Source: Raja brachyura (lineage: Eukaryota). From it: a DNA stretch of 64,000 nt. The notes under the pieces are model-generated. The model ran no database searches. It was not told the origin of the DNA and was given only the letters and a program-made list of their open reading frames with translations. Shown one piece after another: positions 1 to 64,000 of this stretch. The stretch spans positions 48,484,001 through 48,548,000 of the forward strand of contig OY740782.1 of assembly GCA_963514005.1 (NCBI GenBank), given 5' to 3'. Within the stretch, counting starts at the first letter, position 1. Every line of letters starts with the position of its first letter. The translations under genes and the position numbers were made by a program.

Positions 1-298
1 CATTAGAATTCATTAGATGTCAATCAAAGGCACAAATTTCGTATCAAACAAATATAGTTGATTTAGCTCTGCTCATTCTGATCTCTGAATTACATACCAT
101 GTTGCTCACATGATGGGTGTTGGAACTACTTTTCCAATCTGTTCACAATTATTTAAAAGCAAGCCATAAAATTGGCAACTTACAGAATGTTGGCAACAGT
201 GACTGTATTTTCAGACCATCAAATGCACATCCTAAAGTATGTAGAAGAGACTTAAATATGAAGTAATAGAAAGAGTAACCGTCAGAAGCAAACACTTA

Positions 299-962
299 AG
301 GGCCTGTCCCACGTACGTGTCCTTGGCACGCGAATTACGCGACATTGTGGTCGCGTTGAGCCACGACAGTCCCGCGATTTAATGCGTACGCACAGCCGTC
401 TGGAGCGCGTGACGTCATTTGAAGATGGACACAAAATGCTAGAGTAACTCAGTGGGACCGGCAGCATCTCTGGAGAGAAGGAATGGGTGACGTTTCATGT
501 CGAGACTCTTCTTCAGTCTGAAAGAAGGGTCTCGACCCGAAACGCCACCCATTGCTTCTTTCCAGAGATGCTGCCGGTCCCGCTGAGTTACTCCAGAATT
601 TTGTGTCTATCTTCAATTTTCATGGTCCAGCTCTGGGAGTAGAAGTGGGGGCGGATCCGGACCACAACGGCCGTGAGCCCCAGGCCGAGCTCGGCGATCG
701 TTTGCCTGCTTCTGCTGCTGTTAGAGGTGAGACATTGCACCGCACCAGGGTCTTGGGCCTGTCCCACTTCTGCCGCCAGTTCCGCGACAGGCTGTTGGCG
801 CGCAAAGATTTTGTTCTCTACAGAAATTTCTGAGCCCCGCGCGTGTCGCGCACAACTACATACCCCTCCGCGTTTCGCAGTGGGATCGGCCCCGCGCGGC
901 CATACGATGCCTTCGAGGTCGCGTAATTTGCGTGCCAAGGACACGTAAGTGGGACAGGCCCT
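299..962. mobile_element. PIF/Harbinger-type MITE
   Basis: About 45-bp TIRs starting AGGGCCTGTCCCAC, TTA target duplication (296-298, 963-965), CpG-rich, non-coding. Confidence 0.85.
419..616. mobile_element. Palindromic element made of two inverted Penelope termini, nested in the MITE
   Basis: About 98-bp arms; same sequence family as the Penelope end at 15730-15825. Confidence 0.8.
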
Positions 963-1522
963 TTAGCTGCTTTCTCCAATAGAAAATTATTTTTAAAGTG
1001 TCAATGATCATTGGCTGGCTGGCTGGCTGCATTCTAAATCACAGACCATTAAAGGACTTGTTGATATATCAATATCATTAATTTAATAGAATATATTGCA
1101 AGGTAAAGAATTAACTAGTTTCATCCAACTGTAATTTTAGATCTTCCTTGAGATAACATGTCTCTGCATTAATTATTTCAAGGTTACTTTATCTTAAGGT
1201 TGAAAAAAGATAGCTACATGAGGCAAGGGTACAGGGCATATGACTTACAGTTTCATATTGCTCCCTCAACTGATTTTAAAGACGGTACACAGTGATAATG
1301 TACTTGAGTTTGACTTGATTATATTTATGGATAGCATTATCGCATTTGATTGGATACCATGCAAAACAAAGCATTGTACCTCAGCACACATGACAATAAT
1401 AAACCTAAACCTAAACCAATATGTTTAAGGCTTGAGCAACAGCAGTCCATATTCTGATACAGCACACATATAAAAGAAATGCTTTTCAAGACAATAGACA
1501 TTACTTTGAACGCGACACTCAC

Positions 1523-1665
1523 CTTCCTCCCTGATGTACAGAATATACTGTAATCTGTCTGAATCTCTAATCCTTTGCTGGGTCGCACTTCACACGTCAA
1601 TCCCCGAGGAGCCTCGTTGGTGAAAAGAAAATGTTGTGCTTTTCCTGTTTCTCTCTGACCTCTAA
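1523..1665 (-). CDS. PKD1L1: PKD1L1 exon, phase 1-0
   Basis: GKAQHFLFTNEAPRGLTCEVRPSKGLEIQTDYSIFCTSGRK. Confidence 0.9.
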
Positions 1666-4600
1666 CTAGTTGGTGTGTTGAGATGAGATAACAAAATATT
1701 ACAAACTCAATAGACATATCTAATGTAAACAGAATCAAAATGTACTTTAAAATGTTGAGAATTTCTATTGTTTTTTTTTTAATCTAAAAGTCTTACTCAC
1801 CAATAACTTCTAGCATGTACACTTTCTTACTTTGCAGGCCAAAAGGTTTAAATGTTAGTGTTTGTGATTTTGTACCTGTGGAAAAAGGCATTTGATTAAT
1901 TAATCAATGTTGGGGGGGGGGGGGGGGGGGGGAAGGAGATGGGTGGTGCCTTGCACAAAAACTAAATAGCTAAATCTTAAACCAAAATAAACACGCCCTT
2001 TTCTTCCATCATGTGGCACCATATTTCCACTGTTTGAAAGTACTGTCTATTCCCATTTCCTTCTTTAATAGTTCTCATTCTTAAGTCAAAAAGCAATTTG
2101 CTTTCAAAATAACTCAGCTTTAGAAATGATTGGTGGCATAGATTTTCCCTTTCTACTAAACCTTGCCAAAAAAGAATTGTTCATCACAGTGTATTGACTG
2201 GAAAGAGTACCTGAGCTGCATGAAGGACACAGACATTCTTTCTCAACACAGACATTCTTTAAACTCCAGAACAATTTTAGACAATGCAAATCTTCTATAG
2301 TATGTTATCTATTGCTGATATTGTTACTGTGTCCAATTTCTGTTCCACTGCTCAATGGCACAGAACATATTCTTTGATATATCCGAACCAATTCCAGAAG
2401 GATTCTATTTTGATCTCTATTCGCCATCAGAAAGAATTATGCTTAAGTATGTTGCTGGATTTATTTAATAACCAATTTTGACCCAGCTGCAGCCAATGTG
2501 TTTTGCTTACCATCTATGCACCATACCTATATTTCCAACCATATAACTTTTTTCCCAAATCTGCCATATATTTTGAATTCTTATATTTAGCTTGAATTTA
2601 GATTTTTATCGGTATAGAAGCTGATTCTCATCGACAAACTGGTCACTCTCGGCCTCCCCACTCTCACATGTGCCTGGATAAAGAACTTCCTCACCAACTG
2701 GCCCCAGACTGTGCTCTCGGCCCCCACCTCTCCTCCACTCGCATGTTGAGTACCGGTTCCCCACAGGGCTGTGTGCTAAGCCCCCTCCTATACTGTCTCT
2801 ACACCCACGACTGTAGTCCGGCCCTCAACAACAACCGAATCGTCAAGTTTGCTGACGACACTACAGTACTCGGACTCATCTCAAGGGGAGACGAGGCAGC
2901 CTACAGAGAGGAAGTTGTGAAGTTGACAGCCTGGTGCTCAGAAAACAATCTGGCTCTGAACACCAAGAAAACCAAAGAGCTCATTGTCGACTTCAGGAGG
3001 CACAGCACTGACTTAGCCCCCTTATACATCAACGGCGAGTGTGTGGAGAGGGTCCTCACCTTCCGGTTTCTCGGCGTCCTCATCTCCGCTGACATCTCCT
3101 AGACAGACAACATCACAGCGGTCATCAAGAAGGCTCAGCAGTGGTTGCACTTCCTGAGGGTCCTCAGGAAGCACAACCTGGACTCCAACCTGCTGCTGAC
3201 CTTCTACCGCTCGTCCATTGAGAGCCTGTTGACATACTGCATTACAGCATGGTACGGCAGCTGCACCATGGCAGACAGGGAGAGGCTTCAGAGGGTAGTT
3301 AGGGCAGCACAAAAGATCATCGGCTGCCCTCTCCCCTCTCTGATGGACATTTACACCTCCCGCTGCCTCAGCAGGGAGAAGAACATTATCAAGGACAGCT
3401 CCCATCCTGCATTTGGGCTGTTCAACCTGCTGCCCTCAGGGAGGTGCTATAGGTGCATCAGCACAAGGACAAATAGACGCAAGAACAGTTTCTTTCCAAA
3501 ATCCATTATCTCCCTGAACTCACACATGCACTGACTTCACAACCCTAACCCATCTATCCACCTACTGTAATTTGTACTGTAACTGTAATTTCCAATATGT
3601 GCAATAACCCATAATGGATATAGGAATCCTATTTATTCATTCTATTTATCCATTGTCTTTTTATAGATATGTATATAGCGCCGCAGAAACTGTGCACCTT
3701 ATCCCCCCCCCCCCCTTTTGTTTTGCACTGAGTAGGAGCAGCTTTTAATCTCATTGTACATGTGTATAGTGACAATAAAAGGCATTCTTCTGATTTTTCT
3801 TTGTATAAACATTTAATTCCATTAATCTTCAAAACAATGCAACCACAAACTGAGCCCTTCAAAAGGCTGTTTTCACCAATGGTACCATCAATTTGCAGGG
3901 ATCAATAATAAATATATCCAGCATGTGACCCGAGAAGTTACAAAACCAGCCGCTAGAGAGAAAGAGACACTGGATATGTATATGGTTTGATGTGAGAAGT
4001 TAAAAATCAAAACCCTTCAGCTGGCATTGAAATATTATTAGCATAAATCCAAGAAGACAGCTGGGGTGACACAATGTCTGGAATTCCACAAGAGAATTGT
4101 GCTGGGGACAGCACCAGCTCCCCAACCAATAGAGCAACCATCACAGGTAGAGAATGGGATTTCTATAAGAACTATGTTGGGGATTCCATGGAATATGGAA
4201 GGAGAATGCAGTGGTTTACATTAGTGAAATAAGCCAGAACAGAAGTCCACACTGGGCTTGGCATCACCAAATTCTTGGTGAGCTTGTCACGAAAGCTACT
4301 GTGTTATCTATTTCAGAAGAGAAAGAGCAGGACTAATTGTACATTTTAATAATGCACTAGATACAGGGAAGTGCATTAATTCACAAGTTTTAGAATAAAA
4401 TAAAGACAATTTCCTTTACTGTTTTTAAATAGACTAGTTACCTGTGGTGGTGAATGTTTCAAACTTCTCATTATTAATTTGCACTTTAGTCCATTCGATC
4501 ATAGGAATGGGTCTGGATGCAAGTGGGGGCGGAATGTCTGGGAGTACGTCATCACCACCTCCCGTTTCCGATCCAAAATTGGATCCTTCATTTCCACCGG

Positions 4601-7600
4601 CACCTGTATCAATGCTATTCCCACTGGATCCACCTCCTGTGAATCAACAATTTAGAAAGATTAGAAGTAAACATTCAGATGCAATATTTTGTTCCAAAAT
4701 AAATGTTTAGTAAGGCCTTCCCTGAAGCTAAATATTGCACATTGCAATTACTGCTAATGACATCCTCAGGGAAAAAAAAGCCAATTTTCTTTTATGATCC
4801 CACCCACTAACAACCAAAACCCGTCTGACATCGCAGATCCTTTCTTGGTAAATGTGATTTAGATTAGATTAGATTAGATTCAACGTTATTGTCATTGTGC
4901 AGAGTACAAGTACTGAGACAACAAAATGTTTTTTTCACCACACAGCCATACGAATAAAAAAAATTAAGAACACAGAACACGATAGTCTATAACATAAACA
5001 TCCCCACAAAGCGGTATCAAAGTTTCCCACTGTGAGGGAAGGCACCAAAGTCAATCTCCCCTTTGATGTTCTTTGATGTTTACCCGTGGTCGTGGCCTCC
5101 CGAGCAACCCGCAGTCGCCGCTACGGGCGGCCCGATGTTCAGGCCCTCTATCCGGGATGATGGAACTCCGACATCGGAACGGAAGAGCATCCTCAGCGGC
5201 TTGGACTCGGAATCGGTCCACGGCTCCCGAAGGCCACAGGCCGAGCTAGGCGGAGATTCAACGCTGGCGGCCCTCGGCAAAGGGTCCCAGGACACCGCGA
5301 TGTTGGTCAGCGCCGCCCGCGCTGGGAGCTCTGCAAACCACAGCTCCGTGATGTTGATGCAGCAGGCCCAACACTCCGGAGCTTCAAACGGCGATCCCAG
5401 GTAAGGCATCGCCCGCTCTGCGATGTATCCAGCGCTGCGTCGCCGCTGCTGAAGCTCTGGTCCGGTCTCCGGCAGGACAGGCCGCGCCAATCCAGTTGGT
5501 AGGCCGCGAGGAGGGGGGCGAGGACGCAACTCGGAGAATAGTCACATTCTATAGTCCAGCCAAAACAGTGCACAGTTCATAGTTTAGTTTGTGTTTTGTC
5601 ATGTTCAACAGTCTGATAGGTGTTGGGAAAAAGCTGTTCTTAAACCTGGCGGTCACAATTTTCAGATTCCTATACCTTCTTCCCAATGATATAAGTGAAA
5701 TTAATGCGTGGTCATGTCATAAAATAAATTACTTAGACGATGATATATGTTTTGGAACACCCACAAAAATGTGTGCATGATAACTGTTCTCGTAGACCCT
5801 AAGCTTCCATCACCAAAGAAGGACTTTGCTGACCATTTCAAACTCATGCGGCATTATTAATTTATCGGTATTCAGCCAGGATAGAAATATCCATTGGAAG
5901 GGGAAAAAAAAGATTCTCTCAAAGAATCTGCAGTTTTGATCATTCATCCATGTAGCTAAAGTACAGCAAGAGACTGAAGAGACGATGGTTAATAGATAAA
6001 GCATTTTACACATCCAAAACTGATATACCAATTTAATTACAACCCTGTACCTTGAAATCCTGGTCTCCCACCAGATCCGAAAGTCCCTTCTACTGTATTA
6101 TAATGTGTCTCATATTCTGCATAAAAATGAAATGAAACTTAATACATTTAGAGCAAAAGTAGAACAAGTATTGAATTACATAGTCTAGACTGTGAAAAGA
6201 TTAGGAGCTATTTTCCAATAAAAATCCAAGTTATAAGATCAGGTAGAAAATGTATTAATGACCAGTAATAATTATTTATGGGTCACTCAAATACAAATCT
6301 GTACATTAATTGTATTATGCAAAGATCACACACTTAATCAAACATATTTGTGCATAACAATATCTATCACTTCTAATCAGCACATTGTGTCTTTAAGACT
6401 GTTGAGACCCTGAAAAAACCTCGTCATTTCCCATAGATGAATTTTCCATAGAGATTCATCTTCTAGTTAATTTACATAGTGAAGCTTCACAGGAATTGTC
6501 AGCATCTATTTCCCACCTCAAATGGTAATTGAGAAAATAATTATGAGCTATCTACCTGAACCACTGAGGACTTTGTGGTGAAAATATTCCCATAGAACAG
6601 TCTTGGTAGGTTGCAGAATTTAAACCCAGAAGATCAACATAGCCTTGCCAAAATTACAGTATGTGTGTGACTTGCAAAGATACCTACAGATAGTGGTATT
6701 GCCAGAGATCAACTTTATCCTTTTAATGGTGGAGATTGTTTTGAACAATAGAGAAATGTAGACACATAGAAAATAGGTGCAGGAGTAGGCCATTTGGCCC
6801 TTCGATCCAGCACCGCCATTCAATATGATCATGGCTGGTCAACCAAGAACAGTACCCTGTTCCTGCTCTTTTCCCAAATCCCTTGATTCTGTTAGCTCTA
6901 ATAGATAAATCTAACTCTCTCTTAAAACATCCAGTGAATTGGCCTCCACTGCCTTCTGTGGCAGAGAATTCCACAGATTCACAACTCTGGGTGAAAAGGT
7001 TTTCCTTCATTTCAGTCCTAAATGGTGTACCCCTTAATCATAATATCCCTGCTGATCAATGACAGATAGCACACATGGCAGCTTTGGTGCTCAGGTGAAT
7101 TGAGCCTTGTGGACAGCATCCCAATTAGGTCAGCTGCTCGGTTACAGTTGGACTTAGGTTTAGGTGTGAAGAATGTTACATCACAGCCTTAACAATTGCC
7201 TCTTAGATGGTCAAAATGTTTGGGAATTCAAGAGATGAATAACTTGTCACAAGAAATCCAGTTTCCAACATTCTTATAATGACAGCATTTATGTGGTAGG
7301 GATTTTTTAGAGTTTACAGGTGACAGTAATTCAACGAAGTTGATGGGAAGCCAACTGCAATAATCATGCTTTAGATATCAAGTATTGATGGTTCAGCAAA
7401 AAAAAAAATGCTGGAAAAACTTAACAGGTCAGGCAGCGTCTGTCCGATGCTGAGAGAGAATGGGCAGACTCTGAGTCTGCATCAATGATCTAGATGATGG
7501 GGTGGAAAATTGGATAAGTATGCAGATGATACTAAGATAGGGGGTGCTGTGGATAATGAAGTTGATTTTCAAAGTCTACAGAGAGATTTGGGCCATTTGG

Positions 7601-10600
7601 AAGAGTGGGCTGAAAGATGGCAGATGGAGTTTAATGCTGATAAGTGTGAGATGCTTCATCTTGGCAGGACAAATCAAAATAGGACGTACATGGTAAATGG
7701 TAGGGAATTGAGGAATGCTGTGGAACAGAGGGATCTAGGAATAACTGTGCATTGTTACCTGAAGGTGGAATTGCATGTAGATAGGGTGGTAAAGAAAGCT
7801 TTTGGTGTGCTGGCCTTTATAAATCAGAGCATTGAACAAAGCAGTAGGGAAGTAATGTTAAAATTGTACAAGGCATTGGTAAGACCAATTCTGGAGTATG
7901 GTGTACAATTTTGGTCACCTAATTATAGGAAGAATGTCAACAAAATAGAGAGAGTACAGAGGAGATTTACTAGAAAGTTGCCTGGGTTCCAACAACTAAG
8001 TTACAGAGAAAGGTTGAACAAGTTAGGTCTTTATTCTTTGGAGCACAGAAGGTTAAGGGGGGACTTGATTGAGGTCTTTAAAATGATGAAAGGGATAGAC
8101 GTGGATAAGCTTTTCCCATTGAGGGTAGGAAAGATTCAAACAAGAGGGCATGACATGAGAATTAAGGGACAGAAGTTTAGGGGTAACATGAGGGGAAACT
8201 TCTTTACTCAGAGAGTGGTGCCTGTGTGGAATGATCTTCCTGCAGAAGTGGTGGAGGCAGGATCGATTTTAACATTTAAAAGTAAAGTGGATAGGTATGT
8301 GGACGGGAAGGGAATGGAGGGGTATGGTCTGAGTGCAGGTAGATGGGACTAGGGGAAAATAAATGGTCGGCACGGACTGGAAGGGCCAAGAAGGCCTGTT
8401 TCTGTGCTGTAATTGTTATATGGTTATTATATGGTTATATGAACAAAAATATGCTGAGACTTTTCCCAGAACTCTTTACCTGTTGTATCTGTGGTGTTCT
8501 CTGTTGCGTTGGAAGAACCTTCTCCAAAGACACTTCCACTAATAGTCATATTGGTGGTGTTGCTGACGGTTGCTGAGCAAGGTGAGAAAAGAAAAGATAA
8601 GTGTGCACATTAGTTTTTAATTGCAATCATCTAAGTCTCACTCAATTTTTTGAGTGGAAAAAGAAGATAACAGACTCAAGTCCACTATACAGTTGTGTAC
8701 TGTGGGGAAATCAGAAGGAAAGAATGGGGACTCGGGAAACTGCAGATTCTGAAATCGTGAATAAAAATAACTCAGCGGATCAGGTAGTCTAGGTCAGCTA
8801 GGTCACGTCAGGTAGACAAAGTTTTAGGCGGTTCCAGCCCAAAACCCAATCTGTCCATTTCCCTCCACAGAAGACAGCATGGCTTTCAAGCATAATATTT
8901 CAGTAGATCATGTGATAGGAGCAGAATTAGGCCATTCAGCCCATTAAGGCTACGCCGCCATTCAATCATGGCTGATCTATCTCTCCCTCCTAACCCCATT
9001 CTCCTGTCTTCCACCCATAACCTCTGACACCTGTACTAATCAAGAAATTTCATCTTGTGTTCTGCCCAGAATAGGACAAATAGGATTAATTGGATTCACA
9101 CGTTCAGGGGATGGAAATGTCATTACAAAAACTATTTATTGCCCATCCATTCTTACACTTGTGGAGATGGTTGTGAAACATCTTATTGAAGCACTGCTGT
9201 CTACAAAGTGAAGTTGCCACAGTTCTATTAGCAGTAGTATCAGGATTTTGATCCTAAGACAATAAAATAATAAAGGTAAACTTCCAAGTCAGAATGTCAT
9301 GTCATGGGAGTGGACTTTTTACATGAAAATATTTCTGTAACCCAGCTTCCCTTATCCTTCAAGGGGATAGAGAAAGAAGCTGTGGAATGTGTTGCTGAAG
9401 AAGAGGAGCAGAGTTGCAGCAGTGGAGGTGGACAGGACACATAGCAGAGAGAGTAAATGTCTAAGGTGCTGAAAGTCAGGTGCTGAATGACCTTTCAGCT
9501 GATAAAAAATCTCAAACTGAACTTTCTCTGTTTTTACTTCACTGATATACATGGGTAGGATCGGTTTAGAGAGATATGTGCCAAATGCAGGCAGATGAGA
9601 CGAGTGTAGATGGGGCATGTTGGTTGGCGTGGGCAAGTTGGGCCAAAGGGCCCATTTCCATGCTATATGACTCGTATGTATTTCTAGATTCTTAAATGTT
9701 GCTTTCCAGCCTCTTTCTTTGTTTTTGCTTTTTAATGACTTAAAAGAGAGGGGGAAAAAGGGAGGAATTAAGATAGGAACAGGTGCTTGCAATATTCATC
9801 TTTTTTATCAGCAACCTTGGAAATGCCATTATCATGTCAGGCAAATTGTGCGGGTTTATCAGTCAATTGCCCCAATGTGTGCAGAGGAGTGCAGAATCAG
9901 AAGCAACTGATGGGAATGTGGTGAAAATAAAGTGGGATTAATGTACTGAAGTGGGCGGTTGATGTTTGACGTGCACTTACTGGACCATGGAGCCTATTCC
10001 TATGCTGCATGACTCTGGGACTATGAAATATGGAGCACATAATAATAACGAGTCTTTGGCCTCTGGAAAATAATAATAGATCAATAGTTTAGGAAAAAGC
10101 TATTTGGACATTTAAAAAAAAACAGCAATCATGATCGTCTTTTCAGGCAGTCCTTTGGTGGTGTGGATGATTTGTTTTCACTACAGTTTTGTGGGTTTTG
10201 AGGTAGTTGATGAAGCCAATGTGGGGCTTGCAGATACTGCCACAGATGGGCAGGTGGTGAACTCCAGTTTTACTGCAAGATTATTACATTACGGTGTACA
10301 CAAACACCAATGGCAAGTTGGTTCCGAATTGAGTAGCAGCTTGGTGCATAATGTCAGTGGGTAGAATAAGACTGGGTACCTGGAACAACTGGCAATCCTG
10401 GAAATGGTGTCGAGCTGCTTGATCCTCCTCCGGAAAAGGATCCTAAAGAACTCACAATAACACAAAACTTAAGAAACTTTTTCATGAAAACTTAAGAGAT
10501 TATATTCTAGTTATTATTCAGAATTCACTGAATTGCTATATTAAAATTGTACAATTTTCAAAAACAGGGTACATGTTGGCACGGAGGAAAGAACAATCTG

Positions 10601-13600
10601 ACTTTACATTGCTTTTCCACCTGTATAAACACAGAATGACAAAATGTCTGACTGAGGATTGGAAAGCAGAAATTGCATTGCAAACTAAACTCAACACATC
10701 ATTAGGTCTGAGACTCAGGCCCAAATGTTTCTGCCTTTGGCCAACAGTTCAACACCGAAAACAACACTTGAATCTTGAATCATTGAACCTTGATAAGCTT
10801 GGGATTCCCATGTGAATATGCACAGCCTGAAAGTGCTGGTTGAGTTCCATTCCTTCTCTACAGAGATGCTGCCTGTTCTGCTGAGTTGCTCCTGCATTTT
10901 GTGTCTACCTTTGATTTAAAACAGCCTCTGCAGTTCTTTACTGCACCAACAATATACCAGTTTGTTGTAATTTCCAACAAATCTGCTCTTGGATGCCGAG
11001 CCAGATTAGTAATTCTGACAGTTGGAAAAACATGGTTTACTTAGCAGTTGGGCTGAGGAAGTGGTAGGAAAGGAGAAAAGCGAAGGGGTCTGAAGCTCAG
11101 CATTAAATAAGGTGGTTAAATTACAGAGATTCCTTTGCCTGAAAAAGAATTATGCACATCAATATGTGCACTAAAATTATATCATTCTGACTTTGTTTGA
11201 GAACATGGAATCAATACTGCAATTAAAAAGACGGATGCCTTTTATTGTCCAAGATAGACATTTGCACTTAATTCTCCTCCTTACCTCCTCTTTCAATGAT
11301 TCCACTCTCTGAGATCTCAACTTGTGATCCACCTCTTTCCAAGCGAGAACCATTCACTTTGGGAGAATTAGACACAGGCAATGATGTGGTCTTTAATTTC
11401 TCATAAACTGAGGAGAAGCTCTCACTTCCAGCAGCATTCAGAGTCCCATTGATATCTGAAACAAAACACAATGTTACAAATTTACAATCATTTCAACACC
11501 AAAAGGGCTTGCCCACAGGCAATTTTTTCGGCGACTGCCTGCGACTGTCACAGTCGTAGCAGGTCGCCGAAAAAGCAGTAACTGGACCCCTCATACGACA
11601 AAGTCAACGCCAACCTACCACTTAGTCGACGTCAATCTACGTCAAGCTACCGACAACCGGCGACCCAACTGTCGCAACCTAGGACGTCCACCTACAACAA
11701 TCTACAACCACCAGGCGACAACTTATGACAACCGAAGTCAACCTATGTCCACCAGCGACAATCTACGACAATAACGACCCCATCGGCGACAACTGAAGAC
11801 AATTCAGTCGCCAGTTGACTAAGGATGATGGAGATTGTCGCCAATGGAATTCACCAAGGTCATCACTCGGCGACAACCTACGACAGCACCTACGACAGGA
11901 GAAGACAGGCATCGTCAAGCCCAACTGTCGCCGAAAGGTTTTGAACATTTCAAAATCCAGCGGCGACAAGAAAATAGTTACGACAGTTGAGGAGACAACT
12001 CACGACAATACAGGCGTCACCCCGCGACCATGTGCCGACAGGCGATTTTTTCAGTGACATCCGGAAAATAGGCTATAGGTTTGAAGGGTCCTGATTTATC
12101 CTTACTGTAGCTGATAAGTGAAGTAGTTCATTTACTCCAGATAGGAGCCTTTTTTAAGATGTAATGCTTGACAACAATGCTTAATGGCTGCATATTGTCG
12201 TAGTGGTAGAACTGCTGCTTTACAGTGCTAGACATCCGGGTTCGATCCTGACTATGGGTGCTGTCTGTACAGCGTTTGTACATTCTTCCTGTGACCATGT
12301 GGGTTTTATCCTCCCACATTTCAAAGACATACAGGTTTGTAGGTTAATTGGCTTTGGGGTAAAAATTGTAAATTGTCCCAAGTGCTAGTGTACGAGGTAA
12401 TTGCTGGCCGGTGCGGACTCGGTGGGCCAAGGGGACGTGTTTCTGCACTGTATCTCTAGAGTCTGAAGCAGTCACCATCCCACTCTATGCTGTTGCTATC
12501 ATGTCATACCTCTCATCTCCCCAACTATCCACCTCTCCTTCGATAACCATCTCCCCAGAGTGATCACAGCAGCAAAGATTATTTTCTGCCATTCTGATCC
12601 TAACCCTTCTGTGAACTACACAAACTGAAGCCCCAGCATTTTTTCCCTGATCAACAAATCATCTTCTCACACCTCTCCCAATCTGTATTCTGACACAGCT
12701 CTCTAACATTTCCAATGAAATGATATTATGGTGACAGGCCTATATTTGGGTTTGTATTTGAAAGGCTAGTTTAGGCATTTTACAGTGCTTTGTTCGCTTC
12801 TTCTGTATTGTATATTGGAGATGCAGGGAGTCACACAAAAACTGATGTACCTCCTCCAGCACTCCAACTAGTGCCACTGCCTCACAGTGCCAGAGTCCAG
12901 GGTTTGATCCTGACCTCAGATGCTGTCTGTGTGGAGTTTACACTTTCTCCCCGTGACTGTCTTGATTTTCTCCGGGTGCTCCAGTTTTCAAATACATCCC
13001 AAAAATGCGTGGGTTTGTATTTTAATTTGCCTCTGTAAATTGCTCTTTGTGTGGAGGGAGTGGATGAGAAAGGGAGACAGCATTGAACTAGCGTGAAATA
13101 TGATGTCGTATATTGGTCGGTGTCGGCTCAGTGGGCCACAGGGCCTGCCTCTATGCTATATCTCTAAGTTAAACTAAACCAAAATAAACACAAGGGCATC
13201 CCAGGTTTAAAATGATTTGACTAATGCAAATGGTCTTCTTTGTTTTTAAAGCTTTTTTTTCCCCCACAGAGAAATCTGTTTCTCAACTGACAACATGACC
13301 TCTCCACCAACAAAGAGTTCTAAGGAAAGTGGTACCTCAAGGAGGGAGCTAATATTGCCAAACTTGACCGTTCTCATAAATGTAACTCAAACACAGCTTG
13401 TAAATATGTTATGTAGCCCTTTACAGGATTCTTCTCAACAGCTTCAACAAAATATGGACAATATTGTATTCCTAACCTTTCATAACATCATATGCTCTGA
13501 CCCAGCAAGTTGCAGTTAGTCCAATCGAGTTTGCATCTTACATTCACAAGCCTTCCAGAGAAAATGCTCAAAGACAAATACAACACACAGAATAATATAT

Positions 13601-16600
13601 ATCTTTGTGATAATAAAAAGATGAAGACTTGAAAATTGCAGGAGAATTTCTGGATGTTGCAAGCTTTACCTGAAGCATTGATGAGTGAAGAACCTATTGA
13701 CTGAACAGCTCGAGGAATTCTTCTCTGAGGTCTTCCTGCTGATAACTGCTCTTCAGGAACTGGAAAGGGGAATGGACCCTTTAAAGTAGTCATTCTTCCT
13801 ATTCTGTTTGTTGCGTTGGTTAGGGAGGTATGAATTGGAGTAACAGGGAAAGTTGAAACTGTAGTGGTGCTGGTAACATTACCAGAATTATTTTGACCAA
13901 ATGGACCAATCCAAGAACTGTGAGTGCTTTTGATTTTGTAACTGGCTGTGGATTGAATGCTGGAGTGAATAGTTGCTGTCACTGATGTTTGTGTGCTGGT
14001 AGTCGCTTCACGTGCAGGAGAATCGTTAACCACAATGGGGCCATGCAAATTTGACTGCAAGCTGTCCACCACCAGTCTGCAGAAGGGAACTATAAAACAA
14101 ACATACAATATATTTAAATGTTTTTGCCTGACATGAGGGAAAGATCAATGGATTAATCTTAAATTACTGAATTATATATTTTTTGGGCAAATCATGATTA
14201 GTTTACCTTCACTTTTATTTAGAATGTCAGCATTACATTTGCTGATATACTTAGCAATAAAAAACAAATCGACTGATATCATCACGTCATTGACTATTCA
14301 CTTGATTACAGAAATATTAATTAAATTTGTTTTTAGAATTGTAGTGTTTTGAAGATAGTGGGATGTTCTGGAACACTTTATGTGACTGACCTTCAAAAAG
14401 TTCTGTCTCTGTTGAATTCACAAGGAATAACTTCCAAGAATATGAAAGATTCACAGTTTCTGAGCACTCCTCACACACAGCTTTCAGAGAAAATGCATCA
14501 TTCCAATTGACTGAATTATTCACACAGTCAACACAAAAGAGTTTTACCAGCCTGTAAAAAGTATCGTGGGTTACAAAGATTACAGATATTAGTCAGCAGT
14601 AAAATATAATTTAAACAAGGTAACTGAGAAAACTCTCATCAACTTGCAGCAGTCTCAAATTGACCATAGCTTATTTAAGACAGATTTTCTTTATATCCAG
14701 TTGTGCATCTTTATTTGTTCAATGTTTGTACATGTTGCTGAGTCAGCATTTACTGCTATCCTCTGAATTCCCTTGAACTGCCTGGCTTCCCAGACCATTT
14801 CATTGGGCATTTAAGAGTCAGCAGATTGTGTATCTGGATCACATGTTGAACAGAAAATGTCATTCCCCACAGTCAGTTTATGATAATCTGATGGTTTCAA
14901 ATTCTCCATTAATAAATCATTTTTTAAATTTCAGATTTAATTTAATTCTTTAATTTAAATTTCCCATTGTCATGGTGGATTTTGAATTTACATTTGGATC
15001 GTAGATGCCCTGCGGTATTAGTTCAGTAAATTAAACTGTTAAAATGTATTTAAGTGTTTTGAAATAAATTGGATTGTATGGATTAAGAGCATCTTGATAC
15101 TGAATAGCAAGTTGCAAAATGAAGAACCAGAAATTAGATTCTAATTCGATAATTTTAACAGATCAATTGTTTCGAGGAGTATATGTGTTGAGCCACAGGA
15201 GAAGGGTCAGGTGTTAAATGAATCGTTCTGATCTGTATTTACTAAGAAGTTAGTCATGGAATCAAAGGAATTGAGGGAATAGTCAGCACAGATGTGTGCA
15301 TTGTCAATGACATCTCAGAACTTGACAGTTTTTTTGAAGAGGTCACCAAAGGGATTGCCAAAGGTGGTTGAGGTCTTTATGGACTTTAACAAGACTTTTG
15401 ACAGGATCACATATGGTAGGCTAGTCCAGAAGGTTAGATCACATGGGTGAGCCAGGATCCAGGATTCAAAATTGTCTTGTAGGAAGGAGTCACAGGGTGG
15501 TAGTGGAGAGTTGTTTCCCTCAACGTAGGCTGCTGCTATCTCCTGCAAAGATCTTCATTAAGGCTTCTGCAATCTCCTTGCTGTAGTTTCATAACTCACA
15601 AAGGCACATTTTACATTGTGACGGATCCTGATATTTCATTTAGTTGTTCATTTTTGCATAATTTGTTATATTTTGGAAAATTAACTTTACCACAGGGAGG
15701 CAAACAGAAAGCTCAGTTATTTTTGAGGGTTACACAAAAAGCTGGAGAAACTCAGCGGGTGCAGCAGCATCTAAGGAGCGAAGGAGATAGGCGACGTTTC
15801 GGGTCGAGACCCTTCTTCAGGCTGGTCAGGGATCAGGGAAACGAGAGATATAAACAGTGATGTGGAGAGATAAGGAACAATGAGTGAAAGGTATGCAAAA
15901 AAGTATTGGTGATAAAGGAAGCAGGCCATTGTAAGCTGTTTGTGTTGTGAAAATGAGAAGCTAGTGCGACTGGGGGGGGGGGGAAATGGAGAAGGAATGT
16001 CAGGGCCAGAGGGCTGAGGGAGAGGTGGGGGGGGAGGCAGTCTGGGTTAACAGAATTGAGAAAATTCAATGTTTAAGCCCAGAGGATGCAGACTCCCCAA
16101 GCGGAATATGAGGTGCTGTTCCTCCAACTTGCGGTGTTGATCACTCTGGCCGTGGAGGAGGCCCAGGACCGAGAGGTCGGATACGGAGTGGGAGGGGGAG
16201 CTGAAGTGCTGAGCCACCGGGAGGTCGGGTTGGTTATTGCGGACCGAGCGGAGGTGTTCGGCGAAACGATCGCCCAGCCTCCGCTTGGTCTCACCGATGT
16301 AGATCAGCTGGCATCTGGAGCAACGGATGCAGTAGATGAGGTTGGAGGAGGTGCAGGTGAACCTCTGTCGGACTTGGAATGACTGCTTGGGGCCCTGAAA
16401 GGAGTGGATGGGGGAGGTGAAGGAACAAGTGTAGCATCTCTTGCGGTTGCAAGGGAAAGTGCCCGGGGAAGGAGTGGAGCGGGAGGGAAGGGAAGAATTG
16501 ACGAGGGAGTTGCGGAGGGAGCGGTCTTTGCGGAAGGCAGACAGGGGGGGAGATAGGAAGATGTGGCGAGTGGAGGGGTCACGTTGGAGGTGACGAAACT

Positions 16601-19600
16601 GGCGGAGGACTATCTGTTGTATGCGCTGGCTGGTGGGGTGAAAGGTGAGGACCAGGGGGACTCGGCCCTTGTTGTGAGTGGGGGAATGGGGAGAGAGGGC
16701 AGTGTTGCGGGGTATGGAAGAGACCCTGGTGCGAGCCTCATCTATAGTGGGGGAGGGGAAACCCCGTTCTCTGAAGAACGAGGACATTTGCGATGACCTG
16801 GTGTGGAACACGTCATCCTGGGAGCAGATGCAGCGTAGACGGAGGAATTGGGAATAGGGGATGGAGTCCTTACAGGAAGCAGGGTGGGAGGAAGTGTAGT
16901 CCAGGTAGCTGTGGGAGTCAGTTGGTTTGTAGTGGATGTCAGTCAGGAGTGTATCACCTGCAATAGAGATGGTGAGGTCAAGGAATGGTAGGGAAATGTC
17001 GGAAATGGTCCAAGTATATTTGAGTGCCGGATGGAAGTTGGTGGTGAAATGGATGAAGTCAGTCAGTTCTGCGTGGGTGCAGGAGGTGACACCAAAGCAG
17101 TCGTCAATGTAACGGAGGTAAAGGTCGGGGGTGGGGCCCTGGTACGCCGAGAACAAAGATTGTTCGACGTGCCCGACAAAGAGGCAGTCGTAGCTAGGGC
17201 CCATGCGTGTGCCCATAGCTACGCCTTGTGTTTGGAGGAAATGGGAGGAGTCAAAAGAGAAGTTGTTGAGGGTAAGGACCAACTCCGCTAGGCGGAGGAG
17301 GGTGTCAGTGGATGGGTATGGGTTGCTCCTCTGGTCGAGGAAGTACCGGAGGGCTTTGAGACCATCCTGGTGGGGGATGCAGGTGTATAGTGACTGGACG
17401 TCCATGGTGAAGATGAGAGGATGGGGGCCTGGACAGCGGAATGTGCGGAGCCGACGGAGAGTGTCTGAGGTGTCTTGAACATAGGTGGGGAGGGATTTAA
17501 CAAAGGGGGATAGGATGGAGTCAAGGTATGTGGAAATGTGTTCGGTGGGGCACGAACAGGCAGAGACAATGGGTCTGCCGGGGCAGTCGGGTTTGTGGAT
17601 TTTGGGGAGAAGGTAAAATCGGGCTGTGCGGGGCTGGGGAACGATGAGGTTGGAGGCTCGGGGGGGTAGGGAGCCGGAGTTGATGAAGCCGGTTATGGTG
17701 CTCGAGATGGTGGCCTGGTGCACGTCAGTGGGGTCATGGTCCAGGGGTAAGTAGGAGGAGGTGTCCGAGAGTTGGCGCGTGGCCTCTGCTTTGTAGAGAT
17801 CGACGCGCTCAGAGATAACAAGATCAGTTATTTTTGATCTTGACAGAGATTACTCACGTTTTTAAGTCAACCATTAATTGACCGCTAAGTTGAAGGTCAG
17901 ATATGCTCATGATATATATCAGTAACATGTGGTAAAAATTATGAATTGATCCTAGTGTGTAGGATAGTGTTAGTGTACGGGGTGATCGCAGGTCGAAGGG
18001 CCTGTTTCTGCACTCTATCTCAAAAGTCTAAAGTAAAATATTATGCAAACTTTTTTTTGTGTTGGGACCACACTCTGCAGCCTGTTAGTCAGCAAATACC
18101 ATCTCCCACTGGGCTCCCATGGATATTTTTGGTGCTTTGTTACAAATCACTAGATTGCGAAAGGGAGAGACGTAACCTCCCAAATCTTAGATACATTTCG
18201 ATATGCGTAAGGTGCTTTAGCAGGCATTTTCCCAACAATAATTGGAACACCATGATATTTGTGAACTTGCCTTAAATGATCTTCTTTCTTAACTGTTATA
18301 AACAGAAGCGCTTCTGAAGAATTTCTGTTATCACTGCTAACTGTTAACTTGAAAAGAAACTGGTCAATGTCAGCTTTTAGGGTCGACAGTGGGACCTTGA
18401 TTATACTGGAAGTTGTGTCCAAAGATTTGTTCAGATTATGTCTGAAACAAGGGATATCCAAGCTACTCACTGTTTCACAGGACCAGAAAAATCTGTGAAG
18501 AGTTGACAGAGGTAAAATAAATTTAATGTATACAACAGAATAAATTACAATTTAAAAATTAACTTTTACAAACCATTAAGTTACCTGATAAGAAAGAATT
18601 GCGTGAGAAATTCATTTTAATTGCTAGTGTTAAAGCATAGCGAGGGCATTGGCTGCTGATTGTACTCAGCTGCGTACATTCAGTTCCAGTAACTTTACTG
18701 GAAATTCATGTCTGAGATACAAGTGTGGCTAACTGTTAAGACACTGTCAACTTCGAATGCTAGTGAAGAAAAACAAATTTCTCCTGTTAAGTTTAATTGA
18801 TTTCTAGATATTTTCAAAGGGGAAGAAGAAATAAGAAGGTAAATGTGCAATTTCAAATTGAGTGCTGGAAGGGAGAGGCTCACGTCATGGGTATTGAAGC
18901 GAATGGGATGGGCTTTCCCGAGATTAAAATGGCACTGAACAACAAGAAGCTAAATGGATACATATATACTCTCCGATCTCTGAGTCCCTCATTCCCCTTT
19001 TATTCCCTCCCCCGTCCCTTTCACAAATCCCTCCCTCTGGTTTTACATTTCACCTCATCCGACACCCTTCAAAACCTATTCCACCCATTTGACATAATTT
19101 GCAGACACAAAAAGATGGAGTGACTCAGCGGGACACTCAGCAACAAGAGAGAAGGAATGGGTGACCTTTCAGGTCGAGACCCTTCTTCACCCTGAGAGGC
19201 AGGGAGAGGGAGTCAGAAGATATTGAAGTGTAACATGTGAAAACGACAGATCAAAGCAGATGAAGATAAGGAAATGTAGAATGGTTCATTGTTAGGTGAG
19301 GAGAAGGTGACCATGCGGAATACAATCAGCAATATTTAATCAGGAGGACAGTAGAACTAGTCGGAGAACTAGGATGGGGGAAGGGACGGAGAGGGAAAGC
19401 AAAGGTTACTTGAAGTTAGAGAAATAAATATACATACCGTTGCATTGCAAGTTGCCCAAGCAAAATACACCTGTCATTTGGCAGTCATTGTCCCTCCCCC
19501 AACTCCCTTTTCCAACTTTCTCCCCACTATTACAATCAGTTTGAAAAAGGGTTCCGACCCAAAACGTCATCACTCCATTCTGACCACTGATGTTGCCTGA

Positions 19601-22600
19601 CCTGCTGAGTTCCTCCAGCACCTTGTGTTTTACTCAAGGAGCGAAATCGAGCAGTGGGTAAACTTTTATCGATAAGTGGAGAGGGGAAGACGGGGCCGGT
19701 ACACAAGATTCAGTTTCTGTGGCATTGGAAGATGAATGCAAACTTTCTTTGCCACATAGTGTAAAGCTGCATCTTCCATACAGAAAGAATTTGTCTGTCA
19801 ACTTTTAACTAAACAATGTTGCAATATATGCATCGAGCAGTTAATCAAGTGCTACAAAATTTAAAAGGGACACACATCTAATAATATATAGACACAAGGA
19901 AATGCAGATGCTGATTTACAAAAAAAAAAGCTCAGAAGTGCAAGGGTAATTCAGCGTGTCAGGCAGCATCTCTGGAGAACATGGATAGGTAACGTTTCTG
20001 GTCGGGACCCATCTGCAGACCGATTGCAGTTGAGGGGAAGAAAGCTGGAAGAGAGATGGGGTGGGACAAACCCTGGCAAGTGATAGGTGGATAAATGTAA
20101 GGGGGATTTTGATTGGCGGTTGATTGGACAAAGGCCAAAAATGAAAAGACAAAAGGTGGTGAGATAAGGAGAGAACAGCTGTAAGATGTGATGCTAGAGG
20201 AAGGAATATAGGTGGAAAGAAATGGTGGGAGGGAAGGGGAAAGGGAGAAATGTCTGTGCATTCAGACGGAGCACAGAGACGGGGGGGGGGGGGGGGGGGG
20301 GCAATCAGTACAAGAGATGCTGCTCCTCCAGTTTGCATGTGGCCTTGCTCTGACAAGGGAGGAGGCCAAGGATAGAAAGGTCAGGATGGGAATGGGAAGG
20401 GAGTTAAGATGGTTATCAATGAGGAGAAGTAACAATGTGTGGACTGAGCACAAATGTTCAGCAAAATAGTCGCCTAGTCTATGATCGATCTCACCGATGT
20501 AAAAGAGGCCACATTGCACTTGTTGAGACAGAGGTTCTGTCTTTTAAAATGGCTTTTAAATCATTTTCATCCTCGTTGAATGTGCAATAAATGCCACTTA
20601 ACATTGCCGATTTAATGTTCTTGTTGAAGGATTCTACATCTTTCCTGTTCTCCTGGGCTGACTCTTACATTCCTTTCTATACTAATGGTTTGCTTTCCAT
20701 GGAGACTTGCACTGCCATGCATTTGCTCAACCCAGTACATCGTGAATGGCCTTTCGGAGGTCATTTAGATATCATAACATCTCTCATAGAGTCATATAAG
20801 TCATTGAGTGATACAGTGTAGAAACAGGCCCTTCGGCCCAACTTGCCCACGACGGCCAACATGTCCATGCTACACTCTCACAAAGCCTCTCGTCTTCCTC
20901 ATCCAGATATCCGCAGACTTCCTACCATTGATTCTGATGGAAGGCCTACATGACTTGACCATGAAGAACAATAGCATCTTATATGGGCTGAACCAAACAT
21001 GCAATTTTATACTTCATTTAAAATGACGTTAAGTTTAAAATTTCAAAAGCTGCCCATCACCAAAACCAACTCTTTCAAGCACCTCAACATCATTCAACCT
21101 CGACTGCGTGATCCTTAGCTGAATGTTTTCTTCACAAATCCTATTTATTTTTTATACTGAGATCTTTTTGTGTCAAATGTATTTTCTAAGTGCAGGTTTT
21201 GGCTACTTTTTCTGTACGACTGGTTCTTGAGCCTTGTTCCAATTATGACTCACCTTAGGTCTGAAGTGCCTGGGTAATCTGGATCATATGATTCTGATCC
21301 ATTCAAACTGATGATGGATTGATGCTTGTTACTTATGAAGAGGTGTGTGCCACCTGAAATCACACTCACTGGCGGAGTAGCAAGGATTGCAACACTTACA
21401 GTGTAGTTATTGTAAACCACACTGCCAACAATTTGAACCTGCATTTGGGAAGAAATTTTAAGAGCATTTGTGAGCTGTAAATTGCACAATTAAGTCTACT
21501 CATCTGCAAAATTGATAAGATTTTTGAGTATTTTTTTTCCATGACTATTTTAACTTATTTCTTACTAATAACATAAATGATAAATAGAGCAATAAATGTT
21601 TAAGTTGGAAATTAAATAAAAAATAAAATACCCCACATTACTACTATTTTGTAGTCAAATCATGATTTCAGTAAATATTAACAAAACTAAATTCAAATTC
21701 CCTTTTATTATTTTTATTTCTGAAGTTAACTCAGTATGAATGCCTTCAGTGTAGGACTGAAAGAATACCATGTTGTCTGAATCCTCGTCTTCAAATGAGA
21801 TATTAAACCACACCTTAAGTGCTGCACACCTAAATCATCTACTTTTGAAGGGTCACGTTTATGATGTAGGTAAAGTAGCTCCAATTTTACGTAGCAGAAT
21901 TAAGTGAGAAAGTAGTAATGTCTGGTTACAGATGTGTGCTTCACTACAAATCTGAAATCATGATCTTCATATTTTAAAATGTCTCCTGGATTTTCTCGAC
22001 CAATTATTCAAAACATTTCAATAACATTGGTATCATTTTCCAGACCAAGTAACATGCTATTTTCCTCTTATAAAAAAATATTTTGAAACAGCTGCTATTA
22101 AATTAGAAGTCTTGTCATGATACCGCAATCATTTTATGTTTTCAAACATTTCTTACCCTGGCAATTGCAAGGTAGAGTCCATAATTCAATAGATATCCTG
22201 GAATAATTATAAGTTGTTTATTAACATCAACCTGTGCAAGTGTGACCAGCGAACCATCTTGTTCAAAGAAGGACCAACTGTATTGTATTCCACTTGAGAT
22301 ATTACAGACAAACTCACTCTCAAATGTAACCCCAAGGTTGAAGGACTGGTATCTTCTAACCTGCAAGAAAGTTGATGCTTTTACCATAACATTTCCGAAA
22401 ATTAATAGGTTCATGACGATTTATTTAAGTTATTGTATGTAATGTGAGCCACACAGATTATACTTTCCTTTACTAACCTGTAATCTACATAATGAGCAGA
22501 TATTCTTATTCTTAAAATATTCCAATGTAGAAAACTGTTTGAGCTATTAACAGCGAATAGTAGAAGGCTTATTACTCCAGGTCTACTGAAGTGAATGAGT

Positions 22601-25600
22601 TACTTCCTGGTGGATGGATGTTCAACAGGTAGTCAATTGATACTGACGGGTATGTACACCACCTCACTTCCTGAAATCAATAACTAGCTCCTTTGTCTTT
22701 CTAATATTGTAGGGGATATTGTTGTCTTAATGCCATGTTACTCTCTCTTTCTGTATTGCATTTTGTCATTGTTTGAGATCCGGCCTTCTATAGTGGCGCC
22801 AGCTGCAAACTGGTAAATGTAGTTAGAACAGAATTTGGCTGCATTGTTGTCAGTGTACAGGGGAGTAAAGGGCTGAGAATGCATCCTGCCAGAGCACCGC
22901 CGTTGCTCATTTAACCAAAGGTTAAATTCCCCATTCTCACATGTAGTCCATTCTTTTTTATCATGACTCCTTCTTAGTTTTACCTCAGTACTGCATTCTA
23001 TCTTGATTCTTCAATTAAAAACACAGAAACTATTAGGACCAGGACATTTGACCCTTTGAACCTATTCTGCCATTCAAAATGATTGTGATTTATCTTAATC
23101 TTAATCCCTAATCTTAGACTGTGACCTTTAGTCCTGAACACTCTGACTGTGAGGAAGATCCTTGTTTCATCAAATTTGTTCAGTCATATTGCATGAAAAC
23201 AGACCATTCAGCCTGACATACTCATCCGACCAAGCTGCCCCACCTACAGTAGTCCAACCTGCTTGTGTTGTGCTTCAACTACCTTCTCTGGTAGCTCATT
23301 CCATATACCCACACCCTCTGTGTGAAGAGGTTGCCCCTTAGATTCCTTTCAAAACTTTCCCCTCTCACCTTTAAACCTAAATCCTTTGGTTCTTGATTCC
23401 CCTACTCTGGGTAAAAAACTCAATTTATCTCCTTGACCTATTCCCCTCATACACCTCATCCACCTGTACTCCAAGGAATAAAGTCCCAGCCTGCTGGAAT
23501 TTTGTAGGATTTGATGACATTTGCCTCTCAGTTTTCTGAACTCCCTCCATAGCAACACACCCTTCTTCAGATAAGAATCCTAAGACTGTACACGGCATTC
23601 AAGGTCTTGTCTCACTGAGCCAAGTACAATTATCTAATTATGTCGTAATGGGAAAGTAACAGATGGATAATATAGGAGTAACAGACTTTAATTCTAATCT
23701 CCTCAAGAGGATATCATAGTGCACCGTACCTCTATTTTTGATGGCCCATAGGTTTTCACTGGAGGAGGCTGACAATTCTCAGAAATGACAAAGAGCTGGC
23801 CAGAGATTACAGCTGAGCTCACATTGTTAAAGATGACGACTTCAACTGTAAATTCTCCTTCACTATAAACAAAAACAATAATAGAAGCATTAATTTCAAC
23901 CACAAAGCATCCATTTCTGCAATGAAGCTCGCACATGACAGATTATTTGAAAAGGCAGCTTTTCAGCATATGATGTGAATACTAGATTATTCTGTATTAG
24001 AGAGGTACAAGAATCAGAATTATAAATATTAGACCCCTTGATTTGATTTCTACTTATACAAGAGGTACAATGTTAATAATGCATATTATATGACTTTCTC
24101 TGGAACCACAGCTGAAACTCACAACAGCTTTGGGCTTCTAAATGTTATTTAGTTTAGCGCATTTTCAGAACTGCGTGATCAGCAGTCAAGACATTGAAAT
24201 GAAAGAAACTACAATGAAATCTATGAAATTTAACAGATTAGTTTTCACCAAAACACAAGGAGTGGAGGATGGTTACACTTGAATATTATGATTCAATCTC
24301 AGTCCCCAAGAGCACCTGGTCATGGAGCTTCAAAGGTCTTGGAATGGTCTACTATACCTGATTTGTGTTGGGATTAATCAGTTTCTCTGTTCCAAGTCCC
24401 TGAATCATGTGTTTTAAGCCACTGTCATTAAATTAGAATATTTCCTGATGCTGTACATGCCAGACCTCAACAAAGTGAACAGTCATTGCTGCTCTGTAAT
24501 TATGTCGTCCTAATTTCAAGAGAGAGTTAGATTTAGCTCTTGGGGCTAAAGGAATCAAGGGATATGGGGAAAAGCAGGAACAGGATACTGATTTTACTTC
24601 GGAGTCACGTGAGTGACTACGTGAAGAAGACCCGCCAGGCGCATGTTCGGCATTACGTCGACGCATGTGGCACCGACAGGGTGGGGAGCGCAGCTCCCAT
24701 CAGTGGTAAGTTTAACCCGCAGGTAAGTCAGTGTTGAACTTCTTGCGAGTGTTTTTTAAACTCTTTAAGTCTGCAGAGCCAGCTAGAGTGTATATGTATT
24801 GTGGAAAAAGGCTGATTTAAAAGCTGGTTCCCGCTATTTACCGTTATTTAGATCGGGTTAGGAGATAACGACTGCGCTAAATGCCGGCTCCAAATACCCA
24901 CAATGGTAAAATAAAGTCTGCTCTGTGTATATGTTACCAGATGCACTTTTCCTTTATGGAAATGTATATAACCCTGAGTGATACTGAGGTTAATAATAAT
25001 ATTCTGCAAGCAGAATGTGCCTCTCAGAATTATAATTTTAAAGGTATATGATTTATGCACAAATACAAAACAGTAAAGAAAGTAACTCTCCTCCAAGGGA
25101 GGACAAGAATGAGGGGAAGGCTGGAAATGGAGAAAATGCTCCACACTTGACTTAGTCAAGGGTTCTAAGACTTGACTTAGTCAAGGGTATGTCTTCCTGT
25201 AAGGCAAGCTCCAAAGGAGTTTCTATAGGCTGAGTATGGTGCCTATGAAAATGGAATTCTGATTCTCCAGTACCTTGGTTAGGTCTGGATGAGGTCACTA
25301 GAGCAAGATAAAATGCTCAAAATTCTAATCAGTCAAGGGTTTTAAAGACCCATGAGATTCTATGGCATGGAGTTTCCATACACTAAGTATGGTGCCTATA
25401 AAGAATGAGAATCTCATTCACCAGTGCCTTGTATAGGTCTGGATGAAGTCCTTAGAGCAAGATAAAATGCTCAAAACTCTAAACAATTAAGGGTTTTAAG
25501 ACCCATGAGATTCTAAGGCAGGCTCCGAAGGAGTTTCCATACAATGGTGCCTATGAAGAATGAGAATCTCATTCACCAGTGCCTTGCATAGGTCTGGATG

Positions 25601-28600
25601 AAGTCTCCCTAGAGCAAGACTCGGGAGTACCAGGGCAGGATGAAACTGACCCTGAAGCTGGTGTCCCTACTTATGTGTATACGCCAGAGCACAATAGAAA
25701 TATTCCGGGTGTTCCCGATGTAGCACCAAGTTTTGCTATATCGGTATGGACTGGTGAGGCTATGGATGAACCTGGCGGCCAACATTATTTGGTTTCTCAC
25801 CTACTCCAAGATACTGTTATGACTGAAACAGTAAATAATATATAAAAATATATAAAACACCCGTCTATTGTGCTTTGCTCAGGGTGCCAACAGTAACTCA
25901 GTAATTAGGCACCCATGAGTCAATGATGCGAGGACAGGAAATGTGTTCCAGTATGTCCTCTAGCTGATATTCAGTTGGCATCATTGTATTTGGGGAAGAC
26001 ATACATGGGTCGATAATGTCCAATACTTTTAAGACATGCTTGCGTTACTCTGCAATGCATATTCAAACCCAATTGTATGATGCAAATTGCCATTTGGCTA
26101 ACATTATCCCCAAAAAATGCAGGATTATGTGGGCAAGCTATAACCAGATTTATGATTGATGAAAACAAACCCCTATATCAAGAAGAAGGAGATCTTCTGG
26201 TTCATTTACGGAAGTACAGAAACTTAATTCCATTACACATGGAATTTCTGGGGAAACAACCTCTGGTTGGTTAAGATTACAATTGTTTCGTAATTCTGCA
26301 TTCATCTGAGCGGCTTGGTGTTTGAATGTACCAGAAACTCGTCAGGTAGGTATATATCCCAGACACAAATATGGGGGTTGCAGAGTCATTCTAGGACTCA
26401 CAAACTTAAATTTATAGTTCAGTATGAACATTTAAAAAAGACCACTTCAGCATTATAATAAAGTTGTTATCACAAGGCTGCTATGTGGTTATTTTTTAGA
26501 TTTAAAAAAAGATGCCTTATTATTGAGGTACTTCAATTGGATGGGTCAGCTGAAGGAATTACCTAATGGGTTAAATTCAGCCCTCAAATTGCTCACACAA
26601 TTATTGAAACCAGCACTGGTGATAATGAGGGCTCAGAATCACATTGTAATGATTTATCTAGAGGATATGTTAATTGTAAATGGGAGACAGCTGAAGAACT
26701 GAGTTCAGCAACCATAAGCCTATTGAAAGGCTACGGTTCTGTACATCCAAACAACATGGAAGTTACAGGCATCCCAAACAATTGATTATTTGGGGTTTGT
26801 CTTTAATACAGTTGATATGTGAGTAACATTATCAACAAATTAAGGTTGGGGATGTTACAAATGCTTGTATTTGTCTTGGGGAAAAAACATTATCCCACCA
26901 TCAAAGAAGTAGCTACGGTTACTGGTAAAGTGATAGCAGCATTCATGCTGTCAAATTGGGACCTCTGCATGATCAAAGTCTGCAAAGACCAGAGTATAAG
27001 AGTAAAAAGCGTGCAGGTCATTGATTAGGTCCATGCAGTTACCAACTAAAGGTTGAGTTGAATTCAATGATGGATTCTCAATGTTGCACAAGTTACTAGA
27101 AGTAAACATATGCTTGTTCAGAAGTCTTCAGTGTTATTACAGACTGATGAGAGTGCTCCCGGATGGGGAGCTTAGGACAGCGACACCAGTTGTGGTGGTC
27201 GATGGACTGTCCAAGACGATTAATTCTCCAAATACATGGTTGAATTATTTGGAGTTATTAGGGGCATTTTATGCATTGATAGCTGTTGTTCTACAATAAA
27301 GAACTTACATGTTCAATTACGAGTAGACAATACCAAAACTGTGGGAGAATACAATACTGTGGTAAGACAACAGATCACGAAAATGCAAATTACAATACAG
27401 AATGAATGTTAAAATTCAAAAAGTTTCAAAAAGATTGTCAGACAGTATGTGTACCAAATGTTGATCTGTTGTGTCTGGATTAAATCTCCAGTGGTCTAAA
27501 TGTGTCTCGTGGGAGTCAGCCCCAGGAGCATTAGCGGTGGATGCATTCTCGCTACATTGGGGAAGTATAGTCTTTTATGTTTTCCCAATTTTGTCTGATT
27601 AGACAATGTGTCACCAAAATAGAGCAAGTCTCCGCCGCGGGCATTTGGTGGTTCCAAATTGGTATTGTTCTCGGCCTTTTGGCCAAGATCAAGTGTAGTA
27701 TCTGTTCTTATCAGTTAATATCTGATATGTCCCTTATCTAGGGACCATTACTACACAGCCATTGTTCCCATTGGTGCCCAGAATAATGATTCAGACATTC
27801 ATGACAAATAACAGGTACAGTAATTGTTGGTACATCCAGTAACAGCAGAAGTCATCCATTACATGACCATATTAATTGTTAATCTGCAGGTTCTGATGGA
27901 ATGTTGGATAGGACCATGGATGTCATAACTGCAGCTTGAAGAGATAGCACTAAGAAAAAATATATGTGTCATATAAGGAATGGGAAATCTTCTTGTATAC
28001 AGTCAGATATAGTTTATCATACTGCAAATATATCGGATATATTGGAGTTCCTTGGTATGTTGCACCTGAGTTATAGTACCATGAATGGAGCTAGGAGTGT
28101 TTTGTCCTCCTATTTAGGACTATTTCACAATCGACAACTATCGGCCTCATCTGTTAATATCCCGATTTATGAGAGGAACATTAATAAAATCCTACCAAAC
28201 CCAGACATTCAGAAATCTGGGATGTCGGTATAGTTCTCACATTGCTTTGGCAATGGACTCCAATTACAACCCTATCTTTTCAGAAGTTAATAATTTAAAG
28301 TGATTATGTTCATACCATTAATATCAGCATGAGTACAAACATTACAAATGTTGTGGTTAGATTGTATACAGTTGTCTGTAGATAAAATAACGTTTTATTT
28401 CAATGATCTAAGCAAGCAAAGCAAGCCAAAAAAGGCTGGAACCAATGTAATCTTTAAGACATACGCTGTCAACTAAACATTGTGTGTGGTTAAGCATCTG
28501 AATTAATATATATTGAATTAAGAGTCTCCGAGATTGTGATACACCAATGTTCATTACCCACAAGAAACATATAAAAGTGACAGAACAAACTATTTCTAGA

Positions 28601-31600
28601 TGGATAAACAGGTTCTGGATTAACTGGAGTAGACACTGATGTGTATAAATCTCACTCCACAAGGGCGGTATCAATGTCTGCGGCGAGGGTGCAGGACGTG
28701 CCGCTCGACCAAATTCTGGAGACTGCAGGATGGTCTAAAAAAGAAACTTTCCTAGTTTTATGATAAACCTGTTGTTACAGTGCCAAGGTTGTACATGCTC
28801 TGTTGGGTTCTGTTCAAAATTGTTTGCTTTGTTGCATAACATTTGGTGTTATTTCCCCTGGGATATATAAAATTATTGCATAATTTCAAGCAATATATAT
28901 TATTTACTCATTACTGGGTAAACTGAAGCGGTGTGTCGTATGGAATGATCTACGGCATGAAAATCACAGAGCTTTAAAATCTTCACGTAGTCACTCACAT
29001 GACTTCGAAGTAAAATAGTAAGATTAAACAAGAACTTACCTGTTCGAAGTTTGATCTTTATTTTATGAGGAGTTACGATGAGGGATTATGTGCCCTCCAC
29101 TCCCAACCCTCATAATATAAATGATCATCTGGTAGTTTTAATCTTTGTGAGCCTTACTATCTTACTCCGACTATTGGATCTGTGTTTTTCACGCCGCTGT
29201 TTTGAAGTATGCTGAACATGCGCCTGGCAGGTCTTCTTCACGTAATCCCTCATCGTAACTCCTCATAAAATAAAGATCAAACTTCGAACAGGTAAGTTTT
29301 CATTTAATCTTACTATTTTAGATGATCAGCCATGATCATATTGAATGGCGGTGCTGGCTCGAAGGGCCGAATGGCTTACTCCTGCACCTATTTTTTTTTT
29401 CTGTTTCTTATTAAGATCTTCTTCATACATCAAATAAATAAGCATTTTGAAGGCGAGCTAGATGGGAAGTCATAATCTATGCTAATTGTATATTTGCATG
29501 ATGTCCATTCATGCAGCATCAACAGGAATAACCAGCTGGAGAATGATTGCAAAAACATTATCCCAACCTTTAACAATCTGAGTCAAAGCCAGTCAATTGT
29601 CCAATTGATATAGCGCTGCAAAATACATTTGCCAGTTAAGATATAAAGGTTTATAAATTTGAAAATCACAAGAAGTTACAAAATCATGAGAGGAATAGAT
29701 CGGGTGGTGCACAGTCTCCTGCCCAGAGTGGAGAACAAGATCCATAGGTTTTAAGGTGAAGGGGGAAAGGTTTTATAAGAATCTGAGGGGTAACTTTTTC
29801 ACACAAAGTGTGGTGGGTGTATGGAATGAGCTACCGGAAGAGGTAATTGAGACAGGGACTATCGCAACTATTGTGAAGCAATTAGACAGATACAAAGATA
29901 TGACAGGGTTAGAGGGATATGGGGCAAATGCAGGTGAGTGAAGATGGGACATGTTGGTCGGTGTGGGCAAATTGGGGTGAATGGTCTGTTTCCACACTGT
30001 GTGACTCTAAAGGGCCTATCCCACAGGCGTTTTTTAAGCGACTGCCGGCGACCGTCATAGTCGTAGCAGGTCACCGAAAAACCAGCGACTGGACCCCCCC
30101 TACGGCAATGTCTGTGGCAACCTACCACCTAGTTGATGTCAAGCTACGGAAAACTACCGACAACCGGCGACCCAATCGTCATGACTTAGGACGTCCACCT
30201 ACGACCACATCTACGACAACCTACGACCACACAGGCGACAACCTACGATAACTGAAGTCAACCTACGTCCACCCGCAACAAGCTACGACCCGGTCGGTGA
30301 CAACTGAAGACAATTCAGGCGCCAGTACCTGTCGCCGGAATGACGTAGAATGGAATGGAATGGAATTCACAGAAGTCAGCACCGGCGACAACATTGTACC
30401 TGGCGACAACCTATGATAGCACCTATGTCAGGAGAAGTCAAGCTACGCTCATTGGCGTTAAACCCACTGTTGCCGAAATGTTTTGAAAATGTTGAAAATC
30501 CTGCGGCGACCAGAAAGACGATATGACTCTTTGGGCGACTGAGGAGACTCATGACCATACAGGCGACACCCCGGCGACCATGTGGCAACAGCCTAGTCGC
30601 CTAAAAGATCGCCTAAGTAGACAGGCTCTTAACATTAAATAATTGTCTTCAATGGTAAAAAGTAAAAACTGAACAAAATATTTTTTGACATATTTAACAA
30701 CACTGTGCATTAAGGTTTGTGTTTAGAACATGAACGCACATTAGGATTTTGGCCTAATCTCAGAATCTGCCTACCTATCATAACGGTGATACTCCCTCCT
30801 GCTCCCAGTTCTCACGGTACCATCACCAAAATTCCACAAGTACGAGAGTTTGGTCCCGTAGTTAATGCGTACTTCCACAGCAACACTGGAGTTTAAGAGA
30901 ACTGAGGTAAGATCTTGATTGTTTATTCTAAGTCTGTTTGGTTCAACTGCTTGCTGCAGCTCTATCGGATAGATGTTTGACGTGAATGAACTAATCTGGT
31001 TCGATGCATTCACTATCACGTTGTACCTGCAAAGCAAAAATACCTTCAGTTACATTTAACTAAACACATCCAGTACATCTTCTTGGTGAACATCTTATAT
31101 TTATTTTGTGATAATATGATTTTATTTGTGTAAATTGGTTATAATGTAGCATCCAGAAAGTTATAGGTTTTAGGCTAAAAGGTTTATGGATTGACAGTTT
31201 CTCAAGCTTGGCCCAAAACTGCAGCATTTCATCATCTTTGCTGCCAATTCCACCCCTTTGTTTTGTCTTCACATGGTCCATCACTGATTCACTTGCTCCT
31301 CACCCTCCATTTCATCATATTTGCATGATGTAACAATGTGGTGGATTAATATCTACCTCATGCCTACATATCCCTCTGGCATCTACCTAGATTGTGCTAC
31401 AACTACCTATTTTCATCTCAAGAAGACACCTGATTCATCATCATCTTACCAACCAGTTTATAGGACACTTACAGCAGAAACTCTCATTCGTATAATTGGT
31501 GCCTCCGTTCTTGATTCATCAAATTCACTTTTTATTTTATTGTTTAAACTTGATATAATCCCAAACTTTCCCATCCTTATACCGAATCTCTGTGCCTGTT

Positions 31601-32268
31601 AATGTACACTGCTTTGCATAAAACTGCATTTATATTTTAAGATTGTTTTGAAATAATTCCATGGTGTCGTCCTTCCATTTTTCTATAATCTCGTCCATCC
31701 TATTAACCCTGTTATCAAGTTCTGCTCATCAAATTCTGCTCCCAAATGTAATTGCTCATCACTGATGAGCAAACCTTGAGGCTGCGAAGGCCCCAATTCT
31801 TGAATTACCTTGTAAATACACTCGTCCTCCCCACTGCTTCTCCCACCTATCAACATTCTTTTAAATGTACCTTTTTGACAAGCCGATGGCAATCTGCCCT
31901 CACACTGACTGAGATGGGATGGTATCAATGTTTTATTTGGTAACATTCCACTGAAACATTAATTTTAACAGTTGTGGTGATAGTATAAACTGCAGTAATG
32001 GTGATGATGTACTTGTATTGAAGGAGATACCCTGCTGCTCTTTTACTTCCTCCATTTTAATAGACTTGGTCCCCAAATACTCAGACGTACCAAGGGAAGG
32101 TAACTTAATTGCACTTCCTTATATTTAACACACACTCTAGATGCAATTTCTTTAAGGGGAAGAGATTAATTGCTGCATATTCAACAGCTTTGTCGAACAC
32201 TTCCATCCAGCCCACAAGCTTCCATTTACTTTAATTTTAAATTCTTCAAATGTATCCTACTCTGACCC

Positions 32269-32301
<33 letters not shown>

Positions 32302-35300
32302 CTATTGAAATCAATGGAAGATTTTGGCTAACCACAGAACTCACAGAGAGATATATGATGGGAGACTAATTACTATGGTTCTTTCAACTTAAAATAGAAG
32401 ATTGAGAAGGGATTTGATGGGTGCTTAAGAATGAGACAGAACCACTTTCTGGCTATTTTGGTAAACAGTGTTCAGTTTCTCATTAAATCAAATAAATACA
32501 TAACATCTTTAATGCTAGTTTACCTCCCTATGCCTTAAATTTAAAAAAAGTTAAATTTAAGAGTCTGGTTGAAGGCTGCAAAAAGATCTACCAGTGCAAA
32601 CTCCCTGAGACACAAGGAACCGCAGATGGTGGAATATTGAGCAAAACACAAAGTGCTGAAGTGACTCAGCAGGTCAGGCAGCATATGCACCCTGATATTG
32701 CCTGACCCACTGAGTTCCTCTAGCACTTTGGTTTAGTGGAAACTTACAATGTAATTAATTAATTTTCAGGTTTTGTAGACAGGCTTGGCTTCCCACATGG
32801 TTTCTTAAACTAGTGCATAAAACTTTGGAAGATTTTTGCACAGACATAATATGCAGGAGAAATTCTCCAGTCTTCCGCAAAGTTTTGAACAATCAAACTG
32901 CTGCTCAGCTGAGATCAGAACACAATTTGCAATATTACCTAAATACCTAAAATTCATAGGCGCTATGTTTTGGTGCTGGTGAACTATTAAATCCCAGTAG
33001 TTCGGTACATACTTCCCTGGTGTTGAATATATTGTGGTTATGCTGCGTGATGTAGTTTTCACTGGTAGTTTGTCTCCAAAATACCAGACAAATTGCAGTG
33101 GCTCATCCTCTGCAGTTATAGCTGTGAACATGATGTCAGAATACGTGGCATATATTGTCTTGTTTGTAAAGACAGAAACAGCTGTGAAACAAATTAAAAT
33201 TGAATCGTTAATTAATTTGTAATCCTACGCTAACAGCTATCTAGCATTATTTAATTTGAGGAAAATATTCATTAATATTAAATAGGTGATCAATTTGACC
33301 CAACTTTTACACATATCCTGTAGCTGCACTAAGGTTTTTCAGCAAGTCCGATTTAATTAAAACACATCATGTCTGAAGAAGGGTCTCAACCCGAAACGTC
33401 ACCCATTGATTCTCTCCAGAGATGTTACCTGTCCCACTGAGTTACTCCAACACTGTATATCTTTGGTTTAAACCAGCATCTGCAGTTCCTTATAACACAT
33501 CATGTAGCTATCCTCTAGTCCCCACAGTTCAAGTCAAAATATCTTATACGAATAGGCAGCATTTTCTATAGTATCTCATTAACTATAAATTCTAATTGCC
33601 TCTTTCTTTCAATAACTAGTTTCTGAACATAACTGATATTGATAAGCTTTGAAGTGGACGACTTGTTGTTTGTAAAGACAAATGGCCAGTCGGCATTAGT
33701 GAGGATGGTGCAGACTGCAAGCTGATTTAATGCTTGGGAATGGCTGTATATACTGAGGCAAGATCAGGATAAGAAAAGTTAATGGATTATGCAGCTTGTG
33801 TAGGGAAGTTTGGGGACTGGGGGCTCAATCATAGTGTTCAAAGGATTAAGAAAATGGGAGGGAGACAGGATTGGATTGGTGATAGGTGGTAGGTGGGGGT
33901 TTGACAGATAGAAGGTGAATAAAGGGATTTATGCCAGTTACTGGAATACAGATTGCTAGGAATGCAAGCATACAGTATATTATCCATCTCTATTTCTGGC
34001 TTGAGATGACAGTTAGAATCAATCACATATCTGTTTCAGGAGTGCACAAATACATTGTTTGATATGGATTGGATTTGCAAGATCACTTCACACCAGGATG
34101 TGGCTGCTGTGATTTCCAGACCTATGCTTTAAACATGTTCATTTGTACTTCTAGGATTTAATTCCTGGCAATCGACAGCAACACAAACAGGTCAAATCCT
34201 GACACAGGGTCTTGAACCAAAAGATCAACAGTTTCTTTCCCCCCCACAGATGCTGCTCAACCTGTTGAATTCCTCTGCAATTTGTTTTTTGTTGCTTTGA
34301 AGATACTCTCTCATAAAACTGTGCATTACTCATTCATTCTCAGAAATGAACCCCCAACAACAATATGTTGATTTTTGAAGAAGGGTCTTGACCTGAAACG
34401 TTGCCAATCCATGTCCTCCACAGATGCTGACTGACCTGTTGAGTTACTCCAGTACTTTGTGTTTTACTGTTGATTTCTTTGCTAACTTTGTCTTTTATCG
34501 GAGTGAAATTATCAATATAGAGCCAAAATACAACTGAGAATGTGGTTCAAAGAGCCCAAATTAATTTTGCACAACGCTCTTACCATCACTCGGATAAAAA
34601 AGATTTACCATCCTATCAACTTGGAATCCAATTGTCCACAATCAGGACATGAGGAATCACGCGCATTAATCAGATCTATTCACTCGCAGCCAACCCAACA
34701 AATGCTAACATCTCTAAATTAATGTTATTCAATTCACATTTGAGACAACTGAGGTATTTCATACGTTGCATTCTGTAAAGTACAGCCACAATGACGTAGG
34801 TCAAGTCCGCTCCAACTTTATTCCATGCATTTACTGTGACATTGTAGACTCCAGCCGACAAAAACTTGTGCTTAATTACAGGACCTGAAACATAAGGGAG
34901 GTCCAAACATGAATCATAATTAAAAAAAAGTAACAGTGGAATGTTAAAAAATAGTACTTCAATATTTTGCATCTTCTTTATACAGAAGTCCTATTGTTTT
35001 ACCAACACCTCAATAGCAACAATCAAATGCCTTTTAAAGACACAAGTCAAGCTCCTTCCCTTCAAACTACAAATCATCTTATGCATCACAACATAAAACA
35101 TTCTTACCTTCATCTACATACGAAGTCTGATCGCCCATATTCCAACTGTATGTCACAGCTGTTCCTCTGGTCAGCTTTGCACTGAAAAGGATGATTTCGT
35201 TTTTATGAATCACACTGGAATTCATGTTAAGCACCAAGCCTCCTGGAACCATTTGTACAAAATATGCACCAAGTTCATTGGTAGAATTGTAGAACTCGTT

Positions 35301-38300
35301 AAAGGCCGACACTGTGATGTGGAACACACCCTCTGTCAAATCAAAGTTCAAATATAGATTATAATATATCAGATAGCAATAAGTAAGTCTGCATTTATCA
35401 ATATACAAATGAACAGGAAATATCTTTACAAGCAAATAACTTGCTATCACAAATCTAACTTTTCTTATCTGGCAGGGAACATTTTCAGAGTTTGCTTCAG
35501 CTCCAAACATTCTTGCCTCTCCAACTTCTCTGAAGTCCTCAAGTTTATTATTGCCACATAACTCTATGCCCACCACTCCTGCCAATCAGTGAATAAACCA
35601 ATAAAATAGTCCTTAATAAAGTAAAAAAGCATATCATGTGAGTAAGGTAATTGAAATCTATCCCGCTTCACCCTTCTGCATCTTTCTGTAGTCTTTGATA
35701 AAGTTGGCCAGGCTGCCTTCCTGCAGCCCCAATCCTCCACCGTCCTCTGGATTAATCGACATTCATTTCCTTCAATTCTTACCCAAATACCCAGAAAACA
35801 ATCTGCAATAGCTTCTGTTGCTGGTCCCATAGTTATATCTGAATCTTCCATCAACGTGGCCATAGCCCAGCTCCTGTTTCTCAGTTTTGTGCCACTGTTT
35901 CATTAATCATCCAAATCCGCATCAGATCCTATACTTGTAGCTGATGTCACAAAATCCTAATTTGTCATCATCTCCCACGATTCCCTGCAATGCCTCTCAC
36001 TTGTCACGGTGCTGCTCCAGCATCCAGTATTGGAGGAACCAAACTGCCCTCCAGTTAAGAGATTGGAGTCAAAAGTCACTTTCTTCACTCTGATACAATT
36101 TCTGAATCCATCCTTTTCCTTGGCATCTGCCCAAGGCTGAATTAAAATGTTCCCACATTGATGCTGCATCTGACCCCCAATATATTCTAACAATCCAATG
36201 TCTTCACTCATTGTAAGGAAACTGACTATCCAGGATATAAAAGAGTGATACCGAGTGACCTGGCAGATCTAAAAAAAAAAAAAATCAGGATTGAACATCT
36301 TTCCGCCAAAGGGCTGCAGTCTGGCAAAGTACTGACCAAGTCTGTGGGAGCACACTTTCAGATATCATGGGCTTAATCACCCATGGGAAAGGTTAGAAGT
36401 AAAATAGTGGAAGAGAAGTGATGGTTGTTTAAAAGCAATGCACACCCACCTCTGGTAAATCTGTGACGTCCGTTTGCAAATGTGCCATCAAAGCTACTCT
36501 GTCTTCCACTGACAATAAGTAGTGGTGAACCATCTCCAAAATTAAATGAAAACTTCACATCTTCAGCAAATGTATGAACGCTGAAGCCCAGGATTTGAGT
36601 GGCGTATGTGCCATCTGGCTGCAGCAGAAGCTTGGCGCTATTACTACTGAAGGGGAATGAAGCTTGTAAACCCACAATTGGGGTTCTTACTTTTATCAGA
36701 CCTGGAAGCAATCGGCTGAAAGGAGTGTTGTACAGTGGACTGGAAACTATTACTTTTACATAGTAGTTGCCTCCGGCAAGTGCTTGGTAATTAATCGTGC
36801 TGATAAGATTGCCCCTGTAAGAAGAAACCAAAAATTAGTACAAGAACCTGCAGTAATCATTTGTTATGCCCAGGAAACATTAATGGATACTGTATAACAT
36901 TATTCCATATTTCATTTAGTATTTTATGGTATTTGCTTGTTCCTTATAAAAACTATAATAATTGCACCCATTTTCAGTGACTTGGACAAGGTGTAAAAAG
37001 GTTCATTTTTGATTATTTTAATCTCTCACAGACGATTGCACAACACTATTAAATGAATCTCCTGGAAACTTTCTTCACCTGCACGAATGTCTCCCTGGAG
37101 TATGGATACTTCCAAAAATATAATCCAGTTCACAGCACTATTTAGAATGTTCACTTATTAGGGAAATGAAGAAAGGGAAGCACTCTTAATGGGAAATAGG
37201 CAGATTGTTCAACAACACCTGCATTAAAACGATCTGAACAGTGCAGAAAAATATGTGCAGACACCTCAGGTTTTATGCATGCGTTATTTATGTGCTTTTT
37301 GATTTATGCGCTGCTTTTCAACCCATAACCCCTGTGTAAAACTTGAGGTGCCTGTACTTGGAACTGGAAAACTTCAGACAAAGTGGAAACGACAATAGAT
37401 TGTTCAGCAAACACATCAAAGTGAAATTATGATGTAAGAGACAGCAGATACAGGAATCTTGAGAAAAACACAAAGTGTTGGAGCATCTGTGGAGGGAATG
37501 GAAAAGCAATGTTGCAGGTCAGGACCCTTCTTCAGACTAATTTGTGAAACAATATAAGAAAGTGATCATTTTTAAATGGGACCTTTTCCTCAGTTGACCA
37601 AGGACTATGCTGACACATTTAATATGGTGGTGAATTTTGTCATCGCAGCTAAGCTGAGAAGTTGCTCCCAAGACATGAACTGTTTCCACATTATTAGAGG
37701 ACAGTGTGATGCAGCAGAGGCAGATTGATAGACGACTTGGCTTTGCTGATTTTATGCAAGACCCATCCTTTTGTCTGGTTCAGTGAATTAGTTGGCGATG
37801 TGTTAGAGCTTGGAATATGAGTGTCCACAAATGTAAGAGTCATTGGCACTCTGCAGCTTCATCGCTGAGGCTTGGGTAATCCTGTTTATGCAGTCACCAT
37901 AGAGTAAACTGTTTCCCATTTGATCTGAAGATTAGTTTTATTCCCAGGGGAAGCTTGTTAGCCACAGGAAGCTATGGCATTGCTGGTGAAAAGTTCTTTT
38001 TAAGTATTGGGACAACAAAGCAGCCTGATTTGCAACTGGTTTTCATTTGGTTAAAGAATGAGGTAGATTGCAACTGTGAACTTAATGTAGTTTCAGTCAA
38101 GCATGTGATAACACGAGACAGGATTCATTAGAAAATTGTCAGATTGTCGCCGGGGAAGAAGTTTACTTGTGAGCAAGCAGGAAATACATGCGGTTGAGGG
38201 GAGTTTTTCATCCAAGTAAATAAGGTCAACAGTGTGAACCAGGTGGACCAGTTCTGCTTGTCAGGGGTCAACAACTGGAGGGTGTTGAAGTGGAGGAAAA

Positions 38301-41300
38301 TTGAGGGAATCAAGTTCACCTAAAAGTAAAGCAAACATCTGGAATTCAATGCCTGAAAGATAAACTGTGGCAGAAATCTCATCATAGCTATAATACCTGG
38401 CAGAGTTTTTGATGTACCACAACAGCAAAAGATAAACTTAGAGAACTGGAAAGCCAGATTAATATAATAAATCTTTTTTTGTTGCCATGGACATATTGGG
38501 GCAAAATATTACCACTTTCTATGCTTTTATGACACAAGGGCCTATAATAATTGGAAACAGTATATAGTTTGCACACTCATAAAGATGAACAAATTAGATA
38601 AGGTAATAACAAACACAAACTACCTGCAAAGAAATTACCCAGCTAATAGCAATCAAAGTACAATTGAAAGGCGAAGATTCTGTTTGATGGATCTTCGGTG
38701 CGGAAGGGCTATTACAATCATAAATAGCTTGTTATGTGCAAAATACCTTTTGCCTATCACGTTAAATTTGCATCCTCTGGTTTCCAGTCCTCTGCTTATA
38801 TTGAGAAGTTGAGAAATGTTGCAGTTTAAAAAGATTTACAACTATCTCATTACATTTGCATATTGAAGACTTAACACTTCAAGTCTATGACAAAACAAAA
38901 TGATCGACGAGAAAAAAAATCAATTGTTACGCTCTGACAATAATCGATTATGATCATTCAAAATAATTAAATGCATCGACATTGCAGTTCAAATATAAAT
39001 GCAGGTACATCATTATATAAAATATATACTTACTCTTGCATAAAAGTAAAAGGATTCGAATGAGGTACTGAAATGATCCACTGGAAGGTAACCTCGGTGC
39101 CTGTTTGTACTAATGCTGTCACATTAATGTAATCTTTAAACTTGATCACTCTAGGTGAATTGAGAATCAACAGAAGACCAGTAATGGGCTCCTCAACAAC
39201 AGCAACAGCTGCTGCTACAATAGTACTAATATTATTGGATACTGTGGCATTCAAAAGGTATTGACCAACAGCTTTGTACATATGTTGAAAAACAAAATTT
39301 GAGCAATGATATGGGGTCTCCAAGCAACTGGTTTGGGAATTAAGTTGCTGTGATTCAAAAAGGTTATTTGTTCTGTCACCATAATCTATTGAAATGATAT
39401 AGTCCTGTTTGGGCTTTATTTTCAGCATGATGTTACTGGCCTTGTTCAGAGCCACACGAACCACAGTAACAACGATGCTCATGATTGGATATTGAGCCAC
39501 TGTGGTCATGCTGGATCTGGCATGACTCACTTCATTCTGGGCCGCAACCTCCACGGTTATTAAACCAGTTGAATTTATCGTCATAATTAACTGGAAGAAA
39601 AGAGTTAAAACACTGGTTAAAATATTAAATGTACATCATAATTGTGGGTGTTCCATCAAAAATGTTTAACAAATGTATACCAAAAAAAACATTTTTTTTT
39701 GTTTGCTGGTAGATATAAATCGAAAACACAGTGCAATCCCAAATAATGGATTGGCAATTGCAATGGTTTTACAGGTGGAATTGTGATGTAAGGTTTACCC
39801 TTGCAGTTTAATGGAAGTGCAGAATGACAAGCAGTGGAGGCTATTCAGCTCTTTGATTCTGCACCACCATTTAGCATTATCTAATCTGACCATCCATTCT
39901 TGATCTCTTTAGTATTAAGAAAAACTACATCCTGCTATAAAATGTTTGCCTTCGTGGCCTTCAATTGTGGAGAATTCCACAGAGTCACCATCCTCTTGGT
40001 GAGAAATTTCTTCTGATCTCAGTTCTAAATTGTACGCATAATATTCTGCAGCTGATCCCTAATTCGGATTCTCTAGCCATTGGACATCCTGTCTGTATCA
40101 AGATACATAAAAAATCCAGATAGGATAGTTGCCAAGGGCTGCACACCTACAGTAAGGTATTCTTGCTCTTGTAAGGAAACCCTCTTACAAATGAAAACCA
40201 ATATTTAATTTGCATGCTGTACCATGAATACTTCTCTTCAGTGCCTGATGTACAAGGACATCCAGGTCTCATTACAACTTCCCTTTTCTTGATCTATTAC
40301 CATTTAGATAATAATTGTTTTTTATGTTTTGTTGAACTGGAAGTGGAAAACATATATATAGCCATATTAAATTACGTGTCATGTATCTGATTAATCTCTG
40401 AATTTGCTAAATTCACACTGGAACCTCCTTGCATTCACCTGACAGCTAACATTCCCCTCCCACTTTGCACTATCTGCAAACCTGTAGATATTCAATTTTG
40501 TTCCCTCACCCAAATCACCGATATATAATGTAAATATATGGGGACCAAACAATGATCATAAGTGATAGGCATTACTAGGCCATGCAGCCCATACTATGAC
40601 ATTCAATTATGGTTGATCAATCAATCCCTCCTCACCCATTCTCCTGCCTTCTCCCCATAGCCTCTGACACCCGTACTAATCAAGAATCTATCTATCTCTG
40701 CCTTAAAAATATCCACTGACGGCCTGCACAGCCTTCTGTAGCAAAGAATTCCACAGATTCACCACCCTCTGACTAAAGAAATTCCTCTTCATCTCCTTCA
40801 TAAAAGAACATCCTTTAATTCTGTGGCTATGACCTCTAATCCTAGACTCTCCCACTAGTGGAAACAACCTCTCCACATCCACTCTATCCAAGCTGTTCAC
40901 TATTCTGTATGTTTCAATGAGCCCCCCGCCCCATTCTTCTAAATTCCAGCGAATACTGGCCCAGTGTTGTCAAAAACTCATCATATGTTGACCTACTCAT
41001 TCCTGGGATCATTATTGTAAACCACCTCTGGACCTTCTCCAGAGCCAACACATCCTTTCTTAGATATCATTCCCCAAAATTGCTCACAATACTCCAAATG
41101 CCCTGACCAGCACCTTATAGAGCCTCAGCATTACATCCCTGTTTGTGTATATAAGCCCTCTTGAAATAAATGCTAGCATTACATTTGCTTTCTTTACCAT
41201 CAATTCAACTTGCAGTTTAACTTTTTGGGAACCTTTCACCAGCACTCCCAAGTGTCTTTGCACCTCTGATTTCTGGATTCTTTCCCCATTTAGAAAATAA

Positions 41301-44300
41301 TCTATGCCTTTATTCCTACTATAAAATGCATGACCACACTTTGCTACACTATGTTCCATCTGACACTCTCCCAACCTATCCTTCTGCAGATTCCCTGCTG
41401 TCTCTACACTACCTGCCCCTTTACCTATTTTCGTATTACCCAATTTATAGTCCTGGTTAGTGTATTACTCCTAACTTAATGTGCTTTAATTTTGCACTGC
41501 AGGGTGGGACCCTATCAAAAGTCTTCTGAAACCCCAAAACCACATCTATTGCCTCTTTTACCTATTTCTAAATCTCACAAAAATGTCATTAGCATTAAGA
41601 AAAATGTCCACGTCATTCTAAAATGCTTTATCTCCACAGCTTTCTTTGGTCGAGAATTCCACAGGTTCGCCATCTCCTGGGTGGAATATTTCTCTTGATT
41701 TCAGTTATGAAGTTCTGATTTCTCTTTCATAAACCCAGTGTTTTTGACCAATCCCATTTAAAGCATTCTCTTTCAGTATTTTTTAATGTCCCTGGTTGTA
41801 ATTTGACAATGTAACATATAACGATCACTTAAGATTAGTTACATTTGGTGATTGATCTGCACTTTGCGACCTCATGGATAACTGTCATTTGACTAAATGT
41901 CACTGCACATCTGAACTATTCAATGGTTACAAAGATTAAGTTGGAATCAAATATTTTGATTGCTGCATGATGATCCAAAATATAACTGCTGAGTATTGTG
42001 GGATCTTCAACAAAAACAGATTCCTTCAACCAGCAGGGAAATTAATTTAAATATTTTTAAAATTCTGATAATTCATAGCATCCCTTTACATTATGCTCAT
42101 AAAATGGTTATGAATGGAAATTGTTTACATCCAGAAAAAATGTTTTCTTTGTGGTTGTGAAGAGAATCATGCATTTATGTTGACATATTCTTCTTTCATT
42201 ATTAACACAACATTTACACTAAAACCTAGTACTAATAAATACAGTAATTTTTAATTATTAAGGGCTGATCTACGTAGAAATACAAACTGTGCTTAATTTA
42301 GTTATTAACACTCAGCAGAGATGAACAAATCATACTGAGGAGAGCGAGGTGCTAAATTTGAATGCTGCATTCATTAATCTGGATTGCTATTTGTTACAGC
42401 AGTCCATTAAATGCTCCATCAGTAATTGCTGAATCCCACCAAACACTTTACTGATTCAGGATCAATGGCAGATTTCTTACATTTAACCTATTTCTAGCAC
42501 TCCAGTATTCCTCCAGATTCCAATGACATGCCTGATCCCAGGCAGACTAGCTGCAGTTAGTCCATTTCAAGCCTTCGTGGCATCTCTGACCTGGTCCAAT
42601 GCGGCAGCTGTAATAATGGGTCCTGAACACCATAAAAGTTTCTGCACCTCATCACAAATATTAACCTAGTTCAAAGGATATCTGCCTAAATGACAAGGTT
42701 AGGCACTCAATGAACTGGAAATCAATCTTACACCTTGATCATTCATAGTACCATGTCAGCATTTCGTAAGTACAGTCCCTACTCCAGTTACATCATACCT
42801 GGTTTGGACCTACGACAGTATGATTCATTTTGCCGTCTGAGTAAAGCCACAGAAATATATAGTTTGATCCACTTGTAAGTTTTGCAGTCCATTTTGCAAC
42901 AGAAGGCTGAAGTGGGCTGTTGAAATAAAAAGATGGAGGTAGATTTAGAGAAGACAGATTGAAACAAGCAAGGCCGGTTGGAACTATCTACATCAATTTA
43001 AATGGAGGATCATTTCTAGCCACTTGAATGAACAGGTGACATTTCTTTTATAGCAGTATAAAATGTCAGTAAGATTGGATGCTAAAATAATTTAGAATGG
43101 TTTGAAAGCATGACAGTAGTTTCAGGAGCAGCATTCATACAAGCTAATGTAGAGTACATATATAAAGCATGAACATTTGGCGTCATATCCATGAAATGGA
43201 TCTATGTCAATTTTATTAATTTACGGAATATGAGTATTTCACAAGGCCAGCATTCAATAGCAATTGTTAATTGCCCAGTTGAAAGTGGTGATGTGCTGTT
43301 TTCTTGAATTACTACAGTTTTTCTGGTGGGTGCCGCACACTCACAGTACTGGTAGGCATGAAGGTCTAAAATATAGATTTAGCACTGGTGAACGAATGGT
43401 GATATATTTCCAGCTTGCTGGGTCTAAATCCTGGAACATCATCCCATGAAATGAAACAGTCCATGCCTCAATGGATCAATACTCAAACTGCATTGCTGCT
43501 TTCAGGCGTGTATAGATATGTAAGGAGTAATATCCAGGAATCACAAGAGCACAGTAATGCAGTAACTTTCATTGCTTACCTTCTGCATACAGTAACACTA
43601 CCGTCCCTAACATTAACATATGGGGGCTCATTATTGACCAAAGTCTTAGCTAGATCAGCCATGTACACTGTGTTTTACAATCCACAATGATTTTCTATCA
43701 TCTGTGTGGAGTGTAAAGGATGACCTTCTACTTGCCTGGTTTTGGCATTTGTTTCTGTGGCACACATTCTACTTGCCATTTCAAAGCCCATGGCTGACTG
43801 TTGTCTTGGTCATGCTGCCTCAAGGAGTGAACTACTTTATTTTCTGTCCTTTCTCCCAGCAATATCCCATGTAAGCAAAGGAGAGGCACCAACTGCCCAT
43901 TAATTTCCTCCTGCACCGCTACCTAGGCCCAAACGATTATTCTATATGTCACAAAGATTTTCACGTAATTCCTTAAACAAGGGAATGGAGGGGACATCAC
44001 TTTTATGAGCACCTTCTTTCTATGTGCAATCTTGTCATTCTTATCTCTACTCCCACTTTGACTGGAATAATTTGAACTGAGGGGTAACATAATCTGACCT
44101 TTTATTTTAAGTGTTTTACCCCAATCTAGCATAGGCTCATTATCAGATCAAAGATACTATGATGAATTCAGCCATTGACAGTTGATATGTTTTCATCTGA
44201 TATTGTTACCAAGAGCACCCTTTCCACCATAAATTGGGATTATCTGGTGCAACACCACAATTAAACTGATCTGAAGAAGGGTCTCGACCCAAAATGTCAC

Positions 44301-47300
44301 CCATTCCTTCTCCAGAAATGCTGCCTGTCCCGCTGAGTTACTCCAGCATTTTGTGACTACCACAATTAAAAATATATACTTTGCAGATTTTATTTATTTG
44401 AGATGGGATAAGCCGAATACAAGTCCAAGGAAGCACAGGTTCAAGGTTTTATAAATGTCATTTTATATTTACCATGGGAGTAATTCATAGATGTAGTTCG
44501 CAGTAATGTAGGTTATTCTAAGTGCTGATCTGAGTTTACCTTGTAGATAGGCTCAAGAATTTTGGACCAGTAAGGCGGAGGTCTCCAATAACATCCTGGG
44601 TTACAATGGTTGAAGACAATGTAGCAAGATTCTTACTGAAGAAGGCAACAACACTGTATATTCCAGCAAATGAGTAAGTGTGGTTGATGATGAAACTATA
44701 AAATATTTTTGTCAGCAAAAACAGAACAAGTAAATTGAGAAAGTTAATAATTACATAATTTCCAGAACAATTTATATGTGACCTTAATATTCTGGCTAAT
44801 TATGTCGTATTATTCTATAAAATCCTTTTAACAATCAGATATGAAAAATGATCACTCCTTCAGAAGCATGTTGAATGTACAATTATACACCGTGCAATTG
44901 TTAGTACGTGAACACACCAAGATTTGTATTTACAAAATAGTACATTTTTACAACAATTTAATAGGTTTACTGCTGAAGACATTGTTTTTTTTAAATTCTC
45001 TTGCACTACGTATCAGCATATAACCTTGTGTTATCCCTAATTCATTTTTGCGTGCAAGTAACCCCATTGACAGAAGATAGCTTTGACTGTTAAACCTTAT
45101 TCTGTAACAGCCATATGCATAATTTTCAATGGTGATGAATCACTAACAATCAAAAGTGGGAACCCTAGAAGATTTTTTGGCAGATATTAAATGTAAAATA
45201 CAGTTTATCTAAACAACAGCTACTGCCTAAATACTTAAATATGTCCAGTATTTGATAAATGCCTGAGAAAATAGATGTTGACACAAATAGCACTTAAGAG
45301 ATGTGATTAAGCAATTAAAGAATCTTCTCAAAAGTGTTGAAAGGAAAACTGGAGATAAAGCTGTGGAGAAATGAAGAGATTGCTGCCAGTTGCCCAAGCC
45401 TCTGACATTCATGGGATAATTAAAACTCAGTTGGACAGTTGGAAATAGAATGCAACAAGACCTGGGTGTCATGGTACACCGGTCATTGAAAGTAGCCATG
45501 CAGGTGCAGCAGGCAGTGAAGAAAGCGAATGGTATGTTAGCATTCATAGCAAAAGGATTTGAGGATAGGAGCAGGGAGGTTCTACTGCAGTTGTACAGGG
45601 TCTTGGTGAGACCACACCTGGAGTATTGCGTACAGTTTTGGTCTCCAAATCTGAGGAAAGACATTTTTGCCATAGAGGGAGTACAGAGAAGGTTCACCAG
45701 ACTGATTCCTGGGATGGCAGGACTTTCATATGAAGAAATACTGGATAGACTCGTCTTGTACTCACTAGAATTTAGAAGATTGAGGGGGGAAATTTACAAA
45801 ATTCTTAAGGGGTTGGACAGGCTAGATGCAGGATGATTGTTCCCGATGTTGGTAGAAGTCCAGAACAAGGGGTCACAGTTTAAGGATAAGGGGGAAGTCT
45901 TTTAGGACCGAGATGAGAAAAAAAAATTCACACAGAAAGTGGTGAATCTGTGGAATTCTCTGCCAGAGAAAGTAGTTGAGGCCAGTTCATTAGCTACATT
46001 TAAGAGGGAGTTAGATGTGGCCCTTGTGGCTAAAGGGATCAGGGGGTATGGAGAGAAGGCAGGTACAGGATACTGAGTAGGATGATCAGCCATGATCATA
46101 TTGAATGGCGATGCAGGCTTGAAGGGCCGAATGGCCTACTCCTGCACCTATTTTTCTATGTTTCTATGTTCAGTCCCAACAGTTTACCTTACACCATTTC
46201 CTGATTCCCTTCAGTTTCTCCCTCCCATTAGATCCTCAGTCCCCTAGTATTTCTGGGAGATTGTTTGTGTCTTCCTTAATGATAGAAAAAAGGAAACAAG
46301 TAAACAGAAGAAAATGGTGAAAATACTAACAACCAACTTCCACATAAGTCTTGGGAAAGGATGCAACAGACAATTTTAATGCACCTATTTTCTATGTTTC
46401 TATGTTGCACAAAGCTGTGGGGTGATGTTGTGCAAAAATGATTCATGAACTGTGAGAGGCTGACATACGGATTTAGTATTGCAATGAGATTTGATGCCTA
46501 TTGGCAAGGCCAGAATTTTCAGCCGCCTAGAATTTGAAAAATCAAAAATTTACCAGTGAGGAGGTTGATCAATTTTAGGCTAATAATGAAGATGAAAGAT
46601 GCATCTAGTTTCATGATCAGATTGGCCTAGGATTTCTACTCAAGAGCTATGCAATGGTGTTTTTGAAGGAACATTTATGAACATGTTCGGAGCCACATCA
46701 ATGTAACTAAGAATCTCGAAAACTATAATTGCCCTGAAGTAATCATCCTCGGTTGTCTTTTCAAATTAAAATTATTGTATAACAAAACAAACCATAGGTT
46801 GAAAAACAAGACACTAATTATCAAATTGAAACCAAACAGATGATAATATTCAATCATGATAAAATGGAAGCTATATTGTGCAGCTACACAGTGCCGGATT
46901 TAGATCAGCCTAGGACCTCTCGTCGCCCTAGGCTATTCAACTTGTGAGGCCCCTCCCAATCCACACCCCCATGACTAGAGGAAGATGGAAGAGTGTTTTA
47001 AATAATTTGAGTAAAGCCAAGGATGATGACGGGTGCTTAAAATTCCGCAATTCCTTCTCTAAAGGACATAAAATGTTATTGTTAAATACCATAGTGATTG
47101 AAAAAAATTGCATAAATCTTAAAATTAACACTGTGAAAAGCTTTTGCTATAACCGAACTTCGTAAACATTTTGTGGAATACGCAGGAATTTTTTAGGAAA
47201 ATAAAATTGTAAGTTTACTGTTATATTTACTGTAAGATTACTGTTCTATCACTCCACTTGAGTGAGGGAAAAAGAAATTCTGTATATTTGGGAAATATTT

Positions 47301-50300
47301 CTTAAAGAATTGTTCCTTTTTGACAATTATATTTCAGAATCAAATCTGAATCAAATCTGATTCCAAAAACTGTTTACAAAACGAGTATGCTTTTTCCTAT
47401 CGTTAATGAAGATGCTACAAATAAGCTTAGTTTTATTACTAACCTGACAGTAGCAGCCACAGCACTACGCAGTAGGTTTCTAGCAATGATTATCAGCTCT
47501 GCCCCTAGCATTGCTCCTGGCCAACTTCCTAGTTGAAATATCTTTGCACTTTCCTACTTGCCCCTGAGTTGTGACTTTTGAAGCCTGCAAGTATCCAAAT
47601 ATGTTCCCTGCACCCGCCATCGCTGCCTACTGGAGCACGTGTGAAAGTTTGCCGGACCCCGGTTCCACCAGATTGACACCGATGTGCAGCCGAGCGTGGC
47701 CGATGAAATAAGGGGCTGGAAAGAGGCGCTTTTAAAACATTTATTTATTGCCAGTGCTAGTGTCGAGGTATCGGTTTAAAACAGTATTATTCTGAAATGG
47801 AGGGCAAGGAAAATTACAGAATGGTTGTTCAGAGACTACAGTGCATTGTGACAGCATATGCAAGAAAGGCCTATGACAAAAAGTGTCAAAAATATTATAC
47901 ACCTTGGCCTGAGGCCCCCTAGATTTTGAGGCCTTAGGTTTCAGCCTGCCAAGCCTATAGGTAAATCCGGCACTGCAGCTACACTTACAGCATATACTCA
48001 GCTATTCCTGGATGAATCTGCATCCATCACTTATTATTTTCTTGTCTGCATTCTTCCTATTGCTCAATGTTTTTCTTCTGTTTCTTATTAAATGTGAAAA
48101 TGGTACTTCTGTACCTACTACAATTGGAAGTTGAAATGTTTGTTGTAGTCCCATCACCAAACAGGATAACAGCTTCATCCATGTCGAACGAAATATTCTG
48201 TGAGAAGAGAGTTTAAGTTATTTAAAGAAATATAATGGGAACGTCAAGATTAGAGACTGATGACTATAGAAAGAAAAATAAGTATGAGTGAGGCAAAATT
48301 CAGCTGAAGATTAAAAAACGTGGCCAAATTGAAAATATCTACCATGCATCCATTATCAGAATGGGAGGCAGAAGAAACAAAAATAGAGGAACAAAGGCAA
48401 GTTTGAAAAGAAAACAGAATGCAGCAGATGACTGGGAAAAAAAGAAAGTACAGGGGTAACTGACAATGTCCAAGGAAAAGAAGAAAGAACGGTTAGGGAA
48501 TGAGGAGATAATGAGGCAGATAAACAGGAATAAATGGGAAGGATACAGAAACAAATGGTAGGTGGTGAAGAAAGACAAAGCATGAAGAGGCAGAAATACT
48601 TTCTGATCACAAATCTCTTTCCGCTTTGGTTTAGATTCACTTTCTTTGTGATATGGGCTTAATTTTCAAGATAACGTACCAATTTTATTTATCTTCCTTT
48701 CTTGGATCTGCCCATCTGCTTCTCAGCAGATAGACCAGCCAAAAATAATTCATTGCAAATCCTCAGTTATTGAGACTATACTTCCTCCCACCCTGCCTGC
48801 CCTATTAAAGGACTCCTAGTTTCTCCATCTCTACTGCTTTTACTCCAATCATGTAACTATTCCTTCTTACTGAACCATGGCTCTCCCTCAACCATAGTGG
48901 ACAGAGCCTATATATTTCAACATCTTCCCTCTCACACCCTCACTTGGACAAAGGAAATAATTGCACAAGGCCTACTTACCATGCCCTTGTAAATTAATAT
49001 GTCTATTTTTTCCCCCATTTTCTTACCGTGAGAACTTAAGGGTTACGCAAATAGCTTACTATAGTTGGCAAAATGTGATACTTTAACTCCACCTTTTACG
49101 TTTATAACATATGGAGCTGCCATCTCTCTCGGGTTATGCTGGAAACTTCAATGTTTAGCGACTATTGTTCTTTAAACAAGCTAGGAGAAATTTAATTTTA
49201 ATTTTCTGATTGCCACAAATCAGTTATTGGATGACACAGATGTCTGTTCTTTTCCAACTTATCTGAGGAGATTGTGCACTGTACACATGCCGCCGATTAC
49301 AAGGGTGGGGTGAAGTGTGTTATATTGTTACAATTGAAACAATAGAGACTGGAAGAGCGAGGTTATAAGATAAAACCACAATTTGCTCTCAATGAATAGG
49401 GCTAGAACCTGCAATTTTAATGCACCTTTCATCATTCATGTAACAAATATTGAAATTCATTACCATAGCTTATATTTCTTGATAACTGATCACAACCAAT
49501 CCAGGCTTATTTACATTTTAGGATGGGAAATATCATAAACAACGGTAACAATTGTAATCTTCACAGTCCTGAATAAAAATCGTCATTAATCTTTGCAATA
49601 GGAATGATATTTTCTTTTATGGGTTTCAGTTGTATTTCTATAGAAACATATAAGATTATTAAGGGTTTGGACACGCTAGAGGCAGGAAACATGTTCAGTC
49701 AAGTCAAGTCAAACAAACTTTATTGTCATTTAGAAATACATTGATATATGCAGTTCCAAACGAAATTCCGTTGCATTTGGCTCCTTGTGCAACACGATAA
49801 ATTAACAGAAGGATAGGCATGGATAAAATGGATAAAAAGGATAAAAGGATAAATAGACAATGGTGGCAGCCCATTTCCTTTCGGAGTCACGTGATTGACT
49901 TCGTGAAGAACCCGCCAGCACGCACGCGCGACATATCGTCGCTACGCATTTGCAGTCGACGGCTGGATGTGGAGCGTGGCTCACCACCAGCCCTATCATA
50001 AGGGCCACTCAGGTAAGTACAGGCAACCTTGAGCTGGTTGTCCCTGTTGTTTGAATATTTTCTCTCCAACAGGGACATGGATAAGAGGAGTACGGGCCGC
50101 AGGACGTCCGAAAGGAGTCGCTGGCCGCCAATCCCGGAGCTCTCTTCAACGACAGCAACCGCTAGACGGGCCGGGAAAAAGGCGTGAAAATCGGGGAACC
50201 CTGTGTTCACAGGACCCGAACCACCGACACAGCTGTGCACAAGCGGGGTTCCCGCAGAGCAGGAAGTCGGTACGGCGCCGGAGCAGGTAGACCCTGACTC

Positions 50301-53300
50301 CATTTCATTATCGCCAACAGGATCGTTGGCTGATGTGAGCAAACGGGTTTCACGTGCTGCTGCACAGCCCTTCTCCCTGAGCCCTCGTGGAAGAGCCAGG
50401 GATAGAGTCGACAACCTAGCCCTTTTCGGGCAGAGGTTTCACCAGAGGCCGCTAGATTGCGGACTGGTGGATTAGCAAGACCCGAGTCCACTGGCAGACC
50501 AGGGAGGGCCAGTGTAGACTCACCACCTAGTTGAACCAGGAGGAGTCACGCAGATGGAGTCTCGCCATGGTCACCGCATACCCCGTTGGCGGCAGGACGG
50601 GACCGTACGCCGTCTGGGTCCAGGAAAAGGACAGTCGGCAAGCCCGCACGGATGTCGGGTCACCACGCTGCGGCGTTGGGTGCCGACTTCACACCGCATA
50701 TGCCCTTAGTGGCAGCCGGGCCTAGCTCAGCCAAAAGGAGGCGTATGAGCAGATCCGCGCGGGAGTCGTTCAGTTTCGCTGAGGCGGCTGGCAGCGACTT
50801 TTCGTCACGGCACCGAGATTACCTCGACGAGGTACGGGCCGATGATAGGAGCCTCAGAAGTTCCTTCGGGCATGAGGACTCTGACCGCCCATTCACGCAC
50901 GATGAAGGGCGCATTGATCGGATGGAGAGGATAATGGAACAAATCCTGCAGCAAAATCAACGGCTGGAAACATTCAGTTCCAGGGGACTCATGGACATAT
51001 CCCCATCATCAATGGATAGCATGAGGCAGCCAGAAGAAGAGGATATCTTGGTACACGTACCAGTAGCACCTGAGGTCCCTCAGGAAGAACTCCTGGACGT
51101 GGCAGCCAAGTTTGCGTTACCCGAATCATCGGGACAACCCCTCAATACCAAACTGGCCGCTACCATTGATTTCCTCACCAACCATCAGCTACAGGAGCAG
51201 GTCCTCGCGGAGGCCATGAACAGACACAACGCACCGAGTAATTGTAACTCGCTCAATGTGCCTATTGTGAACATGCCTATTTGGGGCAATATTAGCCCAG
51301 GCATTAGAGCACAGGAAGTGAAGTTACAAAGAATCCTGAAACTGCTCACATCTGGGATTACCGCTTTTGCGAGGTCGGTGGACGGTGTGGACATGAACAC
51401 CGAACAAGATGATGCTCTGGCACTGCTATGCAACACGCAATATGAGATAAATGCGTTTCGGAAAAGCATCATCAAGCCTACATTAAACCCCAAATTTGTG
51501 GGGCTATGCAGATCACCCCCAACACCACCACCCAGACAGCTATTCGGAGAAGACCTCCCGAAGCAGGTCAAGGATTTAGATGACCATGCCAAGACAGTGG
51601 GTCTTATGAGGTCACACACCTTGACCAGACAAACGGCCAGGAAAACATCATATTTCAGGCCACGAGGTCAAACCGAAAGGCCAGCAAGGACCTATGTTCC
51701 GGCGCCTCCACAATACCAACAGTCTCAACAGCCCAGGCCTTTTTTTTAGGGCAAGGCCCACAGCGGCCAGCATGGAAGATGCGGTTTCCGCATCACCAGC
51801 ACAACCCAGCACCTCCACGTCCCACCAAACATGTCAGGGACCGCCGATAACCATGAAGGTAAGGCGGTCTGGATTTCATGCACTTGCATGTCTAACCTCA
51901 CATGTTGGGGGTAGACTACGTTTTTTTAAGGAGGCATGGGAAACCATCACCTCAGATGAGTTTATCTTACAAAGTATTCAAGGCCATGAGATTGAGTTCA
52001 TAAATGGTCAAATTCCTCCACCTCAGCATATGCCGAATCGCAAATTTGCACTTTCCAGGAAGGAAACAGCAGTAGGCTATGCTGAAATCTTGAGACTACA
52101 AGGGAAAGGCGTGATAGAAAGAACTATACACGAACCAATTGAATTTTTATCTAACATATTCACAAAAACCAAGAAAGATGGTGGATGTTGGGTCATTATA
52201 GATCTAACCCATTTGAATACTTTTGTAAAATATACCCATTTCAAAATGGACACGTTCGAAACAGCCAAATCTTTGATTTCTGAGGGCTACTTCATGGCAT
52301 GCATTGATTTAAAAGATGCATACTATTCAGTATCCATTCAGAAACATCACAGGAAGTTCTTGAAGTTTACCTGGATGGGTCAACTTTGGCAATACAAAGC
52401 TTTGCCCAATGGGCTTGCCACAGCCCCCAGATTGTTTACTAAATTACTCAAGCCAGTGCTAGCAACACTGAGGAGGCAAAATCATATGGTTATGGCTTAC
52501 CTGGATGATATCCTAATCATTGGGAATACACTGGAATCAGCAAAATTGGCAGTTTCAGCCACTGTGGAAATATTTCAAAAAATGGGATTTATTATCCATC
52601 CAGATAAATCAAAGTTCTGTCCTTCACAGATCATGGACTATCTGGGATTCACGGTGGATTCCAATCGCATGATTGCCACCATACCAACTAACAAAGTTGT
52701 GGATATCATTCAAGCATGTAAGAATCTGGTCTGCGCCAGTATACCATCAATCAGACAAACTGCTAAGGTGATTGGGAAAATCGAAGCAGTTTTTCCAGCT
52801 GCTCAATTCGGACCTTTACATTATCAAAATTTGCAAAGATCCAAGATTTCAGCGTTAAAATTGAATGCTGGACATTTTGATAGACCTATGCAGCTGCCAC
52901 TTAAGGCAAAAATTGAGTTACAATGGTGGATTGATAATATCCATAACTCATTTAAACCCATCATTGTGCCTCGTCCGGTGGTATACTTACAAACAGACGC
53001 AAGCTCCCATTGCTGGGGAGCTACGGACAACTACACTAGTTGCGGAGGCAGATGGGACACCCTTGAATCTACCCTGTTGTTATCACAAGGGATAAATTAT
53101 TTGGAGATGCTAGGAGCATTCCACGGACTTAGAGCTTATTGTTCAAACTTTACTGACACTCATGTCCGTCTCCAAATAGACAATACCACTGCGGTGGCAT
53201 ATCTAAATCATATGGGCGGTACCAGGTCAATTTCGTGTGATGAATTGGCAAATACAATTTGGCTCTGGTGCATACAACGGAATATTTGGATTTCAGCTAC

Positions 53301-56300
53301 CTATTTACCAGGTAAGCTCAATACAGTGGCGGACACCAGGTCACGGAAATTTAATGACAACATCGAGTGGATGTTAAATCCCCAAATATTCGCCAAAATT
53401 ACAGCCAAATTTGGTAAACCGGATATTGACCTTTTTGCGTCACGGTTGAACCATCAGGTACCAACATACGTATCATGGGAACCAGATCCTGGGGCAATGG
53501 CGATGGACGCCTTCTCGCCAGACTGGAGGAAATGGTTTTTCTATGCATTTCCTCCATTTTGCCTCATCAGTCGGGTATTGCGGAAAATCCAGCTAGATGC
53601 TGCTAAAGGCATTCTTGTCATACCCGACTGGCCTACTCAGCCATGGTATCCGGTGGTCCTTGGTATGATCAGTCAACCATGGGTCCTCTTAAAGGGTTGC
53701 CCACAATTGGTGATGAACCCTGTTACAGGGGAACAACATCCCTGCCATAGTCGCTTGAAATTATTGGCTTGCAGGTTCTGAACAGACCATTACTGCAGTA
53801 TGGTCTCTCATCAAGGACAATGGATACAATTGGAGCATCATGCAGGGAGTCCACAAGACGGCAATATCTAACGCATATCAGGAAATGGGAAACCTACTGC
53901 GGCCGCTTGAACATTGCATATGACTCCGTTTCAATCACAGATGTGCTGGAATTCCTTGCGGGGTTGCATCATGACGAACACCTCAGCTACAGTGCCATCA
54001 ACAGCGCCAGGAGTGCGCTATCATTCTACCTCAATATTGAGGTAGGATCCAATAAACTGGTGTCCAAACTTATGCGGGGAATATTTAATTCCAATTCGCC
54101 AAGACCCCGTTACAACGTCACCTGGGACATTGGGAAAGTACTAACCCAACTCAGGACGTGGTCGCCCATGGCTGGGCTTGAATTGGACAAACTCACCCTG
54201 AAGCTGGTGATGTTATTGGCACTTACTTCAGCATAAAGGGTACAGACACTTCATAAGGTCAAGATTGACATAATGATCTCTACCCCAGAGAAAGTAATCT
54301 TCTTTGTTGATGAATTACTTAAGCAGCATAGACCTGGATACACAGGGCTGCAGCTGGTGTTTCCAGCATACCCCGCTGATGCTAGGCTATGCTTAGCCAC
54401 CTATATCTGCCACTATATAAGAGTGACACGGAAATTAAGGGGAATGATGGCTCAGGATCGTCTTGAATGAAGCAGGTATTGACACTAATGTCTTTAAATC
54501 CCATTCCACCAGGGCTGCATTAACGTCGGCGGCAAAGGTCATGGAAGTGCCCATGGACTATATTCTTGCCACAGCGGGATGGGCCAGTGAAGCCACCTTT
54601 CAACGGTTTTATAACAAACCTGTTACCGCTCCTGTAATGTTTGCAGAGGCCGTGCTGAATGTGGGTCGAGAACATACAGCTACTCCCCAGTGAGGGTTTT
54701 TTTCTTTTTGTTGTTATTAATAAATATTATTATTTTTCAGTACAAGCAGTCTGAAAATTTGATTACTCCTATTCATCCTTACAGTGGCGTGTGTGACAGC
54801 ATGGACGTTGTCCAGGGCATGAAATCACAGAGCTTTGAAGTCTTCACGAAGTCACTCACGTGACTCCGAAATGAAATAGTAAGATTAAATGAGAACTTAC
54901 CAGTTTGAAGTTTGATCTTTATTTTATGAGGAGTTGCGATGAGGGATTTTGTGCCCTCTGCTCCCAACCCTCGATCACAAAGTCAACTGGTAATTAGAGT
55001 CTCTTCCTTACTATAACAAGTCATTTCTTTGTTTGTTGGTTCTGTGATTCCACACCGCTGCTTTGAAGAATGTCGCGCATGCGTGCTGGTCGGTTCTTCA
55101 CGAAATCCCTCATCGCAACTCCTCATAAAATAAAGATCAAACTTCAAACTGGTAAGTTCTTGTTTAATCTTACTATTACATGGCATTCAGGAGTCTGATG
55201 GCTCGTGGGAAGAAGCTGATGCAGAACCTTGATGTTCTGCTCCTTAAGGGCCTGTCCCACCAGCACGCAACTATATGCGATGAACGCGATCAAACCGGCA
55301 GCGGGGGCCGCGCGGAGGTCGGGTGATCCCCTGTACAGGTCCGGTCCCACCAGCATGCGCCTGCATGCGGCAAGCGCAACTTAACCGGCAGTAGAGGCCG
55401 CGCGGAGGTTGGGTGAGTGGTGCAACGCGGCGCAAAGCAAGGCGAACTTGAAGCAAGTCCAAGGTAAGTTCGCCAGGACTTAGAGGGGCACACAGAGAGG
55501 GGCACCGAGACACACACACATACAGGGCCACGGAGCCACACACATAGAGGGTCACGGAGGCACTTACGAATAGTTTCATGGAGGCACGATGTCCAGGCGG
55601 TATGTAAATGTCGCGGCGACTGCGAGCCGACAAACCGTTGCCGCGCGGGATTTTTGGACATTGTCAGTTTTTCGGAGCCCCGCGCGGCATCGGGACGAAC
55701 TCGGGACGAACTCCGCACAATTCCGCACGGCTCCCGCGATCGAAGTGGGACCGGCCCCGCGACGCCGGACGGCTCAAGCGACCACGTTAGGTCGCGCTAA
55801 TCGCATCGAGTTGCATGCTGGTGGGACAGGCCCTTTATGCTGCGATATCTTTTTCCCAAGGGCAGCAGAGTGAACAGTCCGTGATGGAGATGTGTGGGGT
55901 CTTTTATAATACTGCTGGCCTTAGACACGCAACGTTTGGTCGCAATATCCCCGATTGAGGGGAGAGAGGTCCCGATGATTTTTTCCGCTGTCCTCACCAC
56001 TCTCCGCACAGACTTCCAGTCGGAGGCTCTACAGTCCCCAAACCAGACAGAGATACAGCTGGTCAGAATGCTCTCTATGGTGCCCCTGTAGAAAGTAGTG
56101 AGGATGGGACTTGTTGTTGATGTTGGGGGAGTCCAGAACCAGGGCCACAGTTTAAGAATAAGGTGTAAGCCATTTTGAACGGAGATGAGGAAACACTCCT
56201 GATGTCCTGATGTTGGGGGAGTCCAGAACCAGGGGACACAGTTTAAGAATAAGGGGTAAGCCATTTTGAACAGAGATGAGGAAACACTTTTTCACACAGA

Positions 56301-59300
56301 GAGTTGTGAGTCTGTGGAATTATCTGGCTCAAAGGGCGGTGGAGGCTGGTTCTCTGGCTACTTTCAAGAGAGAGCTAGATGGGGCTCTTAAAGTTAACGG
56401 AGTCAGGGGATATGGGGAGAAGGCAGGAACGGGTACTGATTGTGGATGGTCAGCCATAATCACATTGAATGGCGGTGCTTCCTTGAAGGACCGAATGGCC
56501 TACTCCTGCACCTATTGTCTATGTCTATTGAAATAATATGAATTTCTTTAACCACCAAAGCTGTTAATGTAACATTGTTTGAAGCAATGAGCTCCGGCTG
56601 CAATTCTTCTATTTGATTGAGGATAATTTGCAGGGTGCTACAAGATAAAACCTTATGAAATATATTCAAAGTTGACAATCCAATGTGCAGAAAATATAAC
56701 ATTTAGAATATTTCTGATTCTTGGATGGAAAAGATTGTTATAGTTCTCTTTTGCAGATCTTATGCAGTTTTGAAGTATTGCCCTCAAATGGAAAACCTGC
56801 TGCATTTTGAGTATGGAACAATCAAATTTTCCGTTTCCACAATGTTGCTACTAAACATAATATGGCTACAATTGTAAAAATGTTACCTTGAATTTAAAGA
56901 TTACGGCCTGTCCAGCTGCCGTGTTGGCCAAATGAACGAGTCGCGGACCATGAGTCTGTTTGGAAACATTTAGCACAAGCTCACTCGAAGTTTCTGATGC
57001 CAGATTGGAAACAGATAGAGCAATCTTCTGAAGCCCAGCTTTTTTACACCTGTACATTATAACTGGGCTTCCAGTTGTCACAGTCTGATTGTCAAACAAA
57101 GTCCATTTGTATATATATGCTCTGTTTCTCCACAAGTATTCTGAAAATAGAAAATGTTCTGTCACAACATGCATTCAAACACATTCAAATTATATATCAC
57201 TAACAATGCTTCCACTAAAATTATTCTTTTTTTCAATTTGCAATTTCCTAGATAAGGCCATTTTGAAAGATGACTAGATTTGCAACTTGGTTAGGTTTTC
57301 AGTAGGAAACTGAAATATAAAATCTATTGAACTAAACAATCTTGGAGTTGTTGATTGTAATATGCACTCAATAGTTGTTCTAAACGAAGCATTGCAGATA
57401 GCTTAAAAAAATGTTATTGTGCAATTCAAATAACATTTGGAAGGTGAGTTAGGAAATTTTTTTGGATTTGAAAACAGTAATTTGTGGGGTACCACAGTGA
57501 TCAGTGCTGGAGACACAATGTAAATGAGTTGGGTGAAAGGACCAAGTGTCCTGAAGGAAAATCTGTTGATCTTGCAAAGATGGGTTAGATAAGTACATTT
57601 GGAGGAGAATGCAAATAATTTGCAGCAGCATATACAGTGGGTGAGATTAAATGAGTAGGCAAGAAGCTGGCAGTTGGGGTATAAAGTGGGAAATATTTAA
57701 ATGAAAAACAAGACTACAAAATGTTGCAATACTGAAGGATCAGCAAGTCTGGGAGCATTAAAAAAACCCAAAGGACAGGCGTTGGCAAATTGATAATTAC
57801 AGTTAATTCAATTAGTTTCATTTTATTTGGATTCTGGTCATGGGTATAACAGCTAAAAATAGTTATGCATGTCAACACTGTCAATAAGCAGGGCTAGAAC
57901 CCATTTCAAAAAGCAGCTCCAATGTAAAGCAATACCGTTGATCATTCAGGTAACAAATATTGTTTGTCACAACTACATCTTATATATCTTGACAACTGAT
58001 TAAAACCATTCCAAGTTTCTGTAAATTTTAGGATGGGAAGTGTCATAGACCTCGGTAACAATTGTACTGAACAACTTAATACTGAACGGTCAATTTTAAT
58101 ATTTTATTAAGACTCACCATTAACCTTTGCAATAAGAATGATATCTTCTTCTACAATAGGTTGTTGTTGTATTTCTATAGAGATAATGTGAATTTCTTTT
58201 ACGACCAACGTTGTTAATGTAACATTGTTTGAAGAGATTAGGTTAGTGACTTGAAGCAACATCTGTAATTCCCCAATTTGATTGAAGGTAAATGGCAAAT
58301 CCAGTGAACTCTCTGCCACATAACTGCTCGTGTTAAACACAGTGGAATCATTTACAAATATTTCAAGGTTCAGATGTGTACCAGAGGTCACACAAATAGA
58401 GATAATTACTGTTTGGTTGACTGTAATTATGTTGGGAACGCTTGTTGTTATATCTCCCACAACATCTTGCACTGTAAACTGGATGGCATTTCCAGTTGTT
58501 TCACTTAACTTGTTTCTTGCTGATGCACTGACCAAGTAAACTCCTGGCTCTGAGTAGGAATACATCACATGAGGTGTATGTGTATGTACATTTGTAGAGT
58601 TTGAAGTAAATGTCCACGTGTATGTAATGTTGGTTCCTTGGACTACATGAGCATGAAGAATGATTGTGGAACCAGTTGGTAAGTATCTGGGACTAGAGCT
58701 GGACACTGAGAGGCCTTCAACTGCATCCTGGACTTCAATTGTTGTACTAAACGAAGCATTGCTGATCGGATTAGAAGCTGTCACGTTCAACACGTAGATT
58801 CCTGGTGCATCAAATGAGTGCTGGAGAAGCCAATCAGCAGTCCTTCTTCTACTTACTGTACTGTTATCTTTCTGAATAGTCCAAACACAATGTGAACCAA
58901 TCTTACTGACTATACTTACAACCCGAAAAGTAAGATTTGTTTTTGAAGGCAATACTTGATCCCATAGAAATAAATCAATTTTTGTTATGGGATCATAAAC
59001 CTGTATGAGCTCTGCTAGTGCTGCATTAACAACATCCAGACCATTATACAGGCCAATGGAAATGTTGTAAGCACCAACAAATCTATAGGTATGGAAGATC
59101 TGAATGCGCAAAGTGCAATTCTGAAAGCCATAGTCTTCCATCAGTTGCAGATGAGACCGTCTTTCAAATGCTGGTGAATGGTCACTCAGTGTATGGCGAT
59201 GAGTCATTCCCGTTTCAAATGTAATGTCAAAAACTAATAATTGGCGAATTGTAGTAAACAGTTCCAATTCTAATGTTAGGTTTTCACCAACAGCAACATG

Positions 59301-62300
59301 GTAACCCCTTCTTGGCTGAAATGTTAGGCTTGAGAGTGATTCCTTAACAACAGCCTGGAGGAACAAAATGATAAATTAACATTAGGGCATGGCAATAACA
59401 AAACAGAAATGTTGTTGGAAATATTCAGCAAAACAGGTGGCTCCTGAGGAAAGAGCAACCTTACATTAGACTTTATTTCAGATTTCCAGCATCAACAGTA
59501 TTTTGCTTTCAAACTCAAAAATGGTTAATATTCTTATAATTGAGAAAGGTCATCTGTTAATACATTTTATCCAAGTGATAATGCAGATTAGGTCAGGGTT
59601 AGTTCTGGCAACTTTAGGAGTCAAACAATCTTATTGATTGACTATTGTTGAAGTGTCTGAATTATTGCAAAGTTATGGATTTGGAGCCCAAAACCCATCA
59701 ACACTATTAAGGGTCATGCCATTAATTGAATATTTCCTCCCAAAGTGCAACATCACACACTCATTGGATTAAACTCCATCTGTCATTTCGCTAGCCATTT
59801 CTGTAGCTGATCTATATCCTGCCGTATAATTTGATAGCCTTCCTCACAGTATGCGCTCCCAGCAATCTTACTATCATATGCAAATGTACTAACTTTGTTT
59901 ATATCCAAGTCATTTATATCAGCAAACAGCAGAAGTCCCAGCACAGATCCCTGCAAAACTCTACTGCCCACTGACCTCCTGCCTGAATATTGTCTTCCAC
60001 CACAACCCTCTCTGTCTTCCATCACTAAACCTGTTCTGAATCTATATGACCATGTCGTAGTTAATTCCGCGCATTTAATCTTCCAAATCAGCTTTTATGG
60101 GAGATTGTATCAAATGCAAGACTTTTGGATAGTTACATGGATAGGAAACATTTTTAAAGATATGGATCCTAAACTCTGGCCAATTGCATGAACTTTGACG
60201 AACATCTTGTTCAGTTGGGCCGAAGAGCTTGTTTCCATTCTATATTGCTCTATTACTCGAAAGGCCTGATGAAGTGTACAAAACATCTAATAGTTATGCA
60301 TTTAAATTGGAAGGAAGTGATTGGTGATATCCCACTAGGATCCATGCTGGGGTTTCAATAATAATAATATTTGGTTATTTATTAATGATTTAGATTTAGA
60401 CAGAACAGTCATCGTTCCAGCTTTGCTTCTGACATAGTGATTGATGGATCGTGAAGAATGCAGATGACAGCATTCAATTACAAAGGAGACATTGATGAAT
60501 GAGGAACAGGGCAAACCTATAGCAGATGAATTTCAACTTTCTGTAAGTTTATCAATTTTATACCAAAGAGAGGCAGACTCCAGGTATTGCTCAACTGGTG
60601 AAAAGATAGGAATATTGAAGATGTAATAAGATATGGGAGCACAAATCACCAAAATGTATTGGTCTGAAGCAAAAATAAAATGACCATGCTAATAGAATTT
60701 TTATTTTTGTGATTAGATGGTTAGTATTTAAAGGACAGGAAACCTTGCCACATATGTACAAATTCTGGGTTAAATCTGGAATATATTTCACAAATTTGCG
60801 CTCCACACTTTAAAGACCAGCATGAGTGCACAGAAGCATTAGAATGGCCAAAGACAGACAAATCATTGGGACCTGATGATCTGTTCCCAAGAGTTTTAAA
60901 GGTTGTGGCTATAAAGACAGTGGACCCATTTTTGGAAATAGTTCAAAACCCTCTAGAGTCAGGGAGGGTATCAGAAGATTGGAAAACAGCCAATGTGACT
61001 CCACTGTTCAAAAAAGTAATAATGACAGAAGGAAATTAGACATCAGCTGGTTTCCATGTCGATTGTGAGCAAGATGCAAGCATCAATAATCAAAGACGAA
61101 ATAACTGATGTTAGGAAAGCAGTATGTAATCAAGCCTCATCAACATGGTTTTATGAAAGGTTTTACCTTTGAAAGATATGTTCACAATCTTTGAGGTTGT
61201 GACAATCTTTGAGGTTGTGTTGATAGAAAGGAACCGGTGTAGTTAGTTATATAAATTTCTAAAAGACACCTGCCAAGGTACCACATAAGAGGCTAGTGCA
61301 TAATTTAAGAGGTTGGTGCATAAATTAAGAACACAAAGTATTTAAAGAAATGTGTTAGCTTGGATTGGAAACTGCCAGACACAAATAAAATAAGAAGTGA
61401 TGCTGGACGGATGCAATTCGTGCAACATCCCAGGGATCAGTTCTTGGCCTTCAATTGGAGAAGGGAATGAAAGTTTGCTGATGATATGGAAATTGGTGGA
61501 AGAGCATGTTGTGTTGAGGGCATCGTGATTCTTCAGAATATATACAGATTGAGTGATTGGGTGAAAACCTGGCAGATGGATTTTAATTTGGGAAAATGTA
61601 TAGTTATGCTCTTCCAGGTAAGGGATGAAAAGCAGATTATTATGAAGTGAAGAGTGAAATACATTAACCTTTACTGCAAAGGGCTTGGAGTTTAAGAATT
61701 GAAAGATTCCCCAGATTAGATAATAAATTAGATAATAATCTAGAGAGGCTAATAATGTAGAGAGGCTAGATGGGGCGGCACAGTAGAGTATCGATAGAGC
61801 TGCTGTCTTACAGTACCAGGGAACCAGGTTCAATCCTGACTACAGGTGATGCCTGCACAGAGCTTGTACATTCTGCCTGTGACCATGTGGGTTTTCTCCG
61901 GGTGCTCCAGTTTCCTCCCACACTCCAAAGACGTACAGATTTATAGGTTAATTGGCTTTGGTTAAAATTGTAAATTGTCCCCCAAGTGTGTAATATAGTG
62001 TTACTATACGGGGTGATCGCTGGTCAACACATACTCGGTGCACCGAAGGGCCAGTTTCCATGCTGTTTCTCTAAAGTCTAAAAGGCTAGATAATTTGGTC
62101 AGTGTTCCCTGGAGCTGAGAAGAATGAGGCGTAACCTTGTTGCAATATATAAGATCGTTAGATGACGTGACATACGTTGAGATGTTTCATGAGTGGGAGT
62201 ATCAGAAACAAGGGGACAGAGCTACAAAATAAAGGGCCGGTCATTTAAAACTAAGGTTTCTGGAAATGTCTTCTCTCATGAGCGCAGCGAATCTCTGGAA

Positions 62301-63518
62301 GAGGAATTAAGGGCAGCATTGATCAGTTATGATCATATTGAAAGGCAGGCCAGGCTTGAGGGGTCTGGCTATTATACTCTTGATATTATTTGATTTGCGT
62401 TATCAAGGGCTTAATTATCAGGAGAAATTACATAAACAATTTGTTCCTTAAAATATAAAAATTAAGGGGCATTTTGTTCAAGGATTTAAAGATATGAATG
62501 GGATTGAAGATCTGGAGAAAAGCTTTTGCAATAGGTGCAGCAGCTTGGGATGAGGCGATATTTATGACAATCCACGAGAGGAAATGTTATACTTAATTGG
62601 GCAATTGGTGGTAAAATAGTACAACTGTCCCCCTTTCAAAAAACTAGATGACAGCTACATTAATAATTCAAGGAACTACAAATAGTGAAATCTTAAGCAA
62701 AACACAAAGCGTTGGAGAAATTCTGCGGGTCAGGCAGCATCTATGGAAGGAATGGATAGTAGACATTTCGGGTCAGAACCTTCGGACTGATTGTAGTATG
62801 TGGGGTGGGGGGGGGGGTGGGGGTGGTAGCGAAAGCTGGAAAAGAGAGGTGTTAGCGGGACAACGAGAGAAAAATACCGTCTCCAATGAAGGCAAGCATG
62901 CCAAAGGCCTTATTTAGCACTCTGTCCACCTGACTCGCCAGTTTTAGTTCTTTTCTGCAACACCAGCTGGGACTCTACCATTTACTGTGTAAATCCTGCC
63001 CTGGTTAGAATCACTAACGCGCAACACCACACATTTGTCAGAGAAAAATTATATTTTGCATTCCTTGGCCCACCTTCCCAACTGTTCTAGATCCTATTAT
63101 AAATTTACAAATCCTCTCTCATTGACCACTAATCCTATATCCCAATTTGCTTGTGTCATTTGTAGATCAGTGACTACCTGTTTTTACTCCAGTTTGATAT
63201 TACTCAAAATGGTTTCTCCAAAATGCAATTTAAATGTTAAGTAATATCACCAACTGCACTGTCCGTTACATTTCATGCTTCAAGTTAACATCTCTAAGAA
63301 TTCACATAATGATTAATATATTTTCTAGAATCTATTAACAAACTGAACTGATAAAACAACTATGAAATAGAGATTACAATGTAAATTATCAGAGAATCAA
63401 GACAAAAGTCATGGATTTCCGGAGTGCTTACCACATAAATTGTTTTCTGTATCCAGTCATATATGTTTGACACATTCACAGTCACTTGATGGATTCCTTC
63501 ATGCTGAAATGTGTGACT
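1523..63518 (-). CDS. PKD1L1: Polycystin-1-like 1, internal part (25 exons, about 1910 codons; PKD repeats + REJ); both ends outside the window
   Basis: Exons join in frame with matching phases: 63432-63518, 58118-59354, 56887-57140, 48115-48197, 44540-44695, 42799-42916, 39034-39590, 36450-36814, 35108-35332, 34765-34884, 33013-33181, 30775-31026, 23730-23862, 22157-22360, 21254-21438, 18271-18492, 14391-14551, 13670-14089, 11285-11455, 10380-10442, 8480-8572, 6051-6092, 4442-4636, 1801-1875, 1523-1665. Peptides such as WYFGDKLPVKTTSRSI, YLWNFGDGT, EGEFTVEV..FNNVS, CQPPPVK, LGVTFE, VQIVGSVVYNNY, PVSVISGGTHLF, SYDPD, VNWND..SL.A.CE.CSE..NLSYSW.LFLVN and GKAQ..T.NEAPR are collinear with human PKD1L1 as I recall it. 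Confidence 0.93.
1801..1875 (-). CDS. PKD1L1: PKD1L1 exon, phase 1-1
   Basis: TKSQTLTFKPFGLQSKKVYMLEVI; CAG/GTGAGT boundaries. Confidence 0.88.
2622..3790 (+). mobile_element. Rex1/Babar LINE, 5'-truncated, disrupted RT
   Basis: GSPQGCVLSPLLY, KFADDTT, LALNTKKTKELIVDFR, KNSFFP; TAG at 3100-3102; AATAAA tail. Confidence 0.88.
4442..4636 (-). CDS. PKD1L1: PKD1L1 exon, phase 1-1
   Basis: GDDVL..PMIEWTK..FETFTTTG resembles human GDNLV..MIDWPK..FQGYSSSG. Confidence 0.88.
4857..5720 (-). mobile_element. Rex1/Babar 3' fragment containing a GC-rich segment (about 4930-5560)
   Basis: Minus strand GRRYRNLKIVTARFKNSFFPTPIRLLN at about 5600-5690; (TCTAA)n tail at 4857-4879. Confidence 0.7.
6051..6092 (-). 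CDS. PKD1L1: PKD1L1 micro-exon (VEGTFGSGGRPGFQ), phase 1-1
   Basis: CAGTAG acceptor, AG|GTACAG donor; open frame. Confidence 0.6.
6757..7040 (-). mobile_element. CR1-type LINE 3' end
   Basis: NLFTQ..V.LWNSL; same 3' UTR as 45900-46170. Confidence 0.8.
7478..8440 (+). mobile_element. CR1-type LINE, RT C-terminal fragment (ORF 7510-8352)
   Basis: KYADDTKIGG, WQMEFNADKC, LVRPILEYGVQFWSP, NFFTQRVV; (TATATGGT) tail. Confidence 0.9.
8480..8572 (-). CDS. PKD1L1: PKD1L1 small exon (ATVSNTTNMTISGSVFGEGSSNATENTTDTT), phase 1-1
   Basis: Strong polypyrimidine tract + CAG, GTAAAG donor; four N-glycosylation sequons. Confidence 0.72.
8905..9045 (-). mobile_element. CR1-type 3' tail fragment
   Basis: Matches the tail at 40553-40690. 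Confidence 0.7.
9545..9670 (+). mobile_element. CR1-type 3' tail fragment
   Basis: Matches 29890-30007. Confidence 0.65.
10380..10442 (-). CDS. PKD1L1: PKD1L1 small exon (GSFSGGGSSSSTPFPGLPVVP), phase 1-1
   Basis: TTTAG/GTACCC boundaries; open, Gly/Ser rich. Confidence 0.6.
11285..11455 (-). CDS. PKD1L1: PKD1L1 exon, phase 1-1
   Basis: TTTCAG/GTAAGG boundaries; open frame. Confidence 0.75.
11504..12070. mobile_element. Harbinger-type MITE (CGAC-rich), right end degraded
   Basis: Collinear with 30011-30629; left TIR AGGGCTTGCCCAC. Confidence 0.75.
12185..12465 (+). mobile_element. tRNA-derived V-SINE (HE1-like)
   Basis: B box GGTTCGATCC, V-core remnant, same tail as 61772-62082. Confidence 0.8.
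12870..13180 (+). mobile_element. tRNA-derived V-SINE
   Basis: GGTTTGATCC, TTTTCTCCGGGTGCTCCAGTTT core, (TAAAC) tail. Confidence 0.75.
13670..14089 (-). CDS. PKD1L1: PKD1L1 Ser/Thr-rich exon, phase 1-1
   Basis: Starts VPFCR as in human; AG/GTAAAG boundaries. Confidence 0.85.
14391..14551 (-). CDS. PKD1L1: PKD1L1 exon (REJ), phase 2-1
   Basis: VNWNDAFSLKAVCEECSETVNLSYSWKLFLVN. Confidence 0.93.
15170..15520 (+). mobile_element. Degraded CR1 ORF2 fragments
   Basis: FFEEVTK..VFMDFNKTFDR..GRLVQKVRSHG remnants. Confidence 0.6.
15790..15823 (-). ncRNA. Minimal hammerhead-ribozyme-like motif in the Penelope terminus
   Basis: gc CTGAAGA a GGGTC tc GACCC GAAAC GTC gc: full core, stem II, palindromic ACGT stem III; stem I is very short. 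Confidence 0.6.
16047..17723 (-). CDS. Penelope RT + GIY-YIG endonuclease (frame stays open to about 17805)
   Basis: YLLPKIHK, GRPIVS, MDVQSLYT, GVAMGTRMGP, RYIDD, CNRKRCYTC, NLIYCIRC..YIGET.RRL..RFAEH. Confidence 0.93.
   Translation of the reverse strand: MHQATISSTITGFINSGSLPPRASNLIVPQPRTARFYLLPKIHKPDCPGRPIVSACSCPTEHISTYLDSILSPFVKSLPTYVQDTSDTLRRLRTFRCPGPHPLIFTMDVQSLYTCIPHQDGLKALRYFLDQRSNPYPSTDTLLRLAELVLTLNNFSFDSSHFLQTQGVAMGTRMGPSYDCLFVGHVEQSLFSAYQGPTPDLYLRYIDDCFGVTSCTHAELTDFIHFTTNFHPALKYTWTISDISLPFLDLTISIAGDTLLTDIHYKPTDSHSYLDYTSSHPASCKDSIPYSQFLRLRCICSQDDVFHTRSSQMSSFFRERGFPSPTIDEARTRVSSIPRNTALSPHSPTHNKGRVPLVLTFHPTSQRIQQIVLRQFRHLQRDPSTRHIFLSPPLSAFRKDRSLRNSLVNSSLPSRSTPSPGTFPCNRKRCYTCSFTSPIHSFQGPKQSFQVRQRFTCTSSNLIYCIRCSRCQLIYIGETKRRLGDRFAEHLRSVRNNQPDLPVAQHFSSPSHSVSDLSVLGLLHGQSDQHRKLEEQHLIFRLGSLHPLGLNIEFSQFC
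18271..18492 (-). CDS. PKD1L1: PKD1L1 exon (REJ), phase 2-2, with a GC donor
   Basis: FFWSC..PCF..DQFLFKLTVSSDNRNSSEA; donor AG|GCAAGT. Confidence 0.85.
19100..19630. mobile_element. Penelope 3' remnants in inverted arrangement
   Basis: Terminal motif on minus at 19160-19190 and on plus at 19540-19630. Confidence 0.7.
19890..20520 (-). mobile_element. Penelope 3' fragment with a GIY-YIG remnant
   Basis: CGLFYIGEIDHRLGDYFAEHLCSV plus the terminal motif. Confidence 0.8.
21254..21438 (-). CDS. PKD1L1: PKD1L1 exon (REJ), phase 0-2
   Basis: VQIVGSVVYNNY..PVSVISGGTHLF..SYDPDYPG. Confidence 0.93.
22157..22360 (-). CDS. PKD1L1: PKD1L1 exon (REJ), phase 0-0
   Basis: LGVTFE..CNISSGIQYSW..LNYGLY. 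Confidence 0.93.
23190..23500 (-). mobile_element. CR1 3' fragment
   Basis: RLGLYSLE..PRVGESRTKG. Confidence 0.75.
23730..23862 (-). CDS. PKD1L1: PKD1L1 exon, phase 2-0
   Basis: EGEFTVEVVIFNNVS..CQPPPVK. Confidence 0.93.
25180..25620 (+). repeat. About 154-bp tandem repeat x3 in the DIRS gag region
   Basis: GGTCTGGATGA at about 25282, 25436 and 25591 with a shared surrounding unit. Confidence 0.85.
27664..27749 (+). pseudogene. 3'-truncated U2 snRNA retrocopy (about nt 1-88)
   Basis: TTCTCGGCCTTTTGGCCAAGATCAAGTGTAGTATCTGTTCTTATCAGTTAATATCTGATA is the U2 5' end including the branch-recognition GTAGTA; stem IIb GTCCCT/AGGGAC; no Sm site. Confidence 0.93.
29675..30010 (+). mobile_element. CR1 3' fragment
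   Basis: GNFFTQSVVGVWNELPEEV plus tail. Confidence 0.8.
30011..30629. mobile_element. Harbinger-type MITE (CGAC-rich)
   Basis: AGGGCCTATCCCAC ... GTAGACAGGCTCT with TAA duplication (30008-30010, 30630-30632). Confidence 0.82.
30775..31026 (-). CDS. PKD1L1: PKD1L1 exon, phase 2-2
   Basis: YNVIVNASN..INYGT..YLWNFGDGT. Confidence 0.93.
32269..32302. repeat. (GT)13(GC)4 microsatellite
   Basis: Read directly from the sequence. Confidence 0.9.
33013..33181 (-). CDS. PKD1L1: PKD1L1 exon, phase 1-2
   Basis: VSVFTNKTIYAT..WYFGDKLPVKTTSRSI, corresponding to human PKD domain 1. Confidence 0.93.
33371..33490 (+). mobile_element. Solo Penelope terminus with intact hammerhead-like core
   Basis: gtCTGAAGAagggtctcaacccGAAACGTCac; related copies at about 8730-8880, 10835-10945, 32608-32730, 34160-34470, 37440-37540, 44270-44360, 62670-62870. 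Confidence 0.75.
34765..34884 (-). CDS. PKD1L1: PKD1L1 exon, phase 1-1
   Basis: HKFLSAGVYNVTVNAWNKV..LYRMQ. Confidence 0.9.
35108..35332 (-). CDS. PKD1L1: PKD1L1 exon, phase 1-1
   Basis: GVFHITVSAFN..RGTAVTYSWNMGDQT. Confidence 0.9.
36450..36814 (-). CDS. PKD1L1: PKD1L1 exon, phase 2-1
   Basis: FSFNFGDGSP PKD motif; AG/GT boundaries. Confidence 0.88.
39034..39590 (-). CDS. PKD1L1: PKD1L1 exon, phase 0-2
   Basis: ORF 39030-39584; IDYGD, HMYKAVGQY, GTEVTFQW. Confidence 0.9.
40553..41440 (-). mobile_element. CR1 LINE 3' portion
   Basis: YFLNGERIQKSEVQR.LGVLV, NFFSQRVVNLWNSL plus tail. Confidence 0.88.
42799..42916 (-). CDS. PKD1L1: PKD1L1 exon (PLQPSVAKWTAKLTSGSNYIFLWLYSDG), phase 2-0
   Basis: CAG/GTATGA boundaries; open frame; bridges the phases of its neighbours. 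Confidence 0.8.
44540..44695 (-). CDS. PKD1L1: PKD1L1 exon, phase 2-2
   Basis: HTYSFAGIYSV; TAG/GTAAAC boundaries. Confidence 0.85.
45448..46170 (+). mobile_element. CR1 LINE 3' portion
   Basis: DLGVMVH..LVRPHLEYCVQFWSP; (TTCTATGT) tail. Confidence 0.9.
46889..47975. mobile_element. Non-autonomous hAT DNA transposon
   Basis: TIR CAGTGCCGGATTTA / TAAATCCGGCACTG; perfect 8-bp TSD CAGCTACA (46881-46888, 47976-47983). Confidence 0.92.
48115..48197 (-). CDS. PKD1L1: PKD1L1 exon (NISFDMDEAVILFGDGTTTN), phase 0-2
   Basis: FGDGT PKD motif; phases match both neighbours; absent from the ORF track. Confidence 0.8.
49360..49643 (-). pseudogene. Left part of a diverged duplicate of 57843-58180 (end of the large PKD1L1 exon plus intron)
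   Basis: Shared GGGCTAGAACC, ATCATTCA.GTAACAAATATTG, TTTTAGGATGGGAA, GGTAACAATTGTA, CTTTGCAATA.GAATGATAT, TTGTATTTCTATAG. Confidence 0.85.
50077..51850 (+). CDS. DIRS ORF1 (gag-like), disrupted; longest open part 50586-51749
   Basis: ATG at 50077 after a mini-intron, premature stops; PSNCNSLNVPIVN..IW, DDALALL, LFGEDL motifs typical of DIRS ORF1; a frame change at the T8 run extends it to TAA 51850. Confidence 0.7.
51694..53781 (+). CDS. DIRS RT - RNase H - N6-adenine methyltransferase-like polyprotein (first ATG 51772)
   Basis: VGGRL, IDLKDAY, LPNGLATAPRLF, YLDD, TDAS, INYLE, DNTTAVAY, DLFASRLN, YAFPPF, PDWPTQPW. Confidence 0.95.
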   Translation: MFRRLHNTNSLNSPGLFFRARPTAASMEDAVSASPAQPSTSTSHQTCQGPPITMKVRRSGFHALACLTSHVGGRLRFFKEAWETITSDEFILQSIQGHEIEFINGQIPPPQHMPNRKFALSRKETAVGYAEILRLQGKGVIERTIHEPIEFLSNIFTKTKKDGGCWVIIDLTHLNTFVKYTHFKMDTFETAKSLISEGYFMACIDLKDAYYSVSIQKHHRKFLKFTWMGQLWQYKALPNGLATAPRLFTKLLKPVLATLRRQNHMVMAYLDDILIIGNTLESAKLAVSATVEIFQKMGFIIHPDKSKFCPSQIMDYLGFTVDSNRMIATIPTNKVVDIIQACKNLVCASIPSIRQTAKVIGKIEAVFPAAQFGPLHYQNLQRSKISALKLNAGHFDRPMQLPLKAKIELQWWIDNIHNSFKPIIVPRPVVYLQTDASSHCWGATDNYTSCGGRWDTLESTLLLSQGINYLEMLGAFHGLRAYCSNFTDTHVRLQIDNTTAVAYLNHMGGTRSISCDELANTIWLWCIQRNIWISATYLPGKLNTVADTRSRKFNDNIEWMLNPQIFAKITAKFGKPDIDLFASRLNHQVPTYVSWEPDPGAMAMDAFSPDWRKWFFYAFPPFCLISRVLRKIQLDAAKGILVIPDWPTQPWYPVVLGMISQPWVLLKGCPQLVMNPVTGEQHPCHSRLKLLACRF
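53769..54693 (+). pseudogene. DIRS tyrosine recombinase, disrupted (TAA 54234-54236, deletion/frameshift near 54445)
   Basis: YSAINSARSALS, LALTSA*RVQTL, HSTRAA, AGWASEATFQRFY. Confidence 0.9.
55247..55834. mobile_element. Harbinger-type MITE inserted in Rex1 coding sequence
   Basis: AGGGCCTGTCCCACCAGCA TIRs; TTA TSD; removing it restores the Rex1 frame (S-I-R-S). Confidence 0.92.
56525..56640 (-). pseudogene. Right part of the same duplicate (copy of about 58176-58300)
   Basis: Translates ASNNVTLTALVVKEIHIISI versus the exon's SSNNVTLTTLVVKEIHIISI. Confidence 0.88.
56887..57140 (-). CDS. PKD1L1: PKD1L1 exon, phase 1-0
   Basis: YIYKWTL..YRCKKAG..IALSVSN; TTTCAG/GTAACA boundaries. Confidence 0.85.
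58118..59354 (-). CDS. PKD1L1: PKD1L1 1237-bp exon with several PKD-like repeats, phase 0-1
   Basis: ORF 58107-59366; repeated H.(F/Y)..PG.Y...V.A.N motifs; CAG/GTGAGT boundaries. Confidence 0.9.
59740..60110 (-). mobile_element. Degraded CR1 RT fragment
   Basis: QGSVLGLLLF..INDLD..FAYDSKI. Confidence 0.75.
60300..61740 (+). mobile_element. Degraded CR1 fragments
   Basis: EDWKTANVTPLFKK, QHGFMKG, KFADD remnants. Confidence 0.65.
61772..62082 (+). mobile_element. Full-length tRNA-derived V-SINE (HE1-like)
   Basis: B box GGTTCAATCC, V-core GTGGGTTTTCTCCGGGTGCTCCAGTTTCCTCCCAC; TSD AGGCTAGAT (61763-61771, 62083-62091). Confidence 0.88.
63432..63518 (-). CDS. PKD1L1: PKD1L1 exon (SHTFQHEGIHQVTVNVSNIYDWIQKTIYV), phase 0-0
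   Basis: AG/GTAAGC boundaries; C-terminal strands of a PKD domain (H.F...G...VTVNVSN). Confidence 0.8.
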
Positions 63519-64000
63519 CTGCATCCAAAAATGAATGTACATTATTATCCAACAATCAGATATGGTTTAGAAATCATTACCATTAACCAAGCGAAAGGTG
63601 CTATTATGTGATTTTCGAGCTTGCTGGTTTAACTTGATATATTTTATTAGCTTAGCACTGTGAGAGGCCAAAGATTAACAGACCTTAACACAGATAGTTT
63701 GACATAAGACTGAACATTCCGTCCTGGTGCACTGAGGGAGAAACACATGCAGCATTAGTATAACAATCGTTTCTGACACCAAATCACTTGTATTTATTTA
63801 AAAAAGAAACTTTCTTTAATACCGCTTGTGCGGTTTACCATGTCAGCTGTTTCAATTTTTCTTTTTGAAAAAACAATTGACCTAAATTTATTTCACAATC
63901 CCTGACTGGCTTGGCTTCAGAAGACAGTATAACTTTTTATGCTTTCCCATTTTATATACAATGACTCCAGAGATAACGGAGACCTGAGATAAAGCAGTGT

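Follow-up and report, generated by a model that had tools for sequence, protein, structure and literature searches.

A candidate alternative intron spanning pol in a DIRS1-like retrotransposon from Raja brachyura

DIRS1-like copies that have lost exactly one stretch, running from a donor-like site just past the gag stop codon (D2) to an acceptor-like site at the end of pol (A3), occur in independent lineages, and the reading frames and the conservation of both sites can be observed in the DNA. Taken together, these DNA copies and this conservation make a D2^A3 splice well supported. We propose that a single RNA would be kept whole or spliced once, from D2 to A3, which would remove the whole RT-RNase H-methyltransferase region and join the tyrosine recombinase (YR) in frame. 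Translation of pol and of YR alike would continue from gag, probably through a -1 slip at U UUU UUA. The unspliced RNA, also the genome, would yield Gag and Gag-Pol, and the spliced RNA would yield Gag and Gag-YR; in lineages with gag and pol as one ORF, the D2^A3 splice alone, without any slip, would suffice to produce Gag-YR. We consider this scheme, with entry from gag and a likely -1 frameshift, moderately probable.

The element and its candidate splice sites

The window is a 64,000-nt stretch of R. brachyura contig OY740782.1 (GCA_963514005.1, positions 48,484,001 to 48,548,000 of the forward strand); coordinates below refer to it, and all features lie on its plus strand. It contains a whole DIRS1-like retrotransposon (49873-55177) with ATT...ATT termini and ends common to sister copies. 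The element is DIRS1-like by its RT-RNase H-methyltransferase pol ORF, its YR ORF and its ITRs, ICRs and termini. The left terminus and ITR (49873-49934) and the right ITR with its extension (55070-55177) emerged from self-comparison; the termini are of the NTT type, and the left and right ICRs (54841-54953) overlap on the 3-bp circular junction AAT (54875-54877). The pol frame (RT, RNase H and Dam-like methyltransferase; 51772-53781) is open for 669 codons from 51772. Its ORF matches Pfam RVT_1 (2e-21) and, under the cut-off, Dam (1e-3), with RNase H assigned by motifs alone, while the YR ORF matched Phage_int_SAM_4 in the window copy and PF00589 above cut-off in relatives. The family has thousands of copies (3171 candidates, the best 40 at 96-100%), and DIRS elements overall gave 38,612 terminal-motif matches. 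In intact sisters, the gag ORF (50077-51850, 590 aa) crosses A2 and ends at the stop codon 51848-51850, 8 nt upstream of D2, as in 20 of 21 heptamer-bearing copies, and the YR exon (53775-54693) has 327 codons. The window copy is broken, with stops after 36 codons of gag and 153 codons of YR and with 65 nt absent at 54446 relative to its sisters.

A sequence-only reading of this DNA had proposed five splice sites, all of which are present where it placed them (slashes mark the splice positions): D1 (CAG/GTAAGT, GT at 50013), A1 (...CTCCAACAG/ at 50072, with the gag ATG at 50077), A2 (CCTTTTTTTTAG/ at 51749, with an ATG at 51772 in the context AGCATGG), D2 (AAG/GTAAGG, 51859) and A3 (TTGCAG/GTTCTG, 53774). 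The 29-codon leader MEDAV..ITMK and the YR frame VLNRPLL can also be read as it described, as can four equivalent D1-, A1-, D2- and A3-like sites (24723, 24776, 26346 and 27889) in a second DIRS element, degenerate and from a different family (24591-29318). With a crude weight matrix, D1 and D2 rank first and second among the element's 241 GT sites, and A1, A2 and A3 rank 4th, 10th and 17th among 331 AG sites. The window's A2 looks more acceptor-like because its T-run has 8 T instead of the 6 found in most of 39 sisters. The putative U2-type intron D2-A3 (51859-53774; 1916 nt, GT..AG), lost exactly in 91 copies of related lineages, contains RT and RNase H together with most of the methyltransferase and is in phase 0 at both ends, in the pol frame at D2 and the YR frame at A3.

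Copies without the D2-A3 stretch and conservation of its ends

A 21-nt probe across the D2^A3 junction had 86 exact matches in the genome and a wider probe had 91 (control 0 for each); intact D2 motifs number 15,048 (control 59). The junction copies come from at least three lineages, each missing an exact GT..AG stretch of about 1.9 kb. Since all of the 86 first matches fall in one young sister lineage, they represent approximately one event. In a second lineage, a complete family-E copy (L354) retains both ends and D1-A1 and lacks D2-A3 alone; it falls with the full-length copy L303 and its family both upstream and downstream of the junction, and trees uniting all deleted copies in one clade are rejected (p-AU 6e-43 and 5e-45). 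The third lineage comprises L355 and L356, and its full-length member carries GAG/GTAAGG and TGCAG/GTTCTG; identity to this member is 98.8% upstream for L356 and about 97% downstream for both. A retro-copied junction shows that the splice occurred, not that it is necessary. We favor the loss of D2-A3 through splicing and reverse transcription in trans, with the D2^A3 splice as the normal route to YR.

Genome searches found no D2^A3 junction copy of the window's own family, and a junction probe for two lineages with a weak D2 (GAG/GTACAW) gave 0 matches. Four of the eight matches to a degenerate probe were chance (control 5). The 39 sister copies, chosen for an intact D2, showed no large deletion at the predicted splice sites. 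No predicted joint was seen among the 15 listed of 45 joints in contigs of four runs (one guessed to be RNA) or among the 15 listed of 18 in the guessed-RNA run alone, counts that are uninformative either way.

Conservation also points to D2 and A3. The A3 acceptor (53770-53774) reads TGCAG in all 21 lineage representatives, whose pol identity is 41-93% and which were selected among copies with a recognisable A3; as controls, the third base is fixed in 8 of 103 two-fold columns and the Arg codon class in 2 of 14 other columns. Judged by these codon columns, A3 conservation exceeds coding need, and the proposition that A3 is explained only by Cys-Arg-Phe coding fits poorly. Across 63 examined copies, the A3 place reads TGCAG in 49, TGAAG in 1 and a different junction in 4, eight copies have no junction at the aligned place, and one has no YR. 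D2 reads xAG/GTR with G at +5 in all 16 aligned representatives (5 of the 21 did not align there), and the residues that it encodes vary (K/E/Q, R/G/S). Intron-less copies in three lineages and conservation beyond coding thus bear out the part of the sequence-only reading in which a D2-A3 splice excises pol and fuses YR in frame.

In most copies, the YR frame closes 15 to 111 nt upstream of A3 without a Met. The first YR Met is residue 87 to 104, beyond the SAM domain, in L278, L313, L320 and L321, and residue 15 in the window's family. Since a recombinase start codon is often missing, splice fusion to Gag would explain its expression, and it would also bring YR into the particle. Frameshifting at the pol/YR overlap was considered and set aside, a slippery heptamer being present there in just 3 of 21 copies. 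A protein search for Gag-YR returned long YR proteins that were mostly gene-model pol fusions or overlap-frame extensions, and two skate gene models held no Gag-YR; P0012 (Amphiura) and P0017 (Pocillopora), in which gag is joined to YR without pol at other join points, are weak leads. A metagenome scan gave four short contigs, which were left out of the analysis.

Passage from gag to pol and the competing readings

The T-run that had been read as A2 is, from its behavior across lineages, more likely the -1 frameshift heptamer U UUU UUA than an acceptor. The T TTT TTA heptamer and its following G (51742-51749) encode F-L-G in gag and F-F-R in the -1 frame. TTTTTTA is present in 21 of 30 D2-bearing copies, in all 21 phased into pol, and is preceded by a codon for Pro, Ser, Ala or Thr that always ends in T. 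Over the gag C terminus, from the heptamer to D2, runs a 39-codon bridge in the pol frame (51742-51858) that includes the nonconserved ATG 51772 and the better conserved ATG 51853; it is stop-free in 15 of 15 lineage copies, against 27 of 90 control windows. The heptamer is missing from seven copies, in four lineages, that have gag in frame with pol; in L321, gag and pol form one ORF of 1028 codons. Retroviral gag-pol -1 frameshifting, as in HIV-1, takes place at U UUU UUA. The heptamer and phase are the same here, with a G-rich hairpin 5 to 6 nt downstream in many lineages; unlike in HIV-1, the hairpin as a stimulatory structure is significant (z < -2) in only 2 of 15, and a splice would act alongside the slip to select which enzyme is made.

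D1 (50013-50018) is an instance of a GGTRAG donor motif that 51 of the 53 copies retaining a left end carry between about +100 and +150. The putative 5'-UTR intron D1-A1 (50013-50072; 60 nt, with a small hairpin inside) measures only about 49 to 61 nt in the window's clade and is kept in all four pol-less copies in which D1 could be read, L082 having lost its A1 by a separate deletion; some lineages have no acceptor ahead of the gag ATG. Probes for the window's family and family E never found a D1^A1 junction among genomic copies. Twelve family-E matches to the D1 probes proved to be 11 unspliced donor variants and 1 non-DIRS sequence. D1 is probably a functional U1 site, which would serve 5'-UTR splicing or protection against early polyadenylation.

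Could D1 nevertheless splice to A2, giving a gag-less mRNA with pol translated from either the NTG at 51772 or the ATG/ACG at 51853, and a short-leader YR once D2^A3 is added? We regard this as unlikely. No other donor is as strong as D1, which stays conserved even where an A1 ahead of the gag ATG is missing, TTTTTTAG/G is usable as an acceptor, and A2 can still be read as one because the G after the heptamer is nearly invariant. The codons ATG, TTG, CTG and GTG, which occupy the 51772 position, are all able to start translation, and an ATG is present at 51853 in 11 of 16 representatives. Probes for the two families found 0 D1^A2 junction copies, although this proves little since D1-spliced RNA may not be packaged. 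The first AUG past A2, however, is out of the pol frame in 15 of 21 copies, and a conserved start at 51772 is rejected. The ATG at 51772 is a by-product of a gag Trp codon, and the 29-residue YR leader is undermined in the same way, the six copies with that AUG in frame all belonging to the window's clade. Moreover, position -3 of the NTG is a pyrimidine in 6 of 15 copies, L286 has no NTG, and an A2-like site is absent where gag-pol is one ORF. No T-to-C change occurs at three synonymous T positions across the 15 lineage copies, but they are frequent in the lineage in which two T are lost and gag is fused to the bridge. Of the three mRNAs first proposed, the YR splice is well supported, the D1^A2 species and the 29-residue leader are not supported, and the likely products are Gag, Gag-Pol and Gag-YR.

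The deleted copies could instead stem from rare cryptic splicing or from template switching guided by microhomology; the motifs would then be coding by-products, and YR would be made from an internal start, an internal promoter or a pol-end frameshift. AG/GT, which occurs at 21 sites in the element, stands at both ends of all deletions seen, and in the young sister lineage, where 15 of 20 full-length copies read TGAAG at A3, homology with D2 may have reached 7 nt. No junction copies were found in the abundant lineages with the acceptor CAG/AT, leaving only deletions with GT at both sides, and Met15 could serve the YR of the window's family. Yet two deleted lineages with just 4 nt of homology (AG/GT) share the same two breakpoint bases; the rough chance expectation for such copies is 0.04, assuming that every large deletion used 4-nt homology. 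The codon-column controls at A3, the several YRs without an early Met and a pol end without a conserved slippery site also argue against this origin, which we hold to be quite improbable. Very doubtful, finally, is a real D2^A3 splice combined with termination-reinitiation at ATG 51853, which would make Pol and YR as free proteins, the YR with a leader of two residues: TAA-CC-ATG-(G/A), with the ATG 2 nt after the gag stop and often in perfect Kozak context, occurs in 11 of 16 representatives, but the largest intact family has ACG, others have ACA, TTG, AGG, GCG or TCT, and the open 39-codon bridge and fixed heptamer would be left unexplained.

Relation to known elements and significance

We found no description of a pol-removing splice in DIRS elements or of splice-made pol-less copies, in a literature covered only partly beyond subscription barriers; the sequence-only reading, too, knew of no such scheme for DIRS1. 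Goodwin and Poulter, in 2004, reportedly noted spliceosomal introns in certain YR elements, a point that may affect how new this scheme is. The gag, RT-RH-MT and YR ORFs, ITRs, ATT termini and two ICRs overlapping on a 3-bp junction are common to the DIRS1-like elements of Piednoel 2011 (PMC3266345, available parts), in which "splic" and "intron" are absent from the text available; the window element differs in its only short pol/YR overlap. In murine leukemia virus (MLV), an alternative gag donor (SD') gives (PMC10496198) a spliced RNA (SDARE) that encodes a Gag-integrase fusion, P50, and is packaged, reverse-transcribed and integrated. P50, which is accessory, combines a portion of Gag with no more than the last 116 IN residues, whereas in the present element production of the complete recombinase would hinge on the splice, with entry likely via a frameshift. 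In Ty1/Copia elements (Oberlin 2017, PMC5580714), a spliced subgenomic RNA encodes Gag, alternative splicing sets the protein balance, and U1 at the donor also prevents early termination; that splice yields Gag only, while the present one would swap Pol for YR behind Gag. For Ngaro, YR production by frameshifting in the pol-end overlap was proposed (Poulter and Butler 2015, as quoted in excerpts of PMC13003380). The short -1 overlap of YR with the pol end is similar here but has no conserved slippery site and carries an acceptor instead.

DIRS elements abound in fish, amphibians and reptiles as well as in many invertebrates; for the translation of the recombinase, their third ORF, and its delivery to the cDNA, the one proposal found quoted is pol-end frameshifting. 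The answer proposed here is precise and testable, resting on a single junction and a single slippery heptamer. A class of pol-less copies is explained as well; the scheme would imply wrongly annotated N termini for YR and Pol proteins, and it agrees with the splice acceptor before gag that Abascal 2015 (PMC4495291) inferred at the co-option of DIRS into TMPO and ZNF451. That pol is an alternative intron, that frameshift and splice together choose between Gag-RT and Gag-recombinase, and that the spliced RNA is packaged and copied into repeated pol-less gag-YR families is a broader reading on which we are evenly divided. This plan may extend across animal DIRS1 elements.

The element and its putative splice sites

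The DIRS1-like retrotransposon at 49873-55177 begins and ends with ATT, carries inverted terminal repeats and holds a pair of internal complementary regions (ICRs) that overlap on AAT. Its pol frame matches reverse transcriptase and, weakly, Dam, its last frame carries an integrase SAM domain, and it shows the tested DIRS1 features given in PMC3266345. A sequence-only reading had proposed splicing from donors D1 (GT 50013) and D2 (GT 51859) to acceptors A1 (50072), A2 (51749) and A3 (53774), with D1^A1 giving gag, D1^A2 giving pol, and D1^A2 plus D2^A3 giving the tyrosine recombinase (YR) with a short leader (^, splice joint). A sequence check found the two donors and three acceptors, the two ATGs, the 29-codon leader and four equivalent sites of a second, degenerate DIRS (24591-29318) at the positions reported. 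Scored with a crude weight matrix, D1 and D2 come first and second among the element's 241 GT sites, and A1, A2 and A3 rank 4, 10 and 17 among its 331 AG sites. Both gag and YR are broken in the window copy; the sites are retained in 39 sister copies at ~96% identity, which is weak information because the family is young. In intact sisters, gag has 590 codons, crosses A2 and stops 8 nt upstream of D2, and the T-run at A2 has six T as a rule (eight in the window copy).

The 2.7-Gb host genome, whose repeats look skate- or ray-like, carries a very heavy DIRS load: a 20-nt terminal motif has 38,612 exact matches. Nested insertions occur in DIRS copies L105, L118, L120 and L128. MITE-like short elements with ~50-nt inverted ends lie at 295-966 and 55246-55835, one of them 70 nt past the DIRS right end. 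The methyltransferase (MT) region of the second DIRS holds, upstream of its A3, a U2 snRNA 5' fragment (27663-27750; Rfam match 27663-27842); a 15-nt U2 motif recurs in 10 of 20 copies from the same family, and the fragment was therefore amplified along with the element.

D1 and the T-run at A2

Of 53 copies that retain a left end, 51 have a donor motif at ~+100 to +150. The D1-A1 interval spans only ~49-61 nt in the window's clade and is 37 nt long in one family, and in three copies no clear acceptor precedes the gag ATG. Genome probes found no D1^A1 or D1^A2 junction copies in the window's family and none joining D1 to A1, A2 or A3 in another family, E. Likewise, D1 is unspliced in all four D2-A3-deleted copies in which it was read. 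D1 is under constraint and may act as a splice donor. Inside the D1-A1 interval, a small hairpin with a near-palindromic loop (50026-50042) recurs in several lineages; it may act in dimerisation or packaging, and such a role would account for D1-spliced RNA never being retro-copied. An additional donor motif lies ~20 nt ahead of D1 in many lineages (L312, L314-L321, L270-L276).

At A2, the T-run is conserved but the following ATG is not: this N-TG derives from a gag Trp codon and is TTG, CTG or GTG elsewhere. In 6 of 21 copies, all near the window's family, the first AUG past A2 falls in the pol frame. TTTTTTA is present in 21 of 30 D2-bearing copies; a -1 slip there lands in the pol frame in every case, and in 20 of the 21 the gag stop lies 8 nt ahead of D2. 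Nine copies lack it: four belong to a deletion family and three to another clade, and the remaining two are L293 and a four-T copy. The heptamer's first T is invariant and closes a Pro, Ser, Ala or Thr codon. The 36-39-codon bridge from heptamer to D2, which overlaps the gag C-terminus, is stop-free in 15/15 copies versus 27/90 control windows, odds that the kinship of the copies overstates. Seven copies from four other lineages have gag and pol in a single frame and lack the TTTTTTA run, one of the four lineages retaining the P-F-L-G peptide with different codons. A young sister lineage, B, has lost two T; gag is thereby joined to the bridge, and T-to-C changes are common thereafter. Copies with a two-T loss at the heptamer and gag in frame with the bridge include L200-L219 and L070-L139; L113 has one 734-codon gag-bridge-YR frame, and repeats are expanded in the gag 5' region of the pol-less branch of this lineage.

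Taken together, these features of the A2 tract match an HIV-type -1 frameshift site better than an acceptor. We consider -1 frameshifting at the heptamer fairly likely, its weak point being the stimulatory hairpin, visible by eye in many copies and significant in 2 of 15. Given this better fit, the unconserved ATG and the lack of D1^A2 junction copies in the window's family and family E, the D1^A2 route to pol is unlikely.

The D2^A3 joint

Since a retroelement that splices its RNA may leave reverse-transcribed spliced copies in the genome, junction probes were searched. A 21-nt D2^A3 probe gave 86 exact genome matches and a wider one 91 (control 0 for each); intact D2 motifs number 15,048 (control 59). 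All 86, when fetched, were scattered over many loci and belonged to lineage B, whose similarity to the window's family is 74-82%; in eight of them YR stays open for at least 300 codons past the junction. Together they represent roughly a single event. That event is ambiguous, because in 15 of 20 full-length lineage-B copies A3 reads TGAAG, which creates a 7-nt homology to D2. With a degenerate probe aimed at other lineages, eight matches (four of them DIRS) were obtained versus five in the control. The family-E copy L354 is complete at either end and keeps D1-A1, the T-run and an open YR; D2-A3 is all that it lacks. In trees of both flanks it clusters with full-length L303 and the family of L303, and a single clade of all 11 tested deleted copies was rejected (p-AU 6e-43 and 5e-45). 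A third lineage (~230 copies) includes L355 and L356, and its full-length member reads GAG|GTAAGG and TGCAG|GTTCTG; L356 is 98.8% alike to this member upstream, and both are ~97% alike to it downstream. Probe searches found no D2^A3-deleted copy in the window's own family, in lineages with acceptor CAG|AT or in two weak-donor lineages. The proposed excision with YR joined in frame is thus supported by exact deletions in three lineages, though not in the family for which it was proposed.

Microhomology deletion, with YR made some other way, would accord with the 7-nt homology in lineage B and the lack of D2^A3 deletions among the matches from CAG|AT lineages. However, in the family-E and the L355/L356 deletions the two breakpoints of each share only AG|GT, and a rough estimate from 5 large deletions among 39 copies predicts 0.04 chance matches on the D2-A3 pair genome-wide, even with 4-nt homology in every deletion. 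We regard this alternative as improbable; D2^A3 splicing very probably occurs. A non-autonomous family (L279, L304, L307, L308) keeps D2 and has other internal deletions, one of which links the MT region to YR at a CTGCAG|G distinct from A3.

Forty elements taken in order along one contig, plus 20 recombinase matches, yielded 21 lineage representatives (pol identity 41-93%, median 58%). A3, overlapping Cys-Arg codons, reads TGCAG in all 21, a choice that favoured copies with a visible A3, versus a third base fixed in only 8/103 conserved two-fold columns and Arg codon class fixed in 2/14 other Arg columns. Among 63 copies, the A3 place holds TGCAG in 49, TGAAG in one, another junction in four and none where aligned in eight, one copy being without YR. 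D2 reads xAG|GTR with +5 G in 16/16 aligned representatives, despite varying flanking residues; two of the five not aligned there carry a weak donor, GAG|GTACAW. Both sites are thus conserved beyond coding. The YR frame is closed 15-111 nt upstream of A3, mostly without a Met (the first, in L278, L313, L320 and L321, is residue 87-104, past the SAM domain), and only 3/21 representatives have a slippery heptamer in the pol/YR overlap. Therefore, these YRs need an upstream N-terminus, and D2^A3 supplies one in frame; this splice is probably the normal route to YR.

A likely scheme: one transcript, two fates

Splice-based YR expression was not found in the parts of the DIRS literature searched; the founding papers and Repbase may already note it. 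The sole proposal found was frameshifting, for the Ngaro YR (quoted in PMC13003380). The closest analogue is the SD' RNA of MLV: it codes for a fusion of Gag with integrase and is itself integrated as a retroelement (PMC10496198). In Copia elements, splicing makes Gag only (PMC5580714). The DNA evidence points to a known element class with an expression plan that is likely undescribed. An Amphiura gene model (P0012) joins gag to YR without pol, and another YR (P0052) starts M-L-Q-V, resembling the CTGCAG|GT frame seen here, hinting that A3 extends to other animals.

Reinitiation at an ATG 2 nt past the gag stop, present in 11 of 16 representatives, is an improbable alternative. We incline, with some caution, to D2^A3 splicing as the YR route combined with frameshifting. 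In this most likely reading, one transcript would have two fates: unspliced RNA would serve as genome and give Gag plus, by the -1 slip, Gag-Pol, and D2^A3-spliced RNA would give Gag plus, by the same slip, Gag-YR, which single-ORF lineages would make directly. Fusion to Gag would bring YR into the particle, and because gag stops 8 nt ahead of the joint, the spliced RNA would escape nonsense-mediated decay. Copying in trans has been shown for a truncated Dictyostelium DIRS-1 cDNA (PMC7192593). Spliced RNA, retaining both ends and the ICR, could be copied in this way, which would explain the pol-less families.
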